Below are positions 1 through 64,000 of a stretch of 64,000 nt of DNA, in pieces. How positions within the stretch are numbered: position 1 is the first letter of the stretch; each line of letters opens with the position of its first letter. The stretch is taken from IMG/VR virus record IMGVR_UViG_3300042482_000679; one strand, given 5' to 3'. Source of the stretch: a virus. Under the pieces are notes generated by a model, which ran no database searches, was not told the origin of the DNA, and worked only from the letters and a program-made list of their open reading frames with translations. A program made the position numbers and the translations under genes.

Positions 1-785
1 CTTGAAGATGAGCTACCTCCAAAAGATTCAGTGGCTTCTTCATCATTACTATAAACGTAACCACCTTTTTCAGAATCCCAACGTGGAACTTCACCTCGAG
101 CAATCGCTTCCAAATATTCTACAGGTTTCTTAGAATATGCGTCTCTCCAAGTCAATTCATCTTCCAACCACTCTTTCATAACTTTTTTGTCTTCGTGAAT
201 CGGACAAGGGTCGTCATACATAATAGTTGAAACTGCGGTGTAGAAAGCACCTTTAGGAGTTTTTTGTTTGGTCAACTCAATGACAAGGTCACGTCCTTTT
301 TCAGGGTCGGTGATGTCACCTTTGTTTCTCCAAATTGGAATAATTTTATCAAGGATACCGTCTTGTTTGTAGTTGTGTTTGAATCTCCAAAACTTAACAC
401 CGTCTTCAGGGTGGTCACGGTCAATAACTTTAACTACGTAGAACTTACGTGAGCGATATTGGTCCGCTAATTTCTTATCAGACTCTTTACCTGTTGAGAT
501 TAGTTCTTCGTAAACCTCAGTAAGTGGTGAACGTTCATTATCGTTCTTTCCTGGGTCATAGAACTTTTGCCATTTACCACCAACTTGAACTTCGTGGTAC
601 CAAGCTTCTTTGAATGGTGAACTTCCATCACCTGTGGGTAGAATACGGACTCTACGCTGTCCTGAATTTGATTTTTCATCTAGGAGAAGTGTGAAATACT
701 TTTTCAATCTTTCCTCTGAACTCATTCCTCCTCCACCGGATTTGGATTGTTCGTACTGTGCTAATACTGCGTCAAGTGAACTCAT
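1..785 (-). CDS. T4 gp32-like single-stranded DNA-binding protein (3' end runs off the window)
   Basis: Absent from the ORF track. Hand translation from ATG 785 gives MSSLDAVLAQYEQSK...RVRILPTGDGSSPFKEAWYHEV...RKFYVVKVIDRDHPEDGVKFWRF...GDITDPEKGRDLVIE. The RILP, GVKFW and DITDP..GRD pattern is typical of phage gp32-like SSBs. Confidence 0.8.
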   Translation of the reverse strand, partial: MSSLDAVLAQYEQSKSGGGGMSSEERLKKYFTLLLDEKSNSGQRRVRILPTGDGSSPFKEAWYHEVQVGGKWQKFYDPGKNDNERSPLTEVYEELISTGKESDKKLADQYRSRKFYVVKVIDRDHPEDGVKFWRFKHNYKQDGILDKIIPIWRNKGDITDPEKGRDLVIELTKQKTPKGAFYTAVSTIMYDDPCPIHEDKKVMKEWLEDELTWRDAYSKKPVEYLEAIARGEVPRWDSEKGGYVYSNDEEATESFGGSSSS

Positions 786-814
786 AAAAATTAAATGTTA
801 AAAAATTAGTGTTA

Positions 815-846
815 CAAATATAGGGTTTAAAAAATTACTAGTCAAA
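815..846 (-). promoter_or_regulatory. Putative host-sigma promoter for SSB
   Basis: Minus strand TTTGACT-AGTAATTTTTTAAACCC-TATATTTG fits TTGACT-N17-TATATT and also the Bacteroidota TTTG-N20-TAnnTTTG consensus. A second TTGACT-N16-TACATT lies at about 880-907. Confidence 0.6.
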
Positions 847-878
847 TAAAATAAAAAGGGTCGTGTTACCACAACCCT
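845..878 (-). terminator. Rho-independent terminator ending the tail operon
   Basis: Minus strand AGGGTTGTG-GTAA-CACGACCCT hairpin followed by TTTTATTTTATT. Confidence 0.7.
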
Positions 879-910
879 AAATGTAATCAAGAAATCATAA
901 AAGTCAAAAG

Positions 911-1570
911 TTATCTACTCTTAAATCCTCTAAATTCGTCTTCTTCGTCGTCATCAAATGTCTTCTTTATTTCAGCCGGATTTACATCTTCAACTTCATC
1001 CGATGTTAGAATATATTCGTGTTTACCTGATTTTTCAAAGTCTTCTTTCTTATCGTCAAAAAAATCTGATAGTTTTTGATTAAATGGTCCTGAATCTAAA
1101 CTTCTTAGTTGTAATTTTTCTTGCGGTGTCTTTTCTCTGTATTTTTCAATTTTCGTTTCAATACTATTAAGTTTTTCTACTAAACCGTCCATTTCACTTA
1201 ATTTTGTTTCTAAATTTTGGATGTATCCAAAAAGTTGTTCAAAATACTTATCTTGCTTAGAATCTATTTTTTCAGTAGTTTTAACAATATCAGTAACGTC
1301 TATCTCCTCAGTGTTTGAATCACCCTCAGCAGATTCTCCCTCATCATCAATCTTTGTAACCTCATCATCAGTTGCAACATCTATTTTTTCAGGAGTTACA
1401 GGGGCCGCCTCAGGAGCTGCAGCATCCGCAGGTGCCGGTGGTAATGCCGCCGCATCAAGAGCTGGTTCACCTGCCGCTTCAGGAGCAACAGGTAGTTCCT
1501 GTTCTGTGATATAATTGTTTATACTATGATATCTTTGTATTTCTTTTAGAATCTTTTTGTCAATACTCAT
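911..1570 (-). CDS. Hypothetical acidic coiled-coil protein with Ala/Pro-rich linker (possible internal virion protein)
   Basis: 219-aa ORF at the end of the structural operon; N-terminal ...YITEQE motif. Confidence 0.6.
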   Translation of the reverse strand: MSIDKKILKEIQRYHSINNYITEQELPVAPEAAGEPALDAAALPPAPADAAAPEAAPVTPEKIDVATDDEVTKIDDEGESAEGDSNTEEIDVTDIVKTTEKIDSKQDKYFEQLFGYIQNLETKLSEMDGLVEKLNSIETKIEKYREKTPQEKLQLRSLDSGPFNQKLSDFFDDKKEDFEKSGKHEYILTSDEVEDVNPAEIKKTFDDDEEDEFRGFKSR

Positions 1571-1574
1571 TTTC

Positions 1575-1799
1575 TTAACCGTTTAAAAGTTGTTTTATAC
1601 CGTGTGGAGTCTCTACTCTAACTCTTCTGTTAGCAGTGACATCGTGTCCTGCTCTTTCAATAAGGCCATCTCTTTCTCTAACGATATAACAATCGCCAGT
1701 GTCTAAGTCACAAACTTGCTTGGTTCCGTCACCATTATCCTTTGATGACATTCTTACATTTTTACCAAGATACTGATTTAACATATTATTTAGGTCCAT
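1575..1799 (-). CDS. Small hypothetical protein (CDLDTGDC motif)
   Basis: ORF track 76 aa; ATG 1799 preferred; TATTTATA motif at 1813-1820 upstream. Confidence 0.6.
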   Translation of the reverse strand: MDLNNMLNQYLGKNVRMSSKDNGDGTKQVCDLDTGDCYIVRERDGLIERAGHDVTANRRVRVETPHGIKQLLNG

Positions 1800-1840
1800 A
1801 ACCAATTTTTCTTATAAATATCTATAAAATTCAAATAATT

Positions 1841-4800
1841 TTATTGTGGGGTCGTACTAGGGGTTGGGCTTGGAGTACAAGTAGGTGGAATGTTGTTTAT
1901 TATATTTTGATTGTTAGCTGTTGGTGTAGGTGTTGGTGTGATTTTAAACACAGGTATTGTACTAACAAGTCCAAGATTCTTCGCCAACCTATTACCTTCA
2001 ATTAAGTTGAATGACAACTGTGTATCTGAGGTTAAATCAGTTCCTCTATTTGCTGGCCAGTTTTGTAGATAGAAAGTTTCAATAGATTTGTTTTGAATAT
2101 CCCCGACTCTATTTATCAATCTATCTCTCATAAATAACATAAATTCTACAGGGTCAACAAAATTAGCAACAGGATATGAAAGTGGTAATCCATTTAGATT
2201 TTCAATATCCATACAAGAATATGTTGGTTCAAAATAAGTTCTTAACTCACCATAATTATAATCTAAAGTAATTCTTCCAAAGTTATTGTTTAAACCAATG
2301 AAGTTTTTACTGTCTTTGTTACCACTTGCAGCCCAAGATATTAAGAATATTATAAATCTTAAGTTTTGATATCTTTCAATCTCAATAGCATCTGTAGACG
2401 TTGTACTAACATTTTGAATTAACAAGTCATAGAATTGTTTTGCCGTTAACTTAGTTTGAGTTCCACTTACTGATGTATATCCAGCTTGTTTATAAGGTGT
2501 TTCCAATACTTTTGAGTCACAAGAATTTTGTGCGGATTGTTGTGTATTAGAATTTGTTGACACGTTTGCATTATTACCTTGGGTAGTTGTCGCATTGGTT
2601 CCCTTATCATCATCTTTCCTTTGAGTAACAGCGGTTATCAATTTACCAACCAAATTTTGATTAATACTTTGTAATAAGTTTTCTGTGTATGGATACGACA
2701 ACACACTTTGTCTAACACCCGTAAATTTGGTTTCAAACTGACCAGGTGTAATAGTGTGCGTAACATCAGTAATTAAGTAAGAACCATTAAACATCGGTAC
2801 GTGTCTAAGGTTGAAATACATTGTTGGTTGAATCATCGCATTACCTAAACCAACCACATCACATTGATATGACCTGTTCTGATAAATGTTATACAACGAG
2901 TTGTTTTGTGTTGCGGTATCTCTACCAGATGCTGCGTTGGCCATATTATTTATGGTCCACACAGATTCAGCGGTCGCCTTACCGTTATCTTGTGACACTG
3001 AAAAAGAATAAAATATATTTTGGTTTCTAACCCCAATGTCTACCGTAAATCCAACACATCTATTAGATAACGCCCAATCTGTTTTATTTGTTTGGTTTTC
3101 AACATTTGGGTTACCAACAGGATTTCTTAAGTCAAAAGTGTCGGTTCTAAATAAATAATTGTTAACACTCTTATCTGTAGTATCAATATACGATGATGGT
3201 CTATTGGCATAGAAACAAACTAATTTTGGTCCTGACCTTCTGTAGTCAACAGTTAGGTAAGTTCCCCACATTTCATTAGCAAAATCAATCGTGCTTGGTA
3301 TATTAGGTACCGCGTTTAAAGTAGGTTCTTGTACATTATAAAAGTTAACATACGCAGGCATTGGCATTATCGTAAAGTGATTATCGGTCAAAATACCTGC
3401 TAAAAATACAAACACACCCATATTAAGGTTGATTGTGTCTTCACTGATAATTTGTTTTAACTTGAAAATATCCACAACAACCTTATCTCCAATATTTCTT
3501 GACGCTCTGTCAAGGAACAACATATCTTCAAATAAGGTGTATCGTTTGTAATCAGTACCCGCAATCCACTTATCATTCAATGCTTTGAATGCTTCATATA
3601 AATCTACTTTAGCTTGTTTTGAATCAAACTTACTCTGTATTGTTTTTTCAGGTAATTCACTAATTTCGGGTAATCCCTTTCTTACATTTATTAGTGTGTT
3701 ATCTAAACCAACGTTTTTAAATGCGTTATATGTGTTCAAATATCCTTGGAGTTGACCTGTAAATTCAGTGATAGTTAAATTTGGATTTTCAAGTCTTTGG
3801 GTGGCATACATTCTAATAACTTGTGATAACTCTGTAATATTTGCAGACGTAAAGTTAATATTAGACTGAACAAAAAAGTCGGTTATGTAAGAACCATTAT
3901 TATCGTAAATAAGTTCAGGTATTGTTGAAAACCCAACTTCAAGTTGTAGTGTTCTCCACGCGTCAGGGTTTGACGCTATAGAGTTCTGCAAACTAACCGT
4001 ACCACCATTGGTTGGCAAATTGTTCTGATATGGTCCAAATTGTAACGGATTGATTACTTGAGATGTATTAGTAATATATCCGATATATGAGTCCACCGCT
4101 CTTCTGTTGTAACGAGTCGGGTTACCCATTCTCAATACAACGTCATATTCCATAATGTTTTGGATTTGAGCAATCGAATTACTGAATTGACTCTGTATTA
4201 TTGTTTCAAATAAATCTTCAGATGTGGCGCTACTTAATGGTATTTGAACACTCATCAATGAACGCATCATCTTTTGGAAGTTTCTGTATGTTGTTTCCAA
4301 ATCAGAAAACTGTTCAAATCCACCACCTACTGAAAGTGACGCACCAGGGTCAATTACATTAGAATTTTCCTCATTGATATTAAAATTTGTTAACGCTTTA
4401 CTGAAGTTTAAAAATTCATTTTCTAATATGTCCAATATTTGTTTGTCAAATACTGAGAACACATCATCAATTTTTGAATATTCATTCGTCTGAATCAACT
4501 CAAATGGGACATTACCAAATAGATTGTTTTCATCAAACATATAACTTCCTGTACCAGGTCGATATATTGTTTGGTTATCGTAATAACCGTAATTTGGTAA
4601 ACTCCAAAATGCTCTAACCGAACCGTTAAATAACGCTTCATTATTATACAACTCTTGTGTTAATAATCCTGTAGTACTAAAACAAGCGTTGTTCACTTGG
4701 TTCATTTGTGACCCAAACGATGGTATTACATAATATTGATATGTTGGAGTTGTTGGTGGTTCATCACAAACAACTGTATTTGGAACTGATGGTGTAATAC

Positions 4801-7800
4801 TATCAGGTAATAAAACACTATATGTTTTAATATCAATAACCCTTGTTTGTAAATCCTTGGTTGTATTTTTATTAATATTTGATTCTGAAAGGTTTTGAAT
4901 CTTTAAACCATTTTTAATGGACTCATTAATTTCACCATCAGTATATGCAGTATACAAGTCTTGAGAGTTGTAAAAGTAATTGAACTCATTAATCAATTTA
5001 GGGTAGAACCCTACCTGCATTGTGGTGTATTTAACATTATTGTCAACCGTTTCTGTTTGTAATGTTATTTTACCAACACCATTTAATGTATAAGTCTTGG
5101 CGGTGTTTTGATTAATAGGGTCGTAGTTTTGTTTGTAATCAAAATTACCCCAACATCCACCTAAAATATCCTGATTGGTTTGTACTTGTGTTTTATATCT
5201 ATGCCAAATCGCACCATATTTTAATACCCAAACATATGGAACCTTGTGTAACGCACCAAACTTTTTGAAACTTGCAAAAATATAATCTAAAGGTGTTGTC
5301 ACACCAGCAAGATTTGTTTTATATCTGTCCTTAAATGTTGCGAGTGGTAGTGAGTTTAAGAATAAAAACGCTGCCGCGACATAAGGATATTGTTCTTTAT
5401 TCTTTTCTTTAGCAACACCCTCCAATATTGCGTTAACAAAATAAGGTGTGTTCAACATAGAGGTTGTTGTTCTTACGGGTAAACCTGTTGTTGGGTAATC
5501 AACATAACCTTCTGTCGGTAACAAAGTTGCTGGTTGTCTTGTTATGTAAAACGTATTAACATTTGTTGTTAGTGCCGGTATTGCAGTGTTTAGATAGTTA
5601 AAGTTTGTTACAGGTCTGTTTGTATTATAATCATCAATACCCGTAAAATTTGAAATTATATTTTTTGGTTCGTAAACTTTATATGTGTTTGATGTGTTGT
5701 TTGCAACGTCAACCGAACCACCTAAAATATACTGACTTAAATTTTTAATGTTCCAATCCTGATTTGTAAACGGGAAAGTATCTACAATTTGTATTGGGTT
5801 TGTGCTAGTACTCTTTAAGAATTGTTGTAATTGTGGCGTTTGTGGTAATGAAACAAAAGAGTTTGAAACAGTATTTGACAAGTATTTTGTACTAAGAATT
5901 GAAAACGGGTTCTGAGTATAATTCTTAAGATATGGTGTAATATAAATGTCTTGTATAAATTCACCCCAAAATAAACCAGTTCCTTGGTTTGAAAACGCTT
6001 CTAATGTTTGGGTAAAATTATTAGCAGTAAAAGGATATTCTTTTAACTTTTGAGTTAAGTATGGATTACTCAATCCTAAAGATTCTATAATGTTAGTACC
6101 TTCCGTAATACCAATAATGTCACCAACAAAAGTTTTAGACGTATTGTCATTTGTAACTCTACCAAATCCTGTATAAAATTGGTATATTAATTGTCTCTCA
6201 TATATTTCATAAAAATATTTTAACTCTTCTTTATTAAGATAAGCTAACCCAATATTAGGGAATTCTAAAGCATTTAGATTTAATCTTTTTACTGTTGCAG
6301 CATCATTGTCTGCGGGAGGTTGTGAAATTGGTGGGTCATTTCTTTGCGCAGTACCTTTTAAATATTCTTCAACAAATTCGACCTCAGGCCATTTGTCGTA
6401 AAGATACCCTTTTGATTGATTTACAAACGCAATATCACCAGGATATGTTAATGTATATCTTGGTTGGTCATCGGTACCGTTATTTTCAACAAAAACTTGT
6501 GGCCAAGGGTATACAGGTTGTTGGGAATTATCTATAAATTCTTGACTAGCGTTTGCTGTTAACGGAACGTAGTTGACATCATCAGGACTTTTTATAGAAG
6601 TACTATTGTTATTTAAAACAACATTTTTTCTCACAGGGTCTTGTCTAACAGAATATGCCTGAATATGAACATCATCCATCAATCTGATAAACGCCTCTGT
6701 TGATGCCATAATCACCGCACTAATATTTCTAACTGTAGGTCTAAATCCAATTCCAGTATCAGCTCTTTCTACTTTATCAGCCAATTCAGCACTTAATTTG
6801 GTTTCCAATTCAGTAACTTTAGCGTCAATTTGAGATTCCATACTTTTTATTATGGTGTCAAATCTATTGGCACCAACAAAAACATAAAAGTTTTTCTTAA
6901 CTTCTTTCAATCCTTCGGGTGTCGCCTCTACCACTACACTAAAATATTGTTCAGCACTTTTTACAATAAATGCACTAATTTCTTCAGGTGTTGGGTATTT
7001 TATCGAGGTTCTGTCTATAAATGTTTTTTCCCAATCAATATTATCCAATTGAAAGTTTTCAATATAAATCGAAGGAGTTATTGGGTTTGGTATCTTAAAG
7101 TTTTGTTTTGCTTCAGCACCAAACGTACCGTTTTGTGCCAACTTAGTATTGTATGTTTGTGTAATAGCACTTAACTCACTTTGAGCGGTAACTCTTTGTG
7201 ATTGTGTTAGATTCTTTTTGAAGACATAAGCATACTGACCATCCTTTAAAACAAATGGTTTTGGGTCCAAAAATGTTGTAAACCAAGAATTTTTGGCGTC
7301 TCTGACACTTTTATAATATTGGTTAAGTGTTTTTTTATAAGATGTCGCATCCGTAATCGGCTGCATATCAACTTTCCTATATGAATTAATAATGTTCTGT
7401 TCAAATTGTTGTAATTTGTAACCTAATTCCATTATTGTTAGTTCAGGAAAATTCTTATCAATTAAACCTTTGGCTTTGTATTCAGAGTAAACTTCGTGCA
7501 TTTTTTGTCTACCCCTCTCATTAACTCGAGTAACACTCAGGTTGTTTTGAGATTGAGCATTTGACGGAATATTCTGACCCGCATTGTTCGCCGAATTATC
7601 ATCTGCAGACTCTGTTTCAACAATAGAGTTTGTGTATGTAAATGTTTTAGAATACATATGGGGTAATGCAATCAAATGCCCCATCTGAATTTCATTTAAA
7701 ATGTTATATTTGTATCCGTAAAATTTACAACTAACTTGGTAGTTACCACTCATTGTATTAAATCTCGCCTCAAATGTGTGTAGATTTAATTGGTATCTAA

Positions 7801-8425
7801 CCGCCTGTCCATAGTAACCCTTAAGTGTTAAATAAAATGGTGGATATGGTAAATGAAAGAAGGCTGCATATGGTGACTGTTCTCCTTGTTCAAATAATGC
7901 TTTACCTCTAACATCTTCAAATTCAATCGATACTTCAGGTATAAAAGATGTTTTGGTGATTACCGAAATACTTGTAATACCTAACAACCCGGGGTCTATA
8001 GTCCTACCATTCTTGTCCGTAACTGTTGAACCTCGGTAAACTTTTCTCCCATACTCTTCTACAACCTCTTCAGACCTTTGGAGTCTTGCTTTACCTTGAT
8101 TTGAATTTAAACCTGTTAAATCATCGTAGTAACCCGTATTCATAAACTGGTCACTGTTTGGTTTTAAAAAGTTAATAGATGCAATGGATATTGTTTCGGT
8201 TTGTGTCGTTGGGGATGCCCCTACGTTTAACCTTGTTCTTGGTAGTAGTTCACACTCTAAGTTGGCATACATTACCAAATTTTCGTGGTCAACTAATCTT
8301 TCTTCAATTACTGTTTGACCGTTTACACCACCACGCACAACTTTGTTAGGGTCAACAACAATGATATTGTCAAATGACTCTGCATAAATACTACCTGAAT
8401 TATCCCCAAAAGAATTACCTGCCAT
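1841..8425 (-). CDS. Very large baseplate hub protein (gp27/GpD-like) with large insertions
   Basis: 2194 aa. The segment SYQCDVVGLGNAMIQPTMYFNL..PMFNGSYLITDVTHTITPGQFETKFTG resembles the C-terminal hub/GpD strand pattern. Lies next to the gp53-like gene. Confidence 0.6.
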   Translation of the reverse strand: MAGNSFGDNSGSIYAESFDNIIVVDPNKVVRGGVNGQTVIEERLVDHENLVMYANLECELLPRTRLNVGASPTTQTETISIASINFLKPNSDQFMNTGYYDDLTGLNSNQGKARLQRSEEVVEEYGRKVYRGSTVTDKNGRTIDPGLLGITSISVITKTSFIPEVSIEFEDVRGKALFEQGEQSPYAAFFHLPYPPFYLTLKGYYGQAVRYQLNLHTFEARFNTMSGNYQVSCKFYGYKYNILNEIQMGHLIALPHMYSKTFTYTNSIVETESADDNSANNAGQNIPSNAQSQNNLSVTRVNERGRQKMHEVYSEYKAKGLIDKNFPELTIMELGYKLQQFEQNIINSYRKVDMQPITDATSYKKTLNQYYKSVRDAKNSWFTTFLDPKPFVLKDGQYAYVFKKNLTQSQRVTAQSELSAITQTYNTKLAQNGTFGAEAKQNFKIPNPITPSIYIENFQLDNIDWEKTFIDRTSIKYPTPEEISAFIVKSAEQYFSVVVEATPEGLKEVKKNFYVFVGANRFDTIIKSMESQIDAKVTELETKLSAELADKVERADTGIGFRPTVRNISAVIMASTEAFIRLMDDVHIQAYSVRQDPVRKNVVLNNNSTSIKSPDDVNYVPLTANASQEFIDNSQQPVYPWPQVFVENNGTDDQPRYTLTYPGDIAFVNQSKGYLYDKWPEVEFVEEYLKGTAQRNDPPISQPPADNDAATVKRLNLNALEFPNIGLAYLNKEELKYFYEIYERQLIYQFYTGFGRVTNDNTSKTFVGDIIGITEGTNIIESLGLSNPYLTQKLKEYPFTANNFTQTLEAFSNQGTGLFWGEFIQDIYITPYLKNYTQNPFSILSTKYLSNTVSNSFVSLPQTPQLQQFLKSTSTNPIQIVDTFPFTNQDWNIKNLSQYILGGSVDVANNTSNTYKVYEPKNIISNFTGIDDYNTNRPVTNFNYLNTAIPALTTNVNTFYITRQPATLLPTEGYVDYPTTGLPVRTTTSMLNTPYFVNAILEGVAKEKNKEQYPYVAAAFLFLNSLPLATFKDRYKTNLAGVTTPLDYIFASFKKFGALHKVPYVWVLKYGAIWHRYKTQVQTNQDILGGCWGNFDYKQNYDPINQNTAKTYTLNGVGKITLQTETVDNNVKYTTMQVGFYPKLINEFNYFYNSQDLYTAYTDGEINESIKNGLKIQNLSESNINKNTTKDLQTRVIDIKTYSVLLPDSITPSVPNTVVCDEPPTTPTYQYYVIPSFGSQMNQVNNACFSTTGLLTQELYNNEALFNGSVRAFWSLPNYGYYDNQTIYRPGTGSYMFDENNLFGNVPFELIQTNEYSKIDDVFSVFDKQILDILENEFLNFSKALTNFNINEENSNVIDPGASLSVGGGFEQFSDLETTYRNFQKMMRSLMSVQIPLSSATSEDLFETIIQSQFSNSIAQIQNIMEYDVVLRMGNPTRYNRRAVDSYIGYITNTSQVINPLQFGPYQNNLPTNGGTVSLQNSIASNPDAWRTLQLEVGFSTIPELIYDNNGSYITDFFVQSNINFTSANITELSQVIRMYATQRLENPNLTITEFTGQLQGYLNTYNAFKNVGLDNTLINVRKGLPEISELPEKTIQSKFDSKQAKVDLYEAFKALNDKWIAGTDYKRYTLFEDMLFLDRASRNIGDKVVVDIFKLKQIISEDTINLNMGVFVFLAGILTDNHFTIMPMPAYVNFYNVQEPTLNAVPNIPSTIDFANEMWGTYLTVDYRRSGPKLVCFYANRPSSYIDTTDKSVNNYLFRTDTFDLRNPVGNPNVENQTNKTDWALSNRCVGFTVDIGVRNQNIFYSFSVSQDNGKATAESVWTINNMANAASGRDTATQNNSLYNIYQNRSYQCDVVGLGNAMIQPTMYFNLRHVPMFNGSYLITDVTHTITPGQFETKFTGVRQSVLSYPYTENLLQSINQNLVGKLITAVTQRKDDDKGTNATTTQGNNANVSTNSNTQQSAQNSCDSKVLETPYKQAGYTSVSGTQTKLTAKQFYDLLIQNVSTTSTDAIEIERYQNLRFIIFLISWAASGNKDSKNFIGLNNNFGRITLDYNYGELRTYFEPTYSCMDIENLNGLPLSYPVANFVDPVEFMLFMRDRLINRVGDIQNKSIETFYLQNWPANRGTDLTSDTQLSFNLIEGNRLAKNLGLVSTIPVFKITPTPTPTANNQNIINNIPPTCTPSPTPSTTPQ

Positions 8426-8738
8426 AATAATAGAAATACGTGTCTACTGCGGATTTATAATCTTGTAAAGATGTTATCAAAGGATATGGGACAGTTAATA
8501 TTGCGCCATCAAATATGTTATTTTCTAAACCACCAAATTGAGGATTGGCTTGTAATATTAACCAACCAAAGAATGGGGTTCCATAATATTCCTGAGAGAC
8601 CTTATCAAGTCTACTTCTTCCAACTTTATAAATGTATACTTTATCGGATGGTTTTGGTGAAATATTGACAAAGGGAACAACTGTTTGTTGTCCGTTTATC
8701 AAAAATTGGTTATATCTATTATAATACTGAAGTGCCAT
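8415..8738 (-). CDS. Baseplate wedge gp53/tail-X (LysM-like) protein
   Basis: RLDKVSQEYYGTPFFGWLILQANP motif characteristic of gp53/gpX LysM-like proteins. Confidence 0.75.
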   Translation of the reverse strand: MALQYYNRYNQFLINGQQTVVPFVNISPKPSDKVYIYKVGRSRLDKVSQEYYGTPFFGWLILQANPQFGGLENNIFDGAILTVPYPLITSLQDYKSAVDTYFYYYGR

Positions 8739-8739
8739 T

Positions 8740-11700
8740 TTATAATAATTGAACTTTACCGATTACAACATCTGTTGTTATTTCTGTTGACCATACTGTC
8801 TTATTAGTATCCGAATTATTTTTCAAACCTAAAGACTTAATTAAATCTATTTGTGGTGGAACAGGTAATGTGTTTATAGTATATGTAAATAATCTACCTT
8901 TATTTATATCATTATATGGTGTGTAAATAACATATTTCTTTAACGGACCCGTTGCTAATCCATCCAAGAAAGTAGTTGCCGCATTATTTTCGTAATTGTA
9001 AATTGTCTTAATTGGTGTTTCGCTTGAGGGTCTTGGTCCTATCCAATAAGCGTCAAATTGTTCCCCAAAGTTAGTCGCCTGATTTCCAATAATAGTTGGA
9101 TTGTTTAATATGTTAGCAATTAACGCATCTTTAAATGATTGATATAAATTAGAATCAGTAACATCTTTATTCAAAATAAAATACTGTCTTCTGTTAGAAT
9201 CATTCTCCCAAAATTCAGGGTATTTTAACAATGTTATTGGTTCAAAAACCGAACCACTATCATAGTTTTCAGTATCACCAACAGATGGTATTAAAGATGA
9301 TTCATATTGTTGATTATCAAACGTAAACTCTTCAGTATTTTCAATATCAAGTGTGAATTGGAAAAGACTGTCGGTTATTGTTGTCAAATCATCAGTTAAT
9401 TCATTGTAAGTAGATTTTGTCGCCCCCGCATAATTTGCAGATACTTTATCCGTACCTTCTATCTCATAAACAACAATGTTACCATTAGACTCTTTAAATC
9501 CATCAGTACCATCTTTTAAGTTAGGGTATGTAATAACATTAGTCCTATTTAATTGTTGGATGTAAGAAGTTTGTGTGTTAACTAATTCGTTAATTATTGA
9601 TGTTAAAGCATTTTGGAAACCACTTTGTTTATTTCTAATAAAACTAATATAATTCTCTTTCAATTGCCTAATTGATTTGTTAGAGAAGTTTTTGGTTGGA
9701 TTACTCATCCAAAGCATAAACCCTTCAAGATTATCATCAATATCATTTATAAATTTAGAGAAAACAGAATCAACTGATTGTTGGATTGTTGATGGTTTAC
9801 CAAAGATATACTTTTGTTCAATATTGTAATAAAAATCTCCATATTGATAATTTCTATTGTAAGCAATAATTTGTCTAACAGCATTATTATATTGTTTCAA
9901 AATATCCTTATTTTTATTTAATACTGTTGTAAAATAATTTTGTGTTGACCCAACAAACTGCGTCATAAATTGTTGATAATCAATTGTACCTGTCGTCTCA
10001 TTTTCACCAATTTCGGTTGTTAAAACTTTACCAATAGTCTCAGCGTTTGACTCAGTTTGTTCATCTTCAGTATCAGTTACTACAGGTGGTGGAACTTCAA
10101 TACCTAAGTTTTTGATAAACTGTTGGTCTAAAATTTTATAACTATCATCAGTGGCGTCTGCTCTGTCGTCATAAATTTCAGTATTAGCGTAGAAGTTAAA
10201 TGACAACGCATTTTGTAATTTATCAACCGCCGTTTTTAATCCTTGTCCACCAACAAAATTGAATGATAATTGAATTTTAGCAATCATAGGTTGGACACCA
10301 ATACCTTCAGGATTTAAATCTAATTGCTCATATGAAATACCTAAAGAATTTGGTATAATTTTAGAATGGTAGAAATCCCCAACTCTTAATATTAAGACAG
10401 GTGGCGCGCCAAACGCAGTGTTTACAGCATTATTGTATTCTAACGATGATGACCCGTCAGTAGCGTTTTTAACCGTAGGTATTGTATCACCAGGTCTCAT
10501 ACACTGTTGTAAGAATGTTAGTCTACCGTTTAAACCTTCAGGTGTTATTGAATGGAATGCAGGGTGAAAGAATTTTAATTTATCTCTAAGGTTGTCATAA
10601 ACCATAGGGGTTTCTTGTCTAATCAATTCAAAATAGTCACACTCAGATAATAATTTTCTTAAAACTCTTTTAGTGATATTATCTCTAAGACTTGTTGTTG
10701 TTTCAACAACTTGTTCTACAGTTGTTTTGGTTGAAACCTCTGTTGATATCTGTGATTGATATTTTGGTGATGATTGGTCAATAATTGGTGGTGTTTTTGG
10801 TACACTTGGGATATTGACATTAAGATTGAATTTAACCCTTCTACAAGACATCGCATTTACACTATAGATGGCTTCAGGTCTTGATAATCTATCAGCATCC
10901 AAATTAGCACAATTAAATGTCTCAAATTTCATATTATTTTGACCAACAGGTTGTACAGTTGTATTTTCACCTTTCGGTATTAATACTAAAGTTAATTGTT
11001 TTGTTACGTCAATAGCATTTGCCAATTGTCCAATAGAACGGATGTATTGAACAACAGAATCCAATCTTCTTTGGGATAGAGCGTCGTTATAATTTACGGT
11101 TTGTGGTTTTGACGCACTACCTTCTAATATTAACTCAACTTTTGCGTCAGGATTAATTTTTAAAGTTTCATCTAACTTATACAACATCTCCTGTAGTTTA
11201 TTCTTATTAAACTCAATAACACTTGGGAAGAAGTTGTTTACCGCAGATGGGTTGGCACTATCTCTGTCATAAATTGCTCTCGTATTAGCGTTTGTATAAA
11301 CAGAATAATAACTAGTATAATTTTCAACAGTTTGGTCTTTAAGTGGGTAATCGTTTTCAAAATACAAACCATAATTGTTAAAACTTTCCAAGTAAGTTTT
11401 AGTTTGGTCCGTATTGTTTGCCGTTTGTGACCCAATATTAGTATTACCACCACCAGGAGTTCCATTCGCCCCTGTTGACCCATCACCTGTTTGTACCGTA
11501 TTAACAAGATATCTTATCTCTTCAGTTGTAACATTTTTACTTTGGATTTTTTGTTGAATTTCAAATAAATCTTGTGTGTTGAATTGGTAGTATTTTTCAG
11601 CCAACTCATATAAGTCATATTTTTTACAACCTGCAAAGAACGAATCTAACAACCCTTGAACTCTTTCTCTTGACTGTTCATTAGCTAATACTCGATTAAC

Positions 11701-13806
11701 AATTAAGTTTAACACTGATGGGTGGTCGACAACAATTTGCCATTGTAGACTTCCAGTTCTTGATGTGTTGTTATATGTGTATACAGGTTCTACTCTACCA
11801 ATAAAGTCAGTTGGTTTAAAGTTGGCTTGTACTTGCTCACTAAACTCTAAACCATAAGGTGGGAACCACATAACTCGACCACCATTAGGTCCTCTCTCAC
11901 ACACAGGTAAATCTTGAACACTTAAACCAGGTCTGTTTGATGTTCTCCAAGCTAAGTTTTCAATAGAGAACATATATTTTTTAGCACCTTCAGGTGTGAT
12001 ATTTGTAGAGTCATTACCCTTCATTGGAGCAATGTTTAAGTTGTATGTATTGTCTAAAACAGAGTATGCAAACTTTCTACCTGAGGTTGTAATACCATCT
12101 TGTTTTTGTAAATCATTGTATTGTAAATAAGGAGTATCTTTTTGGAAAACTCTACAATATTCCGCACCTCTTTCTTGTCCAGTTGCGCCAACATATCTAA
12201 TAACTCTTGAACCTTTTGTAAGTTCTTTGTAACCATCATTAAAGACTTTAGATACTTGGTCAATAGCGTTTCCTACGTGTTGTAGTCTTCTACCACCTCT
12301 TGGTTGGGAATCAATAAGTCTTTGAGTTTGGTCTAAAATAGAACCATCCCTAAAATCATTATTAGTTGATTCTGTGTTCTGATAACCTAATGACGGGAAG
12401 TCAGGGTCATCAGCAATTATTTCACCACCTATACCAACTTTTTTACCAGCGTTACCTCTATACTTAGGTGACACCCAAGTAAATCCTCCTAATATATCAC
12501 CACCACTACTGTATGTCGGTCCGTTAGCCCCCAACTTAACAGCCTTACTCGGTCCTTCATATAACTGAGCGAGTTCTTGTGGACCATATACAGGTGCAGA
12601 TATTTCTCTACCAAATTGGTCAACAGGTAAATCACCAGATGGTGAAAAAATATCACCAGGTTCAGACTTAGGTGAACCAATATAATAATTCGAATCATCT
12701 TCTGTTCCACCAACTAAACCACCTCTTAACCTATCAAAGAATGTTCTGTTGTATCCTGGCTTATATCTGTTGTAATCTAAATTACCAAATAATAAATTTT
12801 TTGTTCCTGTTCCTGTATTTTCTAAAAACAACACTGAACCCGATTTAGGTGACCCTAATAATCTACCAAAAAATCTACCTAAACCTGAAAATAAATTAGC
12901 TTGGGAATATGCCCCCGCCAATTGTTGTGTTGTAAACCCTTGTTTAGAATTAATTGATGGGTCCCAATATGAACCAGGTATAATTGAGTATGGGGCATAA
13001 GTCCCTGAAATCCTAGCAATAAAATCGGCCGCAGCACCTAAAACAGTTCCACCAACAGTAATTTTGTATACAGGTTCTAATATGGGTGTTCTACCCATTA
13101 TTATATTCAATATACCTGTACCACCAGCAGCATTTAATATGTTTATACGGTCTAAAGTATTTTGTCTAATACCATCAGCAATTCGTTGTTCAAAACCATC
13201 TTTAAGTCTACGAGCACCTAATTGTGCAATAAACGAGTCTTGACTCAACAACCCATCACTACCTTGTGGGTCATTTCTTAAAAGGATTGAAGATGGTGAG
13301 TAAAAAGACGAAACAAATGTTGGGTATGGTTGATTGTTATAATACTTTTGTCCAGCTAAACTTGGGCTAACCGTATCAAAACTATCAAAAAACGGAGCAG
13401 AATCTAAAACCGCGTTTGAATTATTACCAAAAACATTTAATGGTTTCCAAGCAGGTGCAACACCGGGAAATCCTACCTGAGCAGCTTGTGGTCCTTCATC
13501 AACTAAATCAGCATCTTGGAATCCATATTCACCCTCATTTGAATTAGTATTGTTTAAGGTATTTGGATTGGCAACTTGTGTATAACCCCCATCAGCACCA
13601 TATTGATTTAATGGATATAAATCGTTTGCAAAAACAGGAGTATCAATTAAAGCATCGTTACTATCTACGGGTGATAAGTCTCTTTGTATAACTTCATAGT
13701 TCTGTGGAGGACTAAAAGCATAAGACTTTTTATATGGCACGAGATTCCTTACTACTAATTTTTTTCTAAAAACTTCTGAGCTAGGAAAATCTAATGGACT
13801 TGGCAT
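8740..13806 (-). CDS. Large baseplate/tube-initiator-like protein with internal OmpA-C-like domain
   Basis: 1688 aa, between tape measure and wedge. FIGRVEPVYTYNNTSRTGSLQWQI and PPVLILRVGDFY..SL.ISY segments resemble tube-initiator folds. LYFEND...LEGSAS...YNDALSQRR...CRRV is an OmpA-like signature. Confidence 0.55.
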   Translation of the reverse strand: MPSPLDFPSSEVFRKKLVVRNLVPYKKSYAFSPPQNYEVIQRDLSPVDSNDALIDTPVFANDLYPLNQYGADGGYTQVANPNTLNNTNSNEGEYGFQDADLVDEGPQAAQVGFPGVAPAWKPLNVFGNNSNAVLDSAPFFDSFDTVSPSLAGQKYYNNQPYPTFVSSFYSPSSILLRNDPQGSDGLLSQDSFIAQLGARRLKDGFEQRIADGIRQNTLDRINILNAAGGTGILNIIMGRTPILEPVYKITVGGTVLGAAADFIARISGTYAPYSIIPGSYWDPSINSKQGFTTQQLAGAYSQANLFSGLGRFFGRLLGSPKSGSVLFLENTGTGTKNLLFGNLDYNRYKPGYNRTFFDRLRGGLVGGTEDDSNYYIGSPKSEPGDIFSPSGDLPVDQFGREISAPVYGPQELAQLYEGPSKAVKLGANGPTYSSGGDILGGFTWVSPKYRGNAGKKVGIGGEIIADDPDFPSLGYQNTESTNNDFRDGSILDQTQRLIDSQPRGGRRLQHVGNAIDQVSKVFNDGYKELTKGSRVIRYVGATGQERGAEYCRVFQKDTPYLQYNDLQKQDGITTSGRKFAYSVLDNTYNLNIAPMKGNDSTNITPEGAKKYMFSIENLAWRTSNRPGLSVQDLPVCERGPNGGRVMWFPPYGLEFSEQVQANFKPTDFIGRVEPVYTYNNTSRTGSLQWQIVVDHPSVLNLIVNRVLANEQSRERVQGLLDSFFAGCKKYDLYELAEKYYQFNTQDLFEIQQKIQSKNVTTEEIRYLVNTVQTGDGSTGANGTPGGGNTNIGSQTANNTDQTKTYLESFNNYGLYFENDYPLKDQTVENYTSYYSVYTNANTRAIYDRDSANPSAVNNFFPSVIEFNKNKLQEMLYKLDETLKINPDAKVELILEGSASKPQTVNYNDALSQRRLDSVVQYIRSIGQLANAIDVTKQLTLVLIPKGENTTVQPVGQNNMKFETFNCANLDADRLSRPEAIYSVNAMSCRRVKFNLNVNIPSVPKTPPIIDQSSPKYQSQISTEVSTKTTVEQVVETTTSLRDNITKRVLRKLLSECDYFELIRQETPMVYDNLRDKLKFFHPAFHSITPEGLNGRLTFLQQCMRPGDTIPTVKNATDGSSSLEYNNAVNTAFGAPPVLILRVGDFYHSKIIPNSLGISYEQLDLNPEGIGVQPMIAKIQLSFNFVGGQGLKTAVDKLQNALSFNFYANTEIYDDRADATDDSYKILDQQFIKNLGIEVPPPVVTDTEDEQTESNAETIGKVLTTEIGENETTGTIDYQQFMTQFVGSTQNYFTTVLNKNKDILKQYNNAVRQIIAYNRNYQYGDFYYNIEQKYIFGKPSTIQQSVDSVFSKFINDIDDNLEGFMLWMSNPTKNFSNKSIRQLKENYISFIRNKQSGFQNALTSIINELVNTQTSYIQQLNRTNVITYPNLKDGTDGFKESNGNIVVYEIEGTDKVSANYAGATKSTYNELTDDLTTITDSLFQFTLDIENTEEFTFDNQQYESSLIPSVGDTENYDSGSVFEPITLLKYPEFWENDSNRRQYFILNKDVTDSNLYQSFKDALIANILNNPTIIGNQATNFGEQFDAYWIGPRPSSETPIKTIYNYENNAATTFLDGLATGPLKKYVIYTPYNDINKGRLFTYTINTLPVPPQIDLIKSLGLKNNSDTNKTVWSTEITTDVVIGKVQLL

Positions 13807-13843
13807 CTTATTTTATTTAATAAATAGAAACTATACTATTTTT

Positions 13844-15526
13844 TTATTGGTTTTTAACAATCGCTCTATTACCACTTTCAATAACTTGTTGGTAGATTTT
13901 GTTTTTAAACTCTGTTGAGTTTAGTATATCTTCAAATTCTTTTCTTGTCATTCCTGGAGATGTTTCAACTTGAAACTTAACAGTACCATTCATAGACACA
14001 TCTTGTTGGATTTTAACATTTTTTTCCTTCAATCCAACACTATCCTGTATCATTTTAATAGTTTTATTATACATTCCTTCAATCTCACTCTTAGGTTTGT
14101 TATCTCCCAAGTTAGCTAAGAATGTTTTCATCATTTCAGCTGACTTATCTTTAGTACCTTCATAAGCACTTTCAATAGCACTTAACGCTTCATCGATACT
14201 TTTAGCGTCTTTTTTCTGAGCCGCGTTATAAACCAAAGACCTAATATCATCACCGACACCTTCAAACATTTTTCTAATGTCTTGGGAACTACCCATAGCA
14301 CTAAAAGACGCCCCTTGCACGTCTTCTCCAACTCTTCTAAAACCTTCTAAGTTTCTAAATACTGAGGTTTGTCCAACAAGAGAAGCTGCTAATCCATCTG
14401 CCATAGATTTCAAATAATTAGTTTGAAGTTCGTCAAAAGATAATTGTTTTAAGGCGATTTCCTCCATAGTTTTTGGAGTATCTTCTTGTTGTTTTACAAG
14501 TTTTTCAAACTGTCCCTGAGATAGTTCTGAAAGTTTCTTATATCCTTCCTCATCAGATACTTTAACAATATATTCACCACCCTCATCTCTTTTAGCTAAA
14601 TTAGCGACTAAAGTCTTATCTTCATCAGATGCGTCAATACTAAAACTTATATCAGCTAAACGAGTATCTAAATCTAACGCAGCAATTGCAGCTTTTTTCA
14701 AGTTTTCTGCCCCCAATCCAGTTTCTTGACCAATTTCCTTTAACATTCTTAACCCATATGGATTAATTTCAAATCTCTGCGTTTCTTCGTTGAACTGAGC
14801 ATATGTTTTGGCCATATTGATAATACTATCTTGTAGTTTACCAGGGTCATTAATCGAAGCATCCATTAATGCAAACGGGTCAACCAAAGTCCCCATTGTT
14901 ACACCAAGTCTTTGAAATGTTGACGCCATTTTTATTGCCCCCTCAGGGTCCATAACTGAGTCCGCGAATTCAGCCGTCTTATTCATATCATACCTCAACA
15001 TAGACGCTTGAGCCGCCATTTTTGTTAAACCCATAACACCATCTTGGAAATTAAATCGGTTCATCATATCCATATTCTCTACAACGTCCTTCATAATTTC
15101 CCTAGCATTTAACCCTAAACTTTGGATATAACTTATACTATCAACGGTTCGTTCAGCGATTAAAGACGCTTCCATACCAGCTTTACCAAAAGATTCTGTA
15201 AGGTTTTGAACTTCTGTATCAAGGTATTTACCAGCGGCATAAAGTTCTGTGATTGTTTCGGTAGTGGCAATCATATTTCTTCGAGACCCTTCAGCGACTT
15301 GGGCAATTACCCTACCAGCATCAGCTGCGGTACCACCAAGTCTTGTAACCTCTCTTACACTATCAGCAACACTTGTCGAAAACTCTGTAACCCTTGTTCT
15401 TGATTCACCAAAAGCGTTATTGGTTTTTGTAACAGCATCACTAATTTGGTTGAAAATATCAGCGGAAGTTTTTAAAGGTTTAAAAAACTTTTCTAAATTT
15501 TCAAATAATTCATCCATTTGACCCAT
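13844..15526 (-). CDS. Tape-measure-like protein
   Basis: 560 aa, Ala/Met/Gln-rich and helical-looking; canonical position after tube and chaperones. Confidence 0.55.
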   Translation of the reverse strand: MGQMDELFENLEKFFKPLKTSADIFNQISDAVTKTNNAFGESRTRVTEFSTSVADSVREVTRLGGTAADAGRVIAQVAEGSRRNMIATTETITELYAAGKYLDTEVQNLTESFGKAGMEASLIAERTVDSISYIQSLGLNAREIMKDVVENMDMMNRFNFQDGVMGLTKMAAQASMLRYDMNKTAEFADSVMDPEGAIKMASTFQRLGVTMGTLVDPFALMDASINDPGKLQDSIINMAKTYAQFNEETQRFEINPYGLRMLKEIGQETGLGAENLKKAAIAALDLDTRLADISFSIDASDEDKTLVANLAKRDEGGEYIVKVSDEEGYKKLSELSQGQFEKLVKQQEDTPKTMEEIALKQLSFDELQTNYLKSMADGLAASLVGQTSVFRNLEGFRRVGEDVQGASFSAMGSSQDIRKMFEGVGDDIRSLVYNAAQKKDAKSIDEALSAIESAYEGTKDKSAEMMKTFLANLGDNKPKSEIEGMYNKTIKMIQDSVGLKEKNVKIQQDVSMNGTVKFQVETSPGMTRKEFEDILNSTEFKNKIYQQVIESGNRAIVKNQ

Positions 15527-15564
15527 AGCGATTCTTTTTTTCTATAAATAGGACTACTTTGATT

Positions 15565-15744
15565 TTATGGTTTTTGATTATCCTCAATCCACTTATTTAA
15601 AAGATATTTTCTGTAAAAAATGGGCATAGACAAAAACTCCCCCCATCCTATATGAAGAAGTTTTGCCATATAATAAAATTCGTCTAATTGAGTTTGCCTA
15701 TGTTCAGAAGAAAGGGCGAAAAAATTCAACCCCAAACCCAACAT
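15565..15744 (-). CDS. gp51-like small tail/hub assembly ORF (+1 frame relative to the upstream gene; possible frameshift extension)
   Basis: Absent from the ORF track. Reads (MLGLGLN)FFALSSEHRQTQLDEFYYMAKLLHIGWGEFLSMPIFYRKYLLNKWIEDNQKP*; the MP..R..L motif is gp51/GT-like. Possible ATGs at 15744 and 15669. Confidence 0.65.
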   Translation of the reverse strand: MLGLGLNFFALSSEHRQTQLDEFYYMAKLLHIGWGEFLSMPIFYRKYLLNKWIEDNQKP

Positions 15745-16444
15745 TCACTGTGAGCTTTTCTCCTGACGGGGCTATAACGACGCGACTTAAGTCTAATTTG
15801 GGTTCATTGTCATCCATAAATTTCTTTATGAATTTTGAGTCTGCTAAAGGCATTTGTTCTGAGAACTTAGCAATTTCACCTTTATCAGTATTTCCATCCA
15901 CTGAGACAATTTCTCTTTGGAGTCTTAAAGTTCTTCTTGGTGCGATTCTACCTTGGGGGTATGTATTTAACTGATTTGTTAATTCGATTGATTGTCCGAA
16001 TGTAAGTGGTCTTAATTTAACATTTTTTCCTGACATTGGTAACATAACGGTCCAAGTTCCATCTTCATCGGGAGACTTTCCTTTATTGATATCCAATTCA
16101 CTCAAATCAACATTTGTTTTGAATGGGTTACCTGTTTTTGGGTCAGTTACCGTAATTTCCATATCAGAACCAAAAGATGTATTACGTAAGAAAATTAAAA
16201 TCGCTTCAACATCACCTTCCATTAATTCTTCAGGTCTAAGACCTGGTTCATAAATTTTGGCTCTTAATAGATTCAATGTCATATCTCTACCACCAGCCAT
16301 AAGAATATTTTCATCTGCAGCTGTTAGGTATCCGACTTTTACACTGTCTTTTTTATTTTTGTAAAAAATTCCTTTTGATGGTAGCGGTACCACATCGTGT
16401 GGTAATGAAAATTCCATCTGTCCATATTGTGCTGATTCATCCAT
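15704..16444 (-). CDS. T4 gp26-like baseplate hub / tail assembly chaperone
   Basis: LPSKG..Y, LTAADE.IL, GDVEAILIFLR..SFG, LPMSGK.V.LRPLT motifs and C-terminal FFRPFF; lies directly after the tail tube gene. Confidence 0.75.
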   Translation of the reverse strand: MDESAQYGQMEFSLPHDVVPLPSKGIFYKNKKDSVKVGYLTAADENILMAGGRDMTLNLLRAKIYEPGLRPEELMEGDVEAILIFLRNTSFGSDMEITVTDPKTGNPFKTNVDLSELDINKGKSPDEDGTWTVMLPMSGKNVKLRPLTFGQSIELTNQLNTYPQGRIAPRRTLRLQREIVSVDGNTDKGEIAKFSEQMPLADSKFIKKFMDDNEPKLDLSRVVIAPSGEKLTVNVGFGVEFFRPFF

Positions 16445-16476
16445 AATAAAAAACCGTAGAGTTTAGCTCTACGGTT
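16445..16476 (-). terminator. Terminator hairpin after tail tube gene, abutting the gp26-like start codon
   Basis: Perfect 10-bp stem AACCGTAGAG/CTCTACGGTT (16452-16476) followed by TTTTATT on the minus strand. Confidence 0.7.
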
Positions 16477-16511
16477 AAATATAAATTGAAAAAAAAGTAA
16501 ATAAACAATTC

Positions 16512-17000
16512 TTAATAAATTAACACACAACGGTCCATTCTAAGTGTTGTTGCAATGGTTGCTAATCCATCCTGACTGTAATTCAACTGGTTAAAGTTAA
16601 CATCACTTAAGAATGTTCCATATAATATCCATTTTTCTACTACAACACCTGTTGGGTCTAACATCTCAAGGTCGACATCTTTTTTGTAACCCGCAGCATA
16701 ACCCATACGACCAGTTACTGATTCCGCACATAAACGAACCCATTCCATCATAGCTTGTGCGGCTGAAGGTCCAATTGGGTCACGGAATGTTACCGGAATT
16801 GTCTGCCAGTTAAATCTACCCGCAACGAATGTAGATGTATTTAAAAACGGTATTTCAACCGGATTAATTGTAATGTGTGGTCGAGCAGCGCTCTCAACAA
16901 ACCATTCGTTGATACCCAAAGATGATGGGAACCTTAGAATGAATCGGTTCATTCTTTTAGGTTCGTAAGGTATCGGCATTTTCATTAATAAATCAGCCAT
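16512..17000 (-). CDS. Tail tube protein (gp19-like)
   Basis: EPKRMNRF, GRFNWQTIPVTFRDPI, YKKDVDLEMLDPTGVVVEKWILYG motifs of myovirus tube proteins. Confidence 0.9.
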   Translation of the reverse strand: MADLLMKMPIPYEPKRMNRFILRFPSSLGINEWFVESAARPHITINPVEIPFLNTSTFVAGRFNWQTIPVTFRDPIGPSAAQAMMEWVRLCAESVTGRMGYAAGYKKDVDLEMLDPTGVVVEKWILYGTFLSDVNFNQLNYSQDGLATIATTLRMDRCVLIY

Positions 17001-17126
17001 TGTTCTTTGTTTCTTTTACTTTGTTAATTTATCTATAAATATACAATTTGTAGTTTTTTTACCTATTGACTTTTAAAGGTTAATTTTCTACTATTGCATT
17101 GTATCTAGTTCTAGTTTCCAGTTTAT

Positions 17127-17951
17127 TTAATATTGCTTTTTAATTCCTCCAGCTGTTGAATAAGTAGTTAATCCTTCTTCTTTGTCTTTAAAATATCCTT
17201 TAATTGCTTCTAGGTTTTTTAAATCATCATCGGAAAACCCTATTTTAGGTTCAGCAGGAATAAATTTATTTGCAATGTCTTTTTTGAGGGTCGCCCTACC
17301 TTTAAGTAAAGAAGCCATCGATTTAATATAATAAATAAAATCTTCTAAAGCTTTTATTTTTGCTTGTTCAGGGTTTTGAGCTCCTGACGCATCACCAAAA
17401 CTTACAGGGTTATAACGATTCATTTCTAAATATGAACGTATAAGTTGTGTATCAGTCATTTTTTCTTCACCCGCAAACTCACGATATTTTCTTAAGTTCT
17501 TTAAAAGTTTTTCCTTATCTATACCCTGATAATTGTTTATGATGTAGTTGAAAACTCCCTCTTTAATTGTGTTCGGGTTATGACCTCTTGCGGTGATTAT
17601 CGCAAAAATGGACCCGTTGTTAACCGCTTCTACAAAGTCATCCCAAGCAGGACCTGGTTTAGCTCTCATAGCATCTATTAAAAACTGTCCATCACCAGGT
17701 GTTCTGAAGTTTCTAAATGGGTCATCAGAAAATCCTACAATAGTCTCACCCTTGTAATCGAATTTTTCTTTTCCTATTTTACTTCTGTATTCGGCGAAAT
17801 CATCTGTAGACATTTCTACATCATCACCATCTTCACTCTGTAAAATAATTTTAGTTGGCATATGGACAATGTTATCATCCCAGTCAAAAGCGTAATACTT
17901 AAGGTCTGGTGTCCCGTGTTTTGATATACCTTCTTTAAATTCTCTTTTCAT
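17127..17951 (-). CDS. HAD-superfamily phosphatase-like protein
   Basis: FDWDDNI (motif I), ITARGH (motif II), GFSDDD (motif IV). ATG 17951 preferred because the upstream codons lie within a hairpin. Confidence 0.65.
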   Translation of the reverse strand: MKREFKEGISKHGTPDLKYYAFDWDDNIVHMPTKIILQSEDGDDVEMSTDDFAEYRSKIGKEKFDYKGETIVGFSDDPFRNFRTPGDGQFLIDAMRAKPGPAWDDFVEAVNNGSIFAIITARGHNPNTIKEGVFNYIINNYQGIDKEKLLKNLRKYREFAGEEKMTDTQLIRSYLEMNRYNPVSFGDASGAQNPEQAKIKALEDFIYYIKSMASLLKGRATLKKDIANKFIPAEPKIGFSDDDLKNLEAIKGYFKDKEEGLTTYSTAGGIKKQY

Positions 17952-17956
17952 ATTGG

Positions 17957-17983
17957 CAAAAAGTGGGGTGATTAACCCCACTT
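17957..17983 (-). terminator. Hairpin/terminator after tail sheath gene
   Basis: AAGTGGGG-TTAATCA-CCCCACTT followed by TTTG on the minus strand. Confidence 0.6.
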
Positions 17984-17998
17984 ATAATTAGTAGTTTA

Positions 17999-20900
17999 TT
18001 AGATATTTTCAAACGAAGCTCCTGTTGGAGTAATGAAGAATTCGATATCGATGAATTCAAGTGCCTTCGTTGGTTTTAAGTAAATTTTACCTGTTAATGT
18101 ATTTCTGTCTAAATCTTCAGGTGAAGAACTTACTGTTACACGGAAGTCGTAAAGACCTCTATCTCTTCTGATTGAATCCAAGATTGGGTTTACAGAATCC
18201 AAGAATTGTTGTCTTACGATTTCGTCGTTTTGTTCAAACAATAATCTTACAGCTACCGCTGAAATCAACTTACGAGCTTGTAGTAACAATCTTCTTACGT
18301 TCAATCTGTTCAATGCTGAATCAGAAACTTGTAGAGTTTTGTTACCCCAAATTACTGTTCCTACGTCTGCGAAAGTTGCGATAGGGTTGATACGACCTTG
18401 GTAAAGAGTATCTCTATCTTCTTGAGTTAGTTTTAATCTTGCTTTGATTGAGTTTACAAGACCTCTTGTGTAACCCGCAGATGCGAACCAAGGGAATGAA
18501 ATGTTATCAGTCAATGCTAAGTTTCTACAAACTTCACCTGTTGGGGGTAGATAGATTTGAGTGTTGTTAACAGTATCTCTTGTTAAAATCCAAGGATAGA
18601 ACGTTGCTGTATAACTTGAGTCGATACCTGTTTGGTCAAGATTATCAACCGCTTCTTGAGGGTAAATAATTTCAAATTGACTGTTAGCGTCAGGTGTATA
18701 CATATTGTAATCAGGTGTTGTTACAATGTAAACAGAGTCCGCTCTTTCGTTAGACACCATTCCGATTGCCAATTCACACAAGTTAGAATTGTTAACATAA
18801 TCGATACTTGCGGTTGCAAATACATTGATGTTTGTTGATTCAGGGTTGTTGAACGACAAGATACCAAGTAAGTATGCGTAGTAGTCGGTGTTAGCAAAGT
18901 CTTGAGTGTTGTTAGCAACAACTATTCTTTTAAATGTACCGTCTCCTGTAGCGTTAGGGTATCTAACTGATGGGTAAGCACCTTGTAAGAAACCTGATGC
19001 ACCTAATGCGAATCTGTCTTGGTTTGTTCTAAACTCTCTATAGATATCCCATCCGTCAAATCCACCTTGGAAACACATAGTGTATTTTCTTGAATATAAG
19101 AAGTAGTATGGGTTTTCTTGAGTTGTAGGTTCGTCAGAGAAATTAGCTACACCACAAACAAACGCCGCTTGTCCACTAGTTACGAATGCATCACCGATAG
19201 TTACAATTGTTGCTCCTGAATCCATATGGAAACCTTGTGTTAAGTAATTCCAAGGTGCCGATTCTGTAGCCAAGTACCAGTTAGTAACAGGATTTTGTTT
19301 ACCTTTGTATTGTAACAAGTCAGAATCAATACCTAAAGAACTTGAAAAACCTAAGTAAGTTCTTCTTACGATATCTCCTGATGAGGTTACAATGTTAGAA
19401 CCACCTGCAGTTGTACCAAATGGTGGGTCAAATACTGTTTCACCTGGATAATAATATTTGTTTTTGATTATTGCGAAAGGTGATGGATTTGATGCTGTTT
19501 CGTAAACTCTTGATTCTAAACCATAGAATCCACAAGGAAGTGCATCTATTACATATTCGTCAGATAACTCAATCATAATATATGCCGAGTTTAAAGGATA
19601 TTCACCATCTGATGAACCAACTTTTTTAGCTACGAAACTGTTTGAACCCGGGTCCATCGTACAGTTTGTGTATTTTTCATAAACAACAGGATTAGCATCT
19701 GTGTCAAAGAAATCACGAACTAAGATGTCAAATGTCATATTACTGAACGAAAGGTTAGCAATTGAAATTTTAACTTCTGTGTTAGCTGAGTTACCATCAG
19801 AGATAGAAACAAATCTAAATAATTTGTAAACCTTGTTACCTCTTAATTCAGATACAACATAAGGTGTTTTAGGTGTTTGATATCTATCAAGGTACCAAGC
19901 GATTGTCGTTGTAGATGAAGTATCTCTCGCTTCAGGTAAAGCAACCATTTCTGGCTGAATACCTCTAATGTAACCTTTATTATAACCATAGTTTAAAAGA
20001 CCAGGGTAAGACTCCTCAACAAATACAGGAACTTGAGTTCTTGGTTTGAAGAAGTTTGTCACACCTAATACTTTTGTAATATAATTTGAATTATTTGATT
20101 GGAATGATACATCAAATGTAAATCCTGAACCTTGATAAGTTGCCCCACTCAATTGGAATGTTGCAAAAGGACTTTGTGATATACCTGAGTATGCGCCTGT
20201 TGTAACCATTTGTAAATCTGTAAGACCTGTAACTTGGTAAGTCATACCGTGGTCGTTAGCGTCATAGATTGAAATACCTCTTGAACGTAGAGTTGCAACA
20301 ACCAAGTTATTGTAATCTGTATAAGCAGTACCACTATAAGTGTAGATACTACCTGACAATGTTCCGTAGAATGTTCCCGAAGCGCCTGTAAAGTAATTTG
20401 AAACCGCATAATCCCAAGAATAACCTGAGTAACCATTACCTGTTGTTGGATTGAATGCTGCGTAGAACCAAGTGTCGTTGTTTCCGTCAGTTAAATCGTT
20501 AGCTTCCAAATCAATACTATCACAACCAAATTGGTTAGTTAAACCTGTAAATGTTCCATCAAGGTTTGTATAACCTGTTGTTGGGATTGCTCCGTAAACA
20601 ACTGCAGTTGTTGCTGAAAGATTTGTATTACCTGATATACTTTGTACAAACGATGTGATGTCTGAATTATAAGTTGATGTTGAACCATCCGCTAATGTAT
20701 ACTGAACATTCAACTCATTAGATAACACTGAAGGTAATGACGATGTGAATGTAATCGTACTACCTGATGAATATCCACTAAAGTTTGCAGTAAAGTTTTG
20801 AGGGATAGCATATCCTGTGTCAATTCCAACAGTTGTTCCATCAACATTGGCAATTAATCTAATTGACCAAGATGGACCAGCATCATACCCTGACAAACCT

Positions 20901-21199
20901 AAAATTCTTGTTACGAATAATTGGTTAGATTGTTGTAGGTAAGACTTTGCAATGTAAGCCGCCTCATATTTAGGGATTTGAGTTCCGATAAATTTTACTG
21001 GTTCTGTTCCACCAAAAAATGTTTGGAATTCATCGTAATTTGTAATGAAGATTGGTTCGAAGGCTGGACCCTTTAAAGTCTCCCCAACTAATCCCAAAGT
21101 TGTAACACCTACGCTTTGTGCTACGAAAGATAAGTCTGTTTCTGAAGTATAAACGCCGGGTGAGACGAAAACCTTTTGATTTGCTTGTGCTGTTGCCAT
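17999..21199 (-). CDS. Tail sheath protein (gp18-like)
   Basis: N-terminal SPGVYTSETDLS and C-terminal PWFASAGYTRG, RDTLYQGRINPI, IWGNKTL, LNRLNVRRLL, LFEQND motifs. Confidence 0.95.
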   Translation of the reverse strand: MATAQANQKVFVSPGVYTSETDLSFVAQSVGVTTLGLVGETLKGPAFEPIFITNYDEFQTFFGGTEPVKFIGTQIPKYEAAYIAKSYLQQSNQLFVTRILGLSGYDAGPSWSIRLIANVDGTTVGIDTGYAIPQNFTANFSGYSSGSTITFTSSLPSVLSNELNVQYTLADGSTSTYNSDITSFVQSISGNTNLSATTAVVYGAIPTTGYTNLDGTFTGLTNQFGCDSIDLEANDLTDGNNDTWFYAAFNPTTGNGYSGYSWDYAVSNYFTGASGTFYGTLSGSIYTYSGTAYTDYNNLVVATLRSRGISIYDANDHGMTYQVTGLTDLQMVTTGAYSGISQSPFATFQLSGATYQGSGFTFDVSFQSNNSNYITKVLGVTNFFKPRTQVPVFVEESYPGLLNYGYNKGYIRGIQPEMVALPEARDTSSTTTIAWYLDRYQTPKTPYVVSELRGNKVYKLFRFVSISDGNSANTEVKISIANLSFSNMTFDILVRDFFDTDANPVVYEKYTNCTMDPGSNSFVAKKVGSSDGEYPLNSAYIMIELSDEYVIDALPCGFYGLESRVYETASNPSPFAIIKNKYYYPGETVFDPPFGTTAGGSNIVTSSGDIVRRTYLGFSSSLGIDSDLLQYKGKQNPVTNWYLATESAPWNYLTQGFHMDSGATIVTIGDAFVTSGQAAFVCGVANFSDEPTTQENPYYFLYSRKYTMCFQGGFDGWDIYREFRTNQDRFALGASGFLQGAYPSVRYPNATGDGTFKRIVVANNTQDFANTDYYAYLLGILSFNNPESTNINVFATASIDYVNNSNLCELAIGMVSNERADSVYIVTTPDYNMYTPDANSQFEIIYPQEAVDNLDQTGIDSSYTATFYPWILTRDTVNNTQIYLPPTGEVCRNLALTDNISFPWFASAGYTRGLVNSIKARLKLTQEDRDTLYQGRINPIATFADVGTVIWGNKTLQVSDSALNRLNVRRLLLQARKLISAVAVRLLFEQNDEIVRQQFLDSVNPILDSIRRDRGLYDFRVTVSSSPEDLDRNTLTGKIYLKPTKALEFIDIEFFITPTGASFENI

Positions 21200-21299
21200 T
21201 TAGTTATTCTTTTCTAAAAATGAATTTATTTTTATCATAAATATTTGATTAAAACACAAAAAACTTGACTTTTGAATATGTATTTGTAAACGGTAAGAA

Positions 21300-21321
21300 T
21301 TTATTCTGCCTTTATTCTGCC
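21300..21321 (+). repeat. Tandem direct repeat TTTATTCTGCC x2 (candidate operator)
   Basis: Two exact 11-mers ending 2 nt before ATG 21324. Confidence 0.7.
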
Positions 21322-21323
21322 TT

Positions 21324-21488
21324 ATGGACAAAACACCTCATAAAATAAAGAATTTAAAGATTTCTGTTGAAGCACACACAATGTTAAAAAAACACTGTGA
21401 AAAACACGGTTTAAAGATTTATAAGTTTTTGGAAAACTTAATTGCCGAAAAGTGTAAAGAAAAAAAAGATATCTACGGAGAGGATTAA
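21324..21488 (+). CDS. Small ribbon-helix-helix-like DNA-binding protein (54 aa)
   Basis: Absent from the ORF track. MDKTPHKIKNLKISVEAHTMLKKHCEKHGLKIYKFLENLIAEKCKEKKDIYGED* shows a strand, helix, G-turn, helix pattern. Confidence 0.65.
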   Translation: MDKTPHKIKNLKISVEAHTMLKKHCEKHGLKIYKFLENLIAEKCKEKKDIYGED

Positions 21489-22528
21489 ACCAACTTGGCA
21501 ACAAAGTCTATATTTGCTTCTTGACCAACAGTTTCTTTATTAACCTCAATCAAAATAATATCATTTGTGTTGAGTTGGATTAAGTCTAAATCAGAACCAT
21601 AGTAATCGCCATTTATGTAAACATCAAATGAATCAACATTTGTTGTACCCATTAAATTTAAATCAATTCGGTAATCAACAATATCACTTAAACTTGTATT
21701 ACCCGATGTGTAAATAAAATTGAATGGAAATTCATTTGGGTTTGGTGGCATAATCTCTGCTCGTTTAGCATTTGCCAAACTTGCATCAACTTCAAATAAT
21801 TCTAATACTCTACTAACCGCGGGTTTTACTTGGAACTCTTCTTCGTCAATCAAGTAACCTAACATTGTAAAATCATAACTTTGGACATAATATTTTCTTT
21901 TGTCCAAATCCATAACAGAATTATCCGTAACGTTATCCATAATGATTGGAACATACTGACCTTTAATAAAGGTATATGCCTGTCTTGATGAAAAAGTTTG
22001 CATCACATTTTTATTAAATGTGTTTAACTCTCTCATTCTATTACAGATTATTTTTACACTATATTTTATATCCACAGGAACAGGTTGGGGGATTGTATAA
22101 ACATCATACCCTTTTACGTTTCCGTTCCAAGTAGGAACTGTAGCATAATAAAATTGTTTTCTATTTGGAATAGTATACTGTGTGGATGGATTGGTTCCGT
22201 ATTTAACTTCAGGATTTCTAACTGTTGTAATAAATGGTGGGTTCGTATTGAAGTCAGGGTCTTTGAAGTTCCAAGTTTCAGTAAACTGTGACCAATTTTG
22301 TGTTGTGATAATTTTATCAATAACAGGAACTGTTTTACCCTCAACAACAAGTTTTAAAGAATCCTTAACAAAATCGAGCATACCCCTATCCAAATCAGCG
22401 TGTAATACGGACTTTGGTAGATATGTCCCATCTTTTTGAATATACTCAAGAAGTTCTCGTCTTCTTTCGGATAAAATTTTTGGTGGAACTAAATCTATGT
22501 TTGGTTTTATTTGCTTTGGGAACCCCAT
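21485..22528 (-). CDS. Tail completion / sheath stabiliser (gp15-like)
   Basis: PQPVPVDIKYSVKII...ELN and SYDFTMLGYLIDEE motifs; upstream of the sheath; ATG 22528 preferred. Confidence 0.6.
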   Translation of the reverse strand: MGFPKQIKPNIDLVPPKILSERRRELLEYIQKDGTYLPKSVLHADLDRGMLDFVKDSLKLVVEGKTVPVIDKIITTQNWSQFTETWNFKDPDFNTNPPFITTVRNPEVKYGTNPSTQYTIPNRKQFYYATVPTWNGNVKGYDVYTIPQPVPVDIKYSVKIICNRMRELNTFNKNVMQTFSSRQAYTFIKGQYVPIIMDNVTDNSVMDLDKRKYYVQSYDFTMLGYLIDEEEFQVKPAVSRVLELFEVDASLANAKRAEIMPPNPNEFPFNFIYTSGNTSLSDIVDYRIDLNLMGTTNVDSFDVYINGDYYGSDLDLIQLNTNDIILIEVNKETVGQEANIDFVAKLV

Positions 22529-22529
22529 A

Positions 22530-22943
22530 TTAGTTATTAACAATAAAAATTTTATTTTTACGATTTACCATATCAACCGCATTGGCGTGAAATACTGGTT
22601 CTTCAGTATCTTTGTAAACAAATGAGTCATAAACATCGGGCTTATATGTTACAACAATACCGTTTGGTTCTTTAGGGATATTTTCACAAGGGTATTGACA
22701 AAAATCTTCCAAGTAACCAATAACAAATGCGTGAACATTTTTTGATTTTTCACGACGAACTCGGTCTCTACCACCCTTTCTAACTCTGAACTCCACATCA
22801 CTTAATTTTACAAAGTCGGCGTGCATAATAACCTTACCATCAAACGTTACTGAAAAAGTATGTTTGTGTAGGTTATAATACACCATAACTCTTTTACCTA
22901 AAAAGGCAGATTCAAATTGTGATTCAGTAATTAGTATTTTCAT
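22530..22943 (-). CDS. Hypothetical phage protein (MKILITESQ N-terminus)
   Basis: 137-aa ORF with VYYNLHK and KNVHAFV motifs. Confidence 0.65.
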   Translation of the reverse strand: MKILITESQFESAFLGKRVMVYYNLHKHTFSVTFDGKVIMHADFVKLSDVEFRVRKGGRDRVRREKSKNVHAFVIGYLEDFCQYPCENIPKEPNGIVVTYKPDVYDSFVYKDTEEPVFHANAVDMVNRKNKIFIVNN

Positions 22944-22952
22944 ATATTATAA

Positions 22953-23249
22953 TTATTTTGAACAATAGTTATCGTAGGTGTGAATAAAGAAATCCCTAAA
23001 TTGTGATTGATACCCATTGTCAATAAGATATTGATAGATATACTCATATAAATCATCATTACCAATTTGTTCACATAATTGTTCGACAATATTTGCCATT
23101 GATGAATCAACATATTCTCTAATTTCATCTTTACTCCAATAATCACAAACAGAATCACGGTCCAAGTCACTTATGTGTTCATCGACATACCCCAATCTTC
23201 GTTGTAGTCTTAACATATTGTATTGTCTCTCTGTGATGATGATTTTCAT
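22953..23249 (-). CDS. Hypothetical protein (MKIIITERQ N-terminus)
   Basis: 98-aa ORF coupled to the upstream gene by TAATG. Confidence 0.6.
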   Translation of the reverse strand: MKIIITERQYNMLRLQRRLGYVDEHISDLDRDSVCDYWSKDEIREYVDSSMANIVEQLCEQIGNDDLYEYIYQYLIDNGYQSQFRDFFIHTYDNYCSK

Positions 23250-23764
23250 TAAAATCCGTCAAATTCATTTACCGTAACCGGGGTTGCGATAATTGTTCTG
23301 TAGAATGGTTTGTAACCACCATACGTATGTTTATTGTCTGAAGTAACCCTTCCATCATCGGCTACAGAGAAATATCTAACCTTATCTTCAGTTAAATAAT
23401 AACCCAAGTAATCACCAAACATTACATCAACACCAAGTTCATCAAGATAAGATTGGTAAACAGAAAATTTCATATTACCAGGTTCCATTTGTTCAACCCT
23501 ACTCTGACCTAAGAATTGTGTGGTAGGTGCCATAATTTGAACAAGACCCTTAAGTTCAACAGGGGGTAGGTATTTGATACCACCTTCCAAAGCTTCTCCA
23601 TAAACATCATCAGTATTTGTTTTATATCTGTCGACTCTATAAAGGATTACGGTAAAGTTCATATCACCCTCTAACCACTCTGAACCCATTGCAATATCAA
23701 GGGCATAATCCTCACCACCAAAGAATTTACCTAATCTTGTAATTGGAACTAATTTTTCTCCCAT
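23249..23764 (-). CDS. Neck / head-closure protein (gp14-like)
   Basis: TNTDDVYGEA, PPVEL and GDY motifs; position near gp15- and gp13-like genes. Confidence 0.6.
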   Translation of the reverse strand: MGEKLVPITRLGKFFGGEDYALDIAMGSEWLEGDMNFTVILYRVDRYKTNTDDVYGEALEGGIKYLPPVELKGLVQIMAPTTQFLGQSRVEQMEPGNMKFSVYQSYLDELGVDVMFGDYLGYYLTEDKVRYFSVADDGRVTSDNKHTYGGYKPFYRTIIATPVTVNEFDGF

Positions 23765-23812
23765 ATTGATAAATACAATTATATTGATTATTATTATGTA
23801 AAATGCTTTTTG

Positions 23813-25567
23813 ATGGCAGAACCAAGAACAATAGAATCGAAGGCAATCAAGATTTTAGAGGAATACCAAGGGGCCAATAACCACATTATTAACTTAAAAA
23901 TTAAGTTAGAAAAAAACCCTAAATTTTTCCCTACAAGAAGCCAATGTGATTACATCTTTGAGAATAAAGATGTTGTACCTAAAGTTGCTCGTAAATGGGT
24001 GGTACTTGATTCATACTTTTCACAAAAACTTGCTGATGATAAATTCTTAATGACCGTCCCCGAAAAAATGTGGGTGGAAAAGATTTTATGTGAAAGAGAT
24101 AAAGCGTTTCATATTTGGGGAAAGTTTTTTGAATCCGATGAATTACAAGAATATTGGGTTCCGAAGGCATCTATTATCAAAGACAATAAGGTTAATATTG
24201 GTGAAATAGATTATTCAAAATATTCTCATCGTCCTCCATTGGACCACCAAAAAATTGCAATCGAACAATTATTAAGAAATAAGAAATACATTTTGGCTGA
24301 TGATATGGGGTTAGGTAAAACTACCTCAACAATTATCGCATCATTAGAGACAGGTGCTAAAAAGATTTTAATTATCTGTCCAGCATCTTTAAAGATTAAC
24401 TGGCAACGAGAATATCAACTTTACAGTAACAAAACAAGTTATGTTTGTGAAGGTAAAAACTACTCAAGTGAACACGATATTTTGATAATGAATTATGATA
24501 TTATCAAAAATTTCCACGATACAAAAAACAAAGAAAAGTCTCAAATTTTTAAAGACAAGTTTGATTTAGTAATCATTGATGAAGCACACTACATTCAAAA
24601 TGTCCAAGCTCAAAGAACAAAATTAATTAACGATATTGTTAAAGATGTTGATAGACTTTGGTTATTAACAGGTACCCCGATGACATCAAGACCAATTAAT
24701 TATTTTAATTTGTTATCGTTGGTTGACTCTCCTGTTGCTAAGAATTGGATGGCGTATGTTGTCAGATATTGTGCAGGATATCAGTTCAAAGTAGGACCAA
24801 GAAAAGTTTGGAATGTAATGGGAGCGTCTAACTTGGAGGAATTAAGAGACCGAACTACAACAACGGTTCTTCGTCGTTTAAAAGAAGACGTTTTAGATTT
24901 ACCTGATAAAATCATAACACCAGTTTATTTACGACTCAAGTCAAAATTGTACGAGGAGGTAATGGGTGATTATTATAATTGGTATGAAAAAAATCCTGAC
25001 GAGAGTAAAAACTTATCTCTTCAGTTTACAAAGTTAACTCAAGTTAGACAGGTTATCGCAGATGAAAAAGTTAACCACACAATTGAACTTGCAGAGAACA
25101 TAATAGAACAAGGAAAAAAAGTTATCATTTTTTGTAATTTTACAAACTCTTTAGAAAAAATATGTGAACACTTTGGTAAATCTGCGGTGCGTCTTGATGG
25201 GTCAATGTCAAAAACGCAAAGACAAGATTCGGTTGACAGATTCCAAGAAGATGACAAAGTAAAAGTGTTTGTCGGTAATATTAAAGCCGCAGGTGTGGGT
25301 ATCACACTAACCGCAGCTGAAGCTGTTATTATGAACGATTTGTCATTCTTACCGTCTGACCACAGTCAATCTGAGGACCGAGCTTACCGATACGGACAGA
25401 AAAATAATGTTTTGGTTTACTACCCAATTTTTGAAAATACAATCGAAGGAATCATCTATGACATACTCAATAACAAGAAAAAAATTATTGGAACCGTGAT
25501 GGGTGATACTCAAGATGAAACAAATGTTGTTGAGGAAATTTTGAAAGAGATTAGTAGAATGAGATAA
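23813..25567 (+). CDS. SNF2-family (SMARCAL1/HARP-like) helicase
   Basis: LADDMGLGKT, DEAH, LTGTP, LRRLK, GVGITLT and QSEDRAYRYGQ motifs. Confidence 0.9.
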   Translation: MAEPRTIESKAIKILEEYQGANNHIINLKIKLEKNPKFFPTRSQCDYIFENKDVVPKVARKWVVLDSYFSQKLADDKFLMTVPEKMWVEKILCERDKAFHIWGKFFESDELQEYWVPKASIIKDNKVNIGEIDYSKYSHRPPLDHQKIAIEQLLRNKKYILADDMGLGKTTSTIIASLETGAKKILIICPASLKINWQREYQLYSNKTSYVCEGKNYSSEHDILIMNYDIIKNFHDTKNKEKSQIFKDKFDLVIIDEAHYIQNVQAQRTKLINDIVKDVDRLWLLTGTPMTSRPINYFNLLSLVDSPVAKNWMAYVVRYCAGYQFKVGPRKVWNVMGASNLEELRDRTTTTVLRRLKEDVLDLPDKIITPVYLRLKSKLYEEVMGDYYNWYEKNPDESKNLSLQFTKLTQVRQVIADEKVNHTIELAENIIEQGKKVIIFCNFTNSLEKICEHFGKSAVRLDGSMSKTQRQDSVDRFQEDDKVKVFVGNIKAAGVGITLTAAEAVIMNDLSFLPSDHSQSEDRAYRYGQKNNVLVYYPIFENTIEGIIYDILNNKKKIIGTVMGDTQDETNVVEEILKEISRMR

Positions 25568-25608
25568 AAGTGTATCTTCCTGTTATTTATAAGGAAATAT
25601 ACCTTAAT

Positions 25609-27138
25609 ATGCAACACTTACAAGAATCAGTAGAAAGAGTTGAAAAACAAATTTTACAAGAACAAAAAAAAGAAGAGGTAAAAGTTTTAATTAACGAAAT
25701 GAAGAAGATAGGTATTGAAGACCTACCTTATGCCTACACAGCCCTGAAAAGATTTATTGACCCCGAAACAATGAATGTTCATTACAACAAACATTACAAG
25801 GGTTATGTAAATAAGTTAAATGACTTACTCTCTAAAAGAAAATCAAAAAACAACGATTTAGAAAAAATCATAAGAAACATTTCAAAGTATCCAAAGGCAG
25901 TTAGAGATAATGCAGGTGGGGCGTTTAACCACGCATTGTTTTGGAATATGTTATCACCAAAACCGATGAAAGTTGGTAATGATATTAAACAAAGAATCAT
26001 AAAAGATTTTGGTAGTTTTGATAGATTCAAAAAAGAATTTGAAAAAATTGCAACAGAAAGATTTGGTTCAGGTTGGGTTTGGTTGATTATTACTAAAAAA
26101 AATACTCTAAAGGTGATGTCCACTCCAAACCAAGACAATCCACTAATGAATGTTATTGAGGATGGGGGATTCCCATTGTTAGGTTTAGACTTATGGGAAC
26201 ACGCTTACTATCTAAAATACAAAAACAAAAGAGACGAATACATTAAAAACTTTTGGACCGCAGTTAATTGGGATTTTGTCGAGGGGTTATACAAGATGAG
26301 GTCTGAGACTCGTTTAACTGAAATAAAAGAAGTTAAAGGTTTAATCTTGGAAGGTAAATCTGAAAGTTGTTCTAAAGAAGAAAAAGATTTTTACCGAGTT
26401 TTATTTAGTGTTAATGAAAATGTTGTTGAGGTTTACAAGAACACAATTAATAAAATAATTAAAAGAAAATTTGCTGACAAGTGGTTCCCTTATTCTAAAG
26501 GTGAATTAGCGGGTGTATACAATTTAGAAAAAGAAGGTCGTTCAGATATAAATTATTTAAACACAAACTACACCGTAATTTGTCCATTAATAAAAGATAT
26601 TAATAAAGTTATTACTCGTTCAGGTCAAGAACCAATATCATTTGCGGTACCACCACAAAATCAAGTTGCAGAAATGAAAAGACTCTGTAACTATATTGAA
26701 AAATATCAGGACAGAATTTTTGACCCAAAAAGTGCAACATTCCAAAATATGATGTCGTTATTACTTCGTACAAATGAACAAGGGTCTAAACGAGAAGAAT
26801 TTGCAAAAAAAGTAATTACCGAAAAAATACCAAATTCAAAAGTTGTTACAACTGCAGGGTCTGGTTCAGTCAAAGATGCCGTCCAAAAAATTGACTTAGA
26901 AGTTTTCATAAATGGTCAAAAAAATACTTGTCAGGTAAAGGGTTTTATGGAATTAAAACCTGCCGATGGTAAAATAGTTATTATTGGTAGTGGTGAAGTA
27001 AGATACTATAATGTTGATTGGATGGTGTTTGTTAACATAAAAATGAGAAGAGTTGTTATCTTCAGAAACACACCAAATATTGTTATGGGAGAGTATGTTT
27101 TTGATGAGTCAGATTTGATTTACAACTTAAACCTTTAA
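25609..27138 (+). CDS. sod: Fe/Mn superoxide dismutase (Mn-type signature) fused to a C-terminal domain of unknown function
   Basis: LPYAYTAL, HYNKHYKGY, NAGGAFNHALFW, FGSGWVWL, NQDNP and DLWEHAYY motifs, plus about 260 extra C-terminal residues. ATG 25609 follows a TATTTATA motif. Confidence 0.85.
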   Translation: MQHLQESVERVEKQILQEQKKEEVKVLINEMKKIGIEDLPYAYTALKRFIDPETMNVHYNKHYKGYVNKLNDLLSKRKSKNNDLEKIIRNISKYPKAVRDNAGGAFNHALFWNMLSPKPMKVGNDIKQRIIKDFGSFDRFKKEFEKIATERFGSGWVWLIITKKNTLKVMSTPNQDNPLMNVIEDGGFPLLGLDLWEHAYYLKYKNKRDEYIKNFWTAVNWDFVEGLYKMRSETRLTEIKEVKGLILEGKSESCSKEEKDFYRVLFSVNENVVEVYKNTINKIIKRKFADKWFPYSKGELAGVYNLEKEGRSDINYLNTNYTVICPLIKDINKVITRSGQEPISFAVPPQNQVAEMKRLCNYIEKYQDRIFDPKSATFQNMMSLLLRTNEQGSKREEFAKKVITEKIPNSKVVTTAGSGSVKDAVQKIDLEVFINGQKNTCQVKGFMELKPADGKIVIIGSGEVRYYNVDWMVFVNIKMRRVVIFRNTPNIVMGEYVFDESDLIYNLNL

Positions 27139-27154
27139 TAAACTATTTATAGGT

Positions 27155-28273
27155 ATGGCAGCAATTCCAGAACCAGAAAGAAGTAAAATTTATACGAGAA
27201 TTAAACATCAGTTAGGTGCACCACTTAGAAGTGTTGAACTTGAAGATGAAATGATGGACTCGTTAATGGAACTATCAATCCAAGACTATGAACAATATGT
27301 TTTAGATTGGTTAATAGAATCTCAATGGGTTAACTTGGTTAACCTTAATATGAGTGAAAAATCAGTTGCAAACGCACTAATTACAAGAACATTTAATCTT
27401 GAGGACCAATACACCTATGCATATTCAAAGATTGTTGGTCTACAAACAGTTGGTCCTTGGGTTCTTAAAAAAGATTACTTTATTCTTAGTGCCAACACAC
27501 AAACTTATGAGATACCAGCAGGTCGTGAGGTAAACGAATTACTATGGTTTTCAAACCAACCTTGGCAAAACGTGGCTCTTTGGGGTACCGCTGATTTTGG
27601 TTTTGCAGGCGTAGGTCTTGGTGGTAACCAAGCGGGTTATGCACAATATGGTAACGCAGGTTCGTACTTTATGATGAGTGGTTTTGACTACCTAATTAGA
27701 TATCAAGAAGCAAATATTCTTAACCGAATCTTAGGTGGTTCATTAACCTATAGAATTACAGGATTACCGGACGGTAAAAAAATGGTTCATTTGTATAATA
27801 CACCTGGTGGTAATTTTAACTGGAGTAACTATTCTGAATACGCAGGTAAAGCCGTATGGTATTGGTATTATGATGTTGATGGTGATAGTAGAAAAGATTG
27901 TTTAAGAGACAATCCTGACGTTATCAAATTACCTTCAGACGTTCCAATCGAAGACTTAAGTTGGGAAGATTTAAATGCTCCCGCACAACAATGGGTTAGA
28001 AGATGGTTTACCGCTTACTGTAAAGAAACTTTAGCGAGAGTTAGAGGAAAATACTCAGGTAATTTAAAAACCCCTGATAGTGAACTTGTAATGGATTATC
28101 AGTCACTTTTAACTGAAGCTAAAGACGAAAAGACTAAATTAGACGAAGAATTAAAAGCAAGACTTGAAAGATTACGTCCTGAAAAACAAATGGAAAAAGA
28201 AGCTCTAACGGCAGAAAACCTGAATAAACAAATGAAATTTAGGGCAATGCCTCGTCAAATTTATGTTATCTAA
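27155..28273 (+). CDS. Neck protein (gp13-like)
   Basis: LGAPLRSVEL.DE and WVRRW..AYCKETLARVRGKYSG...L..EAK.EK motifs; TATTTATA directly upstream. Confidence 0.75.
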   Translation: MAAIPEPERSKIYTRIKHQLGAPLRSVELEDEMMDSLMELSIQDYEQYVLDWLIESQWVNLVNLNMSEKSVANALITRTFNLEDQYTYAYSKIVGLQTVGPWVLKKDYFILSANTQTYEIPAGREVNELLWFSNQPWQNVALWGTADFGFAGVGLGGNQAGYAQYGNAGSYFMMSGFDYLIRYQEANILNRILGGSLTYRITGLPDGKKMVHLYNTPGGNFNWSNYSEYAGKAVWYWYYDVDGDSRKDCLRDNPDVIKLPSDVPIEDLSWEDLNAPAQQWVRRWFTAYCKETLARVRGKYSGNLKTPDSELVMDYQSLLTEAKDEKTKLDEELKARLERLRPEKQMEKEALTAENLNKQMKFRAMPRQIYVI

Positions 28274-28275
28274 TT

Positions 28276-28611
28276 ATGGCGGTTATTAAAAGTATTCCAT
28301 CCCAAAGAATTATTAACGGACAAGTTCAAGAAACTTCCGAAATATCAATCGTATCTGAAGCTTACTATGACACTGCAGGAGAATCTTGTGTTGTTGTAAA
28401 AAGTGTGGATAATTCTAAATTAAGATTAAATAGTACAACTACTGACCACGTAGTCGTTAAAGCATTAACTAAAGTTTTAGTTATACCTGATATTGGTAGA
28501 GTTGATGAAGCTTATGATGAGATTATGTTAGATTGGGGCGCTTGTGTTGAGTTTAGATTCTGTGCAGGTAATTGGTATATCTTATCATCAGATGGATTAA
28601 AACAATCTTAA
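28276..28611 (+). CDS. Hypothetical beta-rich protein (possibly virion)
   Basis: 111-aa ORF ending in a GNWYILS motif of the kind seen in fibre/adaptor domains. Confidence 0.5.
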   Translation: MAVIKSIPSQRIINGQVQETSEISIVSEAYYDTAGESCVVVKSVDNSKLRLNSTTTDHVVVKALTKVLVIPDIGRVDEAYDEIMLDWGACVEFRFCAGNWYILSSDGLKQS

Positions 28612-28647
28612 TATTCAATTTTTTTAGATTAATCATATTTTTTTTCT

Positions 28648-29325
28648 ATGAGAATAGAAAATATTAATGAAGTCCCAATTTTAATCCATACAATGGATGC
28701 CTACTCTACATATTGGGACACTTGGTACCATTTATTTAAAAAATACACTACAAATCACGGACCAATTTACTTCTTAACTGAAGAAAAAGAACCTTCATTT
28801 GTTAATGAAGTTAACCACATTAAATCAGGTAAAGGTGAGTGGGGATATAGACTCAAAAAAGGTTTTGAACAAGTTCCTTCTGATATTCTATTTTATATGC
28901 AAGAAGACAATTGGGCGTATGCACCATTTGAATTTAAACAAGAATATTTGGACAAGTTTTATGAACTTGATATACACTCATTGAGATTTCATAAATGTGC
29001 TTGGGGTGAAATCAATTATGTTTCAGTTGAAGATAATCTATTTAGGTATACTCAAAATTCACGGTATTTAATGGGACATCAAATGGGTCTTTGGGATAAA
29101 AATTTCTTTAAATCAAACGTGTTAGATACTGACAATCCTTGGAGTAGTGAGTTGGAAGGAACACCAAGATGGTATGATACTGACCATAGAATTTATCAAT
29201 ACGACATCGCTTGGTATTGGTCTACTTGTAGAAGAGGTGAATTACAGAATATTGGTAGAGAGATATTAAGTAATAATGGTATCACAGAATTTGATGATAC
29301 CCCCATTCCACGTCAATCAAACTAA
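28648..29325 (+). CDS. GT-A-fold glycosyltransferase-like protein
   Basis: WGYRL...FYMQEDNW (DxD-like) and LWDK...NPWSSE motifs. Confidence 0.55.
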   Translation: MRIENINEVPILIHTMDAYSTYWDTWYHLFKKYTTNHGPIYFLTEEKEPSFVNEVNHIKSGKGEWGYRLKKGFEQVPSDILFYMQEDNWAYAPFEFKQEYLDKFYELDIHSLRFHKCAWGEINYVSVEDNLFRYTQNSRYLMGHQMGLWDKNFFKSNVLDTDNPWSSELEGTPRWYDTDHRIYQYDIAWYWSTCRRGELQNIGREILSNNGITEFDDTPIPRQSN

Positions 29326-29603
29326 TTTATAGAAATATTACCTAAATCACTAATCGTAATATTTTTTAATCTAGTTGTACCGTGAGATAACGACGCAATC
29401 TTACCTTGACTTACAAGGTATTGAAATACGTAGTAAAGATAATCAGGTATAACCAAATCAGGACGAGTTACCGTAACTCCAATATGTTCAGGAGAAAACT
29501 CACGAGTAGGTGTTCCAACAGTTGTTTCATCTCCTTTACGAATTAACCAAAAATCGGCTTCGGGATTGTTAACACTAAAGTCAACGATGTGTTTCAGTTT
29601 CAT
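29322..29603 (-). CDS. Small HsdS target-recognition-domain-like protein
   Basis: PDYLYYVF...HGTTRLKNITISDLGNISI resembles the conserved end of type I RM S-subunit repeats. Confidence 0.45.
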   Translation of the reverse strand: MKLKHIVDFSVNNPEADFWLIRKGDETTVGTPTREFSPEHIGVTVTRPDLVIPDYLYYVFQYLVSQGKIASLSHGTTRLKNITISDLGNISIN

Positions 29604-29607
29604 AATA

Positions 29608-32310
29608 TTAAATATGTTGTTCCCAACCTTCTTCGGCTAATTCATACATATAATCAGGTTCAAGACCTCGTTTCTTCCAATAAGAAACTTCACCGTCAGA
29701 CATTGTCATAACTTCTTCAAGTTCATCTTGGTCTCCATTACCCAAAGGTAAACCATTGATAAGTTCACATTGAGCTGTGGTAAATAAACCTCTTTTTGAT
29801 GGGTCAGCAACAATTAGACTCTTTCTTACTTCTTCTTTGAATACAACCATAAGCGGTTCAATACGTTTGTTGAACGTTGTAATTGCTCTCGCAACATTGT
29901 ATTCGCCAGTCATCTCAGGGTTGTTCTCAAGGTCTTCAGGGTTCAACATATAACAATTTAACGTCACAGTATCACCTTTCTTAACAACATCTCCGTGAGA
30001 AGCTCTTTGTCCGTTATTAACATACATAATCATATCCCCCAAGTTAACATTCAATCCGTGATGAATTGCAAGTTCCATATGTGCTTGTCTTGACATCAGA
30101 GACCCCGCTTTTGTCTTCTGTGTGCAACGAAACTTGTAGTCCTGTAGTGTTTGTTTAACTTTAGCTTTTTGAGCGATTTTGGCCAAAGGAATTTGTTGGT
30201 CCCAAATCTTTTGTAGATACTCGTAATAATACTCCACAAATGATTTACCATCACCCTTTAATAAAAGTTTAATACCCTTATCCAAAAACTCTTCGATGTA
30301 ACCAGGTAGTTTCTTTGATTTGATTGTGTTACCAACCAATTTGATTTTACCTGAATCGGTAAGTAGAGCATAGTTCTTACGAGCAAGGTTTATACACGAT
30401 GGCCAAACACCATCGGTATCCAGTGCCATTTCACCTCTCATAAAAATATCGTTGTATTCTGCAACGTCAGCATCAGGTCCCGTATACTCTTTACCCTCTT
30501 TTACTTTCCAATTTAATCCTCGACCAATGTATCTGTGACTATCAACATCTTCAGGTGACGAGAAGTTCACACCGTCCGTATCCATTACAAGTGGAATGTA
30601 ACCACGAGACATAAAGAATTTAATCATTTGACGAAGATATTGTCTACCCGTACAAGTAATCTGTTCTCCCATATACATATCCCCCCAAGCAAATACCTGT
30701 GGAGCTGAAAGCGCACCGAACATCGAGTTGATGAAGATTTTAATCGGTAACTGTTTGTTGTTGTATGATGCTGATTTTTTGGGGTCAGATTCATAATACT
30801 CCTCAGCAAGTTGTTTGTACAAGATACGAGTATCACGGAAGTATTTTAACATACCTTTCATCGCACCTGTTACGTCACATTGGGGGAACACATCGTGAAC
30901 CAACTGAATTGATGGATAAAGTGACGAGAAGTCGAGCTTTAATACGCTTTTAGAATACCCTACTTTAAGTAGACGAGACAATCCACCTACGAAGTCTGTC
31001 TTGGATTGTTTTGCTGGTATTGCCAAATTATGTTTGTAAGACCACGCTAACATCAACATCTTCCATAGTGTTGCCGTACCCATTGTAGATACTCGCTCAT
31101 ATGTTGTTGGAATCATTGATGCAAGTAGAAACGATGCTTGGTTGAATTCTTTATCAACTTTTAAGGTTTCTTCCAAGTCATCTTGGAGATATCGTTCAAC
31201 CAATTCGGCACCATCAGTTAATAGATAAGTGTCAGGAAACTTTTTATCCAAATCAACATAGTCACCCTTTTTACGATACTCACCATTTTTGATGTTTAAC
31301 CAATACTCTTTCTTTTCCTGATACATCTTACCAATAGAGTCGTGACCAATATAAACTCGGTCTGGTTCTTTTGCGTTTACATATTCTGCAATATACTTCA
31401 AACCCGCAGATTTGATTGATGAGTTAATTGCTTGAGCTCTACGGACCGCGTGAATAATATCAATTACATTGTAACCCCAAATAGAAGTCTGCATAAAATC
31501 CTCAACTTCGTTTGCGAGTTTCAACAAGTTTTTCTTTTGTGATATGGAATGTTCGGGATGTAATGAGTGACATATTTTTTTGATGTCAATTCCCAACGCC
31601 TTACATCTTTCAAAAATCCAATACCAGTCAAAGTTTGCTGAGTTGTAACCACCGATAATACTTGGTTTGAGTTCATTAATTACTTTGAAGAACTCGATAA
31701 TACCGCTCTTCTCTTGTGTCTCATCAATACATTCGATAATTCTATTATAACCTTTGTTTGTTCTAATACCAATCATAAAGATACGACCGTCTCTTGGTTC
31801 GAGTGAGGTCGTCTCTAAGTCGAATACCAATCGAGACACGTCATCATAGTCTTCATACCCCTTAAATAATCGTTTTTGTTTTGAAACGAAATATTGTTCT
31901 ACAGGTGGTAGAATCAAAATCTTATCTTTAAATTTTTCACCCCAAGGGTCTGCTCCACCATCACGGAAGAACTGAATCAAACTTCTATACCCCTTCAAAG
32001 ATTTAACCATATAGGTCAAACCTTTTTCCATTCGTTCATCACCGTGAGTATCTAATTTGTCAATAACAATCCCGTGTTTTGACATTGCTTCTTTTTGAGC
32101 TCCTTTGGAGTTTCCGTAGAAATTTAATCCACGTAAATCACCAACCCAACAAAATGGAATGAATGTATCTTTTCGGATTTCTTTACCCTTACCAGGAATT
32201 TCTTTGATTTTATAAATGGAGTCTGAGGCGTAATCAAATTCTACCGCCACGATAAATTCTTCAGGGTCGTTCCCTTCCAAGAATTCTTTGATTTCTTGTT
32301 GTTCAATCAT
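29608..32310 (-). CDS. polB: Family B DNA polymerase with 3'-5' exonuclease domain
   Basis: FDLETT (ExoI), GYNSANFD (ExoII), YLQDD (ExoIII), LDFSSLYPS (motif A), KIFINSMFG (motif B), MDTDG (motif C). Confidence 0.95.
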   Translation of the reverse strand: MIEQQEIKEFLEGNDPEEFIVAVEFDYASDSIYKIKEIPGKGKEIRKDTFIPFCWVGDLRGLNFYGNSKGAQKEAMSKHGIVIDKLDTHGDERMEKGLTYMVKSLKGYRSLIQFFRDGGADPWGEKFKDKILILPPVEQYFVSKQKRLFKGYEDYDDVSRLVFDLETTSLEPRDGRIFMIGIRTNKGYNRIIECIDETQEKSGIIEFFKVINELKPSIIGGYNSANFDWYWIFERCKALGIDIKKICHSLHPEHSISQKKNLLKLANEVEDFMQTSIWGYNVIDIIHAVRRAQAINSSIKSAGLKYIAEYVNAKEPDRVYIGHDSIGKMYQEKKEYWLNIKNGEYRKKGDYVDLDKKFPDTYLLTDGAELVERYLQDDLEETLKVDKEFNQASFLLASMIPTTYERVSTMGTATLWKMLMLAWSYKHNLAIPAKQSKTDFVGGLSRLLKVGYSKSVLKLDFSSLYPSIQLVHDVFPQCDVTGAMKGMLKYFRDTRILYKQLAEEYYESDPKKSASYNNKQLPIKIFINSMFGALSAPQVFAWGDMYMGEQITCTGRQYLRQMIKFFMSRGYIPLVMDTDGVNFSSPEDVDSHRYIGRGLNWKVKEGKEYTGPDADVAEYNDIFMRGEMALDTDGVWPSCINLARKNYALLTDSGKIKLVGNTIKSKKLPGYIEEFLDKGIKLLLKGDGKSFVEYYYEYLQKIWDQQIPLAKIAQKAKVKQTLQDYKFRCTQKTKAGSLMSRQAHMELAIHHGLNVNLGDMIMYVNNGQRASHGDVVKKGDTVTLNCYMLNPEDLENNPEMTGEYNVARAITTFNKRIEPLMVVFKEEVRKSLIVADPSKRGLFTTAQCELINGLPLGNGDQDELEEVMTMSDGEVSYWKKRGLEPDYMYELAEEGWEQHI

Positions 32311-32325
32311 AATTTAAGTTTTACC

Positions 32326-32369
32326 GAGTGACTTATTTTCTTCCACACCGTGTGGAGTTTGTCTTACTC
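32326..32369 (-). promoter_or_regulatory. Stem-loop in DNA polymerase 5' leader (candidate translational operator)
   Basis: Minus strand GAGT-AA-GAC...TCCACA-CGG-TGTGGA...GTC-ACTC forms a nested hairpin ending 15 nt before the ATG. Confidence 0.5.
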
Positions 32370-32380
32370 ATTCAACTATA

Positions 32381-32409
32381 AATATAGATTGTAAAAGTGA
32401 ATCTGTCAA
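32381..32409 (-). promoter_or_regulatory. Sigma70-like promoter for DNA polymerase
   Basis: TTGACA-N17-TATATT, overlapping a TATTTATA motif at 32377-32384. Confidence 0.65.
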
Positions 32410-32787
32410 TTAGCAACAAGCAGTTTTTGCAATAAAGCTGTCTTCAACATTAATATACAACTCTTCTCTAATAGGAACAATTAAATCACCCTCAAAGTTC
32501 TTGATTAAGAATTGTCCTTTGTATCTACCAGGAGTATTTGTGTCCCTTGCAGTAAATTGATAGTAGATATAATATTCTGTTGGAGCTCCGTCAGCCAAAA
32601 TTAAACTAACAATAGAACAGGGCGCTGAAACAATCTTGGGAATACCCGTTGCCTCATTAATCATTGAGAAGTATATTGCTGAAACCTCTAAAAGGTCCAT
32701 CAACTCCAAATAACCTGACCTACCGTCTTGAACGACCTGCATTTTTAATACAGGTAAAGTAGCATTTTTTCTGATAAAGAATTCCAT
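32410..32787 (-). CDS. BppU-N-like (Ig-like) virion/baseplate accessory protein
   Basis: YQFTARDTNTPGRYKGQFLI...LIVPIREELYINV pattern; TATTTAT upstream. Confidence 0.55.
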   Translation of the reverse strand: MEFFIRKNATLPVLKMQVVQDGRSGYLELMDLLEVSAIYFSMINEATGIPKIVSAPCSIVSLILADGAPTEYYIYYQFTARDTNTPGRYKGQFLIKNFEGDLIVPIREELYINVEDSFIAKTACC

Positions 32788-32805
32788 ACAAAGATAAATA
32801 CTTTG

Positions 32806-34485
32806 TTAAGACTCTTTTCTCAAGCTTCTGTCATAATGTTCAAATCTATCGTGCTCAGTTGGGGTTGCAAATAACAATGCCGACTTGATATTACCCTTTT
32901 TAGTTTCTTGGAAAATGTAACTCATCCAAGTTTGTTCAAAAGGACGGTCCCACTTTGTTGTTAAGAACATTTTCTCGTTTCCATATCTTGTAACAACTTG
33001 TGGCCAGTTACAATAATAAACTTCACCAATACCATAAGGTAATCCTTGATATGAATATACTGCGTCAAATTTAGTTCTTGGCGCATTAGGGTCTAATCCT
33101 TGAACAGGTAGGTTTGGTTTTTCAGGCCAAAACTTTTCTCTAACTGTTTGAGGAACATTATACCAAGACCATTGAACTCCATTGTCCCCAAAAAACTCAG
33201 AATAATTTAGTTTCAAAAAGTCTAATGAGTTTTCTCGGGTAATCTTCATAGACTTATTGTATAGGTCCTGAATATTTCTAATGAACCCATTTCTACAAAC
33301 AGTATCTTTACCATCATAGAAGAACATATCGTCTTCAAAGAACCAATAAAAATCAAAACCATTTTCTTGTGCGTGTTCAGCGATAAATTGTCTACCACCA
33401 CAGATACCTAAGTTATCTTTTTTAATGTGTTCAAACTCGTATAACTTACAAAGTTCCGAGTATTCCTCGGTAGTTGACAAGTCACTTGAATTATCTAAAA
33501 GATATTTCTTTTTAGGTTTTGTTAAGAAATTTTCATCATATAACTCCATAGACTTAATCAATGTTTTAAATTGATTAGGACTATTGAATGTAATTACATA
33601 GAGTGAGGTGTTATCATAATCTAAATCACTATAAGACTGTTTACCTGAAATATTTTTAACTTTATAGGTATCATTTTTAACATCTTCACAAAACTTAGAG
33701 ATAAGTCCGTTACCATCAATTTCGTGGTAATCAAACATATCGTTGTGTCTGTATAACATAATACTGAATAAAGATTCTTCAGTGCCCATTAAACCTCTAC
33801 CTAAAGTCTCACTTAAAACACTATAATAAAGACTATTAACGTCTGTTATCATACTTTTTAATCCACCAAACAAACCTCCTCTACAAACAAGTTTTACATC
33901 TTGTCCTGCGTAATCATTAATCGTTGGGTATTTGAATCCGTGAATTTCATTTTCAGCGTCATATGGGAACGCCACAAACCCAAATCTTGGAAATACCTTA
34001 TCGAATTTTTCTTGAATTTTATCGTGTGTAAAATATCCAGGATGAACCGTATTTGTAATACCTGCATCAATCCAAAACAAATGTGTGGAGTCAAATTTGT
34101 CAAATATTTTTGCATCGTGCAATACAAACATTTTTGACATAACAAGAGGGTTATACATATCAAGTTTTGCTTGAGTTGATTCTGGCAGCCATCCCGATTG
34201 ACTATACCATTCAGGGTTTGTTCTTATAGACTGAATGATTTCATAAAAATCATTTTTAAACCATTCTTGAGGTCTTACAATAAATTGGGTATTTTCATTA
34301 TTTCTATTTGGTTGTGAAAATACGAATTCTTCAAGTTCTTTATCACCAAAAATAATAAAGTTAGTGTCTTGTCTTAAAAGTTCCGAGAACTTTTGTAGAT
34401 AATGGTCAAACGACCTTGACCATCCTTCAGTCAAAGAGTCACGTTTAATATTCCAAAGTCCGGTTACAAATGTAATTTTACTCAT
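32806..34485 (-). CDS. Two-domain glycosyltransferase: HtrL/YibB(WlaTC)-like plus GT-A domain
   Basis: ITFVTGLWNIKR, HLFWIDAG, GGLFGG and GTEES motifs in the N-terminal domain; NLGICGGRQ and FFEDDM in the second. Confidence 0.7.
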   Translation of the reverse strand: MSKITFVTGLWNIKRDSLTEGWSRSFDHYLQKFSELLRQDTNFIIFGDKELEEFVFSQPNRNNENTQFIVRPQEWFKNDFYEIIQSIRTNPEWYSQSGWLPESTQAKLDMYNPLVMSKMFVLHDAKIFDKFDSTHLFWIDAGITNTVHPGYFTHDKIQEKFDKVFPRFGFVAFPYDAENEIHGFKYPTINDYAGQDVKLVCRGGLFGGLKSMITDVNSLYYSVLSETLGRGLMGTEESLFSIMLYRHNDMFDYHEIDGNGLISKFCEDVKNDTYKVKNISGKQSYSDLDYDNTSLYVITFNSPNQFKTLIKSMELYDENFLTKPKKKYLLDNSSDLSTTEEYSELCKLYEFEHIKKDNLGICGGRQFIAEHAQENGFDFYWFFEDDMFFYDGKDTVCRNGFIRNIQDLYNKSMKITRENSLDFLKLNYSEFFGDNGVQWSWYNVPQTVREKFWPEKPNLPVQGLDPNAPRTKFDAVYSYQGLPYGIGEVYYCNWPQVVTRYGNEKMFLTTKWDRPFEQTWMSYIFQETKKGNIKSALLFATPTEHDRFEHYDRSLRKES

Positions 34486-35359
34486 CGATTTTATTTAATT
34501 CTTCTAAAATTTTATAGAAACTTTTGTTTTCAACAAAGTAACTGTCAGGGGTTTCTCTTGGAGCGTTATCTCTACACCACCAAGTATCAAAATGTTTTCT
34601 AACAAAATATTCTGAATGGTTGTAAAACATTAGTGTCATAAACAATTCTTCAGGAAAAGGTCTTTTATCCTCTTCAATAATCTTGTCAGCGTAATTCTCA
34701 AACATAGGTACTAATGTCTCCCATAATTCTCGTTTACCACCGAACATACCACCAATAATATGAATTGTTCTATCATAATTGGTATACCATTTTGGGTCAA
34801 CTGTTTGAGACCAAAAATTTCTATCATTATCTTTACCAATCAAAAAGAATTTATCTCCTGAAAATTCTACAACATTTTTTAAAAAATCATTATTAAATAA
34901 CGATGACTCATAAAACTTTCTTGGACCGTTTTCTACCGTAAGGTATTTGTTCGGTATTAATCCGCTATGTGATAAACCAGCATCAATCCAATAATAATAA
35001 TCGTATGTTTTATCTTCGTTCCACCACCAACTAAACTTTTGATATTGTATTTCAAAACATCTATCACTTTTTTTAGCGTCTTCATAGTTTTTATACTTTT
35101 GAAGTAGTGTTTCATATCTTGTGGTTCTTAAGTTAGACAACTCAAATTTTAATTTATCTTCAGATATACCATTTTCAACATAAAAGAAATTTTTTAATCT
35201 ATCAATTTCTCTTGTTGAGGTATAACACACAAAATCAGCATCGGTCATTTTTAATAGTGAGAGAAGTGAATTTAAGTAATGACCAAATCTTGATGGTCTA
35301 CCGCCTAACTCAGTCCCATATAGGTCACCGTAAATACAGGTTATAAATTTAACTGACAT
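34478..35359 (-). CDS. HtrL/YibB-like glycosyltransferase
   Basis: YYWIDAGLSH, IGGMFGG and EE..MT motifs; paralogous to the N-terminal domain of the neighbouring gene. Confidence 0.65.
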   Translation of the reverse strand: MSVKFITCIYGDLYGTELGGRPSRFGHYLNSLLSLLKMTDADFVCYTSTREIDRLKNFFYVENGISEDKLKFELSNLRTTRYETLLQKYKNYEDAKKSDRCFEIQYQKFSWWWNEDKTYDYYYWIDAGLSHSGLIPNKYLTVENGPRKFYESSLFNNDFLKNVVEFSGDKFFLIGKDNDRNFWSQTVDPKWYTNYDRTIHIIGGMFGGKRELWETLVPMFENYADKIIEEDKRPFPEELFMTLMFYNHSEYFVRKHFDTWWCRDNAPRETPDSYFVENKSFYKILEELNKIDE

Positions 35360-36086
35360 AATAATATTCTTTATGAATGTTTTCTTTTTTCATTGTTTTA
35401 TTGTTTACGTTATTCATAAACTCATTAGGTATTTTTACCTCACTATAAAGGTTCCAATTGTATGTTTGACCGTAAAAATTATTACACATTTGTTGTGAAA
35501 CGTCTGACCAGTCATTAGTAATTTGTGGTGCTATGGGTAGAATTGGGCAATAACTTTGTTTTTTTAAATATACTTTTTGATATATGTAATCATCCACTGC
35601 GTAAAATCTTCTACGTTCATCTTCTTCTATGGAAATAACATCATCATATGATGATTCGTGATACAATATCATATTTGTTGCAAAAATACCTCTGTGTTCA
35701 GGAGACGCTGGTGGTAGATTAGTAATATCATTTAATAGTGGGTGTTTTTCGCTCCTATTAACATATCTATTTAAAGTTGGTGCCAAGTTAAAAACTGCGT
35801 ATTCAAGACTTTGACACTCATCTTCGATTGCTTTTAATAAAGATTTTGCATACGGCATAACAACACAATCATCTTCAATAATAAGAACTTCTTTATATCC
35901 TCTTTCTTTCGCAATTTTTAAAATAGCCGTGTGGGAAAGTGTACAACCCACGTGGCTATTAGTATCAACCGCCTTGAATAACTCAAAATCCCATTCAAGA
36001 TATTCCATTTCTTTTTTAATGGATTCTAATCTATCAGGTCTTCTTTCAAGATTTACTACAAATTTTGGTATTGTATTGAACTTCAT
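35349..36086 (-). CDS. GT25-family glycosyltransferase
   Basis: VVNLERRPDR, FKAVD, GCTLSH and LIIEDD motifs. Confidence 0.8.
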   Translation of the reverse strand: MKFNTIPKFVVNLERRPDRLESIKKEMEYLEWDFELFKAVDTNSHVGCTLSHTAILKIAKERGYKEVLIIEDDCVVMPYAKSLLKAIEDECQSLEYAVFNLAPTLNRYVNRSEKHPLLNDITNLPPASPEHRGIFATNMILYHESSYDDVISIEEDERRRFYAVDDYIYQKVYLKKQSYCPILPIAPQITNDWSDVSQQMCNNFYGQTYNWNLYSEVKIPNEFMNNVNNKTMKKENIHKEYYYVS

Positions 36087-36089
36087 TTT

Positions 36090-37337
36090 TTAAAGATTTC
36101 CTGTTAATCTATCACACCAACCCTTAGATTCTGAGTGAGGCCATACAACCCAATATTTAGGTTTTTCTGCTGTTTGGAATTCTCTCCATACTTTACAATA
36201 TCCATCAGGGTCTCTTAACATTGAAGTAATTTCATTTTTATCAGCGTCTTTTCTAAAGATTGTTTCATCATTTTCATTGTGGAACGCAACCACCCAAAAA
36301 TCATAATCTTTTTCAGGTACTGAAGAATAACCAATATCAATACAGTGTTTGAATACTTGTGCGAAATCGGCTTTCCAATCATCTTCAGACTCATAATTGT
36401 ATGGATTTGGCGGATATTTTTTATCAATTGTGTATTGCTGAACAGCTCTTTTTTCAAATAAAAGACCCGCATATTTTTCATAATCTCTTAAACTTCTAAC
36501 GGTACCAAAGCCATAAGGACCATCGTGACCTTCTTGAGTTTCACCGTCCATACCAAACAACTTTCTATTTGTTAAGTGTGAGTGATTATTTTTATTAACC
36601 CATTCTTTGTCATCATCCCATTGTTTTGTTCTTCCTTTACGAGTATACTCGTGCCAAATTAATGTTTTATGTGGGTGAAACAAATCATAACCCCAAGTAT
36701 ATGCTCTTGCGGCGATTGAAATTTCTTCTCCGTGGAAGTAATATTCGGGATTGTGTTGTACCTCGTTTGAGAATTCACCTAATGTAAAACAATAGTGTGC
36801 AGAATAGAATCTTGCGGGGATTGGTTCTTTTAAATCTTGCCAACCAGGAATTGTTTCAGGTAAGAAAAATACCGCACCTTCAGGAATAAATCTATCAAAA
36901 ACCATTCTCCAAGGGTCTTGAACTCTACCTGCAGGGTCGTTTTCAGGGTCAAATGATGAAACATATCCTGTTAATAAAGGTTTTTTATGACCTTTCTTTT
37001 GAAGTTGTTTAATCATCTTAATCATCTCGTCATCCCAATTAGGTGCGAACCTCATATGTGAGTCAATTTGTAGGGTATATTCTTCACCCTCATAAAGTTG
37101 TTGTGTTAAGTTTCTAGCCCAACAAACGCCTTTAGATTCTTCGTGTGGAATATCTAAAACTCTGAATCTTTTATCCCCTTCAAATTCTTCTAAACTGTCA
37201 AATTTATCATCGGGGTGAAATTGTCTTGCAATACCAAATCTAATATTTTTTGGTTTTTTAGCATTTTCCAACATATTCTTAATTGTTGGAACGAGTTGTG
37301 GGTCTCTATAGGACGCAATTTGAACAAAAATTTTCAT
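36090..37337 (-). CDS. GT60-like (Skp1/polypeptide) alpha-N-acetylglucosaminyltransferase
   Basis: IFVQIASYRDP, GVCWAR, LQIDSHMRF..NWD, YFHGEE...R.YT.GYD.F.P and WHEY motifs match the Gnt1/TcOGNT GlcNAc-transferase family. Confidence 0.8.
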   Translation of the reverse strand: MKIFVQIASYRDPQLVPTIKNMLENAKKPKNIRFGIARQFHPDDKFDSLEEFEGDKRFRVLDIPHEESKGVCWARNLTQQLYEGEEYTLQIDSHMRFAPNWDDEMIKMIKQLQKKGHKKPLLTGYVSSFDPENDPAGRVQDPWRMVFDRFIPEGAVFFLPETIPGWQDLKEPIPARFYSAHYCFTLGEFSNEVQHNPEYYFHGEEISIAARAYTWGYDLFHPHKTLIWHEYTRKGRTKQWDDDKEWVNKNNHSHLTNRKLFGMDGETQEGHDGPYGFGTVRSLRDYEKYAGLLFEKRAVQQYTIDKKYPPNPYNYESEDDWKADFAQVFKHCIDIGYSSVPEKDYDFWVVAFHNENDETIFRKDADKNEITSMLRDPDGYCKVWREFQTAEKPKYWVVWPHSESKGWCDRLTGNL

Positions 37338-37354
37338 TACACTTTTTTTTAAAA

Positions 37355-37386
37355 AATAAAAAACCCTCCAATAAAGTGGAGGGTTT
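37355..37386 (-). terminator. Hairpin/terminator between mucin-like genes and the GT genes
   Basis: AAACCCTCCA-ATAAAG-TGGAGGGTTT 10-bp stem (37361-37386) with a T-run on the minus strand. Confidence 0.7.
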
Positions 37387-37414
37387 ATATGAAAGTTGTT
37401 TTAAATAATTTGAA

Positions 37415-38734
37415 TTAACATCCGTTAGGGTCTGTCTGAACAATAACTCCTGAAGAATCTGTTCTGTACCAAGCGGTACCGTTAGACCAATATGCAACTC
37501 CTACAGGGTTTGATAATGGGTCAATTGTTTGATATAATGTCTCACCTAAGTTTGGTCCTACACCACCTGATACCGAACCATAAACTGTAATAGGACTAGC
37601 CGCACAAGCTAAGTTAGCGGTTGAGCCTGATGATAACGAGTAAACATAATTATTTCTTGTTGGTGTTGGTGTTGGTGTACTTGTTCCTGTGTTAGTTGGT
37701 GTTTGAGTATTAGTTGGAGTATTAGTTGCGGTATTAGTTGGTGTTTGAGTATTAGTTGGTGTTGGTGTGTTAGTTGCTGTTTGTGTTGGTGTTGGTGTTA
37801 ATGTTGGACATATTGAGAATCCATTTAATTCATAACCTGCAGAATCTAACTCAACAACTTGACCCGAATTCTGATAGAAACCTGACATATCAGTTGTTAC
37901 AGGTCCTGAAGGAGAATCATAGAAGAAAATATTTTGGTCAAAGAATTGATTTATACCATATATCTCAATAGACGTACCGTAATTACCACAAGCATCAAGG
38001 GCATTATTTGCGAAATTCACGGCAAATTGGAATCTAGCAGGTTCAGTTGTTGATGGTGTTGGAGTTGGTGTTTGAGTATTAGTTGCGGTGTTTGTTGGTG
38101 TTTGAGTAATAGTTGGTGTTGGTGTGTTAGATGATGTGTTGGTTGGAGTATTAGTCGGGGTTTGAGTTTGGGTACTAGTCGGAGTGTTAGTTGGTGTTTG
38201 TGTATTTGTAGGTGTTTGCGTTGGTGTACCTGTTTGAGTATTTGTTGGTGTTTGTGTTTGAGTTGATGTATTTGTTATAGTATTAGTCGGTGTCTGAGTT
38301 GGTGTATTTGTTGCGGTATTAGTTGGTGTTTGTGTTTGGGTATTACTTGGTGTGTTAGTTACAGTATTTGTTGGTGTATTAGTTACAGTATTTGTTGGTG
38401 TTGGTGTAGGCGTTTTGGTTTGAGTATTAGTTGGGGTTTGAGTATTAGTTGCGGTGATAGACGGTGTTGGAGTTGGGGTTCTTGTATTAGTTGGTGTTGG
38501 AGTATTAGTCGCAGTTTGAGATGGTGTTGGTGAAATAGGAGGGAATGTCTCCTCAACAATAGTAAATTGTGCTGATAAAGCAGCTTGAAACGTACCATTA
38601 ACCAACCAAATATTTCGTACTTGACCAGGTGTTAATAAGATATCGTATTCCCACATATTGTTGGAACACTCTTGATAAGAGAAAGTTAATCCCTGAGCTG
38701 TGTTATTAGTTAGTATGTATTTTTTACAAGCCAT
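37415..38734 (-). CDS. Mucin-like Thr/Pro-repeat protein B (putative virion decoration/fibre)
   Basis: Two long T-P-T/T-N-T/T-Q-T tracts separating small Cys-containing domains. Confidence 0.75.
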   Translation of the reverse strand: MACKKYILTNNTAQGLTFSYQECSNNMWEYDILLTPGQVRNIWLVNGTFQAALSAQFTIVEETFPPISPTPSQTATNTPTPTNTRTPTPTPSITATNTQTPTNTQTKTPTPTPTNTVTNTPTNTVTNTPSNTQTQTPTNTATNTPTQTPTNTITNTSTQTQTPTNTQTGTPTQTPTNTQTPTNTPTSTQTQTPTNTPTNTSSNTPTPTITQTPTNTATNTQTPTPTPSTTEPARFQFAVNFANNALDACGNYGTSIEIYGINQFFDQNIFFYDSPSGPVTTDMSGFYQNSGQVVELDSAGYELNGFSICPTLTPTPTQTATNTPTPTNTQTPTNTATNTPTNTQTPTNTGTSTPTPTPTRNNYVYSLSSGSTANLACAASPITVYGSVSGGVGPNLGETLYQTIDPLSNPVGVAYWSNGTAWYRTDSSGVIVQTDPNGC

Positions 38735-47129: not shown

Positions 47130-47849
47130 ATGATTAAGATTCCATTACCTAAAATTCTTTTTCTTGACATTGAGACTGTCGGACTAACAAAAGACTATGA
47201 CCATTGCAAAAAGGAATACCCAAAAATTGCCGAACAATTTGATAAGTATTTTGATTGGTTTTTGAAAAGGTTCCCTGAAGACCAACTGATTGGTAAAAAC
47301 GAAGATGAACAAAAAAATCTTGTGTTTTCTTCACGAGCAGCTTTGGTTCCTGAATTTGCAAAGATTGTTTGTATCAGTGTTGCGTTTGTTATGGAAAATG
47401 GTGATATTAAGAAACAAACATTCCACAACGATAATGAACAACACTTGTTGGTGGATTGTCAAAAGTTACTTGACCGTTGTGGTAGATTAGAATTTTGGTT
47501 GTGTGGACATAACCTTAAGAACTTTGATATTCCTATGATGGCAAAAAGAATGATTATCAACGGATTAATGCCACCATCAATCTTACCGTCTTATGACACA
47601 AAACCTTGGGAGATTAGAGCGATTGACACCAAAGAAATTTGGCAATACGGTGCATACACAGCAATTGGTTCTTTGGACCTTATGTGTACCTGTATGGACG
47701 TTCCATCTCCTAAAGAAGGTGAGGTTACAGGGGCTAAGGTTCACGACGCGTATTGGAATAAAGGTATGTTAAAAGAAATTGCCGAATATTGTGAAAGAGA
47801 TGTTCAGGTATTAATTGATGTTGTTCAAAAATTAAAAGCACTTATATGA
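47130..47849 (+). CDS. PolB-like stand-alone 3'-5' exonuclease (DEDDy)
   Basis: LDIETV, GHNLKNFDIP and YCERDV motifs. Confidence 0.8.
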   Translation: MIKIPLPKILFLDIETVGLTKDYDHCKKEYPKIAEQFDKYFDWFLKRFPEDQLIGKNEDEQKNLVFSSRAALVPEFAKIVCISVAFVMENGDIKKQTFHNDNEQHLLVDCQKLLDRCGRLEFWLCGHNLKNFDIPMMAKRMIINGLMPPSILPSYDTKPWEIRAIDTKEIWQYGAYTAIGSLDLMCTCMDVPSPKEGEVTGAKVHDAYWNKGMLKEIAEYCERDVQVLIDVVQKLKALI

Positions 47850-48454
47850 TTGATTTTGAATCAGACCCAGAATTAAACGATGAGATTAAAAGACTCTTCG
47901 ACGAAATTAAAAATTTTAAAGACGAGAATGATGATGAGGATTTGATGTCCGAAATTGAATCCCGTTTAGGTTTACCTTTTGACGAATTTGAAAAGTTATT
48001 AGGGGACGCCTTAACAAAAAAACCATTGTTCTATAAAAAACTACACGAAGATGCTGTAGACCCAAAGTACGCATATGAAACCGATTCAGGTTTTGATTTA
48101 CACAGTGTAGAAGAAATCCATTTCTTACCATTTGAACGTAAGTTAGTTCCAACAGGATTATCATTTGATATTCCTGAAGGTTTTGAAATTCAAGTAAGAA
48201 CTAAAAGTGGGTTGGCAATTAAACAAGGACTTATGGTTTTGAATAGTCCTGGAACTGTAGACCAAGGATACACAGGTGAGGTCAAAGTTATTCTAATGAA
48301 TATGAATAATATGGCGGTTACCGTTGAAAAAGGACAGAAGGTTGCTCAAGGCGTTTTATGTCCTGTAGAATCAGGTAAAAAAGTTTCTTTGGTGGAAGAT
48401 GAATTTGAGGATAAAGAACGTGGTTCAAATGGATTTGGTTCAACAGGAATTTAA
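47846..48454 (+). CDS. dut: Trimeric dUTPase with acidic N-terminal extension
   Basis: SGFDL, KSGLA, GTVDQGYTGE, KVAQ and RGSNGFGSTG motifs. Confidence 0.9.
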   Translation: MIDFESDPELNDEIKRLFDEIKNFKDENDDEDLMSEIESRLGLPFDEFEKLLGDALTKKPLFYKKLHEDAVDPKYAYETDSGFDLHSVEEIHFLPFERKLVPTGLSFDIPEGFEIQVRTKSGLAIKQGLMVLNSPGTVDQGYTGEVKVILMNMNNMAVTVEKGQKVAQGVLCPVESGKKVSLVEDEFEDKERGSNGFGSTGI

Positions 48455-48464
48455 AAAATAAGAT

Positions 48465-50084
48465 ATGATTACTATTGGATATTCTACCCGAGAAAGTAAA
48501 CCTGAGTTTATTGAATACTTAAAAACCTCATCAGGTTATGCCAAAAATGTTAGGGTTATTGAGAAAGTTAATAATGGTGAAAAATCACTATCACAAGTTT
48601 ATAATGAAATTTTAAATGAAAGTGAAACTGATATTGTAATCTTTTGTCACGATGATATCTATTTTGATAGTACTGGATGGTATCATAAAATACTAAAACA
48701 TTTTGAAAAAACAGATTACGGAATTTTAGGTGTTGCTGGTACCAAATTTATGAGTGAAAATGGTACTTGGTGGTCCGACAGAAGAAAGATGTATGGTGTT
48801 GTTAATCACGAAAGTGGGGGTAAAAAATGGGAATCAAAATACTCCACATCATTAGGAAACGGTATCGATGATGTTGTTGTTCTTGACGGTGTTTTTTTAG
48901 TGGTTCATAAGAATAGAATTAATCATAACTTTGTCGAAGAATTTGAGGGATTTCACTTCTACGATATTCCATTTTGTTTTGAGAACTTTTTAAGTGGTGT
49001 AAAACTTGGTGTTATGTATAACGTAAGAATTACTCACAAATCAGTTGGTATGACTAACGAACAATGGGAGATAAATCGAAAAAAATTCGAGGAAAAATAC
49101 AATCAACATCTACCACAAAAATTGGCATTAGACCCTAAGACAAAATTAAAGATTTTGTTTACTTGTTTATCATTTAAAACATTGACAGGTTCTGAACTTT
49201 ATGTATACCAATTAGCCAAGTCACTTAAGAAAATGGGACACGATGTTTCTGTTATGTCAGAAATTGGTGGTCCTTTAACTGATATGGCAAAAAAAGATGG
49301 TATCAAAGTTTATTCAATTAGAGAACCTTTGGGCTATAAATTAGGAGATGGAAAGTGGAGTTTTCAAAATGGTGAAATTTCACAACCAAATGTCCTATAC
49401 CCTGTTGGAGAATTGATGGTAGATTTAATTCACACTCAACACAAACCAATCACAGAACATATTTGTAGACTTTATCCAAACATACCAAAAATATCCACAA
49501 TACATTCTGAAGTAATTGATTTGGAAATTCCATATGTTCACGAATCTATTAAAAAATACATTGCAATCAGACCTGAAATTAAAGATTATTTGATTACTGA
49601 ACACTCAATCGACGAGGAAAAAATTAAAGTAATTTACAACCCAATTGATAATACAAAATTTAAATCATCGACAACAAGTGAGGATTATGTTCTGTTTGTC
49701 GGTACTTTAGATTATTTGAGAAAAAATACAATTTTTGATTTAGTTGAGAAAACTAAAGAAAGGGGTTTGAAATTAGTGGTTGTTGGTGAAGATAAATCAA
49801 TTTATTTAAACGAATTAAAAAGTCACTCTCACGTAGAATATTATCCTGCGACTTGGTCGGTTGAGAAATATGTTTCAAAGTGTAAAGAAACTGCAGGTAT
49901 TCAATTAGGGAGAACAACTATTGAAGGTTGGATTTCAGGTAAACCAGGTTGGATTTATAAAGTCGATGCTCAAGGGAATATAATGGATATTGAGTATCAC
50001 GAACCCCCAACTGATGTGGATAAATACTATTCGGAAAATGTTACTAAACAAGTAATTGATGAATATCTTTATTCGGTAGTTTAA
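48465..50084 (+). CDS. Bifunctional glycosyltransferase (GT2-like plus GT4-like)
   Basis: FCHDD and FHFYD motifs in the N-terminal domain; TGSELYVYQLA, VIYNPID and GRTTIEG in the C-terminal domain. Confidence 0.75.
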   Translation: MITIGYSTRESKPEFIEYLKTSSGYAKNVRVIEKVNNGEKSLSQVYNEILNESETDIVIFCHDDIYFDSTGWYHKILKHFEKTDYGILGVAGTKFMSENGTWWSDRRKMYGVVNHESGGKKWESKYSTSLGNGIDDVVVLDGVFLVVHKNRINHNFVEEFEGFHFYDIPFCFENFLSGVKLGVMYNVRITHKSVGMTNEQWEINRKKFEEKYNQHLPQKLALDPKTKLKILFTCLSFKTLTGSELYVYQLAKSLKKMGHDVSVMSEIGGPLTDMAKKDGIKVYSIREPLGYKLGDGKWSFQNGEISQPNVLYPVGELMVDLIHTQHKPITEHICRLYPNIPKISTIHSEVIDLEIPYVHESIKKYIAIRPEIKDYLITEHSIDEEKIKVIYNPIDNTKFKSSTTSEDYVLFVGTLDYLRKNTIFDLVEKTKERGLKLVVVGEDKSIYLNELKSHSHVEYYPATWSVEKYVSKCKETAGIQLGRTTIEGWISGKPGWIYKVDAQGNIMDIEYHEPPTDVDKYYSENVTKQVIDEYLYSVV

Positions 50085-50135
50085 AGTCCTTATTTATTTT
50101 TACTAAAAAATTATTATTTTAGTATAAAAATTAAT

Positions 50136-52112
50136 ATGATAGTTCTTACAACAACATATAATTGTGAAAATTTTGTAGAAAGGTCTTTACTGAGTATAAT
50201 GAGTCAACGTTTTAAAAACTTTACTTGTTATATTACTGATGATATGTCTACCGACAATACAGTGTCAATAATCAAAGAGACTATTAAGGGTGACGATAGA
50301 TTTGTATTGATTGAAAATACAAAAAAGATGTATCAACCAGGAAATTACGACCAAGTAATCAGAGGTTTAAACATACCTGATGATGAGGTTTGTGTTGAAG
50401 TAGATGGTGATGATTGGTTACCTAATTCAAATGTATTAGGGTTTATTGACGATGTTTATAAAAACCCTGATATTTGGATGACAAGTGGTTCATTTAAGTA
50501 TCACGATGGTAGACTTGGTTTTGCAAAAAAACCACATAATTTATTAGACATTAGAAAACAAACTTTTACCCTAACGCATTTAAGAACTTGGAAATCTTGG
50601 TTATGGAAAAAAATTGAGCAGTCTGATTTAATGGATTCTAATGGCGAATATTGGTCGGTTGCTGGGGATTTATCATTTATGTTTCCAATGGTTGAGATGT
50701 CAGGCGAAAAACACTTTAAGTTCATACCTGAAATTTTATACGTCTATAACGAATCAAACCCGTTAAATGACCATAAAGTTAATATGTCAGTTGTGAATAA
50801 TACAACGTCAATAATTAGGAATAAGAAACCATACAAAAGATTATCAGGTTCCGAATCAACAAACCCACACGATTTAATTACAAATCAAAGATTTGATGTG
50901 ATTGTTAAATATCTTTACGCACAATCTATAATTAAAAATTATCAGACAGATACGTACAAAAATTTATACAAAGAACATTTAATAAAATGGAATAATTGTT
51001 TTGAAATTTCAAACCCATCAAAAAATTCATTCGAGGTATTTGACAATACTTTTAAAGATATTATCACTAATATAAGTGAGAATGGATTTGACCCACAAAT
51101 ATCAAAAATCCCTGTGGTGAATGATAAATATATTGTTAATGGTGCTCACAGATTGGCCGCGAGTTTAGCTTTAAATAAGAATGTTTTTACTGAAGAATCT
51201 ACAAGTATTAAAGACGGTCAACTAATTTGTTCTTGGGAGGGTGAATTCAAAAAATTAAATTTAAGTGAAACTCTATGTGATAGAGTTGCTCTTGAATACG
51301 CAAAATTAAAAAATAACACTTATATTGTTAGCGTTTTTCCATCAACAGGAGGGAATATCGAAGTACCTCTTTCTATTCTAAAAAAATACGGTTCTGTATT
51401 TTATTACAAACAAATAAAATTAGAAAAGAACGGTCCTCTAAACTTTATGAGAGAGTTATATGCCGGTGAACAATGGGCTGGTAATCATCAAAACAATTAC
51501 ATTGGTTATAGACAGAAAGAAGGTTTGTGTTTTACACAAAACGCACCTGTAACAATCTTCTTAGTTGAATTTGATAGTGTTGAGCAGTCTGTAAGAGCTA
51601 AAGAAGAAATTAGGAATCGTTTTAATATAGGAAAACATTCTGTTCATATAAATGACACTCACGACCAAACTATCAGACTTTCACAATGTGTATTTAATCA
51701 GAACTCAATAAAATTTATGTGTGATAGTACCCCATCAGATTACAGAAAATTTGATGGTTTATTAAATAGTTTTAAAAAATATATTGAGGATAATAATTTA
51801 GATATTGATGAATATGCGGTAACCGCAAGTTCAATACTATCAATCTATGGTCTTAGAGAAGGTAAAGACTTAGATTATATCCACACAAAATCAGCACCGT
51901 TAATTAAAGTAAGTGATGATATACAATCTCATAATTCATATGGTATTGGTAGATATGAACTTAATTATGATGAAATAATTCACAATCCAGTTAATCATTT
52001 CTATTCGAGAGGGGTCAAATTTGTTTCCCCAAAAATAATAAAAGATATGAAAGAAAAGAGGAACGAACCGAAAGATATTAACGATATAAACCTATTAAAT
52101 AGTATATTGTAA
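50136..52112 (+). CDS. GT2 glycosyltransferase fused to additional domains
   Basis: TTTYN, DDMSTDNT and VDGDDWL (GT2); later NGAHRLAA and GLREGKDLD motifs. Confidence 0.7.
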   Translation: MIVLTTTYNCENFVERSLLSIMSQRFKNFTCYITDDMSTDNTVSIIKETIKGDDRFVLIENTKKMYQPGNYDQVIRGLNIPDDEVCVEVDGDDWLPNSNVLGFIDDVYKNPDIWMTSGSFKYHDGRLGFAKKPHNLLDIRKQTFTLTHLRTWKSWLWKKIEQSDLMDSNGEYWSVAGDLSFMFPMVEMSGEKHFKFIPEILYVYNESNPLNDHKVNMSVVNNTTSIIRNKKPYKRLSGSESTNPHDLITNQRFDVIVKYLYAQSIIKNYQTDTYKNLYKEHLIKWNNCFEISNPSKNSFEVFDNTFKDIITNISENGFDPQISKIPVVNDKYIVNGAHRLAASLALNKNVFTEESTSIKDGQLICSWEGEFKKLNLSETLCDRVALEYAKLKNNTYIVSVFPSTGGNIEVPLSILKKYGSVFYYKQIKLEKNGPLNFMRELYAGEQWAGNHQNNYIGYRQKEGLCFTQNAPVTIFLVEFDSVEQSVRAKEEIRNRFNIGKHSVHINDTHDQTIRLSQCVFNQNSIKFMCDSTPSDYRKFDGLLNSFKKYIEDNNLDIDEYAVTASSILSIYGLREGKDLDYIHTKSAPLIKVSDDIQSHNSYGIGRYELNYDEIIHNPVNHFYSRGVKFVSPKIIKDMKEKRNEPKDINDINLLNSIL

Positions 52113-52115
52113 AAT

Positions 52116-52715
52116 ATGCCAATATCAGATAACCTAAAAACAATTTTTGTCCATATACCAAAAAACGCTGGTACTGCAATTACTAATAGTAAAATTGCAA
52201 GATTTTATATGGGTGGTCACGATTCGGCAAAAGAAATTAAAAATAAAGAACCTAAAAAATGGGACGAATATTTCAAATTTGCCGTCATTAGAAATCCTTG
52301 GGATAGGGTCGTTTCCAATTATGAGTATGCTCGTATGGAAAAAAGTTATTGGCACCACGTAAGTGACACGAATGTTGGCGCGGCTCATTTCGATTACCAT
52401 ACATTGAAAGATAAAACATTTGAGGAGTGTGTTAATATGTTGTATGAAGACAGGTCGTCTTTAAAACATCAAGGTTGGGCACCTCAATATGTGTGGATAT
52501 CTGATAATGAAAAAAATATTTTAGTTGATAAAGTTTTTTATCACGAAACTTTAGAAACTGATGAGGAGTTTAATAAGTTAATTCCTGATTTAGAAAAGGT
52601 AAACTTTAGTGATAGAAAAAGCAACAATTACAAAGATTATTATACTGAAGATTTGATACGTAAGGTGTCAGAGATTTATGAATATGATATAAATTTATTT
52701 AAATTCAAATACTAA
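52116..52715 (+). CDS. Sulfotransferase (Sulfotransfer_2-like)
   Basis: FVHIPKNAGT (5'-PSB loop), RNPWDRVVSNY (3'-PB) and YEYDINLFKF motifs. Confidence 0.85.
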   Translation: MPISDNLKTIFVHIPKNAGTAITNSKIARFYMGGHDSAKEIKNKEPKKWDEYFKFAVIRNPWDRVVSNYEYARMEKSYWHHVSDTNVGAAHFDYHTLKDKTFEECVNMLYEDRSSLKHQGWAPQYVWISDNEKNILVDKVFYHETLETDEEFNKLIPDLEKVNFSDRKSNNYKDYYTEDLIRKVSEIYEYDINLFKFKY

Positions 52716-52718
52716 ATT

Positions 52719-53168
52719 ATGATTTATTGGTTTACAGGCCAGCCAGGCCACGGAAAAACGGTTTTATCTAACCATTTAAAAGGTTATTTAGAATCAAATT
52801 ACAAAAAAAATGTCATTCACATTGATGGTGATGACATTAGAGAAATCTTTCAGAATAAAGACTATTCAAGGGAAGGTAGAATTAAAAACATAACATTCGC
52901 ACAAAACTTGGCACATTTTTGTAGTCACAAAGGATTTGACGTTGTTGTTAGTGTTGTTGCACCATATAAAGAAGTTCGAGATTCTTTTAAGGAAAGAATG
53001 GGTGAAAATATGGTAGAATTATATGTACACACAACTGAGGAAAGAGGACGTGAAAATTACCACGTCGCAGATTACGAAGCACCAACTGAAAATTATGTTG
53101 ATGTTGATACAACAGATGAATCACCAGAAGGTTCATTGGTTTACATTATTAATGAATTAGATATATGA
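52719..53168 (+). CDS. cysC: Adenylylsulfate (APS) kinase
   Basis: WFTGQPGHGKT P-loop, IDGDDIR, DYSREGRIKN and DYEAP motifs. Confidence 0.8.
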   Translation: MIYWFTGQPGHGKTVLSNHLKGYLESNYKKNVIHIDGDDIREIFQNKDYSREGRIKNITFAQNLAHFCSHKGFDVVVSVVAPYKEVRDSFKERMGENMVELYVHTTEERGRENYHVADYEAPTENYVDVDTTDESPEGSLVYIINELDI

Positions 53169-53506
53169 AGAAATTTAACACCTATTTTTGTGACATAGAT
53201 GGCACAATTTTTAAGTATAGAAAGTTTACTGATATACCAGTCACAAAACCTGAAGTAATAACATCAGTTGCTGAAAAATTAAATGAATGGTTTTATGAAG
53301 GTCATCATATTGTTTTAACTACCGCAAGACCTGAAAATTTGAGAAGCCACACTGAATTTGAATTAAAAGATAATAATATAAAATACAATCAATTGGTTAT
53401 GGGTATCGAAAGAGGTCCAAGATATCTAATAAATGATATGGACCCTGATAAAGAAGGTGAAAGAGCAATTGGTATAAACTTAAATAGAGATAAAGGATTT
53501 GAATAA
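53165..53506 (+). CDS. Small HAD-family phosphatase
   Basis: CDIDGT, LTTAR and YLIND motifs. Confidence 0.7.
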   Translation: MKKFNTYFCDIDGTIFKYRKFTDIPVTKPEVITSVAEKLNEWFYEGHHIVLTTARPENLRSHTEFELKDNNIKYNQLVMGIERGPRYLINDMDPDKEGERAIGINLNRDKGFE

Positions 53507-53507
53507 A

Positions 53508-53912
53508 ATGGAAAATTGGACTAAAAAAATTCACGTAGGGTCGTCCTTACCCGCTAAAGATGGACAATACGCAATGTTTGTTGGTAGATGGCAACCACTC
53601 CATCCTGGACACCAAGAACTTTTTAAACAAGCAATGGATGAAGGTAAGAATGTTTTAATTTGTATTAGAGACATTGCCCCTGACGAAAAAAATCCATTTG
53701 CTGCCGAAGAGGTTAGACAAAATATTATGGAACATTACTCAAATGAATGTGAGGAAGGAAAGGTAAAAGTTATGGTTATTCCAGATATCTGCTCAATAGA
53801 ATTTGGAAGAGGAGTTGGTTACGATATTATTGAGCGTATACCACCACAGCAAATTGCAGATATTTCAGCAACTAAAATTCGTGAACAAATGAAAAAAGAA
53901 GGTAAATTATGA
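53508..53912 (+). CDS. HIGH-motif nucleotidyltransferase (cytidylyltransferase-like)
   Basis: GRWQPLHPGH, NPF and ISATKIRE motifs. Confidence 0.75.
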   Translation: MENWTKKIHVGSSLPAKDGQYAMFVGRWQPLHPGHQELFKQAMDEGKNVLICIRDIAPDEKNPFAAEEVRQNIMEHYSNECEEGKVKVMVIPDICSIEFGRGVGYDIIERIPPQQIADISATKIREQMKKEGKL

Positions 53913-54142
53913 TTGATGTAAAAATTAGATACAATACGGTTTGTGATGATAATCACATGTATTGGAGAATTTTAATAAACGGTGTTGAACATACTTGTTC
54001 AAATATCTTAATAGAAACACCCATGCACACAACTATTGATACGGTGTATGACCCATCAAGAGAAAAAATGGTAACAAAACACCATATCTCTTGTATGGCA
54101 TCTGAAGTTATTTGGAAGGGTGATGTTGTAATTGTTAAGTAA
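53909..54142 (+). CDS. Hypothetical protein
   Basis: 77-aa ORF overlapping both neighbours in operon fashion. Confidence 0.55.
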   Translation: MIDVKIRYNTVCDDNHMYWRILINGVEHTCSNILIETPMHTTIDTVYDPSREKMVTKHHISCMASEVIWKGDVVIVK

Positions 54143-54363
54143 TGGTAAACGTTAAAAGACATATTGGTAAAACTATAAGTTACCGTTTGATTGGGACACT
54201 TACAACAGTGTTAGTAGCATATTCTTTTGGAGCGGATATAAAATTAGCTTCCTTAATGGGTGTTGGTGAATTATTATTTAAACCAGTAATCTACTTTTTA
54301 CACGAAAGAGTTTGGTACAAATACATAAAATTTGGGTTGATAGAAAAAAAAGATGGAAATTAA
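54142..54363 (+). CDS. DUF2061-like small membrane protein
   Basis: KTISYRLIGT...YFLHERVW motif. Confidence 0.75.
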   Translation: MVNVKRHIGKTISYRLIGTLTTVLVAYSFGADIKLASLMGVGELLFKPVIYFLHERVWYKYIKFGLIEKKDGN

Positions 54364-54913
54364 AGATATACAACATTCTGAAAATTGGTTTAATTACCAA
54401 GAATTTTACAATGAAATTGCTAGTAAAAAATATGAAACTTTAGTTGAGTTAGGTACTTGGAAAGGTCACTCACTATCTTATTTGGCAAAAAAATTATTAG
54501 AACAAACTTACAAATTTGAACTATACGGAGTTGATTTATTTGATGATTCGTACATTCACACCAAAGAAGGAAACGAATATTTAACACCACAAATGAAATA
54601 TATTTATGATGTTTATAATCAAAATTTAATTGATGCCGGTGTTAGAGATGTTGTTAAAGACATTAAAGGTAATACTTGGGACGCCGCAGCTCAATTTGAA
54701 GATGGTAGTGTGGATTTTGTGTTTATTGATGCAGACCATAATTATGAGTCAGTAAAAAAAGACATTCTTTCTTGGTTACCAAAAATGAGAGAAGGTGGAA
54801 TTATGTCAGGTCACGATTATTGGAATCATACTTGTGGTGTTAAACAAGCAGTTGATGAACTTTTTCCTAATGTAATCATCGGTACAAATAACATTTGGAT
54901 GGTTAAATTTTAA
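54353..54913 (+). CDS. Class I SAM-dependent methyltransferase (Methyltransf_24-like)
   Basis: VELGTWKGHS, FVFIDADHNYE, GGIMSGHDY and GVKQAVDE motifs. Confidence 0.85.
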   Translation: MEIKDIQHSENWFNYQEFYNEIASKKYETLVELGTWKGHSLSYLAKKLLEQTYKFELYGVDLFDDSYIHTKEGNEYLTPQMKYIYDVYNQNLIDAGVRDVVKDIKGNTWDAAAQFEDGSVDFVFIDADHNYESVKKDILSWLPKMREGGIMSGHDYWNHTCGVKQAVDELFPNVIIGTNNIWMVKF

Positions 54914-54915
54914 TT

Positions 54916-55344
54916 ATGAAAAAAATTTCACATAGAGGTAATTTAAATGGTCGTATTCCTGAGAGAGAAAACTCACCTGATTATATTGTTGAGTCTTTAT
55001 CTCTTGGTTATAATTGTGAGATTGATGTTTGGGTGGTTAATGATGAATATTTTTTAGGTCACGACAAAGCTCAATACAAAATTGAGGAGACATTTTTAGA
55101 AAGCAATTTATTATGGTGTCACGCTAAAAATATTCAAGCTCTCGAAAAGATGTTAAAGAATAAAAAAATACATTGTTTTTGGCATCAAAATGATGATGTT
55201 ACTTTAACATCGAAAGGTTTTATTTGGACCTATCCAAATAAAGAATTAACAAAAAAATCAATCTGTGTTTTACCTGAACTAAATTCTTTTGATATGGGAG
55301 ATTGTTATGGGGTCTGTTCAGATTATATTCAACAATACAAATGA
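54916..55344 (+). CDS. GDPD/PI-PLC-like phosphodiesterase
   Basis: ISHRGN, EN, EIDVW, LGHD and WCHAKN motifs. Confidence 0.7.
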   Translation: MKKISHRGNLNGRIPERENSPDYIVESLSLGYNCEIDVWVVNDEYFLGHDKAQYKIEETFLESNLLWCHAKNIQALEKMLKNKKIHCFWHQNDDVTLTSKGFIWTYPNKELTKKSICVLPELNSFDMGDCYGVCSDYIQQYK

Positions 55345-56702
55345 TAAAGTTAATAATTTTTGATTTGGATGGTGTATTAATAGATACAAAAAATATTCAT
55401 TTTGAATCATTAAATGACGCAATCGTAAAATATCAACCTGAATGTGTAATTCCTTGGGAAGAACATTTGGGTAAATTTGATGGGTTAAAAACAAATCAAA
55501 AGTTGGATATTTTAACTAAGGAAAAAAATCTTGATTCTAACCTGCATAATTTAATATGGTTAGAAAAACAAAAATTAACCATCGAGAAATTAACTGAAAC
55601 GGTTCCATCAAAACATATTGTCGAGTTATTTAAAAACTTATCTAAAGATGGGTATAAAATCGCCTGTTGCAGTAACTCAATTAGAAAGACGGTTTTAACT
55701 GTATTATCGAAACTTCAAATAATTGAGTTTTTCGATATTATCATATCAAATGAAGATGTGATTAATAGTAAACCACACCCTGAAATGTATTGGACTTGCA
55801 TTTCGAAAATGAAATGCTTACCGGAACAAACATTAATTATTGAGGACTCTCCATACGGGTTATTAGCAGCATCAAGGTCCCATTCAAAAATTATGAGAGT
55901 GTCATCACCAGATGAAGTTAATACAAAAAATGTATACAATAAATTAAGTGAGATTAATCATATTACAATGAAAAGCCCAAAGTGGTCAGACAAAAAATTA
56001 AATGTTCTTATACCTATGGCGGGTGCCGGTTCTCGTTTTGAAAAGGCCGGATATAGTTTTCCAAAACCCCTAATAGATGTTAAGGGTGAACCAATGATTA
56101 AGGTTGTAAGTGAAAACTTAAACCTTGATGCGAACTTTATTTACATAGTTCAAAAATCACACAGAGAAAAATACAATTTAGACACATTATTAAATTTAAT
56201 CAGTCCAAACTGTAAAATAGTTGAAGTTGACGGTGTTACGGAAGGTGCTGCGTGTACCACCCTTTTAGCCAAAGAATTCATCAATAATGACGATTCGTTA
56301 ATCCTTGCAAACTCAGACCAATTTATTGAGTGGGACTCTAACGAGTTTATGTATAAAATGAAAGAAACTGATGTTGATGGAGGTATTGTAACATTCGAAT
56401 CTACCCACCCAAAATGGTCTTTTGCAAAATTAAATGAATTTGGTTTTGTTAGTGAAGTTGCCGAAAAGAATCCAATTTCTGACATAGCAACTGTAGGAAT
56501 ATATTACTGGAAGAAAGGTTCTGATTATGTAAAATATGCAGAACAAATGATTAGTAAGAACGTAAGAGTTAATAATGAATTTTATGTGTGTCCTGTCTTT
56601 AATGAGGCAATACCTGACGGTAAAAAAGTGATAAATTACCGTATAGACAAAATGTGGGGTCTTGGGACACCGGAGGATTTAGTAACATACTTGAACAAGT
56701 AA
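55341..56702 (+). CDS. HAD phosphatase fused to sugar-phosphate nucleotidyltransferase-like domain
   Basis: FDLDGVL, KPHPE and IEDS (HAD); IPMAGAGSRF, PKPLI and LGTPEDL (NTP transferase). ATG 55341 preferred. Confidence 0.8.
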   Translation: MIKLIIFDLDGVLIDTKNIHFESLNDAIVKYQPECVIPWEEHLGKFDGLKTNQKLDILTKEKNLDSNLHNLIWLEKQKLTIEKLTETVPSKHIVELFKNLSKDGYKIACCSNSIRKTVLTVLSKLQIIEFFDIIISNEDVINSKPHPEMYWTCISKMKCLPEQTLIIEDSPYGLLAASRSHSKIMRVSSPDEVNTKNVYNKLSEINHITMKSPKWSDKKLNVLIPMAGAGSRFEKAGYSFPKPLIDVKGEPMIKVVSENLNLDANFIYIVQKSHREKYNLDTLLNLISPNCKIVEVDGVTEGAACTTLLAKEFINNDDSLILANSDQFIEWDSNEFMYKMKETDVDGGIVTFESTHPKWSFAKLNEFGFVSEVAEKNPISDIATVGIYYWKKGSDYVKYAEQMISKNVRVNNEFYVCPVFNEAIPDGKKVINYRIDKMWGLGTPEDLVTYLNK

Positions 56703-56739
56703 TTCTTTTTTTTAAAATAAAACCTTTTATATTTTTAAA

Positions 56740-57582
56740 ATGAAAAAAATATATTTTGCAAATACTTCTTGGGGAGACTCAGAATCATTAGTAAGAAACA
56801 TTATTGACCAAACCCCAAATAGTTTAGGTGTTTGGGAAGATGTTACATACACATTAAATAAATCAGAGTCGGATTTTATTATCGTGCAAGATGGGACCCC
56901 TGAGGATGTTGATGACTCCAAAGTAATTTATTTTGGTAGAGAACCTAAACACGTAACAGTTGCGTATTATGAATGGAAAAGAAATTCATATGGGAACTAT
57001 CATCACGAAGCAGGTAATTGTTGGTTACCATCGACTTGGTGGGTTAAACACCCATTTAATGAGTTGTTTGATTTAAACCCAACAAAGACTAAAAAACTAT
57101 CCGCAATAGATTCTGGTAGAATTATGACAGAATATCATCATTTTAGAAAAGAATTGGTTACAAAATTGATGACGAATTATTCACAAGATGTTGATGTTTA
57201 CGGACATATCAGACCAGGTCACGCCCTACCTCCTAGAGATAAAAAACAAGGTTTAATTGATTACAATTACAACTTAGTTATTGAAAACGGTAAAACTGAT
57301 TTTTATTTCAGTGAAAAATTTGTTGACCCAATTTTATTACTTACAATGCCAATTTATTCAGGTTGTAAACAAATTAGTAAGTTTTTTCCAAAAGGTAGTT
57401 ATATCGAATTTGATGATTCTAAAGGTATCGATTATGCAATTAGTCAAATACTTGAAATTGCAAATTCAAACTATAGAGAAGAAAATATTGAAAATCTAAA
57501 AGAAGCAAGACACTTAGTCCTAAACAAATATAATATTTGGCCAACAATAAAAATGGCGATTGACAATAAAAAAGTATTATAA
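56740..57582 (+). CDS. GT10 (fucosyltransferase-like) glycosyltransferase
   Basis: DVYG...K...Y.YNLVIEN...YFSEKFVD...PIYSG matches the GT10 motif. Confidence 0.7.
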   Translation: MKKIYFANTSWGDSESLVRNIIDQTPNSLGVWEDVTYTLNKSESDFIIVQDGTPEDVDDSKVIYFGREPKHVTVAYYEWKRNSYGNYHHEAGNCWLPSTWWVKHPFNELFDLNPTKTKKLSAIDSGRIMTEYHHFRKELVTKLMTNYSQDVDVYGHIRPGHALPPRDKKQGLIDYNYNLVIENGKTDFYFSEKFVDPILLLTMPIYSGCKQISKFFPKGSYIEFDDSKGIDYAISQILEIANSNYREENIENLKEARHLVLNKYNIWPTIKMAIDNKKVL

Positions 57583-57995
57583 TGGAAAAAATATATTCAA
57601 AAGTAGACCCATCTAAACTTCTTCATTTAATTGTTAGAAAAGATGACATCACTCCAGGAAGACAAGATGTAATCTCTGAAGAAAACTTTATCCAATGTTC
57701 AATCTTGAATATGGAGGAAGGTAAAACATTTAAACCACATAAACACATTTGGAAAGAAAGAACTCGTAATGTAATCGCCCAAGAAAGTTGGATTGTAATC
57801 CAAGGCTCTGTAAAATGTATTTTTTATGATATTGATGACACTATAATTGCCGAACCAATATTAAATGTGGGTGATGCCAGTTTCACTTTAGAAGGTGGAC
57901 ATAATTACTATATTTTGGAAGACAACACTTTGGTTTATGAATATAAAACAGGTCCATATGAAGGTCAAAAATTAGATAAAACATTTATTGAATAA
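57582..57995 (+). CDS. Cupin-fold protein (WbuC/sugar isomerase-like)
   Basis: PHKH...QE...G...GGH..EYKTGPY cupin motifs. Confidence 0.7.
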   Translation: MEKIYSKVDPSKLLHLIVRKDDITPGRQDVISEENFIQCSILNMEEGKTFKPHKHIWKERTRNVIAQESWIVIQGSVKCIFYDIDDTIIAEPILNVGDASFTLEGGHNYYILEDNTLVYEYKTGPYEGQKLDKTFIE

Positions 57996-57996
57996 T

Positions 57997-58533
57997 ATGA
58001 AATTACATCTTGGTTGCGGTAAAAGAGATTTTGGTCCTGAATGGATTCACATCGATGGGGCGGACTTCCCACACATTAAAAGTCACGATATTACAAAATT
58101 AGATTTTGAAGAAAATACAGTTGATTTAATTTATTCATCACACACTTTGGAATACTTTGATAGAATTGAAGTTATTGAGGTATTGAAAGAATGGTTAAGA
58201 GTTTTAAAACCAAATGGCGTTTTAAGATTGGCGGTTCCTGATTTTGAATCAATGGTTCATCTCTATATTGTTGGTGGTGAATTAGAATCATTTTTAGGCC
58301 CTCTATACGGTAGAATGGATATGGGTGACACCAAAATATATCATAGAACTTGTTATGACTTTAAATCATTAAAGACTTTGTTAGAAAACAATGGTTTTAC
58401 GGATGTATCAGTGTATGATTGGAGGGAGACTGAACATTCACACATTGATGACCATTCTCAAGCATATCTACCACATATGGATAAAGAACACGGAACTTTA
58501 ATTAGTTTAAACGTAGAATGTAAAAAAAAGTAA
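57997..58533 (+). CDS. SAM-dependent methyltransferase (Methyltransf_11-like)
   Basis: LHLGCG, SSHTLEY and RVLKPNGVLRLAVPD motifs. Confidence 0.8.
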   Translation: MKLHLGCGKRDFGPEWIHIDGADFPHIKSHDITKLDFEENTVDLIYSSHTLEYFDRIEVIEVLKEWLRVLKPNGVLRLAVPDFESMVHLYIVGGELESFLGPLYGRMDMGDTKIYHRTCYDFKSLKTLLENNGFTDVSVYDWRETEHSHIDDHSQAYLPHMDKEHGTLISLNVECKKK

Positions 58534-58534
58534 T

Positions 58535-59131
58535 ATGACACCAACATTTGAAATTGTTCAGGAATTTGAAAGTAAAGTTGCGGAGTTTTTTGGAGCACCG
58601 TTCGCAGTTGCTTTTGATAGTTGCACACACGGGATTGAAGTTGTTCTTAGATATTTGGAAACTAAAGAAATTTCAGTGCCAACAAGAACATACTTATCCA
58701 TCCCATTTTTAGCTAATAAATTAAACATTGGTTTAGAATGGAGAATCGAAGCTTGGCAAGATTACTACTACATTACAGACAGAGTAATTGATGCCGCTGT
58801 TTTATGGAAAAAAGATTCTTATATCCCAGATACATTTATGGGAATTAGTTTTCAATACCAAAAACACTTATCTTTAGGTAGAGGTGGGGTTATATTATTA
58901 GATAACGAACACGATAAAAATCAAATTAAAAAAATGTCATACGACGGTAGATTACCTATGATACCTTGGAGAGACCAAAACATCGACACTTTTGGTTATC
59001 ACTATTATATGACGCCAGAAACCGCAAAATTGGGTTTATCAAAACTAGAGGACGCAATCAACACAGAACCAAAAAAATGGGTGGTTACAGATTGGCCAGA
59101 TTTAACAGAAATGGATATTTTTAAAAAATGA
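58535..59131 (+). CDS. Short DegT/DnrJ/EryC1-family PLP sugar aminotransferase
   Basis: FE..VAEFFGAPFAVAFDSCT, DAA and SFQYQKHL..GRGG motifs; only 198 aa. Confidence 0.75.
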   Translation: MTPTFEIVQEFESKVAEFFGAPFAVAFDSCTHGIEVVLRYLETKEISVPTRTYLSIPFLANKLNIGLEWRIEAWQDYYYITDRVIDAAVLWKKDSYIPDTFMGISFQYQKHLSLGRGGVILLDNEHDKNQIKKMSYDGRLPMIPWRDQNIDTFGYHYYMTPETAKLGLSKLEDAINTEPKKWVVTDWPDLTEMDIFKK

Positions 59132-60108
59132 GTAAAGTAGCTTTTATAACAGGAATTAATGGTCAAGACGGTAGTTACTTGGCGGAACACTTATTAACTA
59201 TGGGTTATGAAGTTCACGGTATGGTTAGAAGAAATTCTATGTCCGAGAACCAAGATTCAAGAGTTTATCACTTAACAGACCAAATAACAACACATTATGG
59301 AGACTTATTGGATGAAAGTTCTATTGATAGAATTTTAGAAAAAGTAAGACCTGATGAAATTTATAACATTGGTGCACAAAGTCACGTAAGAATATCTTTT
59401 GATATGCCACAATTTACGGTTAAAACAAATGCTCTTGGTGTATTGAATGTTTTAGAGTCATACAGAAGAGTTGTACCAAACGCTAAATTTTATCAAGCGT
59501 CATCTTCTGAAATGTTTGGTAATAGTGTTGATGAGGATGGGTTTCAAAGAGAAACCACCCCGATGCATCCAGTATCACCTTATGGATGTTCAAAATTGTT
59601 TGGTTATTCTATCGTTAGAAACTATAGAAAGGCATACGGATTACACGCAACTAACGGAATATTATTTAATCACGAGTCACCAAGACGAGGTTCAAATTTT
59701 GTAACTAACAAAGTTGTTAAAACCGCAGTACAAATTAAACTTGGTCTTGAGAAAAAATTAGAATTAGGGAATTTAGACTCATACAGAGATTGGGGTCACT
59801 CAAAAGATTATGTTAAAGCAATGCATTTAATTATGAATCACGAAACACCTGAAGACTTTGTTGTATCAACAATGCAAACCCACTCTGTAAGAGATATGAC
59901 AAAATATGTTTTTGATAGTATGAATATGAACTATGAAGACTATGTAACACAAAATCCAATTTTCATCAGACCTGAAGAATTAAAATATCTTAAGGGAGAT
60001 TCTACAAAGGCTAGAACAATACTTGGTTGGAAACCTGAATATACATTTGAGTCAATGTTAGATGAAATGGTTGAATATTGGTATAACCATTTTTCAAAAC
60101 AACTATAA
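59128..60108 (+). CDS. gmd: GDP-mannose 4,6-dehydratase
   Basis: ITGINGQDGSYLAE, AQSHV, YQASSSE, SPYGCSK, LFNHESPRRG..FVT and RDWGH motifs. Confidence 0.95.
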   Translation: MSKVAFITGINGQDGSYLAEHLLTMGYEVHGMVRRNSMSENQDSRVYHLTDQITTHYGDLLDESSIDRILEKVRPDEIYNIGAQSHVRISFDMPQFTVKTNALGVLNVLESYRRVVPNAKFYQASSSEMFGNSVDEDGFQRETTPMHPVSPYGCSKLFGYSIVRNYRKAYGLHATNGILFNHESPRRGSNFVTNKVVKTAVQIKLGLEKKLELGNLDSYRDWGHSKDYVKAMHLIMNHETPEDFVVSTMQTHSVRDMTKYVFDSMNMNYEDYVTQNPIFIRPEELKYLKGDSTKARTILGWKPEYTFESMLDEMVEYWYNHFSKQL

Positions 60109-60245
60109 TGTCAGAAAAAAAACCAAAAAAACCGGAAAAACAAACCGAGGACAAACCATACATTTATGAAAGTCCTGATAAAGGAAAAACTATCTACAAA
60201 AGAAAATTAGGTGAATACCCGATTGAACGAGAACGTATAAAATAA
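60108..60245 (+). CDS. Small hypothetical protein (45 aa)
   Basis: Absent from the ORF track. MSEKKPKKPEKQTEDKPYIYESPDKGKTIYKRKLGEYPIERERIK*; TAATG-coupled at both ends. Confidence 0.6.
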   Translation: MSEKKPKKPEKQTEDKPYIYESPDKGKTIYKRKLGEYPIERERIK

Positions 60246-60979
60246 TGAGGATGAAGAAAAAAACAAACAACCCAACACCAACTCCTGAGTATGGTGGTTC
60301 ACCAAGAACTAAAAAGGAACTGATTTCAACAATCATAAAAAGACAAACAAAAGAAAAATTTCTAAGTGAAAGTCAGAAGTTGTATTACGAAAAATTAAAA
60401 ACATCTGAAATCACAATTTGTTCGGGTCCTGCAGGTGTGGGTAAAAGTTACATAGCAATGAAAGCGGCTATTGACCTATTAGCTGACCCTAGTACACCTT
60501 ACGAAAAGATAATCATTGTTAGACCAGCGGTTGAAGCTGAAGAAAAACTGGGTTCTTTACCGGGTAATGTTGAAGAGAAACTTGACCCATATATCTTCCC
60601 AAGTTATTACCTTTTAAACAAAATTATCGGTAAAGACGCACGTGAAAAATTAAAAGATATTGAAGCGATTGAAGTATTCGCATTGGCTTATATGAGAGGT
60701 ATGAATATTGACAACTCAATTCTAATCTTTGAAGAAGCTCAGAACGCAACCCCCAATCAAATGAAATTGCTTTTGACAAGAATTGGGTTTAACTCCAAAT
60801 TCTTTATCTCAGGTGACTTAGAACAAACTGACCGATACAAAGATAAAACACACTCAGGTTTGTGGGACGCGATGAAAAGATTCTCAGATTTAGATAACAT
60901 CGGAACTCACGAGTTCAAAGATACTGATGTTGTGAGAAATCCTTTGATTACCAAAATACTAAAAAGATACGAAGATTAA
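60245..60979 (+). CDS. phoH: PhoH-family ATPase
   Basis: GPAGVGKS, RPAVE, LPG, YMRG, EEAQN, LLTRIG, GDLEQTD and VVRNPLI motifs. Confidence 0.9.
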   Translation: MRMKKKTNNPTPTPEYGGSPRTKKELISTIIKRQTKEKFLSESQKLYYEKLKTSEITICSGPAGVGKSYIAMKAAIDLLADPSTPYEKIIIVRPAVEAEEKLGSLPGNVEEKLDPYIFPSYYLLNKIIGKDAREKLKDIEAIEVFALAYMRGMNIDNSILIFEEAQNATPNQMKLLLTRIGFNSKFFISGDLEQTDRYKDKTHSGLWDAMKRFSDLDNIGTHEFKDTDVVRNPLITKILKRYED

Positions 60980-60980
60980 A

Positions 60981-61571
60981 ATGAGAATCGCAATTGATGT
61001 TAACGGAGTTCTTAGAGACACTCTTTTAAGAATTGAACAGGTCTATACTAAGTTCTATGTTGATAATCCATTTATCACTGATGAGGAAAAAGAACCTTAT
61101 GAAGTGTTATCACCCGTAGAAACTTTAGATATTTCAAAACACCTGAAATTCAAAGATGAGGATGAGGTTTATGACTTCTTGTATAGAGAACATACTATGG
61201 AAATATTTGGTCACGCTCCGTCCGTAGAAATGACATCATTTAACGACTTCAACGAGTTTTATACTGACCACAGAGATAATAACGAAATTATTATTGTATC
61301 TGATGAGATTGGTAAATCAAAACCCGCAACATTATTCTTCTTATCTAAGTTTGGATGTTTAGTAGAAAAGATAAAATTCTACTCAGAAATCACCACTAAT
61401 TCTATGTGGGATGAAATAGATGTTTTACTTACGGCTAATCCTAACTTATTATTAAATCACCCTACTGATAAAATTGTGATAAAATTCAACACTGTCTATA
61501 ATACAGATATTGATATAACACACAATATTAATACTATTAAAGAACTTAAAGAAATTATAGAAAAATTATGA
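60981..61571 (+). CDS. HAD-like 5'-nucleotidase-type protein
   Basis: RIAIDVNGVLRD motif I variant (DxN rather than DxD). Confidence 0.5.
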   Translation: MRIAIDVNGVLRDTLLRIEQVYTKFYVDNPFITDEEKEPYEVLSPVETLDISKHLKFKDEDEVYDFLYREHTMEIFGHAPSVEMTSFNDFNEFYTDHRDNNEIIIVSDEIGKSKPATLFFLSKFGCLVEKIKFYSEITTNSMWDEIDVLLTANPNLLLNHPTDKIVIKFNTVYNTDIDITHNINTIKELKEIIEKL

Positions 61572-61843
61572 TAGAAGTATTTGGACAAAACTATTATGTG
61601 GATTTCGATAAAATCGAATCATACATTGATACTATCGGTGACGAAAGTTTAAATCTTTCAGGTGGGACGGAAATGAAAATTAATGTTGTAAAATACGAGC
61701 TAATTAAATTAATGTTAGATGTTATTTTTAGTGAAATGGATATGGGAGACAATAAATTAGGACTTAAAAGTTCAGAAATATCCATACCATTTAGATTAGC
61801 ATTTAACTCATTATTAAACAAAAATATAATAAATCATTATTAA
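61568..61843 (+). CDS. Hypothetical protein
   Basis: 91-aa ORF within the operon. Confidence 0.6.
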   Translation: MIEVFGQNYYVDFDKIESYIDTIGDESLNLSGGTEMKINVVKYELIKLMLDVIFSEMDMGDNKLGLKSSEISIPFRLAFNSLLNKNIINHY

Positions 61844-61844
61844 T

Positions 61845-62900
61845 ATGGACCAATTACAAATTGACAAGGTAAAACAATCTATAGACAAACTTAGAGATAA
61901 GTCGTCTAAAATTTATTTCTTTGTGCACGACACAAAAGGAAATGCGAAAGCATCAATAAAATACATTTATGATATGGCGTTGACTCTTAAAAGAGGGGGT
62001 TACAACGCAATCATTCTTCACGAGAAGAAAGATTACACAGGAGTTTCAGGATGGTTGAATGAGGAGTATATGAATGAAATCCCTCATAAAGTTATTGAAG
62101 GTGAGAATATTGAAATTGCACCTGAAGACTTTTTGGTAATCCCTGAAATCTTTGGGTTTATGATGGACCAAGTTAAAAACTTACCTTGTGGTAAAATTGT
62201 ATTAACTCAGGGTTATTCATATATGTTGGAAACATTACAACCAGGTCAAACTTGGAATCAGTTTGGTTTCTTAAAATGTATCACCACAAGTGAAGTTCAA
62301 AAAGACTACATTCAAAAAGTTATGAGAGGTCAAACTTTTGATGTTATCGAACCATTTATTGAGGATTACTTCAAAAAGTCTGAAAGACTTCCGATGCCAA
62401 TTATCGGTGTTCACTCAAGAGAACAAGAAGATACAATTAACCTAATCAAAACTTTCTATTTGAGATTCCCTCAGTTTAGATGGTTTACGTTTAGAGATTT
62501 ACGTGGATTGAGTCAAGAACAATTCGCTAAGGCAATCTCAGAATGTTTCTTAACAGTTTGGATTGATAGAAACAGTGCTTACGGTACCTTCCCATTGGAG
62601 AGTATGAAATGTGGTGTTCCAACAATTGGTATCCAACCAAACTTGAAACCTGAGTGGATGAATGAAACTAATGGTGTGTGGATTAAGGACGAAACTTTAC
62701 TACCTGAATTAATTGCCGATTGGTCTCAACATTGGTTAGAAGATGACATTTCAGAAGATGTCCTTAAAAATTTAGATATAACAATCGAACCTTTACCAAA
62801 TAAAGAGTCGTTTCAAAATAAAGTGATAGAAGTGTTCTCGGGATACCTTAATACCAGAGCAGAATCTATGGAAGAACAAATCTCAAAATTCGCAGAATAA
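61845..62900 (+). CDS. GT-B-like glycosyltransferase
   Basis: VIPE and AYGTFPLESMKCGVPTIG (E-x7-E-like) motifs. Confidence 0.65.
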   Translation: MDQLQIDKVKQSIDKLRDKSSKIYFFVHDTKGNAKASIKYIYDMALTLKRGGYNAIILHEKKDYTGVSGWLNEEYMNEIPHKVIEGENIEIAPEDFLVIPEIFGFMMDQVKNLPCGKIVLTQGYSYMLETLQPGQTWNQFGFLKCITTSEVQKDYIQKVMRGQTFDVIEPFIEDYFKKSERLPMPIIGVHSREQEDTINLIKTFYLRFPQFRWFTFRDLRGLSQEQFAKAISECFLTVWIDRNSAYGTFPLESMKCGVPTIGIQPNLKPEWMNETNGVWIKDETLLPELIADWSQHWLEDDISEDVLKNLDITIEPLPNKESFQNKVIEVFSGYLNTRAESMEEQISKFAE

Positions 62901-62901
62901 T

Positions 62902-63708
62902 ATGGAAGAAAAATTAAATTTATCAGTAATCCTACCCATCAAATCATCATTAGCATTAAATTTTGATGAGTATTTTAATAAAGCAATTACTTCATTAAAA
63001 AACCAAATGGTTGGTTTTGAAGAATTAATCATTGTTAGTTCAAATGAAGAACAACTAAAGTCTTACTTAGAATCATTTGATTTTGGTGACTTGAATGTTG
63101 TAAAATTAAATTACGATGGTGAACCAAATTATTCATCACAAATTAATTATGGTGTATCACAAGCCAAGGGTGAATGGATTTCATTTTTTGAATTTGATGA
63201 CGAATACGCATCAATTTGGTTTAAAAATGTTTTAAAGTATTCAAAATCATATCCTGAAGTACAAGCTTTCTTACCTGTAGTTGTTGATGTTGATGATAAA
63301 GAAGTTTTTGCTGGTTTCACAAATGAAGCGGTATTTGCCGCAAACTTCTCACAAGAAATGGGATATTTGACAAATGATATTCTACAAGATTATCAAAACT
63401 TCCAAAGCTCAGGTATGGTAATTAAAAAGAGCGTTGTCGAAGAGTTTGGTGGTTTTAAATCTTCAATCAAACTTACATTCGTATACGAATTTTTACTTAG
63501 AATGACATACAATTCGGTATCTATTATGACAATCCCAAGATTAGGATACAAACATACAAATATGAGAACAGGTTCATTGTTTTGGAACTACAAGTTTAGT
63601 GATGAGAAAATGGTTGAGGATGAGGTTAAGTTTTGGGTCCAAACAGCTAAAAAAGAATATTTCTTCTCAAATGATAGAACCATAAAGTATGAGAGTCAAA
63701 ATGGATAA
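62902..63708 (+). CDS. GT2-like glycosyltransferase
   Basis: LSVILP, NYGV..AKGEW..FFEFDDEY and FGGFK...YEFLLR motifs. Confidence 0.7.
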   Translation: MEEKLNLSVILPIKSSLALNFDEYFNKAITSLKNQMVGFEELIIVSSNEEQLKSYLESFDFGDLNVVKLNYDGEPNYSSQINYGVSQAKGEWISFFEFDDEYASIWFKNVLKYSKSYPEVQAFLPVVVDVDDKEVFAGFTNEAVFAANFSQEMGYLTNDILQDYQNFQSSGMVIKKSVVEEFGGFKSSIKLTFVYEFLLRMTYNSVSIMTIPRLGYKHTNMRTGSLFWNYKFSDEKMVEDEVKFWVQTAKKEYFFSNDRTIKYESQNG

Positions 63709-64000
63709 TGCTAGAGGTTCTATCAGCTACAACAGAAGAGTCCACCGCAAAAAAACGCGGTAGGAAATCTACAGGTCAAACTACGAATTATTTTGACGTA
63801 AGGGAAGAAGAGGCTGTTAAAAGTTTTCTTTTAGCGGAAACGCAAGAAGAAAAAAATAGAATTTATAACGAATTTCTACGTATGCCATTGGATAAAATGA
63901 TATCCTCAATTATACGTAGATACAAACTTTATAGAAAAGATATGGATTTCAGGGAAATCCATAACGATACTCATTCATTCTTAATGACAAAAGTTGATAA
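63708..64000 (+). CDS. gp55-like late sigma factor (partial; runs off the window)
   Basis: Absent from the ORF track. MLEVLSATTEESTAKKRGRK...NYFDVREEEAV..FL......KNRIYNEFL..PLDKMISSIIRRYKLY...DTHSFLMTKVD resembles the N-terminal half of T4-like phage sigma factors. Confidence 0.55.
   Translation, partial: MLEVLSATTEESTAKKRGRKSTGQTTNYFDVREEEAVKSFLLAETQEEKNRIYNEFLRMPLDKMISSIIRRYKLYRKDMDFREIHNDTHSFLMTKVD

Follow-up and report, generated by a model that had tools for sequence, protein, structure and literature searches.

PAPS is the universal sulfate donor. As a step of the sulfur cycle, the activation of sulfate is universal, and we know of only two types of ATP sulfurylase, Sat and CysDN. In the PAPS synthases and Sat-CysC proteins, such as human PAPSS1 (1x6v) and the Aquifex aeolicus enzyme (2gks), adenylyl transfer to sulfate is followed by 3'-phosphorylation, the two activities being adjacent or fused in either order and combining a Rossmann fold of the HIGH superfamily with a CysC homologue. 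Sat itself (~350-400 residues) comprises a PUA-like N-terminal domain and a catalytic domain of ~200 residues, and its active-site motifs in yeast and Penicillium are QxRNP-HxxH and GRDHAG. The CysDN heterodimer, often coupled or fused to CysC, performs the same reaction with an unrelated fold, a PAPS-reductase-like ATP pyrophosphatase plus a GTPase. In sulfur oxidisers, exemplified by Allochromatium vinosum, sat precedes aprMBA (PMC3779200, PMC2211403).

A cassette of a giant marine phage resembles the PAPS synthases in its order of reactions, the first of which is proposed here, in its pairing of a CysC homologue with a HIGH-superfamily nucleotidyltransferase (NTase) of Rossmann-like fold, and in the fusion of both genes in either order among relatives. 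In contrast to Sat, this NTase has only 134 residues without a PUA-like domain, remains under the Sat Pfam threshold and is nearer to NMN adenylyltransferases (NMNATs). Moreover, known PAPS synthases have no counterpart of the presumably membrane-tethered partner, orf77/DUF2061, encoded in the cassette. CysDN, which would share the proposed reaction of the NTase, is absent from the phage contig, from related viral records and from the sampled Marinimicrobia family.

Organization of the phage cassette

The DNA analyzed here (the window) is a stretch of 64,000 nucleotides from the IMG/VR record IMGVR_UViG_3300042482_000679. Between positions 52116 and 54363, on the + strand, six translationally coupled ORFs encode a sulfotransferase, an APS kinase, a putative small HAD-type phosphatase, the NTase, orf77 and a DUF2061 protein. 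The tight packing noted in the preliminary description was recovered for all six, which are separated by 0-3 nt or overlap (ATGA, TAATG and an 11-nt overlap). The cassette is located within a glycan-biosynthesis island, surrounded by glycosyltransferases, and a scan for promoters and terminators retrieved nothing above the shuffled controls. Its arrangement is far from chance, since the kinase-NTase pair is repeated in 78 of 80 related viral loci, where the APS kinase lies directly upstream of the NTase; the remaining two loci are truncated by the contig start. The absence of sat and cysDN from the window, also noted at first reading, extends to the whole 142-kb contig (47% complete by CheckV), in which no PF01747 (Sat) or PF01507 (CysD/CysH-type) gene was found.

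The sulfotransferase and the APS kinase

The first gene (52116..52715, 199 aa) is, by Pfam threshold and motifs, a PAPS-dependent sulfotransferase of the Sulfotransfer_2 family (PF03567, 48.5 bits against a cut-off of 22, E 1.7e-12), and the sole PF03567 match in the contig. It also matches phrog_3347, annotated as galactose-3-O-sulfotransferase (1.4e-10). Inspection of the translation by eye reveals PKNAGT and RNPWDRVVS, which we take to be the 5'-phosphosulfate loop (5'-PSB) and the 3'-phosphate motif (3'-PB), respectively.

The second gene (52719..53168, 149 aa) is likewise, by Pfam threshold and motifs, an APS kinase of the CysC family (PF01583, 64.3 bits against 21.1, E 1.7e-17), and its top PDB sequence matches are all APS kinases (E 8e-11 to 2e-5). 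It falls below every NCBIfam equivalog cut-off (78.6 against 127) because of a shortened lid. The P-loop, DGDxxR, the aromatic residue, the second Arg, the Asn, (S/A)PY and Arg87 are the same as in a canonical CysC from Marinimicrobia; both arginines and the aromatic residue contact APS in solved APS kinases, as in the P. chrysogenum structure.

The nucleotidyltransferase is a reduced relative of NMN adenylyltransferases

The NTase gene (53508..53912) most likely starts at ATG 53508 rather than at the upstream TTG 53499, since this ATG lies 1 nt past the HAD stop, is preceded by an AAAGGA box and yields a length of 134 aa, similar to the 134-139 aa of its homologues. Pfam, motifs and fold all place the protein in the HIGH-motif nucleotidyltransferase superfamily: it matches PF01467 (CTP_transf_like) with 35.9 bits against a cut-off of 21 and contains GRWQPLHPGH, and its AF2 model (pLDDT 92.8) is a single Rossmann-like domain whose structural matches at Z 7-10 all belong to this superfamily. 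The closest folds are those of the M. jannaschii NMNAT 1f9a (Z 10.0), PPAT (9.8) and NadM (9.1), while Sat 1v47 reaches Z 7.5 over 117 aligned residues and the TagD-type cytidylyltransferase 2b7l Z 7.0. Sat domains in general align to the model with a Z of only 5-7.5 (VIA aligner), and no ATP sulfurylase was among the best Foldseek matches listed.

At the sequence level, the profile is closest to archaeal/NadM NMN adenylyltransferases (E 2e-14), although the NMNAT equivalogs TIGR01527 (27.8 against 181.2 bits) and NF002243 (34.7 against 127) match below their cut-offs and only over residues 25-97. Against PF01747, the protein scores 17.4 bits (cut-off 24.3), restricted to the HxxH region, and its relatives 14-19 bits. 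Databases name members of this large family cytidyltransferase, PPAT or NMNAT. Across 59 sequences with 35-50% identity to the window protein, H32, G34 and H35 (HxGH), S120, T122 and R125 (ISATxIR) and the family-specific arginines are near-invariant. The motifs GR(F/W)QPxHxGH, NPF and (I)S(A/G)TxIR are shared with the NMNATs of M. jannaschii and M. thermautotrophicus (1ej2) and the NadM-Nudix proteins (2qjt, 2qjo). In contrast, IRD (R54) and GRxVGY (GRGVGY in the window protein, R101) are near-invariant in the NTase family and new relative to NMNATs. In addition, the alignment to 1f9a breaks at IPDI (1f9a residue 75) and picks up again at residue 110: between the IPDI strand and the GY..ISAT region the NTase family has ~10 residues and NMNATs ~35, a deletion of ~25 residues after the fourth strand, in a segment that we take to be part of the NMN site. 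Compared with the Sat active site, the NTase has HPGH, with GRWQP instead of QTRNP, and GRGVGY, a different motif, at a place comparable to GRD. The two-domain layout of Sat is absent, the whole protein being a single Rossmann-like domain of 134 aa. By sequence and fold, the NTase is a cut-down relative of archaeal/NadM NMN adenylyltransferases and not a Sat homologue.

Gene fusions and genomic neighbours

Related loci were searched with an alignment narrower than that of the 59 sequences. The preliminary description had pointed to cysC fusion or synteny in other phages as informative, and both were found: in addition to the upstream kinase of the viral loci, Pfam-confirmed fusions exist in both orders, with 20 APSK-NTase and 8 NTase-APSK proteins among 50%-identity representatives, and phrog_10255 is itself a kinase-NTase fusion. 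An APS kinase is also adjacent to the NTase in 65 of 80 cellular loci. Fusion in both orders, together with this near-universal adjacency, shows that the link between the NTase and the APS kinase is not incidental. Longer NTase proteins of ~320 aa (P0124-P0139) and 431 aa (P0133) were discarded as fusions, their upstream parts being HNH or GIY-YIG/NUMOD3 homing-endonuclease modules rather than functional partners.

The kinase-NTase cassette is flanked by three unrelated sulfotransferase families: Sulfotransfer_2 in this phage, Sulfotransfer_1/3 in most phages and Sulfotransfer_5 in Marinimicrobia, whose kinase is a complete CysC of the canonical type (E 4e-67). Nevertheless, in Xylella phage Salvo, Stenotrophomonas phage DLP6 and contig L003, the kinase-NTase fusion has no sulfotransferase nearby, and thus PAPS for sulfation is not its sole use.

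In at least seven Pelagibacteraceae loci, the NTase gene stands immediately ahead of an AprM-like membrane gene followed by aprB and aprA. This order is that of the A. vinosum operon, except that the position of sat is filled by the small NTase rather than by a Sat homologue. In the Pelagibacter genomes G001, G003 and G005, aprA lies 0.3-1 Mb from the NTase. The Pelagibacter partner kinase is a short, divergent protein (136 aa, E 9e-11). As the phage has no apr genes, this context bears on the NTase family and not on the phage cassette. Unlike NMNATs, the family is accompanied in genomes by sulfur enzymes, always including ones that act on APS, rather than by NAD enzymes.

Distribution relative to Sat and CysD

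In a Marinimicrobia family represented by 38 genomes, neither Sat nor CysD was found (0/38 each), while the NTase (20/38) and the APS kinase (21/38) are always found together, with a single exception at a contig end. This family-level sample was used because the NTase family is present in only 3 of 101 genomes sampled phylum-wide, too sparse for a phyletic test. Many of the genomes without Sat or CysD are incomplete single-cell or metagenome assemblies. Both proteins are also absent from three genomes of Pelagibacter, among which is one complete chromosome, in agreement with the reported lack of an ATP sulfurylase in SAR11 (PMC5069961). The NTase family is present in SAR11 and in further abundant marine bacteria in which no known ATP sulfurylase occurs. 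Among viruses, Sat and PF01507 are absent from 20 records, five of which are at least 90% complete; thus, a canonical sat elsewhere in the genome, which would have spoken against a sulfurylase role of the NTase, is found neither in the 142-kb contig nor in these five related genomes. In contrast, 4 of 12 diverse genomes carrying the NTase also contain Sat or CysD, so that the family is not a strict replacement. In the five cellular carrier genomes examined, the housekeeping roles of CoaD and NadD are covered by other genes.

A putative third type of ATP sulfurylase

These observations suggest that PAPS is both made and used by the products of a single operon, which comprises all six genes. The NTase would adenylylate sulfate (ATP + sulfate -> APS + PPi) through HxGH and ISATxIR, in an acceptor pocket reduced to the size of a small anion and lined by R54 and R101, roles that conservation suggests for these arginines. 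The APS kinase, in a step well supported by homology, would then phosphorylate the 3'-OH of APS to give PAPS, from which the Sulfotransfer_2 enzyme would move the sulfate group on; the acceptor is most likely a glycan made by the surrounding island. Given this location within a glycan-biosynthesis island, it is plausible that glycans of a mucin-like coat become sulfated. We consider it probable, on the basis of sequence and genomic context, that the NTase represents a third type of ATP sulfurylase, one derived from NMNATs, which provides PAPS to a glycan-sulfating enzyme of the phage. The chemistry has a precedent, since Sat is a HIGH-superfamily enzyme that aligns structurally with the NTase; as the nearest relatives are NMNAT/NadM, the sulfurylase activity would be an independent invention within this superfamily. 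The earlier suggestion of a minimal ATP sulfurylase is thus strongly favoured as regards the predicted activity, by the fusions, synteny, phyletic pattern and apr operons, while the protein is not a reduced Sat, its profile and fold being nearest to NMNAT/NadM. It counts against the proposal that the nearest characterized relatives are NMN adenylyltransferases and PPAT, none of which is a sulfurylase. No relevant publication on a new type of ATP sulfurylase or on phage PAPS pathways was retrieved by literature searches.

The database names of the family lead to the idea that the NTase activates an acceptor other than sulfate for use in the glycan island, one with a phosphate group such as glycerol-3-phosphate, phosphocholine, a sugar phosphate or NMN, with the kinase nearby by coincidence and APS supplied by a host Sat or CysDN. 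The best family matches are cytidylyltransferase-like, NMNAT and PPAT, the smallest known relatives, TagD-type cytidylyltransferases among them, are similar in size, the gene lies within the island, and the host of the phage may own a sulfurylase. We nevertheless regard this as improbable, given the kinase fusions and adjacency, the occurrence of the family in aprMBA operons and in genomes with no glycan context, the deletion of the NMNAT acceptor-pocket segment and the genuine CoaD and NadD encoded elsewhere in carrier genomes; moreover, those Marinimicrobia that encode CysC together with a sulfotransferase lack any other source of APS. A second idea accepts the link with the kinase and follows the logic of CoA synthase (PPAT, then dephospho-CoA kinase), the pair making a 3'-phosphorylated adenylate of a small anion or metabolite other than sulfate, as a cofactor or as a signalling or anti-defence molecule. 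The fused genes of Salvo-like siphophages, DLP6 and L003, which lie among early/DNA-metabolism genes with no sulfotransferase in view, and the divergent Pelagibacter kinase would fit such a role. However, the phage kinase keeps the canonical CysC residues, including both arginines and the aromatic residue, and the recurring neighbours, three families of PAPS-dependent sulfotransferases and APS reductase, all point to APS, while PAPS in the phages without a sulfotransferase could equally serve the sulfate assimilation of the host; there is, in our view, little chance that the product is not APS-derived.

It is less likely still that the NTase makes no APS at all and acts as a non-catalytic, regulatory partner of the kinase (a nucleotide-binding scaffold or sensor). 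Its unusually small size (a core of ~115 residues) and its pairing with a kinase are compatible with this role, which has a precedent in the APS-kinase-like domain of fungal ATP sulfurylase, a former catalytic domain that is now a regulator. Nevertheless, HxGH, ISATxIR and the arginines are near-invariant across sequences of 35-50% identity, which argues for retained catalysis, the NTase stands next to aprMBA without any kinase, and genomes with the kinase-NTase pair have no other APS source.

Taken jointly, the data make it fairly likely that the NTase family forms a third class of ATP sulfurylase, which evolved independently on an NMNAT-like scaffold roughly a third as large as Sat and is involved in the supply or consumption of APS in SAR11, SAR406/Marinimicrobia, candidate-phyla bacteria and many marine phages. 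The phage version would work as a PAPS factory tethered to the membrane, in which orf77-DUF2061 is a new accessory subunit. If so, the inference of sulfur metabolism from marine genomes and metagenomes would change, as SAR11, Marinimicrobia and their phages would carry this tiny third type. It would explain the presence of cysC, cysQ and aprBA in SAR11 without sat or cysDN, the NTase being the missing partner of both the AprBA sulfite-oxidation route and the orphan cysC. Giant phages would bring a complete sulfation pathway for glycan decoration, and, at 134 aa, the sulfurylase would offer a compact component for regenerating PAPS enzymatically. The sulfurylase claim is directly testable, as it concerns one small soluble protein.

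Accessory genes of the cassette

The putative small HAD-type phosphatase (53165..53506, 113 aa) has a DIDGT motif I, and all its Pfam and NCBIfam matches are sub-threshold (HAD_PNKP, 21.7 against 27.6 bits; Hydrolase_3), although it matches the HAD-containing phage families phrog_1238 (1.6e-9) and phrog_415 (2.3e-8). As a homologous HAD is found in only 7 of the 80 related viral loci, it is a dispensable, optional insert of the cassette; one HAD-NTase fusion (P0149) exists. Our best guess is that it would be a helper 3'-phosphatase removing inhibitory PAP or, alternatively, a pyrophosphatase that draws the unfavourable first reaction forward; removal of PPi or PAP had also been proposed in the preliminary description.

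The last two genes encode orf77 (53909..54142, 77 aa) and a two-helix membrane protein of the DUF2061 family (54142..54363; PF09834, 58.4 bits against 23.1, E 1e-15). No match to orf77 was found in Pfam, PHROG, NCBIfam or the Atlas, and its AF2 model (pLDDT 90.5), a small all-beta domain, has no structural match (best Z 2.5). Literature searches on DUF2061 function gave nothing relevant. In many relatives, DUF2061 proteins natively carry orf77 as their N-terminal domain: 51 of 58 longer DUF2061 homologues are such fusions. In orf77, R7, N9, W19, R20, T41, K57 and H59 are invariant. DUF2061 is presumed to be the membrane tether of the module, and its fusions suggest that orf77 and DUF2061 could be the two halves of a split accessory protein, anchored in the membrane, by which the NTase is tethered or assisted. 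The DUF2061 gene follows the NTase in 46 of the 80 viral loci, is also found downstream of the APSK-NTase fusion P0122, and is itself fused to the NTase in P0175 and P0338.

Gene content and genomic setting of the sulfation cassette

All six genes that the preliminary description had placed at 52116-54363 were recovered as co-oriented ORFs (+): a Sulfotransfer_2 enzyme (PF03567, E 1.7e-12), an APS-kinase-family protein (PF01583, E 1.7e-17), a 113-aa HAD protein with a DIDGT motif and exclusively sub-threshold Pfam matches, a CTP_transf_like nucleotidyltransferase (NTase; 53508-53912, PF01467, 35.9 bits), a 77-aa ORF without family match (orf77; 53909-54142) and a DUF2061 protein (54142-54363, E 1e-15). 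Their junctions comprise a 3-nt gap and ATGA and TAATG overlaps, and the cassette end overlaps the following methyltransferase gene by 11 nt. Because of these tight or overlapping junctions, the cassette genes are read as a single operon. The NTase start codon (ATG, 53508) lies 1 nt past the HAD stop with an AAAGGA box in front, so that the 134-aa protein is the likely product.

The cassette, on a 142-kb IMG/VR contig (CheckV completeness 47%), is surrounded by a glycan-biosynthesis island (~45.9-60.1 kb) whose end is marked by PhoH. The island encodes GT4-like, GT2+GT4, GT2 and GT10-like transferases, three methyltransferases, a HAD-sugar-1-phosphate nucleotidyltransferase, a DegT-type fragment and a GDP-mannose 4,6-dehydratase. 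A PolB-exonuclease-like 3'-5' exonuclease (PF10108) and a dUTPase lie between its glycosyltransferase genes (47130-48454, +). The sole match of a 142-aa ORF (54916-55344, +) is phrog_34507 (unknown function, E 6e-27); its N-terminus (SHRGN...PERENS) resembles by eye, without Pfam support, the start of glycerophosphodiester phosphodiesterases. For the 198-aa ORF adjoining the dehydratase gene (58535-59131, +), the match to the DegT/DnrJ/EryC1 aminotransferase model (360 positions) is confined to positions 25-76, and this ORF is a fragment or else a truncated gene. Elsewhere, three ORFs of 439, 189 and 635 aa (37415-41260, -) each match phrog_15511. The GC skew of the stretch they coincide with is extreme (+0.31 to +0.43 at 38-42 kb), suggesting that the encoded proteins are repetitive and biased in composition.

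The best PDB matches of the cassette kinase are without exception APS kinases. The P-loop, DGDxxR, the aromatic residue, the second arginine, Asn57, (S/A)PY and Arg87 are all shared with canonical CysC, the sole difference noted being the shorter lid of the cassette enzyme. The sulfotransferase translation contains PKxGT and RNPxxRxxS, which we take to bind the 5'-phosphosulfate and the 3'-phosphate of PAPS, respectively; the enzyme therefore needs PAPS, not APS.

Relationships of the nucleotidyltransferase

The NTase scores below threshold against the ATP-sulfurylase model PF01747 (17.4 vs 24.3 bits). The top match of a profile of 59 family members is the M. jannaschii NMNAT (1f9a, E 2e-14), followed by NadM, the M. 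thermautotrophicus NMNAT and then PPAT, with no Sat among the matches listed at E < 10; the NTase is not a reduced Sat. The AlphaFold model is confident (pLDDT 92.8, pTM 0.85). Foldseek aligned just its first ~80 residues, to NMNAT, NadM and PPAT, and VIA-align ranked the archaeal NMNAT (1f9a, Z 10.0, 110 aligned residues), PPAT (4nah, Z 9.8, 111) and NadM (2qjt, Z 9.1, 113) before T. thermophilus Sat (1v47, Z 7.5, 117) and the catalytic domains of other Sat chains (Z 5-6, aligned residues varying).

The family signature is GR(W/F)QPxHxGH ... IRD ... DEKNP ... IPDI ... (Y/F)GRxVGY ... ISATxIR, with R27, Q29, H32, G34, H35, R54, P63, G100, R101, G104, S120, T122 and R125 invariant or nearly so. 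Its first, third and last motifs are common to NMNATs. The alignment with 1f9a breaks off after IPDI and picks up again ~35 NMNAT residues further on, a stretch spanned by just ~10 residues in the NTase family; from this gap, the part missing from the family is presumably the one that helps NMNAT hold its bulky acceptor. Two new conserved arginines further distinguish the family. The trimmed pocket and these arginines suggest that the acceptor may be a small anion. Databases label family members as "cytidyltransferase", "phosphopantetheine adenylyltransferase" or "putative NMNAT"; since bona fide CoaD and NadD are encoded by other genes in all five cellular genomes tested, these names are unlikely to be right.

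Fusions and gene neighborhoods

The NTase family is large: we found 5,522 near-length homologues and 1,187 representatives at 50% identity. The preliminary description had proposed looking for cysC fusion or synteny in other phages, and both were found. Pfam-checked fusions among long representatives occur in both orders (APS kinase-NTase, n=20; NTase-APS kinase, n=8), and phrog_10255, present in cultured Xylella, Xanthomonas and Stenotrophomonas phages, is such a fusion. An APS-kinase gene lies immediately upstream of the NTase in 78 of 80 related viral loci, the remaining two starting at a contig edge; of the 80 loci, 46 have DUF2061 downstream, 35 a Sulfotransfer_1 upstream and 7 a HAD gene. 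The kinase also adjoins the NTase in 65 of 80 cellular loci, from Pelagibacteraceae, Marinimicrobia, Flavobacteriales, Acidobacteriota, candidate-phyla bacteria and one marine group III archaeon. A Marinimicrobia single-cell genome presents the order Sulfotransfer_5, full canonical CysC (E 4e-67), NTase and a 71-aa ORF, so that three unrelated PAPS-dependent sulfotransferase families are now found next to the same kinase-NTase pair.

In at least seven kinase-less Pelagibacteraceae loci, a multi-pass membrane gene, aprB and aprA follow immediately after the NTase; this context holds for some SAR11 loci and fails for others. It corresponds to the aprM-aprBA arrangement described for lineage-I APS reductases (PMC2211403), with the NTase standing where sat is found in the A. 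vinosum operon (PMC3779200). APS kinase, APS reductase and PAPS-using sulfotransferases share a single metabolite, APS.

Within Pelagibacteraceae, a TenA/PqqC-family (haem-oxygenase-like) gene lies directly upstream of NTase-aprM-aprB-aprA in five loci (L044, 7272-7937; L038, L073, L083, L092), and one 8.7-kb locus (L061) holds both the kinase-NTase pair and an AprA match, so that some SAR11 genomes may unite both contexts. In one Pelagibacter lineage, genes for a HalD/WelO5-like Fe/2OG halogenase-type protein (L091, 8349-9200; homologous ORFs in L042, L049, L082, L084 and L090) and an enoyl-CoA hydratase come after the NTase and its short APS-kinase-like neighbor. Many metagenomic relatives of the NTase (P0124-P0139, ~320 aa; P0133, 431 aa) carry an HNH-type or GIY-YIG/NUMOD3 homing-endonuclease module in frame upstream, which suggests that the NTase gene is repeatedly targeted by homing, as would be usual for a conserved phage gene. 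Tandem duplications also occur (NTase-NTase in P0163, 192 aa; DUF2061-DUF2061 in P0301, 142 aa).

Many relatives encode orf77 and DUF2061 as a single protein: of 58 longer DUF2061 homologues, 51 are orf77-DUF2061 fusions, and two more are NTase-DUF2061 fusions. The confident orf77 model (pLDDT 90.5) is a small all-beta domain with invariant Arg, Asn, Trp, Thr, Lys and His, for which structure comparison retrieved no structural relative (best Z 2.5). We read orf77 and DUF2061 as a putative membrane-tethered accessory of the NTase. The HAD protein, weakly similar to the phosphatase domain of phage polynucleotide kinases, is missing from most related cassettes, and one relative (P0149) joins HAD and NTase in a single protein; our guess is a PAP 3'-phosphatase or a pyrophosphatase.

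Known ATP sulfurylases and alternative functions

The absence of sat and cysDN, previously noted for the window, extends to the whole 142-kb contig (47% complete), where Sat and CysD/CysH-type genes are both absent. In 38 genomes of the Marinimicrobia family around the Sulfotransfer_5-bearing single-cell genome, neither Sat nor CysD was found (0/38 each). Of these genomes, 20 have the NTase and 21 have APS kinase. The kinase accompanies the NTase in every NTase-bearing genome (19 adjacent, one ~1.4 kb off), and the surplus kinase sits at a contig end. Because these Marinimicrobia have APS kinase and sulfotransferases and no known APS source, the NTase is the obvious candidate. Sat and CysD are likewise absent from three Pelagibacter genomes (one a complete chromosome) in which aprA is present, in agreement with the published gene content of Ca. 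P. ubique, without cysDNCHIJ and sat and with cysC, cysQ and aprA kept (PMC5069961). Neither Sat above threshold nor PF01507 was found in 20 larger viral records, five of them at least 90% complete (343, 373, 309, 113 and 105 kb). Among 12 other diverse carriers, Sat occurs in one and CysD in three; the complementarity is not absolute, and many genomes sampled are incomplete.

From genomic context and homology, the NTase is probably an ATP sulfurylase. The pathway is already known, and what would be new is its starting enzyme, together with the membrane-tethered partners; our literature search found no paper on this family or on a third type of ATP sulfurylase. It is rather unlikely, even taking the three together, that the NTase uses another acceptor, contributes to another 3'-phospho-adenylate or is a non-catalytic partner. 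In some phages (Salvo, DLP6 and contig L003), the fused kinase-NTase lies amid early or DNA-metabolism genes with no sulfotransferase in view. Its product there may be destined for the sulfur assimilation of the host or have some other use, and in these cases the adenylylated product may itself be a different one. In Xylella phage Salvo (NC_042345), the fusion (gp32, annotated "kinase", 5578-6324) adjoins DNA topoisomerase, and the examined 12-kb stretch contains no sulfotransferase annotation. A few kb away, gp24 (1381-2076) is annotated as cysteine dioxygenase; this setting hints at a role in sulfur metabolism apart from glycan sulfation in Salvo-like cultured siphophages.
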